Shown here one piece after another: positions 1 through 64,000 of a stretch of 64,000 nucleotides of DNA (within the stretch, counting starts at the first letter, position 1; the number at the start of each line of letters is the position of its first letter). The stretch covers positions 33,170,001 to 33,234,000 of the forward strand of contig OX597838.1 in the NCBI GenBank assembly GCA_951406725.2, written 5' to 3'. The position numbers and the translations under genes were made by a program. The notes under the pieces are model-generated. The model was not told the DNA's origin and made no database searches. It saw only the letters and a list, made by a program, of their open reading frames with translations. This DNA is from Octopus vulgaris (Eukaryota).

Positions 1-135
1 CGTGAATATATTGAAAACCTTTCGGTTATAGGGCAGAATTAGGACAGAGCATGAACGAAACTAACGCTAATAGGAAAAGAATGTGGTCTTTGCGGCCCTG
101 GAAAAAATATATTAAGAAAAAGAAGATAAACGTAG

Positions 136-210
136 ACAAGCGGTGGTGCCCCAGCATGGCCTCGGCCTTCGGGCTAAAACATTTTTAAGGATTTTTAAGG
201 ATTTTAAGGA
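136..210 (+). mobile_element. 3' end of a non-LTR retroelement (LINE/SINE tail with (TTTTAAGGA)n terminal repeats)
   Basis: GGTGGTGCCCCAGCATGGCC motif shared with the tail of SINE family B, then stem-loop GGCC-TTCG-GGCT, AAAAC and three TTTTAAGGA repeats. Confidence 0.5.
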
Positions 211-587
211 AGCCATGAGCTGAAGGTAAATTTGAAATGTTGGACAGGAGCTATGCATTAGGAGGGAGTTAATTTAATGTGTGACCTCATTTTAGAGTCC
301 CTGGTTAGGGAAGTGCTAACTTCCCAGGGTGAATGTGTCAAAAATGATTAGAGTGAATGGTTCTTCTCTAAGTATGCGCCTGTAGATTAGAGATCATGAG
401 ACAGGGTTCGTTCCTTTGGTGGTGAGGGTAATCCTGGGTCTGTGGGGGCTCCTTGATTGACCCTAGTTGCTGTTTCTTCTGTTTCAAGAGGACTGCTTCA
501 TTCTTGTCATCACATATTTAATATACGATGATTAATTTTATTGTTATTGTGGTTAATAAAGAAACCGTTAGTATTACTCTTATTGAG

Positions 588-911
588 GGCGGCGAGCTAG
601 CAGAATCGTTAGCACGCCGGGCGAAATGCGTGGCCGTATTTCGTCTGCCGTTACGTTCTAAGTCCAAATTCCGCCGAGGTCGACTTTGCCTTTCATCCTT
701 TCGGGGTCGATAAATTAAGTACCAGTTACGCACTGGTGTCGATGTAATCGACTTAATCCGTTTGTCTCTCCCTGTTTGTCCCCTCTGTGTTTAGCCCCTT
801 GTGGGTAATAAAGAAATAGGTATCTCGTCTGCCGCTACGTTCTGAGTTCAAATTCCGCTGAGGTCGACTTTACTTTTTATCCTTTCTGGGTCGATTAAAT
901 AAGTACCAGTT
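588..911 (+). mobile_element. tRNA-derived SINE family A, about 1.5 head-to-tail copies
   Basis: A-box-like TAGCAGAATCG, B-box-like GAGTTCAAATTCC (second copy), central GCCTTTCATCCTTTCGGGGTCGATAAATTAAGTACCAG; the body restarts after AAAGAAATAGG at about 820; more than 10 homologous copies in the window. Confidence 0.9.
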
Positions 912-1100
912 GCCACTAAGGGACATGCTCATCTGCTTAAGATCAAACAAATGACAATCAAATCTGTGGTATGGAACAGAATATTTGATGTAGAGCCTAT
1001 CTTTTATACCAAAATTAAACAATGTACATGATAACACTTCGAATCAATTAAGATCAAAAGCCATGATAGCCACTGCTTGGTATTGCATCAGGGCATTTGT
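912..1100 (-). mobile_element. Fragment of (TAA)n-associated non-LTR retroelement (same family as 15858-16297)
   Basis: GCCACTAAGGGACATGCTCA...AAATCTGTGGTAT is the reverse complement of 15865-15925; abuts an (ATT)n tract. Confidence 0.7.
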
Positions 1101-1102
1101 TA

Positions 1103-1104
<2 letters not shown>

Positions 1105-1164
<60 letters not shown>
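1105..1164. repeat. (ATT)n microsatellite
   Basis: direct reading. Confidence 0.95.
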
Positions 1165-2019
1165 GGGGGTCGATTTAATCGACTTTACATTCTTTCTTCC
1201 TTTCCAAATATCTGACCTCGTTGCCAACGCGAGAAATCAATTGATAGAGTAGTGTCTTATTGTCAGACATGTTATGAAACTGCAGCGGAAGTGACGTAAA
1301 AAAAAGTCTCAAGGAATAAATGTACAGATTGTTGTTCTTCACTGAAGGAAGGATTGTACTTTTAAAGCCACACACACACACACACACACATAGCTGTTTA
1401 AGTAATAAGGAATAAATAATCGCCGTTTTGTTCTGCAAATACTCTTCCAAAAACGCTTCTTTTAGACTAAACTAAACTAATTTAAACATATTCTTAAAGA
1501 GTTTATTATTTTCAGAATATATGTTATTTTATTTTGTTTATATTTTTTCTATATTGGCTTGCCATACATAGTATGGCACCCCGTTCTAGAGGAAGAACAA
1601 GGAGAGAAAAATTCGATATGTAAAGGATGGGCAGCAGATAGACTTTAAGAGTAAAATATTTAATATGTCCCGCGTGATAGGCACGCGGTTCTTAAATCAA
1701 GATCGTGTTTAGGTAATTCTATACAGGTTTCTGTGAAGAACGTTAATTTGACTGAGGACAAATTATTTATGCCTAAAAATAAACAGAATTCCGTCATGCT
1801 TGCATGGAACCAATCCTAGAAAAACTGTTAAAAGAGGCGAGTTTTGTTTAAATATGGTTACAGGAATCGAGTTCTACTTGAGTTAATTGAATGAAACGAA
1901 GCCGTTTTACTCCATTCCGTTGCAGAACGAACAAAGGAGGCTTCTATGTAATCGCACGACCCACTAGAAATAGCACCCAAATTACATTTTTATACATTCT
2001 ATTTTATTTATTTATTTTC

Positions 2020-2430
2020 TTTTGCTTGTTTCAGTCATATGATTGCGGCCATGCTGGGATAGCAACAATGAAGGGGGTTAGTCGAACAAATCAACCCCAG
2101 GGTTTATTTTTTTTAAAATATGGTACTTACGCTATCGGTTTCCAATTTTGCCGATTCGCTACGTTTCGGGGGCCATAAACAAACCAACACTGGTTGTCAA
2201 GCAGTGGTAACGACAAAGCACAAAGACCCCCATACATACATATATACATACACACTCAATCACTCACACACACACGACAGGCTTCTTTCAGTTTCTATCT
2301 ATTAATCCAGTCACAAGGCTTTCGTCAGCCCGATAAGTGGGGAGGCTGTAGTAGGTGACATTTGCCCAAGGTGCCACGCTGTCGGATGGATCCCAGAACC
2401 ATGTAGCTAGGAAGCCAACGTCTTAACCTC
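2020..2430 (-). mobile_element. SINE family B, diverged copy
   Basis: Homologous throughout to the cleaner copy at 2496-2892. Confidence 0.8.
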
Positions 2431-2495
2431 ACTACGACGCCAGCTCTCTTTTTATACCAACCCGTTGGAGGCCGCCCACAATCCTATTTTTTTTT

Positions 2496-2892
2496 CTTTT
2501 AGTTGTTTCAGTCATTTGACTGCGGCCATGCTGGAGCACCGCTTTTAGTCGAGCAAATCGACCCTGGGACTTATTCTTTGTAAGCCCAGTACTTATTCTA
2601 TCGGTCTCTTTTTGCCAAACCGCTAAGTGACGGGGACGTAAACACACCAGCATCGGTTGTCAAGCAATGCTAGGGGGACAAACACAGACACACAAGCACA
2701 CACACATACATACATATACACATATATACGACAGGCTTCTTTCAGTTTCCGTCTACCAAATCCACTCACAAGGCTTTGGTCGGCCCGAGGCTATAGCAGA
2801 AGACACTTGCCCAAGATGCCACGCAGTGGGACTGAACCCGGAACCATGTGGTTGGTTAGCAAGCTACTTACCACACAGCCACTCCTGCGCCT
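2496..2892 (-). mobile_element. tRNA-derived SINE family B, full length
   Basis: Minus strand: TGGCTGTGTGGT A box, GGTTCAGTCCC B box, CCTTGGGCAAGTG-like core, internal (TG/TA)n, tail GGCGGTGCTCCAGCATGGCCGCAGTCAAATGACTGAAAC; about 20 copies or fragments in the window. Confidence 0.92.
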
Positions 2893-2967
2893 ATGATACA
2901 TTTTTTTAAAAAAAGAGATCTAAATTAAAAAAAAAAAACTTCCATCACTATTTCATGAGTAATGAAG

Positions 2968-3175
2968 GGAATGAGCTGGCCGAATCGTTAGCACACCAGG
3001 CAAAATTCTTAATGGCATTTCGTCCGTCTTTATGTTCTGAGTTCAAATTCCACCGCGGTCGACTTTACCTTCCATCCTTTCGGAGTCTATTGAAAAAGTA
3101 GCAGTAGAACATTGGAGTCAAAGCAGTCGACAAGTCCGCTTCCCTCAAATTTCAGGCCTTGTGCCTACTGAAGAA
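2968..3175 (+). mobile_element. SINE family A (subfamily with the TTTCAGGCCTTGTGCCTA tail)
   Basis: A/B boxes and central CCATCCTTTCGGAGTC motif. Confidence 0.8.
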
Positions 3176-3645
3176 TTATGCGTAATTATAACTATTTAAT
3201 TGTAATTGTTCTGTAAATGATACATAACCTTTTTCGAAACAGCTGTAAAGAGAAATGAATATTCGAAGCATCAGTGATATTTTATGTTAAAGAAAATAAT
3301 ATCACTGGTATTATAAAGAATGGTCATATCAGATATATGGTTCTAAATGCCCTTAAATAGACTGGTTGGAATGTGTTTTGATTATAAAATCTGCGAGTAA
3401 AGATTTCGAGTTGATCTTAAATCAACGAAAGGAATTTACAGGACACCGAATGTTTCTCGAGACCTTTCTAGAAACACAATCTGGAAGATTTTCATTCCAA
3501 AAACATTTCTGAGACTTATTACTGCCATTATTTCAAGAATGTTAGTAGCATACACCCGGAATAAAGACCTACCCGAACTCAAATACGAACCATTTGCTAA
3601 TGAAGTAATCAAATAATTACTGCTACTACGGTTGCTGCTGCAAGT

Positions 3646-3649
3646 GCTG

Positions 3650-3686
<37 letters not shown>

Positions 3687-3759
3687 CACTACTTTACTAC
3701 GTGGTCGTCGTCATCGAGGTATACACATACATATGTGTGAATCTCTGTGTATGTGTATG

Positions 3760-3841
<82 letters not shown>

Positions 3842-3981
3842 GAGAAGGAGGAGATGGAGGAGGAGGAGGAGGAGGAAGAGGCAGGAGAGGGAGAGATAGA
3901 TATGTAGACAGACATAGGCATACATACATACATACAGACAGACAGATAGATAGATAGACAGACAGATAGATAGATAGATAG

Positions 3982-4067
<86 letters not shown>

Positions 4068-4080
4068 CATAGATAGAAAG
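3646..4080. repeat. Compound microsatellite block (CTA)n,(TA)n,(GA)n,(GGA)n,(GATA)n
   Basis: direct reading; explains the ORFs 3689-4234 etc. Confidence 0.95.
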
Positions 4081-6540
4081 ACATAGACATAAACATGCCA
4101 CACACACTTTGTATATGTATATGTATGAATACAATGTATACATTTAAACTTTTACACATGCATATACACTTGTATGCACACACTATGTATAACGTAAGCG
4201 CGCGCGTGAGCATGCGTGTTTCTTTGTTATCCAAACTGAGTGTATGCTGCTGCCGCTGCTGCTGCTGCTAACTTTTAACATTTGATGGGGATGTTGCTCT
4301 GGTTTTGTCTTCAGCGTGGGAAACAAACAAGAGCGAATATTATGCGAAATGTTCTGATTTTGTTCTAACTGGAGAGACCTGTAAAAAGCAGACGACATTT
4401 AAACGCAATAATCGGTTGCTTTCGCTCGCTCTATGACAACTCCGCCTCATTTTCTCTCTCTCTCTCTTTCTCTCTGTCCCCATCGCTCATCTGTAATTCT
4501 AGTTCCATTGCTCGACTCTTTGTCTTTCTCACTCTTTATTTCTTTCTCTTTCTCCATTTATTTATTCATTTGTTTCGTAAGTTCTGCAGAGGATAAGATT
4601 TCAAGTAATTTCAAAAACGGAGGGAGTCAGACGATGTTTAAAGCGAGTAGTTTGTCGTTGCAGCGAAACCTAACATACAGTTAATAAGTACGCTTTATTT
4701 CAAAAGGGTAATTCATGGTATTTTCACTAAATTAAAAATGATTTATTTCATTAAATAAAAATTAATGGAAATAAATATAAAATAAAATGAATTATAATTC
4801 TTTTTTGTAACATTGGCTGGCACAACTAACTGCACAAGTTTTAAAGGGGTGGAGGGGTATCGTGAATTATATTTGACCTTTCCACAGTGCATGGCCGGCA
4901 CATATTAAATCGAGCCCCGCTAAAGATGAAGGGCAGATTCTTTCTCGGTGGGTTTTAAAATTCAGAACGTAAAAAATCGGGATTAAACACTATATGGCAA
5001 TTCTTCCAGCACTCTGCCGATTGCTTAAGTCCACTGCTTTTAAATCATATAACGACGGATAACTTTCGGTGTGAAAGCAACAATCAATCATGTTGACTCC
5101 AGTATTTCACTGGTAGTTGATTTTTATAGGGCTCCGAAAAGAATAAACCATAAAGTCGACCCTCGGAGGAATCCTCACTCGAGACGTGATACATAACCTC
5201 TCTGTGAGAGATAACAGCAAGACCTAAGCTGGGGGGGGGGGGTTTCTGACGTCTGTCGTTTTTTTTAGATTCGCTTAGACTTGTATTATCGATAATTAAA
5301 ACCAGTTAATTATCTTCACCTCACCTTCCACTATCTGCAACTTTCCTCTAATTGCACTCAGTATTCGTGAGGTGCCAATGTTGGATTCAATGTACAGCTA
5401 ATGCCTGATATTATCGGCTCAGTTTGGGGCAAAAATGAACAAACGGACCCATAACAGTGACTCGAAAAAGGTACCTATCACTTGTTAGGTGACCATGTCA
5501 TTGCTTTTGGGCAAAACAAAAACAAAAAAAAATGCAAACGGATCTACTACCGGACTCTAACAAGATACCTATCGGACGACAACTATTGACTGTTACTACA
5601 TAATATCGGCCTGCCGTTCCATCTTCTCAAATTAGCTACTATAAACGCTCAGTTATTTCAGCTAATATTTCGCTGCACTTTATTACTTCATCAGTCTCTT
5701 AGCGCTAGCAAGATATGAAGATATGTTATTAATATTTGACAAAGTAAAGTGTTTCCCGTTGTGCTGATGTTCACGGAATAAGCCCAGAGAATCAAATTAT
5801 GAATTTAACTGCTTAAATTTTCATGTTAAAATAATAAAGAGATTTATAAGGCAAAAAAGAAGCAGAAAAGAGAAGAAAATGGATTCCTTTCTCTTTTATG
5901 CCTGAAAAACTCGGTGTTAATAATGTCTCCTGAGCCTTTACGTTGAAAATCTTAAAAGCAAAAACACAAATTTCTTTGGAGATAGTGGTGGGGTGAAGTT
6001 TTGTTTCTTTTGGTATCTGTTAGAATCTGAAGAAAGGATTACATCGCCTATGTCAGTTCTTGGAGGCATAGACGGAAACCAATACAAGAAATACCAGACC
6101 CATGGCACCGCTTTCTGGTACTTTCTCTGCCAGTGTTCTCTGAGGATTAATTTCCTTTTGGCGGCTTAGAACTTGTCATGTGACACGATTAACGGAGTTG
6201 AGTGAAGTCTCACAGTTTTAATGGAGGTGCATGCATTTGTGTGCGCGCACGCACACGTACACGCACGCACACGTACACGCACGTACACACATACACACAT
6301 ATATGTATACATTCATAAATATAAATTTGCAAGTGTATACATACACATAAATACATATATATATACACACATACACGTGTACATGTGTGTACATGCACTT
6401 AAACACGCACATCTATACACACAAACGCATAAATACATGCACTCAAAAATACATGTATACATGTATACATACACGTAAAGCTAAACACGTGCGCATGTGC
6501 TTAAATTTAAATATATGTATATCTATACAGTTGTGTATGT

Positions 6541-6815
6541 GGAGGCGCGATGGTCCTGTGGTTAGGGCGTTGTGTGTGTTTATTGAGCAAAAACACCTAA
6601 AAGCTCCACGAGGCTCCGGCAGGGGGTGGTGGCGACCCCTGTTGTGCTCTTTCGCCCCAAACTTTCTCTCACTCTCTCTTCCTGTTTCTTGAGTAACGCT
6701 GCGATGGACTGGCGTCCCGTCCAGCTGGGGGGGGGGGGGCATACGCCACAGAAACCGGGAAACCGGGCCCATGAGACTGGCTTAGCTTGAAAAGGGTGCA
6801 TAAATAGAAACAAAA
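6541..6815 (+). mobile_element. tRNA-derived SINE family C with 16-bp TSD
   Basis: ATACAGTTGTGTATGT duplicated at 6525-6540 and 6816-6831; body GCGATGGACTGGCGTCCCGTCCAG and GAAACCGGGAAACCGGGCCCATGAG shared with 38302-38820; head partly deleted. Confidence 0.9.
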
Positions 6816-7279
6816 ATACAGTTGTGTATGTATGGATGCCCGTTTAAGAATTGACACACGAAAACATGCGCATATGAACACATCTATGCATAAATACATA
6901 TACATACATATGCACACATATATGTATACATACACACGTGAGTATATAAGTACATGCACACACACACACACGAATAAACATGGAAACATCCGCATATAAG
7001 TGCGGTATCTACTCAAATACATATATAAATGAATATACACAAACACACGCATACTCGTATGAATACACACGTACACACACATAGACCTATACATAGAACC
7101 GTTCACGGTTAACCACATATACATATACATTACACAAGATTTGCAGAATCATTTCAACCGTACTCCCATTGAAATACAATCCGACTCTTTAAAAATGAAA
7201 AGTACAGTTAATCTCTGTGTGTGTGTGCGTGTGTACATATATATTATGTGTGTATGTGTGCATGTATATATAAATATAT

Positions 7280-7495
7280 AGTTAATCCAAACAAGAAAAC
7301 AAAAACAAAAAAACACAACAACGCAAGGACGTGGAACAAATAAAGTATTATTGGACGCTCAGGAAAGAAGGGAAGAAGGAGGGTTTGACGTTTCGAGCTG
7401 AGCTCTTCGTCGGAAACATAGGAGAAGGAAAAATCCCGAGAAGGGAAGACAGGGGAAAAAATCGCTAGTGGTACACACGAGGTCACATACTGAAA
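7280..7495 (-). mobile_element. Penelope-like terminal-repeat fragment carrying a minimal hammerhead (family P1)
   Basis: Homologous to 23155-23370, 36688-36896 and 15285-15470; adjacent to TA/TG microsatellite. Confidence 0.75.
7383..7417 (-). ncRNA. Minimal type I hammerhead ribozyme, U4C mutant (probably inactive)
   Basis: guuu-CCGACGA-A-GAGC uca GCUC-GAAA-CG-UC-aaac. Confidence 0.7.
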
Positions 7496-7554
7496 GGCGG
7501 AAGTAGTAAAAGTAAAAGAATAATGTTTTTTAAAGACAGGAGAGCTATATATAT

Positions 7555-7650
7555 GCGCAATGGCCCAGTGGTTAAGGCAGCGGATTCGCTGTCGTACGAC
7601 CGCGGTTTCGATTCCCAGACCGGGCGTTGTGAGTGTTTATATCAGCGAAA
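7555..7650 (+). mobile_element. tRNA-like head of SINE family C
   Basis: TGGCCCAGTGGTTAAGGCAGCGG...GGTTTCGATTCC A/B boxes, followed by SINE body GGGCGTTGTGAGTGTTTAT. Confidence 0.8.
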
Positions 7651-7894
7651 AGGAATTTAAATTTGGTGACAGAGTTGAAAGACCTTGACAAAGCACCGGT
7701 CGCGAGCTGCTATGAATGTGTTTTGATATCTTTGCACCAAACAAGGAAAAACAAAAACTCAGTTTATCGATACGTCATAAATTACTCCAAATTAATAGAG
7801 ATCCGACATGGAACAACAACAAAAAGTTGAAATATAAATACTCTGTTCGAAAATTGCCCGGCAACGACACTAAGCTCAGCCAGTGTGCAGGAGT

Positions 7895-8002
7895 GTATGT
7901 ACACACACACGCATGCGCACAAACGCACACACAACACGTATATGTATGTATGTGTGTATATATGGCTGTGTACACACACACCTATATATACACACACGTG
8001 TT

Positions 8003-8038
<36 letters not shown>

Positions 8039-8094
8039 CATATATGTATGTTTGCATATATGTATGTATGTATATATGTCTGTGCACACACACG

Positions 8095-8177
<83 letters not shown>

Positions 8178-8420
8178 GTAGTATATATGTATGTATGTGT
8201 GTATATATATATATGTGTGTATGTGCACACACACACACACACACACATATATGCATACATATATGTATGTTTCATATATGCATGTATGTGTATATATATA
8301 TGTCTGTGCATACACACACATATATATATATGTATATTTGTATGTATGTGTATATATATATGTGTGTGTGTGTGTGTGCACAGACATATATTTACACAAA
8401 CACACATGTGTATGTATGTA
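7895..8420. repeat. Compound (TA)n/(CA)n/(TG)n microsatellite
   Basis: direct reading. Confidence 0.95.
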
Positions 8421-9048
8421 AGTTCTTATTTTCGTGTACAATTTCTTTGTTGGGAAAAAGAAACGAGCTAAAGAAAAATATATTCTCTGTTTGGTTTGTT
8501 TAAAGTTACTTGCACCCCAGAGTACTATAAAAGTAAACCTCGCAACCTACCCGACTCCACCCTGACAAGATCAGCTGGTAACTCAGCAACTAGGGATCAA
8601 ATACAGCCCATGTCTGGGGTGGAACTGGGCTGCGGTACTGCTATTTCTGCTGTTGTACTGACACGACATCCTAAGCCGCACTTCCTCTCCCTCAAACTAC
8701 TAGAAAAAAACCCCAGATAAATTTCCGTCAGATCACATGGTTACCATTTTGAGACAATGGATATATGAGATTAGGGTACCCCTGGAGTATGCCCTTTGTC
8801 AGTGGCACGGTGGTTAGGGCAGTCGTAGACAAACTGCGGTCCGTGAATGGCTATTTCGATCTTTATGGAGATAGTCAGCAAGAAACAAATAAATTAAACT
8901 AAATGTAACATTTAACGAGGGTTTTACAAGCTACAACATTCAAATTAGTCGGCAGCAAATCTAAGACGAAAATAAATATAGCAACGGCACGTCGTGACGC
9001 CATTAACTGGCCACCACTATCAATGTTTCTCTCCCTTTCTGACTTCCC

Positions 9049-9112
<64 letters not shown>

Positions 9113-9131
9113 GAGACTCGGAACCAATATT

Positions 9132-9735
9132 CTTTTCTACTCTAGGCACAAGGCCCGAAATTTTTGGGAAGGGGAGCCAGTCGATTAGATCGACCCCAAT
9201 GCGCAACTGGTACTTAATTTATCGACCCCAAAAGGATGAAAGGCAAAGTCGACCTCGGCGGAATTTGAACTTAGAACGTAAAGACAGACAAAACACTGCT
9301 AAGCATTTCGCCTGGCGTGCTAACGTTTCTTATTTCTTTATTGCCCACAAGGGGCTAAACATAGAGGGGACAAACAAGGACAGACAAACGGATTATGTCG
9401 ATTATATCGACCCCAGTGCATAACTGGTACTTAATTTATTGACCCCGAAAGGATAAAAGGCAAAGTCGACCTCGGCGGAATTTGAACTCACAACAACGGT
9501 AGACGAAATACCTATTTCTTTACTACCCACAAGGGGCTAAACATAGAGGGACTAACAAGGACAGACAACGGACTAAGTCGATTACATCGACACCAGTGCG
9601 TAACTGGTACTTATCCCCAAAAGGATAAAAAGCAAAGTCGACCTCGGAGGAATTTGAACTCAGAACATAACGGCAGACGAAATACGGCTACGCATTTCGC
9701 CCGGCGTGCTAACGTTTCTGCCAGCTCGCCGCCTT
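9132..9735 (-). mobile_element. SINE family A trimer inserted as one unit, 16-bp TSD
   Basis: ACTCGGAACCAATATT at 9116-9131 and 9736-9751 brackets one head, three bodies and one terminal tail. Confidence 0.92.
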
Positions 9736-9877
9736 ACTCGGAACCAATATTGCGAGGCTTTCTATTGACTCTGGCATGTCGTCGCCTAAAATATTAATTA
9801 AACTATTCAGGTATTCGACTGAATGTTCATCCTCGAAGCCGACGGAAGATCCTTCACAATAATTATAATCATTAATT

Positions 9878-10200
9878 CAGGAATGACCCTCGGATTACAC
9901 CTAGAAATTACCCATCCGAGGCACAAGTCTAGGCAAGGTTGTTTATGGAAGACCAGCAGTTGCGCATGCTTGCCACCCTTCCTTCTCCATGCCACCGATG
10001 TTATCCAAGGGAAAGGCAAAGGGGCCGAAAAAGCTAGGGTACCAGTGATGTTGCAACTCATTTCTACAGCTGAGTAAATTGGAGCAACATGAAATAAAGT
10101 GTCTTGCTGAAGAACACAACAGACAAGCCAATCGTCCAGAAATCGAACTAATAACCTTACAATTGTAAACCCGACTGCCTAACCTCTGAGACATGCGCCT
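9878..10200 (-). mobile_element. tRNA-derived SINE family D
   Basis: Homologous to 61113-61430 (TTGCCTTTCCCTTGGATAACATC, CTGCTGGTCTTCCATA). Confidence 0.85.
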
Positions 10201-10351
10201 TCAGTTAATTATTAATTAATTACCGAATTAATTTTTCAGGTAGCAAAACCTACGCAAGTATAAATGCTTTGGGTACGCCGGTTACGAAACGTTTGTAGTC
10301 GCAGTTTAGAATGGGGTGGAGAGTGGTGGATTGAGGAAAAAACCCTTTTTT

Positions 10352-10850
10352 CTTTTACTTGTTTCAATCATTGGACTGCGGCCATGCTGGGGTAACACCT
10401 TGATGGATTTACTCGAACAAATCGGCCCCACGATTTAATTTTAAGCTTGGTACTTATGCTATCAGTTTGCAGTTTTTGCCGAACCGCTAAGCTACGAGGG
10501 CGTAAATAAAGCAACACCGGTCATCATGAGGCGGTGGAGGAAAAGTTCAAATGGATTTACTCGAACAAATCGGCCCCACGACTTAATTTTAAGCTTGGCA
10601 CTTATGCTATCAGTTTGCAGTTTTTGCCGAACCGCTAAGCTACGAGGGCGTAAATAAAGCAACACCGGTCATCATGAGGCGGTGGAGGAAAAGTTCAAAT
10701 GGATTTACTCGAGCAAATCGGCCTCACTACTTAATTTTAAGCTTGGCACTTACGCTATCAGTTTCCAGTTTTTGCCGAACCGCTAAGCTACGAGGGCGTA
10801 AATAAAGCAACACCGGTCATCATGAGGCGGTGGAGGAAAAGCTCAAACAC
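10352..10850 (-). mobile_element. SINE family B 3' half with an internal 148-bp segment triplicated
   Basis: ATGGATTTACTCGA starts at 10403, 10551 and 10699; copies nearly identical. Confidence 0.9.
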
Positions 10851-11094
10851 ACACATACACATACGCAAAAACACATTGAAGAGATTACTTTCAAATCCGG
10901 TGTAAGCGCATATTTGGTCGATTTCATGATAACCATTAAAGAACAATCTGCAAGCCGCTGGTCTCATGCTTCGTGAAATTTTGTTCAGTCAGACTGGGAG
11001 AGATGCCATAGAGATGCCATTACAGATGCCATATGGACTCCATAGAGACAGGAAGCGAATCTTAATCTTCCAATCAAAACCAGATATTCTTTAA

Positions 11095-11553
11095 TTCTTT
11101 TATTGGTTTCAGTCGTTTCGACTGCGGCCACGCTGGAGCACCGCCTTTAGTCGAATAAATCGACCCCAGGACTTTATTCTCTGTAAGCCTAGTACTTCTT
11201 CTATCGGTCTCTTTTGCCGAACCGCTAATGTTATGGGGACGTAAACACACCAGCATCGGCTGACAAGCGATGTTAAGGGGGTGTGACAAACAGACACACA
11301 AACATACACACACGCATGCATATACATATGTATATCTATATCTATACATATATATCTGTGTGTGTGTGTGTGAGAGTAATGTAGTTCGCTTGAAGCATTG
11401 TGGATTGTTTGTAAAGAATAAAATGTTTTGGATGGAACAACAATGCTCTTTAATACAAATAGGCTTCTTTCAGTTTCCGTCTACCAAATCCACTCACAAG
11501 GCTTTGGTCGGCCCGAGGCTATAGTAGAAAACACTTGCCCAAGGTGCCACGCA
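11095..11553 (-). mobile_element. SINE family B, interrupted in its internal microsatellite
   Basis: Homology to 2496-2892. Confidence 0.85.
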
Positions 11554-11743
11554 ATATTCAAGTTGTTGTTTTAAACAATTCCTCAAAAGTCACTCCAATG
11601 CATATATCTGGTTTTAAACGTAAACACACACACAGATGCACTTACGAAAGATACACACACACACGATGGGCTTCTTTCGGTTTCCCTTTACCAAATCCAT
11701 TCCATGGCTTTGGTCGCTCAGTTGCTATGGTAGGAGAAACTTG

Positions 11744-11928
11744 GGCGAACCTTAGGTATATGTACCGGTGTAAGTACCTGAAGTACCGGATACATTTAAA
11801 AAAAGGGGTTTTTTTTATATATGGGGGGGGGTAGGGTTAGGGTTAGAGTTAGGGGTGGGAGAAAAGGGTTTCTGTTATCTTCAGAAATGTAAACAAAGTC
11901 ACGTGTGTACATATACCGAAGCATCGCC
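11744..11928. mobile_element. MITE with about 22-bp TIRs, 8-bp TSD and internal TTAGGG-like repeats (Merlin-like termini), nested in a SINE B head
   Basis: GGCGAACCTTAGGTATATGTAC / GTACATATACCGAAGCATCGCC; flanks GAAACTTG (11736-11743) and GAATCTTG (11929-11936); the host SINE resumes exactly after it. Confidence 0.8.
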
Positions 11929-12144
11929 GAATCTTGCCCAAGGTGCCATGCAGTGGGACTGAACCTGCAACCATGTAGTTGGGAAGCAAGCTTCTTACCA
12001 CATGGCTACGGCATGGGCGTTATTTCCTTATCAGGTCGAGCGGCCACGTAGCGTGTTTGGTTCAGATATCTACAGTGCGACTGTAAGCATTCTTGCCTCT
12101 GCATGCGTGCGCACGCACACACACATACACACACGCACACATAC

Positions 12145-12223
<79 letters not shown>

Positions 12224-12842
12224 CAGATATGTCGTTTTTGTTTTAAGTTTCATGAGATAAGCGTAATGTAGTTGATGTATTTGACAGTGTTTGCAGCGTG
12301 TATGTAAATCGGGGGGGAAAAAAAAAGAAAAAAGTGGAAGAAACTAAAAGAAAAAAAAAACGAAGAAAAGATAGGGAATCTCCGTCCGGAAAAAATATCT
12401 AAGTATGTCTTTCCCCCTGCCCCTAGGGGATGTATTGACAACGTTAATGTGACTATCATAGAAGACCTGACGATGACGACCCAGCGAGAACATGGCGATA
12501 AAACACCATCTTGCTAGCCTCTAACCCTCAGACATTCAACCGCTTCTCTTCATCCGTGGATGCAAAGATACCAAGTCGGGATGCTTACTTTAGCAGTTTG
12601 TATATTGTAATGTATATCGTTATATCTTTTATCTTTTACTCGCTTCTGGCATTGGACAGCGGCCGTGCTGGGGCAACCGCCTTGAAGTGTTTTTCATTCG
12701 AACGAGGCGACCCCTGGGCTTTATTTACGTTTGTTTGGTCTAAAGCCTGGTGCTTATTCTATCGGTCGCTTTGGCTGAACCGCTAGGTTACGGTGGACGT
12801 AAACAAACCAACACATCAAGCGTGGTTGGGAGACACACACAC

Positions 12843-12913
<71 letters not shown>

Positions 12914-13040
12914 GGTATGTAGAAAAATACACAGCGGTGGTAAACACGGACAGGACATTCGAAACCTCAGTCTTCAGTCAAGAACACACATATGATTAAT
13001 ATATATATATATAGAAAAACTAGCTGGGAGCGTAGATATA

Positions 13041-13416
13041 CACTTGCGTCAGAAATTAATTAGCACTTCTCAAATTTCTACATTAAATAGGTTAAATCAA
13101 TTAACCTATGAGCTGTTCAAAACGTCTTACGCGATGAGAAAACTTAGTATGGTGTGATTTCGGTCCTTGCGAGGCGCTACCTATATCTATTAAACAAAGG
13201 AAGTTTGTCTGCATCCGCACTCCAAGTTGTTGTTGCACTGCTATGTCAACATCATAAGGCTGTAGACTCTCAAACTGCTCTGCAAACAAAGTTACGTCAT
13301 CGTTCTGCGCAACAGTGAACTCGCAACAAAGCAATAGTTCGAGATATGGCCACTAGGTGACAGCACATACCTTGAGTGAAGAGCAAATCAAGGGTGCTAA
13401 TTAATTTCTGACGGTA

Positions 13417-13419
<3 letters not shown>
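13041..13419. mobile_element. Tc1/mariner-type non-autonomous element (MITE)
   Basis: TIRs CACTTGCGTCAGAAATTAATTAGCAC / GTGCTAATTAATTTCTGACGGTAGTG, both flanked by TA. Confidence 0.88.
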
Positions 13420-13477
<58 letters not shown>

Positions 13478-13479
<2 letters not shown>

Positions 13480-13654
13480 CGTAGGAGTGGCTGTGTGGTA
13501 AGTAGCTTGCTTACCAACCACATGGTTACGGGTTCAGTTCCACTGCGTGGCACCGTGGGCAAGTGTCTTCTACTATACTATAGCCACGGGCCGACCAAAG
13601 CTTTGTGAGTGGATTTGGTAGGCAGAAACTGAAAGAAGCCCATCGTATATATAG

Positions 13655-13693
<39 letters not shown>

Positions 13694-13905
13694 TGTGTGT
13701 GTATTTGTGTGTCTGTGTTTGTCCCCCCAGCATCGCTTGACAACCGATGCCGGTGTGTTTACGTCCCCGTAACTTAGCGGTTCGGCAAAAGAGAACGATA
13801 GAATAAGTACTAGGCTTACAAAGAATAAGTCCCGGGGTCGATTTGCTCTACTAAAAGCAGTGCTACAGCATGGCCACAGTCAAATGACTGAAACAAGTAA
13901 AAGAG
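13478..13905 (+). mobile_element. SINE family B, full length
   Basis: Complete head, internal microsatellite and tail. Confidence 0.92.
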
Positions 13906-14401
13906 ATATATGACGGGCTTTTTTTTCAGTTTCCTTCAACCAAATCTACTCAAAATGCTTTGAACAGTTTGGTGCTACAGTAGAAAGCACTTGCTCAAGA
14001 GGCCGTGCTGCGGGACCGAACCGAGAACCGTGCATTTGTGAAGCAAACGTGGCGCCTAGATCTTCGCAACGTCCTAAGGCATGTTGCTGTTGTTGTTATT
14101 GTTGTCGTCGTTGCTTTTACTGTTCTGTTTTGTTGGTAGAAGACCTGATCTCATAACGGCAGAAATTGGAATAGGTCGTTGTTTTCCTGTTTTTCTTTTG
14201 ACACAACATGGCGCGTTAGTAAGTGTCACGTGAATGAACCAAACATGAATATACCTTCTATAAACCTTCACCACGGGACAAGCTTCGTGCAAGACAATTC
14301 CGCGCCCCCTAAACTGGGGCATCACGCGCATAAAACACAACATGCGTAATAATATATAGATCAATTATTATATGATACATATATACACACATACATGCAT
14401 G

Positions 14402-14464
<63 letters not shown>

Positions 14465-14536
14465 GGGGGAGAATTCACGAAAAAAACAAAAGTCGAAGAA
14501 AGATGTATTAGTATAACGCTCAGGAATAGAAAAGGT

Positions 14537-14572
14537 CTTTTACATTTCGAGCCTACGCTCTTCTACAGAAAG
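14537..14572 (-). ncRNA. Minimal hammerhead-like motif, A6U core variant (family P2), within PLE-like fragment about 14461-14630
   Basis: cuuu-CUGUAGA-A-GAGC guag GCUC-GAAA-UG-UA-aaag. Confidence 0.7.
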
Positions 14573-14627
14573 GAACACAGAAAGAAACAAGGAGAGAAAG
14601 AGGGAGAGAAAAAAATGTGTGTACTGG

Positions 14628-14671
<44 letters not shown>

Positions 14672-14747
14672 TTAAAAATGACAACAAAAGAATGGGACCT
14701 CGATATCAGGTAAATAGAGGATTATTTATATATGTATAGTTGTCATT

Positions 14748-14806
14748 ATAGTACTCGGAGTTTCGAATGTCAGAGCGAAGAGCTAAGATGCATTCCCGTC
14801 GGCTGT
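14748..14806 (-). ncRNA. Decayed type I hammerhead
   Basis: acag-CCGACGG-GAAUG...CAUUC-GAAA-CUCCGAG-UA-cuau; stems II/III intact, two core substitutions. Confidence 0.5.
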
Positions 14807-14826
14807 TAATGGCAATAGAGGTGTAT

Positions 14827-14868
<42 letters not shown>

Positions 14869-14946
14869 CGGAGTAAGCACATAAATGCGAAACAAGGTGA
14901 AAAAAATAGAAAAATAGTACTCGAATACCAAAGGTAGAGTAATATG

Positions 14947-15081
14947 CTTTATTGAAAAGCAGCAGAAATAGCACAAAAACTGCTACGTTCCCGTTCATCG
15001 AACAGGTTTTCTGTCTGGCGAACGGCAACGTGAAACTCTGAGTAACAGTTTTTGTGATATTTCTGCTGCTTTTCAGTAAAG
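14947..15081. repeat. Fold-back (inverted) duplication of a hammerhead-bearing element end
   Basis: Arms 14947-14985 and 15043-15081 are reverse complements (3 mismatches); homology continues into the ribozyme cores in the centre. Confidence 0.85.
15011..15048 (+). ncRNA. Type I hammerhead ribozyme, A6G mutant
   Basis: cugu-CUGGCGA-ACG gcaa CGU-GAAA-CUCUGAG-UA-acag. Confidence 0.7.
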
Positions 15082-15083
15082 TG

Positions 15084-15148
<65 letters not shown>

Positions 15149-15192
15149 GCATGCATGTATGTGTATATATATATATATATATATATACATAC

Positions 15193-15280
15193 ATACTTTG
15201 ATACTTTGATACTTTGATACTTTGATAGGTTTCGGCCATTATTGGCCCAGGCCATGTCTAACTTAATAGCACCACCTGGT
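15193..15280 (-). mobile_element. 56-nt mini retro-element with (ATCAAAGT)n tail
   Basis: First 56 nt identical to 30524-30579; four tail repeats here. Confidence 0.8.
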
Positions 15281-15372
15281 GCATATAACGAAGAACAAAC
15301 ACAAGAAAAGAGCAACAATGCGAGGACGTAGTACATGTAAAGTATTAGCAGACGCTCAGGGAAAGAAAGATA

Positions 15373-15408
15373 GTTTAAGGTTTCGAGCAGACGCTCTTCT
15401 TCAGAAAC
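15373..15408 (-). ncRNA. Minimal type I hammerhead ribozyme (family P1), intact core
   Basis: guuu-CUGAAGA-A-GAGC gucu GCUC-GAAA-CC-UU-aaac. Confidence 0.75.
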
Positions 15409-15550
15409 AGAGGAAAGTCCAATAGAAAAGGCAGGCGAAGGAAAAAAATTGCCGATTCACATGTGGTTAAATTTTTTGATATATATTACATGTATGATAC
15501 ATATATAATATTGTGAAACACGGTTTTTGTCCTTGGGTATTTCCTAATTT

Positions 15551-15757
15551 TCTTACCTCATGAAAGTACGAAATATGGTTAATATTTCCTACAAACTTTG
15601 CATTCCTCAAACTTATCCCTGCTTGGGCAGCTAGAAGTAAACTGAATTGTTAAGCCTACGATCCTAGCATTTATACTGCCATTTATGTTGCCAGAATGTT
15701 CTAGAAATTCTTGAAAGTTTTAGAAACTTCTCGAAATTTTTAGAAATTCCGAGAATA
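15551..15757 (-). promoter_or_regulatory. Putative heat-shock-inducible Pol II promoter: HSE array, TATA, Inr, 87-nt first exon, splice donor
   Basis: nGAAn units with about 10-bp period at 15693-15757; TATAAA at 15675-15670; TCAGTT Inr at 15645-15640 (+1 = 15643, TATA at -32); GAG|GTAAGA donor at 15557/15556. Confidence 0.65.
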
Positions 15758-15857
15758 GTAATAATTTCCTTTGAATTCTAGATATAAGCAAATAGGAAAC
15801 AACATTTACTGACCAAAGACGAAACAAAATTTTAATAATAATAATAATAATAATAAT

Positions 15858-16297
15858 TGCTCAATACCATAGATTTGCTTGTCAGTTATTTGATCTTAAC
15901 CAGTTGAGCATGTCCCTTAGTGGCTGACGATACGTGCATCTCTGATCACGAGCAGAAGTAGTGGGGGAGCATCATAGCCATGTGTTGATAGGGATTCTTT
16001 GGGGTTTGAATGATTCACCTCTGGAAACATGGGTGTTTCGTTCAACATCCTTAAACAACCCTTATTCAGGGACCTTTTGAGTGGGATGGGTTACTCGACC
16101 TGAAGAAAATTCTAACTGGGCCCCACCTGCAAGGTCATGTGCTGTTTATCTTGATATGAGATCACCATGTCGCGCACACATGGTTGTGATGCATGTGCCT
16201 AGTGTACCCTTATCAGACGGGTAGTCATGATAGGTATACTGGGCTTCGTATATTTTACCCCAGTGTCACTTTGATGGCATGCACTGCTCTCTCACTC
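15858..16297 (+). mobile_element. 3' portion of non-LTR retroelement inserted within a (TAA)n tract
   Basis: (TAA)n on both sides (15834-15857, 16298-16312); second copy at 912-1100. Confidence 0.7.
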
Positions 16298-16419
16298 AAT
16301 AATAATAATAATAGTAAAAGTAATAAGCTCTCAGAACAAAATACTCCAAATATTACATTGATAAAAGCACTGACTCGCCACAGTGTAGGATGTGCTCTGA
16401 GATGGGACAAAGTATAAAC

Positions 16420-16653
16420 TTATTTCTTTACTACCCACAAGGGGCTAAACACAGAGAGGACAAACAAGGACAGACAAACGGATTAAGTCGATTATATCGA
16501 CCCCAGTGCATAACTGGTACATAATTTATCGACCCCGAAAGGATGAAGGGCAAAGTCGACCTCGGCGGAATTTGAACTCAGAACGTAACGGCAGACAAAA
16601 TACCGCTAAGCCTTTTGCCCGGCGTGCTAACGTTTCTGCCAGTTCACCGCCTT
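16420..16653 (-). mobile_element. SINE family A, monomer
   Basis: Homology to 588-820. Confidence 0.9.
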
Positions 16654-16737
16654 TAAATTATAAACCATATTGTTAGTAAGTGCTGTAAGCTTGCACAACG
16701 CGAATACAAAAGGAGATACGACAATGTGGCCAGATAC

Positions 16738-16753
16738 TATATATATATACACA

Positions 16754-16834
<81 letters not shown>

Positions 16835-16850
16835 ATGTACACTTTGTTCT

Positions 16851-16891
<41 letters not shown>

Positions 16892-16973
16892 ATATATATA
16901 TTTATATATATGTATGTATGTTTATATATGTATATATGTATATATGTATATATACATATATATACATATATAA

Positions 16974-17005
<32 letters not shown>

Positions 17006-17044
17006 ATACATATATATATAAGAGAACAAAGAGTACATACATAA

Positions 17045-17127
<83 letters not shown>
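16738..17127. repeat. Compound (TA)n/(CA)n microsatellite
   Basis: direct reading. Confidence 0.95.
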
Positions 17128-17130
<3 letters not shown>

Positions 17131-17464
17131 GGTAGGTGTGTGTGACTGTATATGTGCATGCGCACGTATGCGGCATCGTTTTTACTACTTAACACCACCG
17201 AACGCTCGTCATTCCAGTACAACCAGGACCAACACTACTGACGTCAAACGTCGTACTAGCTAATTAATCATGCCGCCCCAACATAATTAACTAGCTACTC
17301 ACGTCCATCATCACCGACATATCTAATTACTAATTAACCAATCACAACCACCACCACCACCACCGCCACCATCACCACCGCCACCACCACCACCACCACT
17401 ACCACCACTACCACCACCACTACCACCATTATCCTCATCTCCCACTATCGTCATGAACCAGCAG

Positions 17465-17715
17465 AGAAGCCTGTATGTGGCCGCTTGCCTAGTTAGAAAC
17501 AGCAGTCAAATCTCCCTCAATCCACCGCCCTGAAGTCATAAAAGAGAAAAAGTCACATTGGATAGTGTAGTCCTGGATACACTACGCTATACTGATTTTG
17601 AAGAATAGAATGTGCAGTCAATGTGCAGGATGGAGGTCACGGCTGGAACACTTTTGATCATAGCTTTGCTGACTGAGGATCGGAATGGATAGGGGGAGTA
17701 TAAGCTTAAACAACA
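17465..17715 (+). mobile_element. Old dispersed retroposon family F (representative copy)
   Basis: TAGAAACAGCAGTCAAATCTCCCTCAA...GGATAGTGTAGTCCTGGA...GGTCACGGCTGGAA...TAAACAACA; diverged relatives at about 21165-21420, 21975-22105, 28310-28505, 30070-30230, 45340-45420, 45780-46070, 51280-51790 and 57685-57830. Confidence 0.65.
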
Positions 17716-18776
17716 TCACCACCATCATCACTATCAACTCTCCCACCACCACCACCACCACCGCCGCCGCCGTCACCACCGTAAAAAGACAGGAAGGTCG
17801 TGGTAGGAATGTCTTTTTGATCATATAAGTCTGCTCGATTAGAAACTGACCAAAGGCTAAAATACGACAATGACCCCACCACAAACCTTCTTACTCATCA
17901 TCATCATCATCATCATCATCGTCATCATCATCATTATCATCATTATCATCATCATCATCCTGTCAACGATCTGCTTCTTCAAAATACCTTTTTCCCCTCC
18001 CCTTCTCCCTCTCTCTCACCCTCCGCTTCCCCTCCTCCTCCGTCTTCTTTCTCTCTCTCTCTCTCTTCCTCTCCTCTCCCTCTCTCTTATTCGTTCCTCT
18101 TCCTCCTCACTCCCTCCTTGTCTCCACCCCCACACTAGTTATCTCCTTCCTGTTGAGTGGATGTGGATGCTGCACCTAGGAAACCCAAATATCCTGTCAT
18201 GTGACCACACCCATCATCGAACATCGCTACCACCACCACCACCACCACCACGCCTGTCACCAGCTTCATCACCATGCCTGTCACTCAGCACCAGCACCAT
18301 CATCACCACCACCGCCACGCCTGTCAGCATGAGCTCCTCCTCCTCCTCTTTCCCTCCCTTTTCCCTCTCTTCCTTCTTTACACACTCTCACTCCACCCCC
18401 ACCCCCACCCACCCCACGTGACAGCGCAACACCTGCAACACGATCCCAGCACTCGTCTGAACCCTCTCTATCACGAGAGCCCAACGACGACGAATCGCTA
18501 AGATATTTGTCGTTGGGGCCCCACCAATATCCCTTAAAATATCTGCCGGCAGCTTACACTGTCCCCTATCAGATGACACTCCTTGCAAGTGCAGATGCAG
18601 AATAACACCCCTCCACACACACATGCTCACACCCACACGCGCTGACGCGCGCGCGTGGAGCTTACCCCTCATTACAACCTCCAAAATCTTACAAAGACAT
18701 GGTCCCTATCTATGCCAAGTCTTACATGGCTCCTGTGTATACCAGGGATAACCAAATTCTCTTTATAATGGCCCCT

Positions 18777-19196
18777 TCTTCGTTTGGGGTTTGTATTTAC
18801 CCACGACCTACTTTTCGTTTTGGGTTTACATTTATTTATCCATGACAATCTTTTCGTTTTTGGGGCTTACATTTACCCATGACCTATTTTTCGATTTGGG
18901 TTTACAGTTACCCATGACTTACTTTTCGTTTTGGGTTTACATTTACCTATGACCTACTTTCGATTTGGGCGTACATTAACCCATGACCTACTTTTCGTTT
19001 TAGGTTTACATTTACCCATGACCTACTTTTCGTTTTGGGTTTACATTTTACCCATGACCTACATTTCGTTTTGGGTTTACATTTACCCATGACCTACCTT
19101 TCGTTTTGGGTTTACATTCACCCATGACCTACTTTTCGTTTGAGTTCTACATTAACCCATGACGTACTTTTCGTTTTGGGTTTACATTTACCCATG
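18777..19196. repeat. 35-bp minisatellite, about 12 copies
   Basis: Unit TTTTCGTTTTGGGTTTACATTTACCCATGACCTAC. Confidence 0.95.
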
Positions 19197-19247
19197 GCCC
19201 CTGATGCATGTTACATAATATATAAATATAAATCTGACAAACGTGAG

Positions 19248-19492
19248 GGCGCATGCTTAGCAGTGTGATAAGAAATTTGCTTCGCAACCAAATGGTTTCG
19301 TGTTCAGTCCTACTGCACGGTGCCTTGAATAAGTGTCTTCCATCCAGCCTTGTGGGTGAATTTGGTGGACGGAAACTGAAAGAAGCCCGTCTACCAAATT
19401 CACTCGCAAAGCATTGGTCAGCTCGGGGATATAGTAGAAGACACTTGTCCAAGGTACTGTATCGCGCAGTGGGACTGAACCCGGAACCATGC
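19248..19492. mobile_element. Two SINE B heads joined in inverted orientation (fold-back)
   Basis: Plus-strand head 19248-19388 followed directly by a minus-strand head 19389-19492. Confidence 0.8.
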
Positions 19493-19598
19493 AGCCTAGG
19501 TCATTGGGAAAGCTTTAATCACAGATCGTTTCAATGAAGCTTTGATTTCGTACAAAGAAACGAAAAAGGAAGATTTCTCCCAATCGGGACTCACGCCA

Positions 19599-19681
<83 letters not shown>

Positions 19682-19865
19682 GGGTGGATGTCAAAGAATG
19701 GACCCAGCATTTTCCTCTCAGCGTGTCGCAGCAAAAGGCGACTAAAAGAGGCTGAAGTAGGATTTGAACTCCGACCTCGCAAAGCCCTCGCCAGAAATGA
19801 CTCTTTTGATGACAGCTACAGCAACATGAGCAACAACAAAAACAACTACCACCACAACCACCACC

Positions 19866-19951
<86 letters not shown>

Positions 19952-20632
19952 TACATCGCAAACACCATAAAACAAGCATTACAATCGCAAGCCACAAACA
20001 AACGTCACCACCACCGGCATCACCGCCACCACCAACGCTGCTATCATCACCATCGCCACCTTCATCCCACCATCACCACCACCACCACTGCCACCAGAGG
20101 AGATATCACTATCTCTCGTCTTCTGAAGTAATTTCCAGAACCACTTATACCGCTATCGCCATTGTTTCCAAACCATCGCCACCACAGCCACCACCACCAC
20201 CACCACCACCACCACCACCACCACCACTACTGCCGCCACTACCAGCACCACCGCCGCCGCCGCCACCACCTCCACCACCACCACTGCTGTCTGGATGCTT
20301 TGGGGGTGAAATAAAAATAAACAATCGTAACCTTGTTAAACCCAACCATATCGGCGGGTGGCGGCGGAGGAGCGGGGTGGGGTGGGTGTGGATGGAGGAG
20401 TTGGAAGGTGGGGTGGCGGGTTTGTTACATTATCACCACCACCACCACCATCACCACCACCACCACCACGATTATCTAATCCGCCATCGCTGCCGCCACC
20501 ACCGCCCTCACTCACCCGCTGGCATCTTTCGCTAAGACGGCAGATGGAATAATTATAATAACCCCACGACAGACAACAACAATAGCAACAACAACAACAA
20601 CAACATAAAAAAGAAACATGGAAAGCAAGAAA

Positions 20633-20655
20633 TGTGTGTGTGCGTGTTTAGTTGC

Positions 20656-20702
<47 letters not shown>

Positions 20703-20885
20703 TTTATGTGTAAGTGTGTGTTTATTCGTGTATGTGCGTTTGGATGTGTGTGTATCTGTGTGTATTGGATGTGCATCTGTGTGTTTGTGTGTGTGAGTGT
20801 GTGTGTGTTGTGTTTAGCTGCGAGTGTGTGTGTGTGTGTGTGTGTGTTCCGCTTTGTGTTGTGTGCGTGTGTGTGTGTGTGTATT

Positions 20886-20916
<31 letters not shown>

Positions 20917-21010
20917 TTCTGTATGTGTAAGTGTGTGTATATTCGTATATATGCGTTTGGATGTGTGTGTATCTGTGTGTATGTGTGTATCTGTGTGTGT
21001 TGGATGTGTA

Positions 21011-21076
<66 letters not shown>
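20633..21076. repeat. Degenerate (TG)n tract
   Basis: direct reading. Confidence 0.95.
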
Positions 21077-21078
<2 letters not shown>

Positions 21079-21473
21079 TCATCTTAATGCCGCCGAAATG
21101 TTTTGCAGAAAGGCATCTACAGCTTTAAATCTCTTGCAATGAAGCAACGTAAGACACCACTATATGGTAGCTAGACTAGCTAGACATAGCAGGCAAATCG
21201 CCCTCAAATCACACCCTACTCTATTATACATGCATATATGTATGTTTAAGCCAACAAGAAAGCATGAAAGCTAGGCCAGCTAAACACAGAAGTTAAATCT
21301 CCCACAAATCACACCCTGCTCTCTTCAAAAATGAATAAAATGGATAATGTAGTGCTGGATGGTCACAGCTGGAAAGAAATGGATCATAAATCTGTTCAAC
21401 CTTCGGGTTGACCTGTAGGTATAGAGCACACAGAACGACTCGTCTCGCGACAAGTTACAAATTGGACAGAAAT

Positions 21474-21745
21474 CTTTTTGAGATCACGCCCCGAGATGCA
21501 CGCAAGCCTGAAAGATAGACGGGATGATCATGGCCAGAAAGCCACCTAGAGAGCTCACCGAGGGTCAAACAGCAGCGACATCTAGGAAAAATCTAATGAG
21601 AAATACCTCTTTTTGAGATAACGCCCCCAGATACACGCACGCCTGAGAGAAAGGCGAGATGATCATGGCCAGAAAGCCACCTAGAGAGCTCACCGAGGGT
21701 TAAACAGCAGCGACATCTAGGGAAAATCTAATGAGAAATACCTCT
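21474..21745. repeat. 135-bp tandem duplication of a family F fragment
   Basis: CTTTTTGAGAT starts at 21474 and 21609; GATCATGGCCAGAAAGCCACCTAGAGAGCTCACCGAGGG identical in both copies. Confidence 0.9.
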
Positions 21746-21772
21746 ACGTGGTCGCTTGGCCTTTTAAATATA

Positions 21773-21966
21773 CGAGGGTGTGTTTAAAAGTTCCTGCTTT
21801 TAAGGGTATCGCGAACGGCCAGGTTGGAAACCCAACCTTCCGAGGACCACTGCAATAAGTGTGTTAATCTGAGTGGGGGTGGTGGAATATGTTGAATAGA
21901 ATCATAATTAAGAGATCCTCTTGTATTTTCTGTTTCCCAAAGCCAAGAAATTTTCAACACTCCTCG
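21773..21966 (+). mobile_element. Mariner-derived MITE
   Basis: TA|CGAGGGTGTGTTTAAAAGTTCCTG ... CAAGAAATTTTCAACACTCCTCG TIRs; internal KCVN..EYVE* transposase C-terminal remnant; a second 5' end at about 26403-26490. Confidence 0.8.
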
Positions 21967-22452
21967 TTGAGACCAAATGTCATTGAAATCACACACCCGC
22001 CATCTTAAAAAGAGGAAGGCCGCATTGCACATAATACAGTCCTAGATAACACAATAAAGAACAAATAAATTCGGGATGGACGTGGCTGAAATTGGGTTAA
22101 ACAACAATAAAAACCTATCAAAATAGCAACAGTTAATAATTGTTTCTAATAAAGACACGAGATCTAATAATTTGGGGAAGAAGTGAGGGAATGTTGTAAA
22201 TAATTACAAATGAAATAACGCAGTTTCTCGTGTGAAACCTCGTGACAGGACATAAAGTGGGGTGTCATTATAGAAATAAGGACGGAAAAATAAACAAGAA
22301 TTATTTATTTCCAACGACATTTAGTTTAATTAGGGCATATTTTAGAGAGAAAAAGATAATAATAAAAGCTAGTAGTACTGTTAAAAATTCCAACTGCGCA
22401 ATTGCAAAGTGAATCGATGACTTCCTGTTAGATTTTATTATTAAATCTTTGA

Positions 22453-22765
22453 AGGCAGCGAGATGGCAGAACTGTTAGCACGCCGGGTGAAATGCGTAGC
22501 CGTATTTCGTCTGCCGTTACGTTCTGAGTTCAAATTCCGCTGAGGTCGACTTTGCCTTTCATCCTTTCGGGGTACAGGGGTCAATATAATCGACATAATC
22601 CGTTTGTCTATCCTTGTTTGTCCGCTCTATGTTTCCACCCTTGTGGGCAATAAAGAAATAAGAAACGTTAGCACACCTGGCGAAATGCTTAGCGGTACTT
22701 TGTCTGCCGTTACGTTCTGAGTTCAAATTCCGCCGAGGCCGACTTTGCCTTTCATCCTTTCGGGA
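22453..22765 (+). mobile_element. SINE family A, internally deleted dimer
   Basis: Two B-box/central motifs joined by AAAGAAATAAGAAACGTTAGCAC. Confidence 0.85.
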
Positions 22766-23231
22766 TGTCATACTTATGTCATACTGTACTGACTTAACAA
22801 ATGAAAGACATATTAAACACAGTATTCCTAGATGGACCGTGCCACAATAAAATAAAAATGATAATGGTTCAGTTGCTGAGACTTTTATCTTTTTATTTAT
22901 TTCAGTCATTAGACTGCGACCGTGCTGAGGCACCGACTTGAAGAATTTTTTAGTCGAATGTATCGACCCCACTAATTTTTTTTCATATAAGCTTGGTATT
23001 TATTCTATTGGTCTTTTTTGCCGAACCGTTAAGTTACGGGGATGTAAACACACCAGCACTGGTTGCTAAGCGGTGGTGGAGATACACACAAACACACACA
23101 CACATATATATATATATTCAAAATGTCTATATATATATATATATATATATACATTCAAAATGTGACCGCGTGTGTACCGTTGGCGATTTTTTTCCTCCGT
23201 CTTCCCTTCTCTGGGTCTTTCCTTTTCCTAT

Positions 23232-23266
23232 GTTTCTGACGAAGAACTCCGCTCGAAACGTAAAAC
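23232..23266 (+). ncRNA. Minimal type I hammerhead ribozyme (family P1), intact core
   Basis: guuu-CUGACGA-A-GAAC ucc GCUC-GAAA-CG-UA-aaac (one stem II mismatch). Confidence 0.78.
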
Positions 23267-23365
23267 CCTCCTTCTTCCCTTCCTTCCAGAGCGTCCAATA
23301 ATACTATACTTGTTCCACGTTCTCGCACTGTTGTGTTTTCTCTTTGTGTTTTCATGTTTGGATTA

Positions 23366-23406
<41 letters not shown>

Positions 23407-23502
23407 CGGGAAGCTTTATGAAAATAAACAAAAGACGAAGGCAGGTGGAATACAAACAAACAATTGTATTAGTATGGCGCTCAGGAATATAAATAAAACA
23501 AG

Positions 23503-23540
23503 TCTTTTACGTTTCGAGCCTACGCTCTTCAACAGAAAGA
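23503..23540 (-). ncRNA. Minimal hammerhead-like motif, A6U variant (family P2)
   Basis: ucuuu-CUGUUGA-A-GAGC guag GCUC-GAAA-CG-UA-aaaga. Confidence 0.72.
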
Positions 23541-24540
23541 TACACAGAAAAGAAACACGGAGAGAAACAAGGAGAGAAAAAAAATGCGTGCAGAAGCTAG
23601 CGAATCAACATGGCGATATATATATATATGTACATACATACATACATACATACATACATACATGCATACATACATACATACATACATACATACATACATA
23701 CATACATACGACGGGCTTCTTTCAGTTTCCGTCAACCAAATCCACTCACAAGGCTTTGGTCAGCCTGAGGCTATAATAGAAGACACTAGCCCAAGGTACC
23801 ACGCAGCGGGACTGAACTCGGAACCATGCGGTTGGGAAGCAAGCTTCTTACCATACAGCCACGCCTGCACCTAAGGTTGTTAACCTTTTTTCCACGGAAG
23901 GACGCCTTTTATATTTAAATGATTTTTCCCACGAACGCCAAGTTTTTGTAAGGTCTGTCTATGAAGTCAGTACTACTTTTGTAGATTCTCAAAGGACTAC
24001 GGACCCCAGTTTGTGAACTGCCTTTCTGCTTGATCAAAACTATTGCAGAATACCCCGAGTCAACTGCTTTCCCAGGCGCATACCCTACACCATGCGCACT
24101 AAACAGACACAAGCCACGACAGAGGCTGACAAAACACAGAAGCTGTGAAGATCCAAACAAGAAGCGATGGTAAGGCATTTTATAAAACGACATCCTGTCG
24201 TCTGCTTTACTCAAACCCAGGCCCCGAGAGATTGTTGGTCCGACCGACAAACGTTGCTATGTAAAAATAATCGTGTCCCCAGGATTAAGTTACTCGTTTC
24301 ACCGTAAGAATATCACAACCACTTTTACTGCTACTACTACTAATTATTATTATCATAACAATAACAAGAGTTATGATAATGATAAATAACTTAGATACGA
24401 CTATTCATTATAAAATGAAATAACGAGGCATCTCATAATAACGTTAATTACAACGACTTGTTGGTTCTATTTTTTTATATTTTTCTTTCTCTTATCGTCC
24501 TCTTTTCCCATTTCCGCCTCCCGTTCTTTGTGTGTGGGTT

Positions 24541-24602
24541 GTGTACGTGTGTATGTTAGTGTGTACGTGTGTATGTTAGTGTGTACGTGTGTATGTTAGT
24601 GT
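24541..24602. repeat. 20-bp tandem repeat x3
   Basis: GTGTACGTGTGTATGTTAGT. Confidence 0.9.
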
Positions 24603-24759
24603 GTGTGTGTACTAATGTAAGGGTTGTTAAGTGAAAAAGCTTAACCACAGTTTTTATTATTGGAAGTGCTGAATGCTAAGAGTAGAGCTAAATTGCCAAA
24701 ATAAAACGGCAAAGGGATTCCAGGTTGTATCTCTTTCCAGATATGTTCAAACAATGAAG

Positions 24760-24918
<159 letters not shown>

Positions 24919-25053
24919 AACAATCAAGGAACGGCCATAATAGGCCATTCACCCACTAGAAATAACATGGTCTATGACTATTTAATTTTTTCCTACTAGG
25001 CCGCTGGTGGCAAAAGAATTCTACAAAAAATTTTTTTTTGCCACCCTATATTG

Positions 25054-25101
<48 letters not shown>

Positions 25102-25817
25102 CACCCTGATGTTGGGGCGAAGTCATTTGACCCTGTTATCTCCCCTACTTTCCCTCTTGCGTCTCACGTCTGATCTCTGACTTCTGGCCGAAATCAGACC
25201 GCCATGTTGATTCGTTAGCATTTTTTTCCCTCCTTGTTTCTCTCCGTGTTTCTTTTCTGTGTATCTTTTCTACGTATATATGTATATGTATACGCACATA
25301 TATTTCAGTCTATTTTTTTCTTCACGTCTTTCTGCTGTTTCTAACGTTGTTGTTCCTCCTCCTCTCCCTCCTCCTCCTTCTCCTCCTCCATATAATCTCT
25401 CTACCTTCTCTGTTTTTATCTGCTCTTCTTACTAGATTTCATTTTCCTGTGGTTTCTAACACCCTTTACCCTCCTTCCTTCCTTCCTCCCTTCCTTCCTT
25501 CCTTCCTCCCCTCCTTCTTCTTACGCTGCCGCTCCCCCACCCCCACCCCTCATCCCATCTCTCAACAATATGGTGGTATTACGTCCCCGCATATCTCTTA
25601 CTCTCAACTTTCTGAAGATCAGTAAGCAACACTTCAAACATATTCCTTGATGCCGTAAGACTAAAAACACAATCCTGTCTCTAACCATCAACTATTTCAT
25701 TTCTAATGTTTACTTCCACCAAGTACAATTCCTACCACCAACTCCTCCCTCCCCATCTCTCTCTCTCTTTCTCTCTCTCTCTCAATCTTTATATATATAT
25801 ATATATATATATATACA

Positions 25818-26383
<566 letters not shown>

Positions 26384-26529
26384 TTATTTATATACACACA
26401 CACGAGGGGTAGCTGAAAAGTTTCTGCCTTTAAGGGTGTTGTGAAAAGCCTGGTTGGAAGTCCAACCTTTCGAGTTCTTAGGCAGGGCTTATTAAAATAC
26501 GTACGTTTCAGGTCTTGTGTAATATATAT

Positions 26530-26564
<35 letters not shown>

Positions 26565-27596
26565 GAAATATATTATGGAATACACCCGCCCTTGCGCAAG
26601 ATCTTCCTCATTAACACATATTTATTGGTCCTTGCTTATTGCACCCTGTTCATTACCTTTCCCTTGCTCATTTGCACCTGTTCGCCGATCTGTGAAGACA
26701 TTTGCCCCCCTATTCTTTGGCTCCTACTCATTGGCACTTGTTTATTGGTCCCCGTTAACTGTACATCACGGGTGTCCCAGAAAGATCATGAAAGTGAGTT
26801 CAAATTCCGCCGAGATCAACTCTGCTTTTCATCCTTTCGGGGTCCATAAAATAAGTACCTGTTGGACACTGGAGTCGACAAGACCCCACCCCTAATATTT
26901 CAGGCCTTGTGCCTGTATAAGAAAGACTTATACGAAATTCCAATTTTTTTCCCTGTAGTTTCAGCTCAGAGCTGCGGCCATGTTGATGCGCCGCCGTTTT
27001 GCTACGCTGTTATTACTGAGAGCCTCCTCTAATATGTGACACTTGGTGAAGAATGGGGTTTGATGTAGCTACCCTTATTTGCACCTCAAAATAAAAAAAA
27101 CAATCTTTTACGTTTTACTTGTTTCAATCATTAGACTGCGGTCATGCTGGGGCAAATGTTTTTTCCTATATGATTTAACCTATAAAACAGGCAAGGAGTA
27201 ACCATTTCCGCGAAACAGGCGCGCAAGTGACGTGGCTCATCATCGGGTGACCTGCACTCCTAAAATAAAACTGAAGACAAATTTTCAGTAGGTGTGCCGT
27301 TTAGAAAGTCCCACCGGTCGCAGTTTACCCGTGACTGTTATAAAGCATTGCATCTGTAGATCTTTTTTTTTTTTTTTTTTCAAACTTTCCACACAAAATG
27401 TGTCAAGAACGAGTTTGCCACGAATTCCAAAAAAAAAAAAAAACTTAAAAATTCACTAATTCTACAGAACACAATTGCCCCTCATCCACCATTGGTTCTT
27501 TTCTCTCCATTCTAATATCTTGTTCTGTCAAAATAAATAGGCAATGCTTTACTTAAATTCTTTGACTCTCTTTCTCTCTCCTCTCTCATCCATCCC

Positions 27597-27642
<46 letters not shown>

Positions 27643-27771
27643 TTCTATCGTTTCTCTCTCTCTCTCTCTCGTCTCCCAGACAGACCTATCTTTTGGCATT
27701 TTCTCTTGCATAGCTTTTGTCGGTCGGTATGTATGTTCTTCTACTTGTATTTATTTTGTTTGTTTATTTTA

Positions 27772-27835
<64 letters not shown>

Positions 27836-28692
27836 ACTGAAATGATGCCGTGTGGGTGGCGCGCGGGGTTGTGGGTGGGTGAGAACAACCCTGCAGTTGG
27901 CGTCGGATGGCAGCGGCTGTAAGTTACCGGGGATGGCGGTGATGTTGGTGCTATTGGTGGTGGTGGTGGTGGTGGTGGCGGCGGCGGTGGTGGCGGCGGC
28001 GCTGGTGGTGGTGGCGATGGTGGTAGTTGATGTTGGCACTTGTTATTCTTGTTTTGATGTTGGCGATGGTGGTGTTGGTGGTGATGGTGGTGGATGTGAT
28101 GGTAGTAGTTTTGTTGGCACTTGTTTTGGTGGTAGTGGTGGTGGTAGTTGATATTGGTTCTTGTTGTTGGTGGTGGAGGTGGAAGTGGTGGCGCTAGTTC
28201 TGTTAGCACTTGTTGTTTTGGCGGTGGTGGTGGTGGTAGTGGTTGTTGACGTTGGCTCTTGTTGTTGTTGCTGTTGTTAGTGGTAGTGGGTGTCGATGGT
28301 TGCAGCTGTTTGTTGCTTAGCCCCGAGCAACAGCTTCTCCCTGAACAAACAGACGTACAATGTATCATATGATCTTCCAGATGTGACCATCTTCCTTGTC
28401 TTTCTTCTGTGTGAAGAGAGCTCAGGATCACGTAGCTCAAAGCCTGTGTTTTTCTCAGACGATGACTGACTTGAGGGAGATTTAGCTGCTACTTCTAAAC
28501 CAGCAGGCGTGACTGATAAGCACAGGCACAGCTGTGTGGTAAGAAGTTTGCTTCCAAACCGCATGGTTTCGGGTTCAGTCCCACTTGCATGACACTTTGG
28601 TCAAATACCTTCAGCTCTAACTCCGATCCGACCAAAGTGAGTGGATTTGGTAGATGGAAACTGAAAGAATCTCGTCGTATATAAACATACCT

Positions 28693-28736
<44 letters not shown>

Positions 28737-28855
28737 ACACACGCACACACATATATATATTAGGGGAGAATTCACACAAAAAAAACAAAAGACGAAGACA
28801 GGTGGTGTAGACAACAAACAGATGTATTAGTTTAACGTTCGGGAAGTGAAAAAGT

Positions 28856-28891
28856 CTTTAACGTTTCGAGCCTGCGCGCTTCCACAGAAAG
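28856..28891 (-). ncRNA. Minimal hammerhead-like motif, A6U variant (family P2), in fragment about 28762-28895
   Basis: cuuu-CUGUGGA-A-GCGC gcag GCUC-GAAA-CG-UU-aaag. Confidence 0.68.
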
Positions 28892-28988
28892 GAACTCTAT
28901 TACTACTACTACTACTACTACTATAGTCTTGGGCCGACCAAAGCCTTGTGAGTGGATTTGGTAGACGGAAACTGAAAGAAGCCCGTCG

Positions 28989-29023
<35 letters not shown>

Positions 29024-29029
29024 TTTTGT

Positions 29030-29318
29030 TGTTTGTTCCTTCTTGAGCCATGCCTAGATCATAAGGGCTGGTTTCTTGGTTTCATTGGCGTATACGTTCC
29101 CCATCTGGACGGGACGCCGGTCCGTCGCAGGTGAGCTGCTTGATGCAGAAGGAAAGAGTGAGAGAAAGTTGTGGCAAAAGAGTCGGCAGAAGTTCGACAT
29201 TATACCTTCCCGTGGAGCTTAGGTGTTTCACTCATAAACACACATATCGCCCGGTCTGAGATTCGAACCCGCGATCCCTCGCCTGCGGGGCCGCTGCTCT
29301 AACCACTAGACCATGTGT
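29030..29318 (-). mobile_element. SINE family C-related copy
   Basis: Minus strand TGGTCTAGTGGTTAGAGCAGCGG...GGTTCGAATCTC head; GCGACGGACCGGCGTCCCGTCCAG body. Confidence 0.8.
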
Positions 29319-29349
29319 TCTTTTACCTGTTTCTTATTATTACTTATTA

Positions 29350-30030
29350 TTCTTTTATTTGTTTCAATCATTTGACTACGGCCATGCTGGAGCACCACCT
29401 TAAGGGGTTTTAGTCGAACAAATCGACCCCAGGACTTATTCGTTGTAAGCCTAGTACTTATTCTATCGGTTCATTTTGCCGAACCGCTAAATTACGGGGA
29501 CATAAACACACCAACACTAATTTCCCTTGGTGGTGAGTGACACACACACACACACACACACATACACACTCGACGGGCTTCTTTCAGTTTCCGTCTACCA
29601 AATCCACTCACAAGCCTGTGGTCGGCCTTAAGGCTATATTAGAAGACACTTGTCCAAGATGTTATACACAGTGGGACTGAACCCAGAACCATGTGGTTGG
29701 GAAGCAAGTTACTTACCACACAGACACGCCTGCGCTTTGCGTGTGTGTGTGTGTGTGTGTGTATGTGTGTGTGTGCGTGTGTGTGTTGTGTGTATGTTTC
29801 TGTTTCTCCCCTACCGCTTGACAACCGACATTGGCTTTTATTTACGATGCCATAACTTAGCGGCTCGACAAAACGCAAAAAAGTAATCGATAGAATGAGT
29901 AACTGGCTTAAAAAGTAAAATAAGTACTGGGGGCGGAGGGGTTGACTCGTTCGACTCAAGAAAAAAAAAAAAGACCTTTCAAGGCGGTGCCCCAGCATGG
30001 CCGTAGTCCGATGACTGATAGAAATAAACA
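29350..30030. mobile_element. SINE B (minus, 29350-29733) abutting a SINE B 3' half (plus, about 29740-30030)
   Basis: Homology to family consensus on opposite strands. Confidence 0.85.
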
Positions 30031-30428
30031 GATTAAGAGGAAGATAGAAAGCTGACGTGATGTTAGTTGTTTGTTGTTCTTGTTGTTGCTGTTGTTCGGG
30101 GTCCTAAATCGAGCAAAGACCGACCCCGATCGAGCAAAACCTCACGATCCAGACCCAGAGGTAGCATTCCAGGCATGACCAACCCTGCCGTTTTAACCGC
30201 TAGGCAAGAAGATTACATCAGCTGATGTGACCGTTTTTTAATTTTTTTTTAATTGTTATTGTTTGTTATTGTTTTTTTTTTTTTGTGTGTGTTTTTTTTG
30301 CGACTTCTTGTTCTTTTGTTTCTTGAAATCATGTTTTGTACGAATATTCCGGTCAGGATGTTTCTGTTATTTACTTTGCCAGGTAGCGACCATCCCCTCG
30401 TTGGCACGTGCGATGTGGAGCGCCCACA

Positions 30429-30464
<36 letters not shown>

Positions 30465-30523
30465 TGTATGTGTGAATACATCCATATATATATATATACC
30501 AGGTGGTATATATATATATATAT

Positions 30524-30591
30524 ACCAGGTGGTGCTATTAAGTTAGACATGGCCTGGGCCAATAATGGCCGAAACCTATGAAAGTATCAAA

Positions 30592-30595
<4 letters not shown>
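30524..30595 (+). mobile_element. 56-nt mini retro-element with ATCAAAGT-type tail, in (TA)n
   Basis: Identical to the reverse complement of 15225-15280. Confidence 0.8.
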
Positions 30596-30629
<34 letters not shown>

Positions 30630-30883
30630 ACATATACACATATACATATACACACACATACACAGACACATATATACACGCACATGTGTGTGTGTGTGTG
30701 TATATATAAATGTATGTATGTATAAGGCATATGTGTGTGTGTGTGTGTGTGTCTGTGTGTGAGTGTGCTGTTTGTGTATGTGGGAATGGGTAGGTAGGTG
30801 TGTAGATGAAGGTGACACTGGAGGCGGCGACAGCGGCAACGGCGGCGCTGATGGAGCTGGTTAAATAAACACTGCGAGACAAG

Positions 30884-30953
30884 ATGATGTTCATGATGAT
30901 GATGATGACGACGACGATGATGTTGATATTGATGATGATGATGATGACAATGC

Positions 30954-30986
<33 letters not shown>

Positions 30987-30992
30987 CAATGC

Positions 30993-31025
<33 letters not shown>

Positions 31026-31064
31026 CAATGCGGATGATGATGATGATGATGATGATGACAATGC

Positions 31065-31103
<39 letters not shown>

Positions 31104-31210
31104 CAATGCGGATGATGATGATGATGATGATGATGACAATGCGGATGATGATGATGATGATGATGATGACAATGCGGATGATGATGATGATGATGAGGAC
31201 GACGATGACT
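30884..31210. repeat. (GAT)n tract punctuated seven times by GACAATGCG
   Basis: direct reading; higher-order minisatellite of variable unit length. Confidence 0.95.
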
Positions 31211-31414
31211 TTGTATGAAGAAAGGGAAAAAGGTGGTGGCGGTGGTGGCGGCGATGGTGGTGGTGGCGGCTTTGGCGGTGGTGGTGGCGGTGGCGCTAAT
31301 GCCCTGTTGCATGTGATGATGTTTGTTGTTATAAGGTCAAGAGTGATGGCGACGGAGACACTGCGGGGGAGTGGGGTGTGAAGCTGTAAGATATATATAT
31401 CCGATGATGGCTTA

Positions 31415-31763
31415 ACTGGAGCACCGCCTTTAGTCGAGCAAATCCACCCCGGGACTTATTGTTTGTAAGCCCAGTACTTATTCTATCGCTAAGTAACGGG
31501 GACATAAACACACCAGCATCGGTTGTCAAGCAATGCTAGGGGGACAAACACAGACACACAAACACACACATGCATATATATATATATATACATATATACG
31601 ACGGGCTTCTTTCAGTTTCCGTCTACCAAATCCACTCACAAGGCTTTGGTCGGCCCGAGGCTATAGCAGAAGACACATGCCCAAGGTGCCACGCAGTGGG
31701 ACTGAAGCCGGAACCATGTGGTTGGTAAGCAAGTTACTTACCACACAGCCACTCCTGCGCCTC
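31415..31763 (-). mobile_element. SINE family B
   Basis: Homology to 2496-2892; a further partial copy at 31895-32060. Confidence 0.88.
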
Positions 31764-31853
<90 letters not shown>

Positions 31854-32540
31854 GTATATACATATATATACTTATATATGTATATATATATATTCTTTTA
31901 TTTGTTTCAGTCATTTGACTGCGGCATGCTGGAGCACCGCATTTTAGTCGAACAAATCGCCTATGACTTATTTTATCGGTTCTCTTGCCGAACCGCTAAG
32001 TGACGGGGGGGGGACATAAGCACACGACCAGCATCGGTCGTCAAGCGATGGCGAGAGGACAAACACACACACACACACACGCATATATACATATATATAT
32101 ATATATAAATATATTTACATACAATGACATGGGTGGCGTTAATAACGATGATGATGATGACGGTGGTGGTAGTGGTGGTGGTGGTGGTGGTGATGATGAT
32201 GATGATAATGATGATGAGATAACATTTACTGACAGCGATGTATGCGAGGGATGTTTTGGATTATTACACAACATTAGTTGTCGTAATAATTGAGGGTGGT
32301 GGTGGTGGTGGTGGTGGTGGTGGTGGTGGTAGTGGTGGTGGTAGTTATGGTAGTGGTGGTGGTGGTGGTGCCGTTGGTGGCGTTGGTGCTGGTATTTGAT
32401 GGCGGAAAGCAAAACAGATGCTATGCATTTTACTTAAATAGGAGTGGAATAGTTAATTACATTTTCTAAGTAGGACAGATTCAGCGTGTTTTGGAGGACC
32501 AGACCCTGAGACAGGGTAGGGCACATAACTTAACTCTACT

Positions 32541-32595
<55 letters not shown>

Positions 32596-32844
32596 TGGCT
32601 CTCCGTCGGTTACGACGACGTGCGTTCCAGCTGATCCGAATCAACGTAAACAGCCTGGCCACTTTAACTACAAAATGGCTTAAGAACTACATCAATTGGG
32701 TATAAACTGGTTGTCCTAGACGTGTGCTCCATATCATCCACCACTGGTAGGAAGCTCATTAATACAGGGTGGTTCAAAAGTCAAAAGGTGTTTATAGTTC
32801 ATTTATGCAGTTTTAAATTTACAATAACTTAGCAGCACGTTTTC

Positions 32845-32880
32845 CCTTCTGTGGAAGAGCGTAGGCTCGAAATGTTAAAG
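32845..32880 (+). ncRNA. Minimal hammerhead-like motif, A6U variant (family P2), in fragment about 32843-32970
   Basis: ccuu-CUGUGGA-A-GAGC guag GCUC-GAAA-UG-UU-aaag. Confidence 0.62.
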
Positions 32881-33311
32881 ACCCTTTCACTTCCCGAGCA
32901 TTATACTAATACACCTGTTTGTTGTCTACAGCACCTGTCTTTGTCTTTTTTTTTTTTGTGAATTCTCCCTACACACACACACACATATATATATACACGT
33001 ATAAATACGTACATATATATATATATATATATATGTGGCAGAATCTTTAGTACGCCGGGGAAAAAGGTTAGCGGCATTTCACGGTTCAAATCCCGCTGAG
33101 TCGACGTTACTTTTTCATCCTTTTCAGGGGTCAATAAAAGCAGTACCAGTAAAGTACTGGGGTCGATGTAATTGATTTACTCACTTCCCCGAAACTGCTG
33201 GCCTCGTGCTAAATTTTGAAGTAAATAGTAGCAGTGGGAAGAGATAGAGGAGAGAGACAGGAGTCGGAGGAGGGAAGTTGCGTATTTATTTGCCTTTTGC
33301 TGCAATCCTAA

Positions 33312-33380
<69 letters not shown>

Positions 33381-33997
33381 AATGGGGATGCGGAGGGGAA
33401 ACCGAGAAGGAGATGACGGGAGTGTTGATGTTAATATCTTTTTAGTGGTGGTGGTCGTGGGTGGTGGACTAAATAGTTGTAGCGGTTAGTAAAGTTATGA
33501 TACTAGTTGGTATTTCTGGCATGGTGGTTAAGGTTGCGGTGGTGTTGGTGGTAGTCCTCGCGTTCGCCTCGGTTGTATAACATTGGTGGTTGGTGCTAGT
33601 AAACAGTAGTGGTAGTAGTAGTAGTAGTAGTAGTAGTAGGAGGAGGAGGAGGAGGAGGAGGAGGAGGTGGAGGAGGAGGAGGAGGAAGAGGTAGAGGAGA
33701 GAGAAGGAGGGGGTGGAGGAGGGAGGTTGCGTTGTCCTAAACAAAAATAAAAAAATGTCATTCCACCAGCCCTCCCGCCTTGCCCACCCCCACATACCCT
33801 TATACAACATTTTCCCCGTCGATAAAAATACTTATAACAGATAAGATTTCTTCAAATTAAATGGCTCGTGTGATTGGCATCACTGCTTGTTATTCGCGTG
33901 TATCTGTGTGTATGTGTGCACATACACATATACACGCACGCATACACACATGTGCGACATTTGTCTTTCCTTCTCCCTCTCCCACACAGTGTCCCCT

Positions 33998-34041
<44 letters not shown>

Positions 34042-34346
34042 CATGTAATTTTTTGCAAGCTCACGTTGTCTTGAGTTTCCCATCAGTTGCAGCCAGTTAC
34101 TCAAACACAGAGGATATCAAACTCCACCGTCTTGCTTTTATTTCCTTCCGTTCACCTCTACTCCGAAGAAGGATGCTGTCCAGAACATTGGATACCCTAC
34201 TCCCGCGTCAATTTCCTTCTACTCTTTATGTTACTTTTTCAAATAATACAACTCTTGCTGCTGCAGGTGAACACTAATCTCCTCGGATTCTGTTTTACCT
34301 TACACTATTTTTAGGCCCAGTCCGCCAATGTATATATCTATATCTA

Positions 34347-34404
<58 letters not shown>

Positions 34405-34512
34405 GAAAAAAGGAGGCATTTTGGATAATTCTTTACTGGCACTTTCGTTCGTTTATCGACCTCGTCAAGACAAAATCAAACACTTCAAACACTTTATACA
34501 TACATACCATGA

Positions 34513-34865
34513 TTGGCACTCCGTCGGTTACGACGACGAGGATTCTAGTATATCTGATCAACGGAACAGCCTGCTCGTGAAATTAACGTGCAAGTGGCTG
34601 AGCACTCCACAGTCACATGTACCCTTAACGAGATTCAGCGTGACACAGAGTGTGACAAGGCTGGCCCCTTTGAAATACAGGTACAAGAGAAACAGGAAGA
34701 AAGAGTGAGAGAAAGTTATGGTGAAAGAGTACATCAGGGTTCGCCGCCACCCCCTGTCGGAGCCACGTGGAGCTTTTAGATGTTTTCGCCCAATAAACAC
34801 TTATACCGCCTGTTCTGGGAATCGAAACCGCGAGTCCGTTGCCCTAACCACTGGGCCATTGCGCT
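34513..34865 (-). mobile_element. SINE with family C head and a different 3' tail
   Basis: Head GCGCAATGGCCCAGTGGTTAGGGC as at 7555; tail end TCGTCGTAACCGACGGAG also found at 32595-32660. Confidence 0.8.
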
Positions 34866-34908
34866 TTCACTATACATACATGCATATGTTCGTACGTACG
34901 TACATATA

Positions 34909-35062
34909 TTGGGCTGGTGCATAATTATTGCGGCTTTTTTCCAACAAATTTTATTCAACAAAAACAATAATAATATTTAACAAAAAAACTTCTTTAAATG
35001 AAGGTCTGACCGTCTGCCAAGCAAATGGGAAGCAGGAATTGAAGTAGATGGTTTAATATGCA
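34909..35062 (+). mobile_element. Mariner remnant (Hsmar1/MADE1-like TIR plus transposase C-terminus)
   Basis: TA|TTGGGCTGGTGCATAATTATTGCGGCTTTT; downstream reads DRLPSKWEAGIEVDG, like the mariner L..RW..V....G.Y terminus. Confidence 0.7.
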
Positions 35063-35121
35063 CAGACACAGAGACGCACACATAGATACATTCATACCTA
35101 CATATGCATACATACATACCT

Positions 35122-35173
<52 letters not shown>

Positions 35174-35237
35174 CTTTCAGTTTCGGTTTACCAAATTCAT
35201 CACAAGTCTCTGGTTGGTATATACTACTGTAGAAGGA

Positions 35238-35470
35238 GGGCGGCGAGCTGGCAGACACGTTAGCACGCCGGGCGAAATGCGTAGCCGTATTTCGTCTGTC
35301 GTTATGTTCCGAGTTCAAATTCTGCCGAGGTCGACTTTGCCTTTCATCCTTTCGGGGTCGATAAATTAAGTACCAGTTACGCACTGAGGTCGATGTAATC
35401 GACTTAATCCCTTTGTCTGTCCTTGTTTGTCCTCTCTGTGTTCAGCCCCTTGTGGGTAGTAAAAAAATAT
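35238..35470 (+). mobile_element. SINE family A monomer nested in a SINE B head
   Basis: Full A consensus; B sequence at 35175-35235 resumes at about 35478. Confidence 0.9.
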
Positions 35471-36642
35471 ATGCTACTGTGCCCAAGATACCACACAGTG
35501 GGACTGAACCCGGAACCGTGTGATTTAGAAGCCAGCTTCTTATAAGACGACCACGCCTATGCCTGTATATGTATACTTTGTCCACGCGCGTCTTGCTTCT
35601 GGAATTAAGAGTGTAGTGCATGGACGTACGCGTGCACATATGTATGTGTGCGTGGTTGTCACTGAATGCATGAACCGGTGCAGATGTACTTTAACGTCCT
35701 TCACAATCGTGCCGGCATTGTGTGTGTTTGTGTAATAGAGGAAGAGAGAGAGAGAGAGAAAGAAAGAAAGAGAGCGAGAGAGCATTATGTATGTTTATGG
35801 ACGTGTACACTCGTACACGAATGACTGAAGCTTACCAAGGCCGGCCAATTAAAACCAAACCTACTTGTAGCTTCTAAGACAAATTGGCGAGTGAAGCACT
35901 TACAGCCAACATCATATAATACTGGGGGGAAAATAGTGGGGAGGTTTTGATCGGAGGGGTTGATACGGAGAGTGTCGGCTGTCGCTGAGGACTGATTCAC
36001 TGCGTGTGTTTCAAAAGGTTTAGGAGACACAGCTGAGAACTCTTAACAAGATTAAGTGATCAATTGGCTGAGATGCATGACTAACAAAGCCATTTCAAGA
36101 TCTGTCCGTCACCGCACCTCTACACAGCCTCATTAAAAAAATGTTGTGGAGGTGTTCCCCCAATTAAGGAGCCTCTGTGTCATTAGTTCCTTTCCTCGGT
36201 GTCCACGAACTTCAAGTGCGACCACAAAGGTAGTATTGGGCAATGGGGCTTAACCTATTTTTTTCCCACCGCGGACAGGTTTCAACGGGCTCTAATCCCT
36301 CTTTTACAAAAATGCTATTGTTGCTTATTTTGATTATATATAAATTATATATATATATATATGCATGCATACATACACATATATATGTACATGCATATAT
36401 TTGTATATACATGCATATATGGGTACAGGACACCACGGAACGTAAAGGACATAAAATAAACCTAAAATACGAAAACAACATGAAATAGGAAATACGACAA
36501 CATGGAATAGGAACTTTTTTTGCGAACAACGAAAGAAACAAACGGAAAACAAGACAAGCAACATGAAGAAAAGGACCCTCCATCAGTTGTTGGCTGTTTT
36601 TCTACTTCGTATTTCGAGCATTTCACAACATTTCCAAAGTTT

Positions 36643-36693
<51 letters not shown>

Positions 36694-36759
36694 CTGCGTG
36701 TGTATCGTTGGCGATTTTCTTTCTCCGTCTCCCCTTCCTTGGATCTTTCCTTTTCCTAT

Positions 36760-36794
36760 GTTTCTGACGAAGAGCTCCGCTCGAAACGTTAAAT
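36760..36794 (+). ncRNA. Minimal type I hammerhead ribozyme (family P1), intact, in fragment 36688-36896
   Basis: guuu-CUGACGA-A-GAGC ucc GCUC-GAAA-CG-UU-aaau. Confidence 0.8.
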
Positions 36795-36893
36795 CCTCCT
36801 TCTTTCTTTCCTTTCCTGAGCGTCCAGTAACACTATACTTGTTCCACGTCGTCGCGTTGTTGTGTTTTGTCTTTGTTCATGTTTAGATTAAAC

Positions 36894-36987
<94 letters not shown>

Positions 36988-37480
36988 TGTGTGTGTATCG
37001 TTCATCGCCAAGTCCCAAATGGTCGATTAAGAAATAAAATTCACGTGATTTTGCAGCCGAAAGTAAAACCTAAGAAAATTTAGAATTTGTGATATGGTGT
37101 AATGATATGTGTGTGTGTGTGTGTGTGTGTGTGTATCAGGTAACTTATTACATGTGTAATGAAAAAAAGAAAAAAGGATCAAGTTGGTTTAGCTTTGGAA
37201 ATTTAAAAATAAATTGTTGGAGGGAAAAGAAAAGAAAAAAAAAAACCAAAATAGAAAGCTCTAAAGTTACGGGACTTAAATACTCGCGCGTACGCGCACT
37301 CTCACACGCACGCACGCACACACGCACATACACATAGAGGCAAAGTCGTTTCAGCATTTAATTAGAAATGCCTTGTGGTAATTGCTCCGGCTCTGAGCGT
37401 TTCGAGTCCGAATCCCATCGAAGTCAACTTTACTTTCATCTTTTTTTAGATCGATAAATAAACTACCAGTCTAAGAACTA

Positions 37481-37992
37481 AGAACAGGTATAATCACCAA
37501 CACAAGAACATGTATCATACATCAAAATGAAGCTGGTCCTCTGTGGATCACATCCCTACTTCTCAACATAGTCACTGCATCTCTCAATAGCAATGTTCCA
37601 CCTTCAAATGAGAGCATGTATCCCTGCCCCGTAAAATTCTGTTGACTGTTCTTTGAGCCACTTCTTCACTACAGTTTTCACTTCCTCGTCACTGGACTAT
37701 TATCTCTTCGGCCCCATGAAAGAGGGTTTGCGAAGCAAACATTCCAGTGACGAGGAAGTGAAAACTGTAGTGAAGAAGTGGCTCAAAGAACAGCCAACAG
37801 AATTCTATGGGGGCAGAGAGATATGCTCTCATTCGAAGGTGGAACATTGCTAATGAGAGAAACAGCGACTATGTTGAGAAGTAGGGATGTGATCCACAGA
37901 GGACCAGCTTCATTTTGATGTATGATAATGTTCCTGTGTTGGTAATTATACCTGTCCTAAACAAAATGGCTTTACTTTTTGACTCACCCTCG
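37481..37992. mobile_element. Fold-back mariner derivative (inverted duplication of the transposase 3' end)
   Basis: Arms 37481-37696 and 37743-37958; right TIR TTACTTTTTGACTCACCCTCG|TA. Confidence 0.88.
37695..37884 (+). pseudogene. Mariner transposase C-terminal fragment (frameshifted)
   Basis: DYYLFGPMKEGLRSKHSSDEEVKTVVKKWLKEQPTEFY...RRWNIANERNSDYVEK*, typical of the region after the YSPDLAPSD motif. Confidence 0.88.
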
Positions 37993-38301
37993 TATATAGT
38001 GACATATCACTGGACATCAGAACATGTCCAGTCGCCGGTAGTTCCAGCTTGCCATAAATGCCATAGCTCCTCGGGAAGTTTCTCTCGGGGTTACCTCAGC
38101 CTCGAGTTCAAGTTAAAAAGAACAACTTAATGCATGGCAGCGGTGGATCAGTTGTAAGGGCGCTAGTTACCTTGTCAGCACGACAGTTTGCATTCTGTGT
38201 AGTGCGAGGAATGCTCTAGATTACATTTACATGTGTTGGAACCATTTAATAATCTAACAAAATATCGCTAGCTTCTGAGTTTCTTTCCGCTAACATCAGA
38301 A

Positions 38302-38820
38302 CGGTGGAGGCGCGTGGCTTACTGGTTAGGGTGTCAGCACCATGATCGTAAGATTGTGGTTTCGATTCCTGGACCGGGCGACGAGTTGTGTTCTTGAGCA
38401 AAACACTTCGTTTCACGTTGCTCCAGTCCACTCAGCTGGCAAAAATGAGTAACGCTGCGATGGACTGGCGTCCCGTCCAGCTGGGGAACACATACGCCAT
38501 AGAAACCGGGAAACCGGGTCCATGAGCCTAGCTAGCCTTTAAAAGGGTGCAAGTGGAGGCGCGTGGCTTAGTGGTTAGGGTGTCAGCACCATGATCGTAA
38601 GATCGTGGTTTCGATTCCTGGACCGGGCGACGCGTTGTGTTCTTGAGCAAAACACTTCATTTCACGTTGCTCCAGTCCACCCAGCTGGCAAAAATGAGTA
38701 ACGCTGCGATGGACTGGCGTACCGTCCACCTGGGGAACACATACGCCATAGAAACCGGGAAACGGGGCCCATAAGCCTGGCTAGGTTTTAAAAGGGCGCA
38801 TTTATTTATTATTGCCTTTT
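38302..38820 (+). mobile_element. SINE family C-related head-to-tail dimer with 11-bp TSD
   Basis: Monomers start at 38304 and 38553; TAACATCAGAA at 38291-38301 and 38821-38831. Confidence 0.9.
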
Positions 38821-39495
38821 TAACATCAGAAAGAGCTTACTTTGAATAAAAAAAAAAGAAAAGAAACTGAATTATTGAATTGAATCGAGGATTTTGCTAT
38901 GCCACCCATCAGTACCTAATGGGGAAAACACTCTGAGTTGTTGTATTGGACTGCCAAAAGAAAACCCTGAAATCTTAACCGCCATTTGATTTCTGTGTAT
39001 TTATTTTTACCAGTTCTTTTACCTGCTTCCGACTGTTTATATATATTAATACCCGTCCGCCATTTTTTTCTTTCCCGCCACTGTTATTACTTTTCCATTT
39101 ACTACATATTTTCTAGCGTCTCAACTGTTTCAAATTTTTTGTATTTCCGATTCGAATAACCCCTGCTTTTGCCATTACAGGTTTTTTTTTTTTTTAAGGC
39201 TTGTGTCAGTTTTTTCCCCCTCGTAACGCTTCGGCTACGAAAAAGAAAAAAAAAGAAAAAAAAGGAAACTTCTTCGAAAGTCAGAGATATTCCTCTTAAC
39301 ATTTGCGTTTACATTGTTTTAAAATTATTTTAGACAATTTTATTTTGGATCTAATTTATACATTTTTTTTTAAAGCAACATACCGCCCTGGGTCGTTTAG
39401 CAGTATCTTCCAAAATGTAAACACTCATTTTCATATACATTTATCTATCTACATATATATAAATGTTATCTTATGTCTGTGTACGTATATATATA

Positions 39496-39674
<179 letters not shown>

Positions 39675-39751
39675 GTATGTATGTATGTATGTATGTATAT
39701 TTATTTGTTGATATGTGTTGTGAGTGTATATATATGTATACACGTACACAC

Positions 39752-39812
<61 letters not shown>

Positions 39813-39990
39813 TTTAATGGTTTAACGGTATATTTCTCCTCCTGCCATGTTTTGCTTCCACCGGATTTACCGTTTCTCCCAATTTCTCCGCGTCTACACT
39901 TCTAATGTTTTTCCTTTGCACTCCTTTCGCTTTTGACTCTTCTTTTCACAAGTCCGATATTTCACCACCACCACCACTATCACAACAACA

Positions 39991-40042
<52 letters not shown>

Positions 40043-40046
<4 letters not shown>

Positions 40047-40318
40047 ATTGATGAGTTGCAACAACGGCGAAGTACGTATCTGTCGTCGCTCTCGTGATCA
40101 CTTCGGGGGTGCTTCTTTTCTTATTACTTCACTGCTCCCATTGCATAATTCGGATTTATGTTACTTATGCGGTGTCATTTGCAAACCTGCCGTTAAGCTT
40201 ATACACTACCTGTATCTACTTCAGACGAGCAGATTCGATTTTCTTTTTGGCAATGTCATGTGTACGCTACATTGATGAGTCGCAACAACGGCGAAGTACG
40301 TATCTATCGTTCTCGTGA
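40043..40318 (+). repeat. 224-bp-period direct repeat whose repeated part is a hammerhead-like motif (retrozyme-like)
   Basis: CTACATTGATGAGTYGCAACAACGGCGAAGTACGTATCT at 40043 and 40267. Confidence 0.7.
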
Positions 40319-40562
40319 ACTCTTCGTGGCGGGGGTCGCTTTCGTTTCGCCTAGCTGAGATGTATACAGTGATTTTTAACATTATACGTCTCAAGAGAGA
40401 CTTTTTTCCTAGAAGAAAAACTTCTGCTTCTGTTGTATTGATTATGCTAACAATCATTTCCAGTAGCCTAATCAGGCAACGCTGCGCTCTCTCAGATAAA
40501 TCTCGTTTCCATTTACAGGTTAGATAGGTAGAGACCCCACTATCATCATCATCATCATCATC

Positions 40563-40616
<54 letters not shown>

Positions 40617-41023
40617 GCTGTTACATCTTTGATGCTTTAGGTCAGGGGTGCCACAGCATGGTTCGTGAGAACGAATGTCTTTTCTGCTATCAAGTCATAT
40701 GCAACTACAAATGACGGTCGACATAGACAGACAAACATGTATGCATACAGACGTACACAAACACGTGCGTGCACACATACAGACACACACACATACACAC
40801 ATACACAGAGTGATAATTTCATATTTGGGTAGACACCTCGTAAGTATGCTGTTTAAAGAGTCTCGCGAATTTCGTTTTCAGTCTCTCATCTTTACATATG
40901 TTTATGTGTGTGTATGTGTGTGATAGTGTGTGTGTATGTGTGTGTATACACATGTACACATATATACTTATATATGTAGACATATACATCTATATATGTA
41001 TGCACATACATATATGTGTCTAC

Positions 41024-41102
<79 letters not shown>

Positions 41103-41233
41103 ATTAGATACATCCATACTTACATGAATACATGCATATATACATACATATATGCATGCATGCATACATACATTCATAGATACATACATGCAGGCATACA
41201 TATTTTGATATGTACGAAGCATATTTATATTAC

Positions 41234-41297
<64 letters not shown>

Positions 41298-41720
41298 GCA
41301 CACACAAACACACCACACAAATGCACTCTCTCACTATGTGTGCGTGAGAGAGAGACAGAGAGAAGGAGAGGGAGAGAGAAGCATGCATGTGTTCGCGAGT
41401 ACTCGCAGACATGCAAGCCATGTTGTAAATGTGCAGTTTGTAGCCGCGTGAAATCAATACGTATCGTAACTTAAAACGTTCTCCTATATACCATGCTACC
41501 CGACACATTCCTCTGATGAACGGGAGGCGGCGGCTACTCGTATGTCAGTGTGCGTGTGCGCGCGTTAATATTACTGCGCGCGCGCGCGTGTACGTGTATT
41601 TGTGTAGTTATACCTGCAAATGGGTGGAGTTTAAAAGTGCCCTTTTTCGTGTTTCGTTTTCTCATTAAATATCTGCCAACTTTTTTGTTTTTTTAATGTA
41701 CTTCTCTTCTCTATGCATAT

Positions 41721-41765
<45 letters not shown>

Positions 41766-42044
41766 ACACACACACGGGCGCGCACAAACACACACATACA
41801 CGCGTAAACACAATCGCTTTCTTTCTTATAGCTGTTATTTTATCACGTTACCTCTCTTTGTTGTAGCACTATATTTTTCTTCTCTCTGCCTCCCTTTGCT
41901 TTATTCGCATATGTGCTCCAGTAAAAATCAAATTCCCTCTTGGAGCGACTAAAGTATGGGGAGCTGTCCACTTACAGACGTGGCTGTGTTCTAGGAAGTT
42001 TGCTTACCAACCACATATTTCGGTATTCAGTCCTTCTATATATA

Positions 42045-42464
42045 TATTTTATCGCATTTTGAATTTGTTTACATATTTCTCGATAAATTTTGAGCGTTAG
42101 ACTATATACCAGAATTCCCTAGTTTGTCGGGTTCGTTCTGCGTCTGCGCAGTGATCTGATTAGTTAGAAAGAGCAAATTATTAGACGCACATGCGTCTAT
42201 TGAGTTGCGCTTCATAATAACAGGATTCTTACTGAAGAGCCTACCTGAGTAAATAAATATTCTTTTTATTGCTGAACAAGGCGAAACTGCAGTCTAAGAT
42301 GAACAGAGTTAGTAAAAGTTTTTATCTTCATTTCACTAAATTTATCAAGCTTCTGTGTTTCTAGTACATACTTCGCCTTTAATCTACTTATATATGAATA
42401 ATATATGGCCGGTGCTAGAAACACCAGCGAAAATAATTAATTTTATTTTATCGCATTTTGAATT

Positions 42465-42467
<3 letters not shown>
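42045..42467 (+). mobile_element. 399-bp hammerhead-containing unit with 24-bp terminal direct repeat, in (TA)n (retrozyme/PLE pseudo-LTR-like)
   Basis: TATTTTATCGCATTTTGAATTTGT at 42045-42068 and 42444-42467; TA repeats on both sides. Confidence 0.8.
42227..42299 (+). ncRNA. Type I hammerhead ribozyme, fully canonical core
   Basis: ucuua-CUGAAGA-GCCU(36 nt)AGGC-GAAA-CUGCAG-UC-uaaga; predicted cleavage after C42294. Confidence 0.9.
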
Positions 42468-42523
<56 letters not shown>

Positions 42524-43090
42524 ATGTATATATATATATATATATATATATGTAATGCATATTAAGTACAAGAATCACCAACGAGTGAATAAAATATGTA
42601 AGCACATGAGATAAATACATGACAAAATACCAAGAATAACACAAGTACACGATATCAGCAACTAGTGAAAAATAAAATACGTAAATACATAACGAGGGAC
42701 AAGTACGGGACAAAATACCAAAAGAAGTCTAACTCCTCCTCAGTCGTCGACAGCTTATTACTCCCTGTTTCGTGCTTTCGTGTACGTTAAAGACGAATAA
42801 ATATATTCTAAATACCGTAACAGATAAATTTTAGATTTACTAAAATAAACTTTCCAATCGAGAGGAAAATATAATGCTTTGTGGTGATTGCGACCAACAC
42901 CAAAAAAGTCGAGTATTCTCCGGAATTGTCATGCAATTATGAAGACAGTTTAATTGCCAGGAAACAAAAGGTCAGCTGTTGACATGTGCTTAGGCACACA
43001 CACACACACACACACACACACTCATACACACACACTCATGCACAGACGCAATTAAGAAGTCGTACAATGAACTTAGAACGTCTTTATAAT

Positions 43091-43213
43091 TAGTTACAAT
43101 TGTTTCTGTACCACTCAGTTTCTAACGCCATTGCATGTAAATGCTTTCATGTGAAAAGTTACGCAATATTTTACTGTTGATCATTACATTGGGAGTGACA
43201 CTTCATCAGAATA
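43091..43213 (-). ncRNA. Type I hammerhead with long stem II insertion (left arm of palindrome)
   Basis: uauu-CUGAUGA-AGUGUCACUC...GAGUGGUACA-GAAA-CAAUUG-UA-acua. Confidence 0.72.
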
Positions 43214-43219
43214 GACACC

Positions 43220-43344
43220 GGTCTGATGAAATGTCACTCCACTGTAATAATCAACAGCAAATATTGCTGAGACGTTTCCCACAAGATAGAAAATGTATGT
43301 ATAATGGCGTTGAAAACAGAGTGGTATTGAAACGATTGTAACTA
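43220..43344 (+). ncRNA. Type I hammerhead with long stem II insertion (right arm of palindrome)
   Basis: ggu-CUGAUGA-AAUGUCACUC(79 nt)GAGUGGUAUU-GAAA-CGAUUG-UA-acu. Confidence 0.78.
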
Positions 43345-43354
43345 AACATTCTTT

Positions 43355-43965
43355 TATTCTTTAACTTGTTTCAGTCATTTGACTGCAGCCATGCTAGAGC
43401 ACTGCCTTGAAGGGTTTCAGACGAACAAATCGAACATTTTATTTGACTCGGTCATATGGACTGCGGCCATGCTGGAGCACCGTCTTTAGCTGAACAAATC
43501 GACCCCAGGACTTTTGGGGCGACAAACACAGTCACACAAACATAAATATATATATACACACACATATAATATATATATATATATACGATGGGCTTCATTC
43601 AGTTTCTCTCTACCAAATACACTCACAAAGCTTTGGTCGGGCCGAAATTATAGTAGAAGACACTTACCCAAGGTGCCCGGAACTGTGTGGTTGGTAAGCA
43701 AGCTACTTACCATACATATCTATCTATCTATCTACATATATGCGTGTGTGTGTGTGTATTAATATGTAAAATTAAAATTATATCTGTATCTATCTATCTA
43801 TCTATCTATCTATATCTATATGTGCGTATGCGTGTGACGGGCTTCTTTCGGTTTCCGTCTACCAAATCCACTCACAAGGTTTTGATCGACCCGATGCTAT
43901 AAAGAAGAAGACACTTGCCCGAGGTGTCACGCAAGTGAAGAGAACTTCTCACCACACAGCCACGC
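43355..43965 (-). mobile_element. Cluster of nested or partial SINE B copies
   Basis: Two tails (about 43355, 43445) and two heads (about 43585, 43835). Confidence 0.8.
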
Positions 43966-44441
43966 CTGGTGTCCTCTTAATTATTTCAAGTGTTACCCTT
44001 CGCCACATTCATAAAGCTTCTCTATCAGCAACGTACCAAGAATTTTGGGCTCTGGCCGACTCTTAATTTTCCTCCATTCGTGAGTGCAGATACCGAACCG
44101 TTTGAGTTTGATGCTATACAAGCAAAAATGCCTATTTTCTTCATTTCTCTATCAAAACTTACACTAGAAGTCATATACAGATAGGTTTGTGTGTGTGTTC
44201 ATTAAGATGGCTGCGCATAGACACACACACAAGCATACTTGCATACACAAGCATACATAGATACACACACACAAGCATACTTGCTAACAGACACATATAT
44301 GCACACACGCATATACTAAAGCACACACATATATATATATATATACACATATATTTGTGTTTTGTTCATTACGTACATCTATTATGAAAAAAATATAGAC
44401 CTTTTTTCTCGCTATTTCTTTCAGTTTAATCACAACAACGG

Positions 44442-44472
<31 letters not shown>

Positions 44473-44709
44473 GTGGGAGCGGGTGTAGGGTGGTCGTCTG
44501 TTCGTGTGAAGACTTTTGGCCCCCCTACTGTGGTCTGTTGGAACCTGGTAAGTAACGAATGGTGAGGGAGGGGGAGGGGGAGGATGAAGAAGAAGAAGAA
44601 GAAGAAGAAGAAGAAGAAGAAGAAGGGAAAGAAGAAGGAGAGGAAGAAGAAGAAGAAGACTATCAGGACTGTGGTTAGCAGCTGGGGCTGACCTACATTT
44701 CAAGAACCA

Positions 44710-45288
44710 GTGGTGGTGGTGGTTGTAGTGGTGGAGGTGGTGGTGGTAGTGGTGGTAGTGGTGGTAGTGGTGGTGGTGTTAGTGGTTTTCTTGTGGTTGT
44801 TTTCGTTGTTTTTGGTGGTGGTTAATGTTCACAGTTGTAGTTGTAGTAGTAGTAGTAGTAGTTAATAGTGGTGATGGTGATGGTGGGTGTAGTGGTAGTC
44901 GTTAAGCTAACTAGTGGTAGTGGTGGTGGTGGTGGTGGTGGTGGTGGTGGTGGTGGTTGCGGTGGTTATATTGATGATGATGATGATGATGGTCGTCAAT
45001 GGCAATAGCGGTTAAGTTAATAGTAGTGGCTGGTGTTGGTGTTGTTGCTGTTAGTGGTGGTGGTGGTCGTCGTAATGTTTGTGGTGGTGGAGGCGGTGGT
45101 TGTGATGGCACCACTGGGTTTGTTCACAGAAGCGGACATGTAGTAGTTTGTGAATGTTTATCTATGGTGGTGGTGGTGTTGAGGGAGGGAGGATTGTGGT
45201 GGCGGTGGTTGTCGGAATGGTGATGGTGGTGATAGCGATGGTGTTGTTGGTGGTGGCGGTGGTAATGGAGGAAATAGTGGTAGTTTCG

Positions 45289-45320
<32 letters not shown>

Positions 45321-45565
45321 GGTGGTGGTGCAAAAGTTGTTTAGCACCAGATCGACCCTAAAGGATCAGGTTTTCGATCAAAAGCATTCCAACCACGACC
45401 GTCCTGTCCTTTTAAAAGCGGCAAAGTACTTTTTAAAACATTAAATATCTGAGGAGAATAGTAAGTAGTAGTAGTAGTAGTAGTGGTGGTGGTGGTGGTG
45501 GTAGTAGTAGTAGTAGTGGTGGTGGTGGTGGTGGTGGTGGTAGTAGTAGTAGTAGCAGCAGCAGC

Positions 45566-45606
<41 letters not shown>

Positions 45607-45634
45607 CAGCAGCAGCAGTAACTGCAGCAATAGC

Positions 45635-45665
<31 letters not shown>

Positions 45666-45730
45666 ATGGTGGGGTGGTGGCGGCGGTGGTGGTAGTAATA
45701 GTTACAGTAGAAGTAGTATCAGTAGTAGTA
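44710..45730. repeat. Degenerate (GTG/GTA/GCA)n trinucleotide region
   Basis: direct reading. Confidence 0.9.
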
Positions 45731-46126
45731 ATTAGGCAACTTGTTATTTTTAATTGTTGTTGAATTATAATTATGATTGTTGTTGTTGTTGTTATTGTTA
45801 TTGTTGCAACTATTTAACCCCGGGTCAACCCAGTCTGAGCAGGTCTTGTTTGTAGAGGAATGGAAGCCGAAAACTTCGAGATTAGTAAACATGGTGGTGA
45901 TTTTTGGTCGCTGTGTACGTAACCATACGATTTAAAATGGCCAGATTTCTAGCTGCTATTTCTAGCATCTTGTTCGTAGAGGCTCCCTTCGGTGTACACG
46001 AATCCTTATTATTGTTAAATTTACTAAGATCGCCGTTGATGCCGTCGGTTCGGCCATCGTCAATCCTGTTCTCATTGCGGTGCGGAAGACATAGGCAGTT
46101 GAAACTGGCCATTGTCATTATAATAA

Positions 46127-46181
<55 letters not shown>

Positions 46182-46293
46182 GGTGGTGGTGGTGGTGGTG
46201 GTGGTGGCGGTAGTAGTAGTAGTAGTAGTAGTGATGGTGGTGGTAGTAGTGGTAGTAGTAGTGGTAGTAGTAGTAGTGGTAGTAGTGGTGGTG

Positions 46294-46334
<41 letters not shown>

Positions 46335-46343
46335 GGTGGTGGA

Positions 46344-46377
<34 letters not shown>

Positions 46378-46413
46378 GAAGTGGTGGTGGTGGTAGTAGT
46401 GGTGGTGGTAGTT

Positions 46414-46448
<35 letters not shown>

Positions 46449-46520
46449 GGTAGTTGTAGTAGTAGTAGTAATAGTAGTAGTAGTAGTGGTGGTAGTAGTA
46501 GTAGTGGTGGTGGTGATGGA

Positions 46521-46565
<45 letters not shown>

Positions 46566-46575
46566 GGTGGTGGTG

Positions 46576-46625
<50 letters not shown>

Positions 46626-46650
46626 GGTGGTGGTAGTAGTAGTAGTAGTC
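46127..46650. repeat. About 520-bp in-phase (GTA/GTG)n tract
   Basis: direct reading; produces the poly-V/poly-T ORFs. Confidence 0.95.
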
Positions 46651-47052
46651 GTTATACTTTTGTAGTTGTTAGAATATGGAAGTTGTACATGCGTATAGTA
46701 TTCGAGTTTTATTGTTGTTCTTCTTCTGTACGGTATTGTTCTTATTGTTGGTGTTGCTGTTGTTGTTGTCAGACCCCAGAAAAGGAAATGACATTGTAAA
46801 ATGGCGGATCGATCAATAGAATGAATAAATAAATTAATAATTAAATAGCTAAACAAACAAATGAATAAATGTATTAATTACTCAGCCCGCTTATATGGCC
46901 TCTGGTCAAAGAGTTTACACGAAATACGACAAATGTGTGTCATGTCTCTGTGTATATATAACTACACACACATACTCACACATGCGTGTGTGTGCGTGTG
47001 TATGTGCGTGTGAATGAGCAAGCAATATATTTGCGTATGCTTACGTGCGCGC

Positions 47053-47088
<36 letters not shown>

Positions 47089-47146
47089 ACATATGTGTGT
47101 ATGCATAAATTTATATATAATACATAAACGCTTACGATAAACATAT

Positions 47147-47178
<32 letters not shown>

Positions 47179-47205
47179 GTATGCATGTATATATATATAT
47201 ATATA

Positions 47206-47560
47206 GGTACAGGAGTGGGTGTGTGGTAAGAAGCTTGCTTACCAACCACATGGTTCCGGGTTCAGTCCCACTGCGTGACACCTTGGGCAAGTGTCTTCTA
47301 CTATAGCCTCGGGCCGACCAAATCCTTGTGAGTGGATTTGGTAGACGGAAACTGAAAGAAGCCCATTGTGTGGGTGTGTGTGTGTGCGTGTTTGTGTGTA
47401 TGCATGTATGTTGGTTTGTCTGCACAACTTGACAACCGATGCTGGTGGGCTTACGTCCCCGTAACTTAAGGAGACCGATAGAATAAGTACTAGGCTTACA
47501 AAGAATAAGTCCTAGCGTCGATTTGCTCGACTAAAGGCGGTGCTCCAGCATGGCCGAAAT
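47206..47560 (+). mobile_element. SINE family B
   Basis: Homology to 13478-13905. Confidence 0.9.
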
Positions 47561-47955
47561 CAAATTACTACACTCATACAGCGGAAAAGTTACAAAGAAT
47601 TTTATGTGCTTTTGATATTTGACTCTTGTTTCTAGCAATGCTGGTGGTGCTCCGCGCACCCGCCGGTCACATTTTAGTGGCGGTGAATTATTTCCCCACA
47701 AGAATAAACAAGGGAGATAGAGACAGACAGAAGAAACAGGGAAAATGCCCCTTGTATTTGAATACTGTGCAAATATTCTCTTAAAACACTTTTCATTTAA
47801 TTTTTCCAAAATTCAATTGTTTTCCATCCTTAGAGTTGAAAAAGTCTCAATGACCGAATCCGGTACTAAAATGTTTTTTTATGATAAAATTATTTTAGCA
47901 TTTTCTACCTTGACTTTTTTCCTGATATATATATATATTATATATATATATTATA

Positions 47956-48001
<46 letters not shown>

Positions 48002-48040
48002 TATATATATATATATATACATATTATATATATATATATA

Positions 48041-48090
<50 letters not shown>

Positions 48091-48094
48091 TACC

Positions 48095-48293
48095 CTTTTA
48101 CTTGTTTCAGTCATTTGACTGCGGCCATGCTGGAGCTCCGGCTTTAGTGGAACAAATCGACTCCAGAACTTATTCTTTGTAAGCGTAGTACTTATTCTAT
48201 CAGTCTCTTTTGCCGAACCGCTAAGTTACGGAGATGTAAACACTCCACTACTGGTTGTCAAGCGATGTTGGGGTGACAAACACAGACACACAA

Positions 48294-48344
<51 letters not shown>

Positions 48345-48452
48345 ATATCCGACAGGCTTCTTTCAGTTTCTGTCTACCAAATCCACTCACAAGGCTTTGG
48401 TCGGCCCGAGGCTATAGTAGAAGACACTTGCCCAAGGTGCCATGCAGTGGGA
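48095..48452 (-). mobile_element. SINE family B, 5'-truncated; further partial copies at 48888-49330
   Basis: Homology to 2496-2892. Confidence 0.88.
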
Positions 48453-48529
48453 ATATATATATATATATAAAGAGAGAGAGAGAGTATACACATATACACA
48501 CACATAAATACATATACAAACATACGTAA

Positions 48530-48594
<65 letters not shown>

Positions 48595-48853
48595 GAGGAG
48601 GCTGACGTTTGATACGTTTGAGACGGCGGGAAACTTGAGAAGCAGCGATAACAAGAGCTGATGTGTGGAGGTAGGAGGCTGGTGTTTGTCGGCTGACAGG
48701 TGAAGAATATCTCGATGGAACAAGTGTCAGAAGTTGAGGAAACGAAAGGCCTGCTGCCTTCTTCCACCAGAAAAAACCAACGCCAGCATCAGAACGGTAG
48801 TTCTTTACACGCACGCACGCACCCGCGTTACAGGATGAGTGAGTGCGGATGTA

Positions 48854-48887
<34 letters not shown>

Positions 48888-49446
48888 TCTTTTTACTCTT
48901 CTACTTGTTTCAGTCATTTGACTGCGGCTATGCTGGAGCACCGCCTTTAGTCGAGCAACTTGACCCCGGGACTTATTCTTTCGTAAGCCCAGTACTTATA
49001 AGTCTTTAATCGAAAATATCGACCCCAGGTCTAATTATTTGTAAGCCTAGAAGTACTTATTCTATCGGTCACTTATGCCGAACCGCTAAGTTACGGGGAC
49101 CTAAACAAACCAGCATCGGTTGTGAAGCGATGGTGGGCGACAAACAGACACGCAAACATATATATATATATATATATATGTATATTATCTTTTGTTTCAG
49201 TCATTGGACTGCGGCCATGCTGGGGCACCGCCTCGACGGGTTTGTTCTTTTTAGAAGCCTTTGTACTCATTCTGTCGGTCTCTTTTTACCGAATCGCTAA
49301 GTTGACAAGTGGTAGAGAGGGACAAACAATAGGACACACACGCATAGATACAGAATATTTGCCTTGGTCGGAATCTGAAAGAAGCCCTTCGTATATATAT
49401 ATGTATGTGTGTGTGTGTATGTATATATACATGTATGTATATATAT

Positions 49447-49645
49447 CGGGTGAAATGCGTAGCCGTATTTCGTCTGTCGTTACGTTCTGAGTTCAAATTC
49501 CGCCGAGGTCGACTTTGCCTTTCATCCCTTCGGGGTCGATAAATAAAGTACCAGTTACGCACTGGGGTCGATGTAATCGACTCAATCCCTTTGTCTGTCC
49601 TTGTTTGTCCCCTCTATGTTTAGCCCCTTGTGGGCAATAAAGAAA
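49447..49645 (+). mobile_element. SINE family A, 5'-truncated
   Basis: Family consensus. Confidence 0.9.
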
Positions 49646-50322
49646 AATATATATATATATGTGTGTGTGGGTGTGGGTGTGTATGCACACACACACACGC
49701 ATACATATATACGACGGGCTTCTTTCAGTTTCTGTCTGAAATACTTGTCCGAGGTGCTGCGCAGTGGGGTTGAACTCAAGACTATATGGTTAGGGGTGTG
49801 TATGTGTGTATATATGTGTGTGTGTGTGTGTGATTAATTGCAAGCATGTATCTATAATAAATATTTACAGAATATTTGCTCTCCCTCACACACACACACA
49901 GACACACACACACACGCATATACTCTATCATTTATATACATATATTTTATATTGTACATATATACAAATACACAGTAAATTGCATGTTTGTGTTGTGTGT
50001 GTGTGTGTGTGTGTGTAACAAAACCAAACGGACAGAAAGACTTGAGAAGCAAGAAAGAGGGAATGGTATCCGCTTGCCTGGCATCGGACGAAAGCTGAAC
50101 TAAAATCCTTATTTATCATCGACATCAACTTGGCGCGCCGAGTCAGCAGTTTCACTGCGCTAACACTACAATACGCACACACACACAGACACAATATATA
50201 TATATATACATATATATAAATACACACATATATAGACATAGATATATATATACATATATATAAACATACGTATATATATAGACATATATACATACACATA
50301 TATAGACACATACGTACATACG

Positions 50323-50354
<32 letters not shown>

Positions 50355-50447
50355 GAGACGTACATACATATATATATATAATACATATATATAACATACG
50401 TATATATATATAGACATATATATATACATACACAAAAGTATACAAAT

Positions 50448-50488
<41 letters not shown>

Positions 50489-50771
50489 AATATATATACA
50501 TACACATACATACACATGTATATATACATACGCACACGTACATACATACATACATGTGTATATATGTATATATATATATACGGACATCTTTTACAGATAA
50601 AAATCGTTCGATAGTTCGCTTTTCTTTCTGCTTTTTTATTTCATGTTTACTTTTGTTTTGTTTTTCTTTTTTGTTCTTCTTTTGTAAATGTCTTTTTTTC
50701 CCTCAGAGTTGATAGTAAAAAACACTTGAAAATGAGAGGTTTGTAGATTCTGATGACGAAGGGGCGGACAC

Positions 50772-50830
50772 TGGTGGTGGTGGTGGTGGTGGTAGTAATA
50801 ACAGCTATGGTGGTGGTGATGGTAGCGGCT

Positions 50831-50885
<55 letters not shown>

Positions 50886-51113
50886 CAGTAGCAGCAGTAG
50901 TAGCAGTAGTAGTAGTGGTGGTGGTGGTGGTGGTGGTGGTGGTGGTGGTTTTGGTAGTAATAGTAGTGGTGGTGGTGGTGGTGGTGGTGGTGGTGGTGGT
51001 GGTGGTGGTGGTGGTTTTGGTAGTAATAGTAGTGGTGGTGGTGGTGGTGGTAGTAGTTTTTGGTGCTGATAGTAATAACAGCTATGATGGTTGTGGTGGT
51101 GGTGGCGGCTGTA

Positions 51114-51147
<34 letters not shown>

Positions 51148-51270
51148 ATGTGGTGGTGGTGGTAATAGTAGTGGCGATGGTGGTGGTGGTGGTGATGGTT
51201 GTGGTAGTAGTAGTGGTGGTGGTGGTGGTGGTGGTAGTAGTAGTAGTAGTGGTGGTGGTGCTAGTAGTAT
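50772..51270. repeat. (GTG/GTA)n trinucleotide region
   Basis: direct reading. Confidence 0.92.
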
Positions 51271-52065
51271 CGTAGTAGAGATATTGCTGATGCTATATGG
51301 GACCAAGAATATTCCACCCGTGAATCGCATCCTTTATATTCCAGACATCGGTAGGCTAAGTCTATCTAGGACTACAGGCCAAATGAGAATTTTAAACATG
51401 ACATAATTTTAAAACATTGCAAGTTCCTTCGCTGCATGTTGTTGTTGTTGTTCTTGTTGTTGTTGAGGGGCGGTTGAGGTTAGACCTAGGCCAAATGCCT
51501 TCCTACCGTGACAGTCCCTCTGTAATTTGCCTAACTTACAAGGAACTCAAGGCAGCATTATTCAACGTGTCCTTCATAACTAAAGCAACAGAAGGGAATT
51601 AGCTGTTATTTCAAGTGCTCAATACGTGGTGCTACACGATCAAAGACGTGCCAGCCGTGACCATACCGCCCTTATTTATTTATTTTATTCATTTGTACAT
51701 TTCGAATAGCAACATCAAATGTCCCTTTCTCAACAAAATGATTTTGCAGTAAGTTTTAGCTGCTATTTTTAGCAAAATTCAGTGATTAGGAACAAATACG
51801 AACTCCATTGGCTCGTTGTCGCATTGGTCATGATGGCGGCGGCGGCGGCGGTGGTGGTGGTGGTGATGGTACTGGTGGTGGGAGCGGAGGTGGGCGGTGT
51901 TGAGGTTTGACAGTAGGAGAGTGGGTGCTGGTGGGGGGTGGGCACCCGACTTGCCTGGCGGGTAGATTACTGAAACTATTGCTGTTCCTTGTATTATTGT
52001 CGTACGGGAAAATTCTTATGTACAGGTTGTAATATAATATATATAAGTACAGGTTGTAACCAAAG

Positions 52066-52113
52066 ATGTATATATATGTGTGTGTGTGTGTACTATATAC
52101 ATACGTATATATG

Positions 52114-52161
<48 letters not shown>

Positions 52162-52324
52162 TGTACACACACGCATACATATATATATATTTATGTATAT
52201 AAGGCATATATATATAGCATGTATGAATGTATGTATGTATACACACACACACGTATATATACGTGTATATACATATTTATACGTACATACATATACATGT
52301 ACACACACACGCATATATATGTAT

Positions 52325-52371
<47 letters not shown>

Positions 52372-52660
52372 CAAACATATATGCATGTACACACATATAC
52401 ACACACACACGCATATATATATATATATATATATATTTATGTATATAAGGCATATATATATAGCATGTATGTATGTATGTATACACACACACACGTATAT
52501 ATATGTGTATATACATATTTATACGTAAATACATATACATGTACACACACACGCACATATATATAACATATGTATATAATGCATATATATATATATATAG
52601 TATGTATGTATGTACACACACACACACACACACATACAAACACACGTACACACAGACGCA
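52066..52660. repeat. (TA/CA)n block containing an about 246-bp internal duplication
   Basis: TTTATGTATATAAGGCATATATATAGCATGTATG occurs at about 52190 and 52436. Confidence 0.85.
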
Positions 52661-52906
52661 TGCGCGCACTGCTGCTGTGTTTGGAGACCAAATGAGTCTC
52701 TAGTCGATTCCACCCAAATGTAAACAAAGAATGAAAAGAATGGATTTCGTTGGATTACATTTTGGGGGAAGAGAACAAACACGGCAGGGGATTAGATATT
52801 GGGAAATAGAAATATTTATGCAAACATCAATATACACACACACACACACAAATATATATATATATAATGCGTGTACATATATAATTTACATACATACATG
52901 CATATA

Positions 52907-52966
<60 letters not shown>

Positions 52967-53107
52967 ATATATTGAGAGTCAACGACTACTGGAGAAGTTG
53001 CAAGAAAACGAAAATTTTAGAAAAAATAAATAAGTAAATGAGTGGAAATCGAACCGGTGCGTGTGTTAAGCAATAAGGCATTAAAGCAGAATGAGTCTCC
53101 CCCGAGT

Positions 53108-53158
<51 letters not shown>

Positions 53159-53280
53159 TGTTATTTATGTATTGGTTTATGTCTATCACTGTTTGAGTTG
53201 CATAATAGTTGTTTTATCTCTAATTCATATTTTATATATATACATACATTTATAAATGCATATGTGTGTATATGTATGTA

Positions 53281-53361
<81 letters not shown>

Positions 53362-54139
53362 GCTATTCCCCAAATATACTCAAATATGATTCGAAGCAAA
53401 AGAAATTCCTCTGCACATATCTACGTGAATATCTCGTCTTTTCACGGGTTATCCAGGACTAAATTAACCAATATGATTTCTCTTTATTTAAAAAAAAAAA
53501 GATTATACTGAGAGATTTGACTGTTATTGTTAGCAGTCAATCAACGCATAGTGGCTTCCTGTGATGGCTCGCTGGAGATGAGAAGGTAAAAAATCAACGC
53601 CATGATGCCCATTTTTAACTATATATGTTCTGGTTTCCCCACCTCTTTCGACCACGCTATAAAAATGTAGAAAGGGAAAGAAGTGTCTGTGCTGAGATAT
53701 ATGAAAGAGGGAGAAAGAGAAAGACTGACAGAGTAGAAGAGGGAGATCGAGCGAGAGAGAGAGAGAAGGAGAGGAAAAGAGATTCTCAGCAGTCAGCCAG
53801 CAAGTGAAGCAGGCAGTCAGACGAGCAGGCTATGTGAACATCAAAAAGCAAACGGAGAAATGCCTGAGGCTGCAAAATGAAGAATTAATGAAAGAGGATA
53901 GATATATAATAAAACTCCTGCATCACGCAAATGCAAGAGTATGAAGGGACACGCATAGCTATAGATGTACGCGTACATTCATATCTATTTCGCTTCGACA
54001 TTGCGATACTGAGAACCTGGTGTAGAACTCAATATACAGTGCATCAAAACAACTGTACGCGACACACACACATACACACACATATATATATATACATATA
54101 CATATATATATACATACATACATATCTATATACATACAT

Positions 54140-54422
<283 letters not shown>

Positions 54423-54769
54423 CTCACACACTCACACGTATGATGCCCACAGCCCACACAATATTTCTAAGCATTTACATACGCACACAGATACAGACAC
54501 ACACACACACATGCACGTACTTCTGTGTGATTTCATCTCAAAATAACTACTGCAAGAATATAAATGTACACGCAAAATTCATTAGGAAATACAATATTTG
54601 TAAATATTTACACACACACACAAACAGACACACTCATACGGAGAGGGGGGGGATGGGGAGAACGTGTGAGAGAGAGATGTTTAATAACAGGGCAGTACTG
54701 ATCTTACAAACGTGGAATCAAAGACATTACCAACTGTGGCCATCCCCGTCTTGTACATGTACAAGGACT

Positions 54770-55104
54770 TAGTCTATAGAGAATTACATTATTATTTTTT
54801 TGGGGGGGGGTGAAAAATTGAAATTTTACAAGTTTTCTTTTACGCAGAATCATAACCTCAGTATTTTTCTAAGTATTTCGCCAAAACAAAATTTTTTTAA
54901 AAAGTGAAAATTTAAAAAATTGCAGGGGAGGGGATAGTCTATAGAGAATTACATTATTATTATTATTATTATTATTATTTGGGGGGGGGGATTGAAATTT
55001 TACCATTTTTCTTTTATGTAGAATCATAACCTCAGTATTTTTCTAAGTATTTCGCCAAAAACAAAATATTTTTAAAAAGTGAAAATTTTAAAAATTGTAG
55101 GGGA
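54770..55104. repeat. About 165-bp tandem duplication
   Basis: TAGTCTATAGAGAATTACATTATTATT at 54770 and 54935; AGAATCATAACCTCAGTATTTTTCTAAGTATTTCGCCAAAACAAA in both copies. Confidence 0.92.
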
Positions 55105-55461
55105 GGAGGTATTTAAATTTTGAAATGCAGAAATATTTTGATTTTTTTTTTTTTTTGCAGATTCGGGATCTCCGCTCTCGATATAGTGTGTTCCTGAAAA
55201 AAAAAAAAGAAAAAAAAAAGAAGAAAAAGAACCCTAAAGGGGGTACTGTCCATGATCTTTGCCCCTGTGATTTCATGCTACAGCGTACGTGTTTACGTAT
55301 TCATGCGCCGTCGCCATTGTCGTTGCGGTTGTTGTTGTTGTTATTGTTGTTGTTGTTGTTATTGTTGTTGTTGTTATTGTTGTTGTTGTTGTTGTTGTTG
55401 CTATGCCAATCATTACCAAAAGTGCACTGACCTAGCAGGACTTGGGGGGGGGGGGGGTCAA

Positions 55462-56060
55462 AGGCTGTTCCACCAACCTATCTTTATTTGGGGTTTTTTG
55501 GAAGTCTTTTCCCCCTCGTCTGCAGATATTTTATATTTTTAAGGCGGGTTACTTTGGAATCTTTCTTTCACCCGCTAGAATTATGAATTATTCCGAATGT
55601 TTACCAGATTATCTTCAACAATTCTTTCGCGCCGACGAAAATCATATCAATATTTTCTTTTTTTTTTTCCCCCCCAGAAATTCACAATAGATAATTACAG
55701 CAATGTAGAAAATTTGACAAACATCTTGTGAAACACCAAGTGGTTGAAAGATATTTTAACAAGGTCTGTACTTCATGGTATAAGGGGTCAGGACTTGAGG
55801 GTCTAAGGCTGTTCCACCAACCTATCTTTATCTGGGGTTTTTGGGGGGGCTTTTTTCCCCCTCGTCTGCAGATATTTTATATTTTTAAGGCGGGTTACTT
55901 TGGAATCCTTCTTTCACCCGGTAGAATTATGAATTATTCCGAATTTTTACCAGATTATCTTCAGTAATTCTTTCGCAAGTTGCCGACGAAAATCATATCA
56001 ATATTTTCTCTTTTTTAAGAAATTTTAACAAGGTCTGTACTTCATGGTATAAGGGGTCAG
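55462..56060. repeat. About 345-bp-period duplication with deletion
   Basis: AGGCTGTTCCACCAACCTATCTTTAT at 55462 and 55807; TTTTAACAAGGTCTGTACTTCATGGTATAAGGGGTCAG at about 55754 and 56023. Confidence 0.9.
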
Positions 56061-56127
56061 TTTGACTTGCTATATCTAGTAGAGAGAACAAAACTCGGGA
56101 AGACTCCCTACCTTTCATTGGCTCCTC

Positions 56128-56137
56128 TGTGTGTGTA

Positions 56138-56169
<32 letters not shown>

Positions 56170-56885
56170 TGCATGTAAGCAATGCATTTAAGAGTTTGTG
56201 TGTGTGTGTGTGTATGTATGTTTACTTGTATGTATGTGTTTGCGAATGCGTGTGTAAGTGTACCTATCTTTGCAAATGTGTGTGTGCCTGTGTGTGTGTG
56301 CATGTAAGCAATGCATTTAAGAGTTTGTCCGTGTGTGCGTGTGTATGTGTGTGTGCGTGCGTATATGCATGCATGTGTGTTTACTTGTATGTCTGTGTTT
56401 GCGAATGCGTGTGTGCGCATATGTGAGTGTACTTATGTTTGCAAATGTGTGTGTGCCTCTGTGTGTGTGTGTGTATGTTTGTGTGTGTATGTATGTTTAC
56501 TTGTATGTATGTGTTTGCGAATGCGTGTGTGAGTGTACCTATCTTTGCAAATGTGCCTGTGTGTGTGTGTGTGTGTGTGCATGTAAGCAATGCATTTAAG
56601 AGTTTGTCCGTGTGTGCGTGTGTGTGTGTGTGTGTGTGCATGCATGCATGCATGTGTGTTTACTTGTATGTATGTATGTGTTTGCGAATGCGTGTGTGCG
56701 CATATGTGAGTGTACCAATGTTTGCAAATGTGTGTGTGCCTGTGTGTGTGTGTGTGTGCATGTAAGCAATGCATTTAAGAGTTTGTGCGTGTGTGTGTAT
56801 GTGTGTGTGTATGCATGCATGTGTGTTTACTTGTATGTGTGTGTGCATGTGTGTGTGTGTGTGTTTGTGTGCGCGCGCGTGCGTA
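56128..56885. repeat. (TG)n-derived higher-order minisatellite
   Basis: GCATGTAAGCAATGCATTTAAGAGTTTGT recurs four times (about 56171, 56300, 56579, 56758). Confidence 0.92.
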
Positions 56886-56962
56886 TGTATATATATTTAT
56901 ACGTGTTTCTGTAATATGCGCGAATCCATTATTGCTGTCCTCTGCTTCAACACAACACAAGA

Positions 56963-57022
<60 letters not shown>

Positions 57023-57155
57023 AATAATGATAATAATAATAATTATTATAATGATAATAATAATAATGATAATAGTAATAAAATTAATAATAATAATAAT
57101 AATAATAATAATGATAATAATAATAATAATAAATGATGATGATGATGATGATGAA
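56963..57155. repeat. (ATA/ATG)n microsatellite
   Basis: direct reading. Confidence 0.95.
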
Positions 57156-58011
57156 GATTTCAAATTTTGGCACAAGGCCAGCAATTAATAATAATGATGA
57201 AGTTCATATTACTATTATTTTTGGTGTTGTTTTTTTTGCAGCTTTTATAGTTTTTATTTACTAGTGTAGCAGTGGTGGTGGTGGGGGGGGCGAAGTGCAA
57301 AACAGTGGCGGGTGGCGACGGCAGCGACGGTGGTGGTGGTGGTGGTGGTGGTTGTTGTGGGGGGGGAATTACAGAATGCAGGTTAGGGCGACGGACGGAA
57401 TGTTTTGCGATGTTTAGTTGCGACCCTTTACGTTGCGATTTCGAATTCCACTGATGCCCACTTTTTGTCTTTGATCCTTCCTGAGAGTAGTCAATAAAAT
57501 AAAGCTACCACTTACTTAAGCAATGGTGGATTCGATTAAAAAGAAGATACATGGTGGTGCTCCAGTATGGCCATAGTGTGGATGAATGTAATTAGTGAGA
57601 AAACAAACAAACAAAAGCAAGCAAGAAATTGAAACAAAAATAAAAAAAAGTGAACGAAAGGTCTTGCGAAGGTGCGGAACACTACATAGTCGCTTGACCT
57701 GTTAGAAATAGCAACCAAATCTCCGGTAAATCGTGCTTTGGGTCCTGAAAAGCAGAGCAGCCCATCGGATGAGGAAGTTTTTTAAGTATCCAAGAGTGAA
57801 AGGCTGGACGGGCATGGTTGGAACGCATAGCTGCCATAAGGTATGGGCTCGGTGCACAGTTACTCGGGGGTATCACGGATCTGGAAGCCCTATTTTGAAC
57901 TATATATAAGCTGTGGTTTGCTATAGGGCCCAGTGCACTGGTCTGCCCAGGGGCCGCACGGACTTAGAGGACCGATTCTGATCTATACGTGCTGTGGTTT
58001 GCTGTCAATAA

Positions 58012-58149
58012 ATAAATACTTTAAGGTCCGAGTACATAAATACTTTAAGGTCCGAGTACATAAATACTTTATAAATACTTTAAGGTCCGAGTACATAAAT
58101 ACTTTATAAATACTTTAAGGTCCGAGTACATAAATACTTTAAGGTCCGA
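58012..58149. repeat. 24-bp minisatellite, about 5 copies
   Basis: ATAAATACTTTAAGGTCCGAGTAC, two units with an extra ATAAATACTTT. Confidence 0.92.
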
Positions 58150-58953
58150 CGGTCTTTCATGCTGATAAGACGGGCCTACTGGGACGTTTTTGATTATGAG
58201 AGCAATTTGCTCTGTCAGGACTGACCAGGGGTTAAAAGAATGTGTGAGAGAGAGAGAGAGAGAGGGGCGATAGAGAGAGGAAAACAAGACAGAATGTAAA
58301 TATAACAAATAGTAAAGCTGAACTTACCACTCGTTAGGGAAAAATACATGGATAAGAAGCCGAGAATTAGCAGGTTATTCCATTTCAAATCGTCTGTTGC
58401 CATTGTAAACCGTAAACCATAAAAACGTTGTATATATCATATATGTGTATGTCGTATAAACAAGATCCGATGGGTGTAGAAAAAATGAGAGAGAGAGAAA
58501 AGAGAGAAAATGTAGGAGTTTATGTTATAATAACAGTAGCTTCGAACTGTGATGTGTTTGTTGTGAGTCGACAAACATTTAGAAGCCAACAGCAGCAGCG
58601 GCAGCGGAGGCAGCGGAAGCAGCAGCTGAGAAGTTTGAAGCAGCAGCGGCAACGACAGCAGAACGAACACATGGATTGGTGAATGTTTCTATTTACAAAA
58701 CCGTGGGAGGGGGAGGCAGGAAAGCGAAGCACTTAAACGTGTGTGTATGTACGTAACTTTATGTATGTGTGTGCATGTGAGTGTTTTGACGAACGCTGGT
58801 TGCTCGTTCATTTTGCGACATTTTTCAATTGAAAAACTTCTCAAATTGAACCGTTCTTCTCCGAATTTTGACTTTTAACACGAAATTTCTTTAGTTTCGT
58901 TTCAGGTTTAATGATTTTCATTCGAATGTAACTTCAGTTTCCCATTCGATCTC

Positions 58954-59889
58954 GGTATTTCGTCTGCCGTTGCGTTCTGAGTTCAAATTCCACCGAGGTC
59001 GACTTTGCCTTTCATCCTTTCGGGGTCGATAAATTAAGTACCAGTTACTCACTGGGGTCGATGTAATCGACTTAATACCTATGTCTGTCCTTGTTTGTCC
59101 TCTCTGTGTTTAGCCCCTTGTGGGTAGTAAAGAAATAGAAATAGGTATTTCGTCTGCCGTTACGTTCTGAGTTCAAATTCCGCCGAGGTCGACTTTCCCT
59201 TTCATCCTTTCGGGGGTTGATAAATTAAGTACCAGTTACTCACTGGGGTCGATGTAATCGACTTAATACCTATGTCTGTCCTTGTTTGTCTCTTCTGTGT
59301 TTAGCCCCTTGTGGGTAGTAAAGAAATAGGTATTTCGTCTGCCGTTACGTTCTGAGTTCAAATTCCGCCGATGGTCGACTTTACCTTTCATCCTTTCGGG
59401 GTTGATAAATTAAGTACCAGTTACTCACTGGGGTCGATGTAATCGACTTAATACCTATGTCTGTCCTTGTTTGTCTCTTCTGTGTTTAGCCCCTTGTGGG
59501 TAGTAAAGAAATAGGTATTTCGTCTGCCGTTACGTTCTGAGTTCAAATTCCGCCGAGGTCGACTTTGCCTTTCATCCTTTCGGGGTCGATAAATTAAGTA
59601 CCAGTTACTCACTGGGGTCGATGTAATCGACTTAATGCCTATGTCTGTCCTTGTTTGTCTCTTCTGTGTTTAGCCCCTTGTGGTTAGTAAAGAATTAGGT
59701 ATTTCGTCTGCCGTTACGTTCTGAGTTCAAATTCCGCCGAGGTCGACTTTGCCTTTCATCCTTTGGGGGTCGATAAATTAAGTACCAGTTACTCACTGGG
59801 GTTGATGTAATCGACTTAATACCTATGTCTGTCTGTCCTTGCTTGTCCCCTCTATTTTTAGCCCCTTGTGGGTGATAAAGAAACAGGTA
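58954..59889 (+). mobile_element. Tandem array of five about 185-bp SINE A bodies lacking the A-box head
   Basis: GGTATTTCGTCTGCCG starts at 58954, 59144, 59329, 59514 and 59698. Confidence 0.95.
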
Positions 59890-59900
59890 CTACTTGTAAA

Positions 59901-60121
59901 CAGTGGTCGCGGTGCGCGCACTCGCGTACTCGCGCATCCGCGCTAGCTAGTCATGACTAGTCGATCCTTACTTTGTGTTTTTGTGTTTTATTTACTTTGT
60001 TTAACAAAAATTATTTATTTTGTGTTTTATTTACTTTGCTAGGTAGTCGTTGTAGGATCGTCTAGTCACGACTAGCTAGCGCGAAAACGCGACTACGCGA
60101 GTGCGCGCACCGGTACCACTG
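59901..60121. mobile_element. CpG-rich MITE with about 67-bp TIRs (CAGTGG...CCACTG, hAT-like termini)
   Basis: CGGTGCGCGCACTCGCGTA...GCGCTAGCTAGTCATGACTAG mirrored at 60055-60121; AT-rich core; TSD not clear. Confidence 0.82.
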
Positions 60122-60319
60122 TGGACCACTGTTCGCAAGTAGAACCTTCGATCTCTTGCTGTCGTTGTTGTTGGTGTTGTGTCAGGTATTTGCTAAGAAA
60201 CGTTCTTACCACTCTATGTGTGTGTGTGTGTTTGTGTGTCTGTGTTTGTCCCCCCCCCCCAACATCGCTTGACAACCGATGCTGGTGTATTTACGTCCCC
60301 GTATCGATTCTTTCTTTGT

Positions 60320-60711
60320 CTTTACTTGTTTCAGTCATGTGACTGCGGCCATGCTGAAGCACCGCCTTTAGTCGAGCAAATCGACCCCAGAACTTATTCT
60401 TTGTAAGCCTTAGTACTTATTCTATCGTTATCTTTTGCCGAACCGCTATGTTACGGGGACGTAAACAGACCAGCATCTGTTGTCAAGCGATGTTGGGTGG
60501 GATACAAACACAGACACACAAACACACACATATGTATACATATACATATATATGACGGGCTTCTTTCAGTTTCCGTCTACCAAATCCACTCACAAGGCTT
60601 TGGTCAGCCCTAGGCTATATTAGAAGACACTTGCCCAAGGTACAACGCAGTGGGACTGAACCCGGAACTATGTGGTTGGTAAGCAAGCTACTTACCACAC
60701 AGCCACCCCTG
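60320..60711 (-). mobile_element. SINE family B, full length; inverted fragment at 60218-60302
   Basis: Homology to 2496-2892. Confidence 0.9.
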
Positions 60712-60903
60712 TTTCATTCAGAGCACGGTTTCTCAACCATTTCTTATCTATAGACTACTTTGCTTACCATTTCACTCTGGTGGACCCTCATAGCCATTCG
60801 ATGTTTAAAAACTAATCGTATAGACATTTCTATATTTATGAGATGAGGAATTATGTACATTATTTACATTTGACGGATATTTCTCCTCATCTTGTTTGTT
60901 GTT

Positions 60904-60950
60904 AACACAACGTTTCGGCTGATATACCCTCCAAGCCTTCATCAGGTGTC
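60904..60950 (-). ncRNA. Minimal type I hammerhead ribozyme, intact, in PLE-like fragment about 60830-61000
   Basis: gacac-CUGAUGA-A-GGCU(13 nt)AGCC-GAAA-CG-UU-guguu. Confidence 0.82.
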
Positions 60951-61020
60951 TTGGGGAAATTTCTAACCTGGGTTCTCATTCCTAAGGTATTTTTCGATGT
61001 TGTTGTTGTTGTTGTTGTTG

Positions 61021-61108
<88 letters not shown>

Positions 61109-61112
61109 GTGA

Positions 61113-61430
61113 AGGCGGCGCATGGCTCGGAGGCTACGATCGTGAGGTTGTGAGTCCGAATCCCGGACCGGGCTGCGTGTTGTGTTCTTGAGCAAGACAC
61201 TTTATTCCACGTTGCTCCAGTTCACTGAGCTGTAGAAATGAGCTGCGACGTCACAGGTGCCGAGCTGTATCGGCCTCTTTGCCTTTCCCTTGGATAACAT
61301 CAGTGGTATGGAGAGGGGAGGCTGGTATGCATGGGTGACTGCTGGTCTTCCATAGACACCCTTGCCCGGACTTGTGCCTCGGAGGGTAACTTTCTAGGTG
61401 CAATCCAGTGGCCTGTGTCGTGACCGAAGT
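61113..61430 (+). mobile_element. tRNA-derived SINE family D
   Basis: GAGTCCGAATCCC B box, GTGTTCTTGAGCAAGACACTT core; homologous to 9878-10200. Confidence 0.85.
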
Positions 61431-61442
61431 GAGTCTCAACAT

Positions 61443-61838
61443 CTTTTACTTGTTTCAGTCGTTAGACTGCGACCCTGCTGGAGCATATAGCATTGTAGAA
61501 TTTGAGTCGAACGAATTGACCCCAGTTCATAAGCCTGGTACTTATTCTCTCGCTCCCTTTTGTCGAACTGCTACGTTACGGGGACGTAAACACACCAGCA
61601 CCGGTTGTCAAGCGGAGTGGTGGCGTAACACACACACATGCACACACACACACCTACAAGCATAAATAAGTAAATTTATACACGACGGGCTTCTTTCAGT
61701 TTCCGTCTACCAAATCTACTCACAAAGCTTTGGTCGAGCCGAGGCTATAGTAGAAGACACTTGCCCAAGGTGCCACGCAGTGGGACTGAACCCGGAACCA
61801 TGTGATTGTGAAGCAGGCTTCTTACCACACAACCACTC
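61443..61838 (-). mobile_element. SINE family B
   Basis: Family consensus. Confidence 0.88.
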
Positions 61839-61934
61839 TTGTGTGTCTATGTATGAATGTATCTGTTTCCCTCCCTCTCTCTCTCTCTCTCTCTCTGTAT
61901 ACATACACACACACGCACGCACGCACACACGCAC

Positions 61935-62001
<67 letters not shown>

Positions 62002-62240
62002 AGCAATAATAATCTCTGAGCGAAGTTCGACCCCTAAGTGTTAGCTACATTTAGGGGGGCAAATATACTTCACCTTTGCCCATATAATACAATAAATGAA
62101 TTAATTGTATCGCAATTCTTAACATTTATGTATTAACTTTGTTGGGAACCTCACTAGCAGTATATTGGATATATGTTATCCCATGGTGGGTTGCATTTAC
62201 AACCCCTATCTCAATTTGTAACTATATATATTTATATATA

Positions 62241-62657
62241 CAGGGCGCGATGAATAAATTGCCGTGTCGATTACGTAAAAATGAAAATAACACTGACATC
62301 TCTTTTAAAAGATAGATTTACCAAAATTACATAAAAAATATCTTGAAATGCTAAAGAGTAAATCTATTCAATAAAATCGCCATTGGCTTCAACTACGGCC
62401 TCCAGACGACTTCGGAATCTTCTGCAACTCTTCTGGACGGTCTCTTAGTTTAAGTTGGTGAATGTTGCCATAATCCTTGCCTTCAGTTCATCTTTGGTGT
62501 TGCAAGGAGTTTTCTTGGTCTCTCGCTCAACTGCGCTCCCCACTTAATAATCAAGGGGGTTGCAGTCTGGGGAGTTGGTTGGCCAGATGTTAGGTGTGGG
62601 TGGTCGTAGAAATTACCTCACAGCAATGAGTGGATTCTCTTGCTTGTGTGGCATGGA
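62241..62657 (-). pseudogene. Tc1/mariner superfamily (maT/DD37D-like) transposase 3' remnant with terminal repeat
   Basis: Minus strand: PCHTSKR...PNIWPTNSPDCNPLDY*VGSAVERETKKTPCNTKDELKARIMATFTNLN*ETVQKSCRRFRSRLEAVVEANGDFIE* (stop at 62364-62366); end TA|CAGGG at 62241. Confidence 0.88.
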
Positions 62658-62710
62658 GAGAAAAAAACCATCAACGATCCATATGTAGTTACATTTTATA
62701 TATGTATATG

Positions 62711-62770
<60 letters not shown>

Positions 62771-62978
62771 CTTATATACATACGTATACACACACACACA
62801 CATATATATATGCATATGTGGGCACGGGACGTTATGAAACGTGTATAACAAAAAAGTACGAAGCACAAGTACATGGAACATGAACTATTCTTTCGAGCAA
62901 CGAAAGACACAAATGGAAAACAAAACAAACAATATAAAGAACGACCATTCATCGGCTGTTAGTTGTCTCTCTATTTTC

Positions 62979-63062
<84 letters not shown>

Positions 63063-63072
63063 TTATAGAAGG

Positions 63073-63123
63073 AGCTTCTACAGGACTAGAACTGTTTCAT
63101 TCAAATGAAATCTTCAGGAAGCT
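63073..63123 (-). ncRNA. Type I hammerhead ribozyme (left arm)
   Basis: agcuuc-CUGAAGA-uuucauuugaau-GAAA-CAG uucuaguc CUG-UA-gaagcu; stem II weak. Confidence 0.72.
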
Positions 63124-63469
63124 GGCTGTCAAAATAAGGTCTAGTATTTATACATTTAGGCAGATTTAATGGGGTGGTGGTGGGGGCCGTTTTTTGGGTA
63201 AGCATGCACAAACCATCGTTCTTAGGGGAGTGGTCAAAAGAATCAGTGTTAAAGTAAATAAATGAATAAATAGAATAATTGAATAGAGTTTTTTTTTTTA
63301 AAAACTCTATTCAATTATTCTATTTATTCATTTATTTACTTTAACACTGATTCTTTTGACCACTCCCCTAAGAACGATGGTTTGTGCATGCTTACCCAAA
63401 AAACGGCCCCCACCACCACCCCATTAAATCTGCCTAAATGTATAAATACCAGACCTTATTTTGACAGCC

Positions 63470-63520
63470 AGCTTCCTGAAGATTTCATTTCAATGAAACA
63501 GTTCTAGTCCTGTAGAAGCT
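63470..63520 (+). ncRNA. Type I hammerhead ribozyme (right arm)
   Basis: agcuuc-CUGAAGA-uuucauuucaau-GAAA-CAG uucuaguc CUG-UA-gaagcu; predicted cleavage after A63514. Confidence 0.72.
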
Positions 63521-63607
63521 CCTTCTATAAAATAAATTAATTTACTCTGCTATGTATAGAGTACCTTATTTACTGTGGTTAACCCCGACTCAACCCGGGA
63601 CCTACAT

Positions 63608-63675
<68 letters not shown>

Positions 63676-63680
<5 letters not shown>

Positions 63681-63829
63681 AAAATAGGATAAAATCTTCA
63701 TAAGAAATTATCAAGTAGTTAGCGTGAAAAACCTCATATGAGAAAAAATCTGTAAATTTTTTCTCTTATGACGTTTTTCACGCTAACTACTTGATAATTT
63801 CTTATGAAGATTTTATCCTATTTTTAAAT
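63676..63829. repeat. 154-bp palindrome adjacent to (TA)n
   Basis: ATTTAAAAATAGGATAAAATCTTCATAAGAAATTATCAAGTAGTTAGCGTGAAAAAC mirrored at 63773-63829. Confidence 0.92.
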
Positions 63830-64000
63830 TATAAATTTCACCGGAGTATATTCAATACTGAATTTTTATTCCGAATAAGCACGTTGTTACCGAAATGCAA
63901 TTTGAAAAAGCCCGCCATTTACATAGATGTATAAGGGGTGAACAGTTCTATATGCTACGGTGGATACGATGGTTGTTCGTCTGGTATGTTGATTTTGTTC

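Follow-up and report, generated by a model that had tools for sequence, protein, structure and literature searches.

A predicted heat-shock promoter within a short dispersed repeat of octopus DNA

Heat-shock motifs on the minus strand

Here we analysed a 64,000-nucleotide stretch of Octopus vulgaris DNA (the window), animal DNA that is rich in microsatellites and contains numerous interspersed repeats, and followed up a block of promoter-like motifs at 15551-15757 on its minus strand. The block opens with a heat-shock (HSE) array of 13 GAA/TTC units, 10 of them perfect, which are split over two registers that share one base rather than forming a single in-phase run. The proximal register (15693-15707) is a three-unit HSE with 3/3 units perfect, and it is shifted by one base against the distal array. 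The distal register (15707-15756) contains 10 alternating units, seven perfect and three with one mismatch, and is also a decayed tandem repeat with a 10/20-bp period; TRF reports 15694-15749 as a tandem array with a period of 20. Read in plus-strand letters, the 64-kb window has just two perfect three-unit HSEs, at 15693-15707 and 15722-15736. The top 12-unit alternating score is 37 out of 48 (window mean 12.0, sd 3.4), a value reached by 0 of 5000 dinucleotide shuffles of 15512-15860.

A TATAAA box at 15675-15670 (minus strand) follows 17 nt downstream of the array. It is followed by an Inr-like TCAGTT at 15645-15640 (minus strand), whose A at 15643 is the predicted +1 and lies 32 nt from the start of the TATA box. 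Among the 95 TATAAA sites in the window, this is the only one with an Inr-like TCAKTY at matching spacing. A GTAAGA splice-donor-like site (15551-15556, minus strand) stands directly 3' of 15557, giving a predicted first exon of 87 nt (15557-15643, minus strand). The calls for HSE, TATA, Inr and donor use consensus patterns that we take from general knowledge. An HSF-type promoter is expected to hold at least three contiguous inverted nGAAn units just upstream of a TATA box placed about 30 nt before the initiator; here there are two perfect triples, with 17 nt from the array to the TATA box and 32 nt from the start of the TATA box to the initiator A. Judged by its motifs, the block has the layout of an HSF-type (hsp70-type) promoter. 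An earlier note on this DNA had described about 13 nGAAn/nTTCn-like units with two perfect triples, TATAAA and TCAGTT at canonical spacing, and a donor 87 nt after +1, and had read them as the architecture of HSF-driven promoters. All of these motifs were located where it placed them, and the HSE triples and TATA/Inr spacing bear out its reading of the layout.

A looser HSE-like cluster, with three two-unit GAA/TTC matches, is present at 3440-3540. As a candidate relative of the promoter block it was rejected, with an alignment score of 105 that is below the shuffle maximum of 119.

A dispersed repeat around the block

The promoter block is single copy within the 64-kb window. We aligned public contigs to 15228-15960 at 85% likeness, including the DNA runs X4 (organism A) and X7 (organism B). 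Counting up to a limit of 128 contigs per site, a different letter was carried by 9 (X4) and 9 (X7) contigs at 15683, 11 and 21 at 15697, 20 and 24 at 15717, and 100 and 98 at 15785 in the left end. Since one diploid locus cannot yield 9-100 variant contigs per site, the block belongs to a dispersed repeat family. The promoter is thus not the orphan that the earlier note had called it, and the suspicion that it derives from a transposable element is borne out by its repeat membership.

Summed contig depth, which is not a copy number and was used for profile shape only, is high in the bins from 15503 to 15827. From this we place the repeat copy holding the promoter block at 15503-15828 on the minus strand, with approximate ends. 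The positions 15822-15864 were skipped in the profile as a simple repeat. The most repeated part is a left end block at 15776-15824 (minus strand), with a summed depth at 15778-15802 of 43170 (X4) and 150404 (X7); the single-contig medians listed there are 17 and 43. Depth is high again at 15678-15727 and at 15553-15602, the latter covering the 3' half of the predicted first exon, which is itself a repeated block (3640 in X4 and 13100 in X7 at 15578-15602). It is low over the TATA box and Inr, at 106-145 and 119-436 in the two DNA runs, and 15603-15677 lies 300 to more than 1000 times below 15778-15802. Given how uneven the depth is along the element, a mosaic of several repeats is possible. 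The lowest summed depth, 34 (X4) and 453 (X7), is in the right flank at 15478-15502. Directly upstream of the element, 15858-16300 (no strand assigned) is an unrelated very high-copy repeat flanked by (ATT)n runs, which served as a positive control with summed depths at 15903-15927 of 2.0e6 (X4) and 8.5e6 (X7).

Related copies keep the array, TATA box and Inr together. One paralogous contig spans 15631-15726 with 12 differences in 96 letters, and a further related contig spans approximately 15623-15708 and then continues in HSE-like letters. Most related DNA contigs retain the TATA-box base at 15675, where another letter accounts for 55.8 of 811 depth in X7 and 0 of 349.4 in X4. The exceptions are one contig from a further run (X2) that changes 15675 and one X7 contig that skips 15650-15685. 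A contig from organism B over 15700-15821 is near-identical, with 1 difference, which suggests that the insertion predates the split of organisms A and B, unless that contig represents a close paralog. The segment separating the array from the TATA box contains a further difference: at 15683 this copy departs from every X7 contig and from most X4 contigs, which read AGATGGCAG (15676-15684, minus strand), a sequence that we take to resemble a CTCF/YY1-type motif.

Within the array, all four listed variant sites (4/4) fall on n positions and none on GAA/TTC. This would fit selection for HSF binding, but it is only a hint because the 85% filter favours conserved copies and the count covers listed variants only. 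The same sites bear on whether the array is just a decayed 10-bp minisatellite inside the repeat, HSE-like by accident and carried in a transcriptionally dead copy. The tandem array reported by TRF is what such an origin would leave, and this copy differs from its relatives at many sites and is therefore not young. We nevertheless find this account very improbable: the TATA box and Inr stand at canonical spacing from the array, the listed variants spare the core letters, and a tandem origin is compatible with function, the HSEs of Helitrons also being tandem as outlined in PMC6927752.

The motif spacing, very exact and unique among the 95 TATAAA sites, would also be explained if the block served a host HSF target gene or small gene family as promoter and non-coding first exon, with coding exons beyond the window and unrelated repeats around it. 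Non-coding first exons are common in hsp90 and hsc70 genes. The TATA/Inr part has the fewest relatives, and the near-identical organism B contig would suit a host gene as well. However, a heavily repeated block takes in the donor together with the 3' half of the exon, and 0 of the 84 minus-strand frames of at least 40 aa below 16500 reach a Pfam cut-off. All 84 were included in a Pfam scan of 271 of the 657 non-low-complexity frames of at least 40 aa, none of which matched at the curated cut-off. A host gene at this locus is, in our estimate, quite improbable. A tRNA search of the window found none.

Part of the stretch is contained in 7 of 24 listed public runs, none of which is recorded as RNA; this bears neither way on expression. 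Between 0.47 and 0.59 of the stretch's words occur in each of three small runs from a single study, two of which, X1 and X2, we examined; they are listed with the uncertain library type 'RNA?'. Exact matches in these two runs extend to either side of the predicted start, with contigs over 15569-15781 at depth 2.6 and over 15571-15767 at depth 2.3, though contigs show presence only and not starts, strand or level. Among the joints and loose ends listed in four runs, none was at 15557. Relative to X4, the sites from 15656 to 15717 have ratios of 0.06-0.15 (X1) and 0.05-4.0 (X2), while the left end and the neighbouring repeat have ratios of 0.007-0.019. Measured against X4, the HSE/TATA part in X1 and X2 is 6 to 65 times better represented than the left-end block or neighbouring repeat at three of four sites, and less at the fourth. 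We did not count this apparent over-representation as support, because these runs were found with the stretch itself and each contig has a single depth value. The hammerhead repeat described below, which has a single contig of depth ~110 in both X1 and X2, also reaches a ratio of 0.05 (at 15435).

Inverted ends and the type of element

The left end block is the left arm of an imperfect inverted repeat, in which 15776-15824 pairs with 15564-15525. The right arm (15525-15564, minus strand) is degenerate, with two collinear 10-of-12 blocks at 15538-15549 and 15525-15536, and the donor-like site lies within its inner end. The pairing was matched by 40 of 3000 shuffles (p ~0.013, after the fact) and equalled by 16 of 6392 window tiles, two of which are the right arm itself; alone, the inverted repeat of the present copy is weak evidence and proves little. 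One contig in each of the two DNA runs contains an opposite-strand joint, 15563/15785. Such a joint would arise if the right end of other copies were a reverse-complemented left end, and it suggests arms of at least 28 bp, although it is possibly one orthologous locus in both runs. A search of approximately 2000 boundary pairs for a target-site duplication (TSD) gave as its best 6-mers at chance level, and the left flank is a simple repeat beside another insertion. The contigs and window frames examined held neither a full second copy nor a parent transposase.

The repeat is short, dispersed (9 to 100 related contigs per site) and non-coding, as expected of a MITE; its two reading frames match no Pfam family. 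Probably, this ~320-base repeat is a small transposon. Somewhat more specifically, we favour as the better-than-even reading that the block is the inside of a non-autonomous DNA transposon of ~320 bp, with imperfect inverted ends and an inward-reading heat-shock promoter; it would be MITE-like, though possibly a Helentron-type HINE.

The earlier note had suggested, as a possibility, a solo LTR at about 15512-15804. Such an LTR would be the remnant of an HSE-bearing LTR retrotransposon with HSEs and TATA in U3 and R/U5 downstream, comparable to Macrostomum Ty3 families and ONSEN. In its favour, 15804 and 15512 can be read as TG...CA ends, this copy is one of a repeat family, and HSEs upstream of an LTR start site are documented in another spiralian (PMC12801592). 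Against this, the flanks of 15804 and 15512 share no TSD (4-6 bp expected), and AATAAA and ATTAAA are absent from both strands of 15500-15830. The repeat also continues past 15804: depth in 15803-15827 is still ~42% of the peak, although only 2 of these 25 positions lie inside the proposed LTR. The opposite-strand end joint likewise suits inverted ends better. Of the question whether this is a repeat-family LTR, the repeat family stands on the related contigs, and the LTR, with its left boundary inside the repeat and its missing TSD and polyA signal, does not; we regard it as improbable.

If the block is a non-autonomous DNA transposon, the order within it would be left arm, HSE array, TATA, Inr, short leader and right arm. 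The promoter would point into the element from its left arm, which is the place expected of a transposase promoter. The element may be a deletion derivative that kept the heat-inducible promoter while the parent transposase has since been lost. HSF trimers would bind the array and transcription would start at approximately 15643. The RNA would then run on into flanking repeats or splice from 15557, where the donor-like site, as part of the right arm, could join any downstream acceptor.

The closest precedent for the array is in the Caenorhabditis Helitrons (Helitron1_CE, HelitronY1/Y4; PMC6927752), where tandem overlapping HSEs are likewise carried by a dispersed, mostly non-autonomous DNA element. 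As reported there, HSF-1 binding and induction have been demonstrated, and Helitron1_CE transposase mRNA is induced in an HSF-1-dependent manner, whereas for the octopus block both are predicted. Unlike those Helitrons, as the same source describes them, the octopus block has ends that look inverted and a TATA-Inr-donor series after the array, and no Rep-helicase parent was seen. With the Ty3/Mdg4 LTRs of the spiralian Macrostomum lignano and with ONSEN it shares canonical HSE triples upstream of a predicted TATA in a transposable element, but unlike these LTRs, as described in PMC12801592, it has no TSD, polyA signal or internal region, and the repeat passes the proposed TG end.

In its overall form, the block resembles HINE/DINE-1 (PMC4067079) and the Donax tandem-repeat MITE DTC84 (PMC3879986). 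As sketched in these sources, they are similarly short and non-coding with a T-rich left flank, and they have short inverted blocks near both ends and a central tandem repeat. In the octopus element, subTIR-like blocks at 15813-15824 and 15525-15536 match at 10 of 12 positions, and a T run (15825-15831, minus strand) adjoins. An AT-rich hairpin is located at 15481-15511, mostly where related contigs are fewest. The octopus element thus differs from HINE/DINE-1, in the description given by PMC4067079, in that its blocks match at only 10/12, no family-wide 3' hairpin was seen, and the joint suggests arms of at least 28 bp rather than subTIRs of 12-15 bp.

Transposon-borne HSEs are already known to work in Caenorhabditis, crucifers and one flatworm. 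In the literature covered, mostly open-access main texts, there was no report of transposon-borne HSEs for cephalopods, and none of a full core promoter plus donor carried on a short element with inverted ends. The main text of a coleoid regulatory-genomics paper (PMC13652810) does not contain 'heat shock', 'HSF', 'MITE' or 'Helitron'. An existing repeat library may hold the family of this element unnamed. It is conceivable, though we think it doubtful, that this family of non-autonomous transposons disperses a first exon for heat shock, complete and portable (HSE array, TATA, Inr, leader and donor), within an octopus-type genome and so rewires the thermal-stress response. If this were true, tens of insertions would each be an HSF-inducible start splicing into downstream host exons; the variants sparing the core letters and the higher representation of the HSE/TATA part in X1 and X2 would be hints in this direction. 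With a functional family one could readily ask whether mobile DNA has a part in how a marine ectotherm responds to heat.

Neighbouring hammerhead motifs

The window contains eight minimal-hammerhead-like motifs, five on the minus strand and three on the plus strand. Two of these lie downstream of the promoter on its strand, and the earlier note was correct in placing hammerhead-like motifs ending at 15373 and 14537. The first (15373-15408, minus strand) is located in a separate Penelope-like repeat (~15287-15453), which would be an independent neighbouring insertion. Its CUGANGA and GAAA core is intact with stems I and II present, but positions 15.2-16.2 are C-C and not palindromic. At 15379, most related contigs carry the C-G letter (1957/2247 depth in X4 and 24273/27644 in X7). 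The second (14537-14572, minus strand) has the core CUGUAGA, with U where the CUGANGA descriptor has A. This U is found in half of the eight copies, at 14537-14572 (minus), 23535 (minus), 28887 (minus) and 32849 (plus), and the CUG-U-N-GA copies with similar stem II may represent a variant subfamily rather than decay.

Both motifs resemble the Penelope-like minimal hammerheads in having stem I, a CUGANGA-type core, an extra nucleotide, stem II and GAAA without helix III, as set out in PMC4209133. Neither named copy fits that descriptor fully, however, and neither is part of the promoter element. A search of the window against Rfam gave 0 matches at the gathering score, and no hammerhead is among the 100 matches with E up to 10. 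Folding of seven hammerhead-like stretches gave z from -1.1 to +0.6, which is uninformative for motifs thought to act as dimers.

The earlier note had further inferred a stress-inducible transcript that would run into these same-strand hammerheads, coupling heat stress to ribozyme-element RNA production. On this model, promoter and hammerheads would form one unit making a stress-induced, self-cleaving RNA. The two are on the same strand, with ~150 nt from the donor to the first motif. Penelope pseudo-LTRs are described as holding a start site, a 5' intron and a hammerhead, with the D. virilis intron ending at helix I (passages of PMC8557442 and PMC4209133), and because Penelope elements combine these parts we keep such a unit at a very low probability rather than at zero. 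The evidence against it is considerable. The hammerheads belong to a separate and much commoner repeat, and depth between the two repeats drops to the 34 (X4) and 453 (X7) of the right flank. A perfect HSE triple occurs within 700 nt upstream of 0 of the 7 other copies, and the eight motifs lie on both strands. The first motif is without the palindromic 15.2-16.2 pair and the second has an altered core; single minimal hammerheads, a type widespread in animal genomes, did not cleave in vitro according to PMC4209133. In addition, the first AG after a pyrimidine tract is at 15400-15399, inside the core of the first hammerhead, so that an RNA spliced from the donor would carry a cut motif or lose it with the intron.

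The promoter's position before two damaged-looking ribozyme motifs thus appears to be coincidence, and the striking ribozyme coupling is not upheld. The locus presently amounts to one copy of an unclassified repeat, with its function predicted from the DNA letters.

Pattern searches for copies of the promoter-bearing element in viral contigs gave 0 and 0. Five other pattern matches, one in a metagenome and four in bacterial genomes, were set aside as chance, each being only 20-23 nt long.

Several other repeats were observed in the window. Two more CUGAUGA...GAAA cores, at 5694 and 60945 (both minus strand), have a longer stem II, unlike the common repeat. Between the two named hammerhead copies, 14947-15081 is a 135-bp imperfect palindrome that remains 69% identical when reverse-complemented and is probably a small foldback repeat. 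Head-to-tail runs of a ~185-bp part of a SINE-like repeat, which is also present at 16420-16650, occupy 58953-59883 and 9179-9735, and a 35-bp minisatellite of approximately 12 copies is located at 18779-19196.

Follow-up and report, generated by a model that had tools for sequence, protein, structure and literature searches.

The locus examined here holds two apparently intact hammerhead cores placed back to back, and it raises the question of whether they form a ribozyme pair kept by selection or have a more ordinary origin. Within the window, by which we mean the whole stretch of 64,000 nucleotides of Octopus vulgaris DNA that was analysed, the cores lie in a diverged palindrome whose arms are 77.6-77.8% identical to each other and which folds as a single hairpin (-116 kcal/mol, z = -13; none of 200 shuffled sequences was equally stable). 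From the palindrome centre outward, each arm carries CUGAUGA, then a domain II closed by GAAA, and finally a palindromic stem III with UA behind it, and the type I core (CUGANGA, GAAA and UH, in type I order) is present in both.

Two long-stem hammerhead motifs, head to head

The minus-strand motif (43090..43209) begins with CUGAUGA at 43209-43203 and continues with a domain II of 96 nt (43202-43107), made of a 9-bp stem with an A.A pair at its base and a 76-nt insert, then with GAAA (43106-43103), the CAAUUG of stem III, U 43096 and A 43095, the cut being predicted after 43095. In the plus-strand motif (43220..43343), CUGAUGA is located at 43223-43229, domain II at 43230-43328 (99 nt, with a 10-bp basal stem and a 79-nt insert) and GAAA at 43329-43332, followed by CGAUUG, U 43339 and A 43340, with the predicted cut after 43340. 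Both motifs were assigned by a descriptor match and an analysis of stem I. This stem is broken in the minus arm, where a U.C mismatch occupies the second pair and the distal 5′ strand is lost; in the plus arm no more than 3 proximal pairs are left, along with a 5-bp helix that is absent from the family. Stem III consists in both arms of 2 bp and a tetraloop, and its palindromic sequence gives calculated self-duplexes of -5.8 and -6.4 kcal/mol. Between the arms lies a 13-nt head-to-head junction (43210..43222), delimited from the sequence and by comparison with the 5′ flank of the family, which includes only a few proximal stem I nucleotides for each arm.

The sequence-only reading had described each arm as one large hammerhead with an insertion of about 80 nt in stem II, keeping CUGAUGA, GAAA, UA, a stem II of 9-10 bp and a CGAUUG or CAAUUG stem III, and the descriptor match and the two inserts bear this description out. 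It had also expected such long stem II forms to escape standard models, and had proposed a descriptor search with a longer loop. Indeed, Rfam gave no match in the palindrome at the gathering threshold, and at E≤10 none of its 25 matches to the palindrome was to a hammerhead family; a descriptor allowing a domain II of up to 200 nt recovered the two arms and nothing else in the 64 kb. The idea of two ribozymes back to back stands in so far as both motifs are real, but a purposeful pair is unsupported. Stem I, which that reading had left unassessed, has suffered damage in either arm. We also considered a miRNA-precursor identity from the Rfam matches and rejected it, since these matches merely mirror the hairpin shape.

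A dispersed family with two subfamilies

The motif is dispersed in the 2.8 Gb genome, where we found 47 matches among 250 candidates; the search for subfamily B returned 1117 candidates. Exact matches to two patterns of 23-24 nt numbered 51 and 15, and the controls gave none. Exact pattern matches are present in just 4 of the 43 B copies that were sampled, and we infer from this a family size of several hundred copies or more. The family sample comprises 109 distinct loci, 18 of which have two head-to-head motif-bearing arms. Once duplicates of one locus and copies lacking either core half had been dropped, 99 copies were kept, and these split into subfamily A (46 copies, both window arms included) and subfamily B (53 copies), which share 5′ flank, motif and tail. 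Identity to the A majority sequence is 91.3% for the minus arm (over the motif) and 80.0% for the plus arm. Domain II has a median length of 91 nt in A as in B, which means that the long insert was not born at the window locus. The short domain II of locus L056 was considered as a natural short form and rejected, being a deletion.

Other head-to-head hammerhead families, with centres near 1525, were observed at L046, L047 and L052 and at L054, L057 and L058; their domain II measures ~54 nt and 21 nt, and several share an A left unpaired at either side of the foot of stem II. Near-identical duplicated segments also hold copies of the present family (L026/L027, 99.4% over 2.8 kb; L153/L154/L155). 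One B copy, L097 (G000:C9:77270810-77270916), is matched by the loose ends of a 197-nt contig from run X23, which we guess to be RNA, and this copy may be transcribed.

Extent of the element and shape of its sister palindromes

The palindrome had been given an extent of 43090..43345; it is real, but the element is larger, reaching from ~43049 on the left to ~44165 on the right. The short inverted arm (43049..43209, minus strand) is a 5′-truncated 3′-end fragment that matches the family profile, and it ends at ~43049, 46 nt beyond the cut site, where it adjoins a (CA/TG)n tract. The long right arm is interrupted by a repeat block of ~620 bp (43351..43968), a later insertion composed of high-copy short repeats and microsatellites, parts of which occur in 70 of the 203 loci compared; these repeats may be SINE-like. 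The arm resumes at 43969, and its 3′ tail (43969..44165, plus strand) reaches as far as the 3′ terminus of the family, close to a (TG/CA)n tract. The tail is covered by a family profile match (43971-44203, E=1e-8) and is ~60% identical to the tail of locus L019. Both ends of the element thus adjoin (CA/TG)n, with no clear (TA)n. Farther along the window, at 44430-45500, the sequence is crowded with tracts of (GAT)n, (GAA)n and (GGT)n and is strongly skewed towards G, and the long ORFs of the window fall mostly within such repeat-rich regions.

This unequal outline recurs in the family. We compared the ends of 25 listed loci, 13 of which have both ends visible, and in 12 of these 13 palindromes one of the two arms ends within profile columns 44-82 while the other continues, past column 230 in 10 of the 12; the exception to the rule is L083. 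The short arm ends at columns 56-59 in 7 of 12 sister loci and at column 50 in the window. Measured from the cut site, the short arms of L108, L119, L127, L129, L139, L145 and the window end 46-49 nt beyond it, and the long arms run ~190 nt further. Such a one-sided tail of ~190 nt suggests two widely spaced start sites of reverse transcription. Inverted 5′-truncated copies with a one-sided tail, there of 30-40 bp, are the standard pattern described for Penelope-like elements (PLEs), and opposite-strand hammerhead pairs 100-700 bp apart are among the cases reported in PMC4209133. For the Anolis PLE in vitro, it is described that both target strands are extended and that reverse transcription begins at two sites. 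A MITE was rejected as the source of these structures: two motif-bearing arms are present at just 18 of 109 loci, the junctions are variable and the ends are unequal.

Could the second arm be younger than the first? A single copy may have been inserted, its mirror arm arising later by fold-back duplication, or gene conversion may have homogenised the two arms. They are indeed unequally diverged: changes relative to the A majority that are private to one arm number 19 in the plus arm and 6 in the other (p=0.015), a skew equalled in strength by 1 of 7 other palindromes. Moreover, a 3-nt insertion is common to both window arms and found in none of 97 other copies, which indicates that both derive from one template and fits any single origin. 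However, the short arm ends where the short arms of sister loci end, a match that would not result from a later duplication at random, and head-to-head CUGAUGA pairs occur at 32 loci against 1 in the control, in several hammerhead families (with a domain II of 21, ~54 and ~91 nt). A later origin or homogenisation of one arm is therefore highly improbable in our view. A tree grouping the two window arms was discarded, its alignment having taken in shared junction letters.

A probable Penelope-like parent

Walking upstream from the B copies leads to locus L170, where a broken ORF (~5500-7590) is followed by ~1.6 kb of AT-rich sequence, a hammerhead at ~9222 and (TA)n at 9538. Locus L194 is colinear with it over the ORF, the 3′ UTR, the motif and the 3′ end at 71-77%, insertions aside. 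In both loci the ORF is interrupted by stops and frameshifts, the hammerhead lies ~300 nt from the 3′ end, the 3′ UTR measures ~1.95 kb and the element totals more than 4 kb. ORF pieces joined to the motif are also found in L196, L200 and L202, the last two being head to head. Like L170, a good many B copies terminate at (TA)n. We note that L170:5500-9537 (G000:C3:91296000-91305700) and L194:3670-8600 (G000:C3:156203500-156213000) each look like a near-complete, decayed Hydra-type PLE, and that a (CTT/CCT)n tract ~170 nt upstream of the ribozyme is the start point of many copies.

Pfam found neither reverse transcriptase (RT) nor GIY-YIG domains in six ORF pieces, and a word-indexed protein search with the ORF remnants returned nothing. 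The full HMMER search with the same remnants brought 1262 relatives (best E 2e-33); over the stretch between RT and endonuclease, the full-length proteins among them can be aligned with the remnants. Motifs were compared in 29 full-length relatives, in which we found DKT/S (24/29), a CxCx4-8C linker (23/29), YRDD (27/29), RWK (10/29) and DKG (2/29); 8 relatives scanned for domains gave one weak GIY-YIG and one weak RVT_1 match, both under the cut-off. This motif set agrees with the Hydra-clade features described by Craig et al. (2021, PMC8557442), and the parent probably belongs to the Hydra-clade PLEs, to judge by the motifs of its relatives as compared by eye.

This linkage is seen in B, at two independent loci (L170 and L194). 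Subfamily A is linked to the parent via homology of flank, motif and tail (62-67% over 130-240 nt), and our searches found no A copy joined to an ORF. Subfamily A might then be a non-autonomous, retrozyme-like derivative of a PLE 3′ end, mobilised in trans by a Hydra-type enzyme, the palindrome having formed in the same manner. Indeed, A copies could be traced only ~175 nt upstream of the core, the piece so obtained had 3 matches when used as a query, and animal retrozymes have been reported as derivatives of PLE pLTRs. On the other hand, PLE copies are normally heavily 5′-truncated and the upstream low-complexity tract blocks the search, no head-to-tail monomers occur among the family profile matches listed, and A has its 5′ flank, motif and tail in common with B. 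We consider such a derivative unlikely, and retain a direct origin of the palindrome from a Hydra-type PLE.

An RT remnant beside L116 and L135 was also considered as the family parent and rejected, as it is separated from the motif by repeats and is not common to other copies. The one at L135:7050-8050 appears by eye to belong to a different, Neptune-like PLE; it stands directly upstream of a stub of the family, with a short repeat and (TA)n between.

Folding of the insert and prospects of cleavage

The majority sequences of A and B reach the hammerhead fold, with full stem I, within 1.7-2.5 kcal/mol of the ensemble, and in these folds the insert forms an interrupted rod on stem II. In the real window arms the hammerhead fold is 10.9 kcal/mol off the ensemble, each, and in a read-through RNA the long hairpin is favoured over the hammerhead by 82 kcal/mol. 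By these modelled energies, the parent RNA probably self-cleaved, and the window copy probably does not.

Conservation of the insert structure was approached in several ways. Stem II, which closes the core, is paired in 84.7% of cells in 39 copies, against 29-43% in slid whole-structure controls. Folding z-scores of the insert are -2.0 for B and -0.6 for A, and pairs derived from B hold in A at 69% against 27-44% when slid, a figure that is not independent of shared ancestry. Covariation in the 39 copies was not above that of shuffles (133/500; two-sided pair changes 13 vs 11.4), and RNAalifold at default settings gave no structure for these 39 decayed copies. Taken together, a structured insert is moderately supported, by the predicted folding and by the B-derived pairs in A. 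No short loop II exists in either arm, and a contact between stem I and stem II might be made via a bulge. The published model of the PLE motif, as presented in PMC4209133, holds that a palindromic stem III of 2 bp favours dimers and that activity is low, and the Anolis PLE motif is described as having required protein.

The RNA check carries no weight here. Among the contigs of the 4 runs used for the RNA check, one of 182 nt (depth 3, run X11, RNA by guess) starts at 43097, two bases off the predicted cut, but contigs cannot show RNA ends and they break in repeats. The Anolis element has an ORF that begins at the AUG within CUGAUGA; such an ORF was dismissed here, since by eye it closes after ~35 codons.

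Selection or inheritance of the core

The most consequential suggestion of the sequence-only reading was that the conservation of the cores, in spite of the divergence of the arms, may indicate selection, and an arm-versus-arm count of core and loop was proposed to check it. In this count the core differs at 0 of 13 columns and the loop at 17 of 74 (p=0.064); without CpG the values are 0/11 and 14/57 (p=0.10), and with the columns adjacent to the core they are 1/24 against 17/74 (p=0.065), at a locus that was chosen for its intact cores. Together with the equal decay of core and loop in B copies, these contrasts leave selection at the locus unsupported.

A broader comparison places the constraint elsewhere. 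The majorities of A and B differ at 0 of 11 core sites, 1 of 20 sites of the basal stem II and 21 of 68 loop sites. In contrast, among 29 B copies recruited with a 451-nt query, and hence without core bias, divergence is 8.2% in the core and 7.5% in the non-CpG loop (p=0.73), and the core is kept in only 10 of the 29. Since the majorities conserve the core while the B copies decay evenly, the constraint would have acted on transposing masters and been followed by neutral decay. The selection signal sits between subfamilies, that is, on the once-active element, and the conservation of the cores in the window is best read as inheritance from active parents. Against this reading, the A copies show a lower divergence in the core (7.4%) than in the loop (16.6%), and the arms of 18 other palindromes, when pooled, differ at 6/91 core against 90/598 loop positions (p=0.03), an excess that, once base composition is corrected for, stands at P=0.027 in the 6 A loci and at P=0.11 in the 8 B loci. 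This small pooled excess and the A values may reflect a core-biased search together with hidden sub-lineages. Between the window and the orthologous contigs in runs X3, X5 and X7, the differences amount to 0-1 letters and one gap along 256-289 nt, a near-identity that gives a selection test no power.

These data also bear on the proposal that the host has selected the locus as a back-to-back ribozyme pair cutting the transcripts of both strands. Both 11-nt cores are intact, both arms are among the 13 matches to a strict pattern genome-wide (a pattern fitted to these arms), and the core-and-adjacent contrast and the pooled excess point in the same direction. However, the contrast between the window arms is not significant, two intact cores are also found in 3 of the 7 other full palindromes, stem I is broken in one arm and short in the other, and the hammerhead fold is as far from the ensemble as described above, in the single arms and even more so in read-through RNA. 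Host selection of the pair is accordingly very unlikely.

Origin of the palindrome

We conclude that the palindrome is very probably an old, inactive insertion of a Hydra-type PLE, composed of two 5′-truncated 3′ ends, joined head to head and each carrying a long-stem hammerhead motif. Less in line with this origin are the lack of an ORF-joined A copy among those found, the unequal divergence of the arms, the low identity (~60%) of the tail to its relatives and its length of ~190 nt, the (CA/TG)n at the ends, the Pfam result on the ORF pieces and the pooled core excess between arms. In the mechanism that we propose, the enzyme of the element would cut the target, and reverse transcription would be primed from both DNA ends on one RNA, starting at two sites, the 3′ terminus and a position ~46 nt past the ribozyme. 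Both products would stop just upstream of the ribozyme core and then be joined. The hammerhead would work in the parent RNA for 3′-end processing, probably as a stem III dimer and perhaps helped by protein, its ~70-nt insert being folded out of the way into a rod carried by stem II. Once inserted, both arms would have decayed neutrally, and a repeat cluster would have split the long arm. The offset of 190 nt between short arm and long tail may thus map two likely start sites of reverse transcription.

Taken alone, this locus amounts to ordinary transposon debris, and the novelty lies in the rod-like domain II of ~91 nt that characterises the family. A further, decidedly tentative proposal, which we hold to be possible but rather doubtful, is that a lineage of Hydra-type PLEs acquired a working hammerhead whose loop II has been replaced by a selected rod of ~70 nt, fixed at a domain II of ~91 nt in both subfamilies, which would take the place of the loop I-loop II contact or dock the protein of the element, with hundreds to thousands per genome escaping Rfam and short-loop descriptors. 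If this were true, some PLE families reported as hammerhead-less may carry long-stem ones. Although the importance of the family is modest, it shows that Rfam misses long-stem motifs, and it offers a simple substrate for studying what PLE hammerheads require for cutting.

Comparison with known systems

The closest relatives are the Hydra-clade PLEs with a C-terminal endonuclease, including Hydra-1_Obim, as described by Craig et al. (2021, PMC8557442). These likewise have a single ORF with RT then endonuclease, and the DKT motif and CxCX5C-type linker given for them are those of the relatives of the parent found here. According to the same description, their hammerhead lies near the 3′ end with stem II flanked by one additional nucleotide at either side, stem III is of the ACA..UGU type, several families have A at the cut site, and copies may be inverted and 5′-truncated, as in the present family; the parent locus L170 further shares with them an end at (TA)n. 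The differences are of size. Domain II measures ~91 nt here, against 3-10 nt for loop 2 in Hydra elements and a maximum of 35 nt (PLE-X1_sMoe) in the table of PMC8557442; the 3′ UTR of ~1.95 kb and the total of more than 4 kb exceed the size of Hydra-clade elements, generally <3 kb in that account; and the one-sided tail of ~190 nt compares with the 30-40 bp published there.

The minimal hammerheads of PLEs described by Cervera and de la Pena (2014, PMC4209133) are also of type I, located in terminal repeats, with a palindromic helix III suited to dimers and a helix II larger than usual, and they too occur as scattered truncated copies and opposite-strand pairs. Their helix II is given as 6-8 bp with a short loop, whereas the motif studied here has a 10-bp stem that carries a rod of ~70 nt and is flanked at its base, unlike in those hammerheads as described, by an unpaired nucleotide at either side. 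The animal non-LTR retrozymes (PMC7229834; bioRxiv 10.64898/2026.07.22.740005) are presented as dispersed, non-coding repeats that are related to PLE ends and contain type I hammerheads, which resembles the present family, but here no tandem monomers were seen and the sequence runs over more than 1.6 kb into a coding parent. The discontinuous Clec2 hammerhead, as reported in PMC6155905, also tolerates a long insertion; that insertion, however, measures 150-1500 nt and interrupts helix I in a type III motif of a host mRNA, whereas the one described here enlarges helix II in a type I motif of a transposon. A search of the literature for long stem II hammerheads brought up no description of an insert of ~70 nt, although supplementary figures could show long-helix forms. 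Relative to the table of PMC8557442, the natural range of domain II inserts in PLEs would thus be extended from ~35 to ~70 nt.
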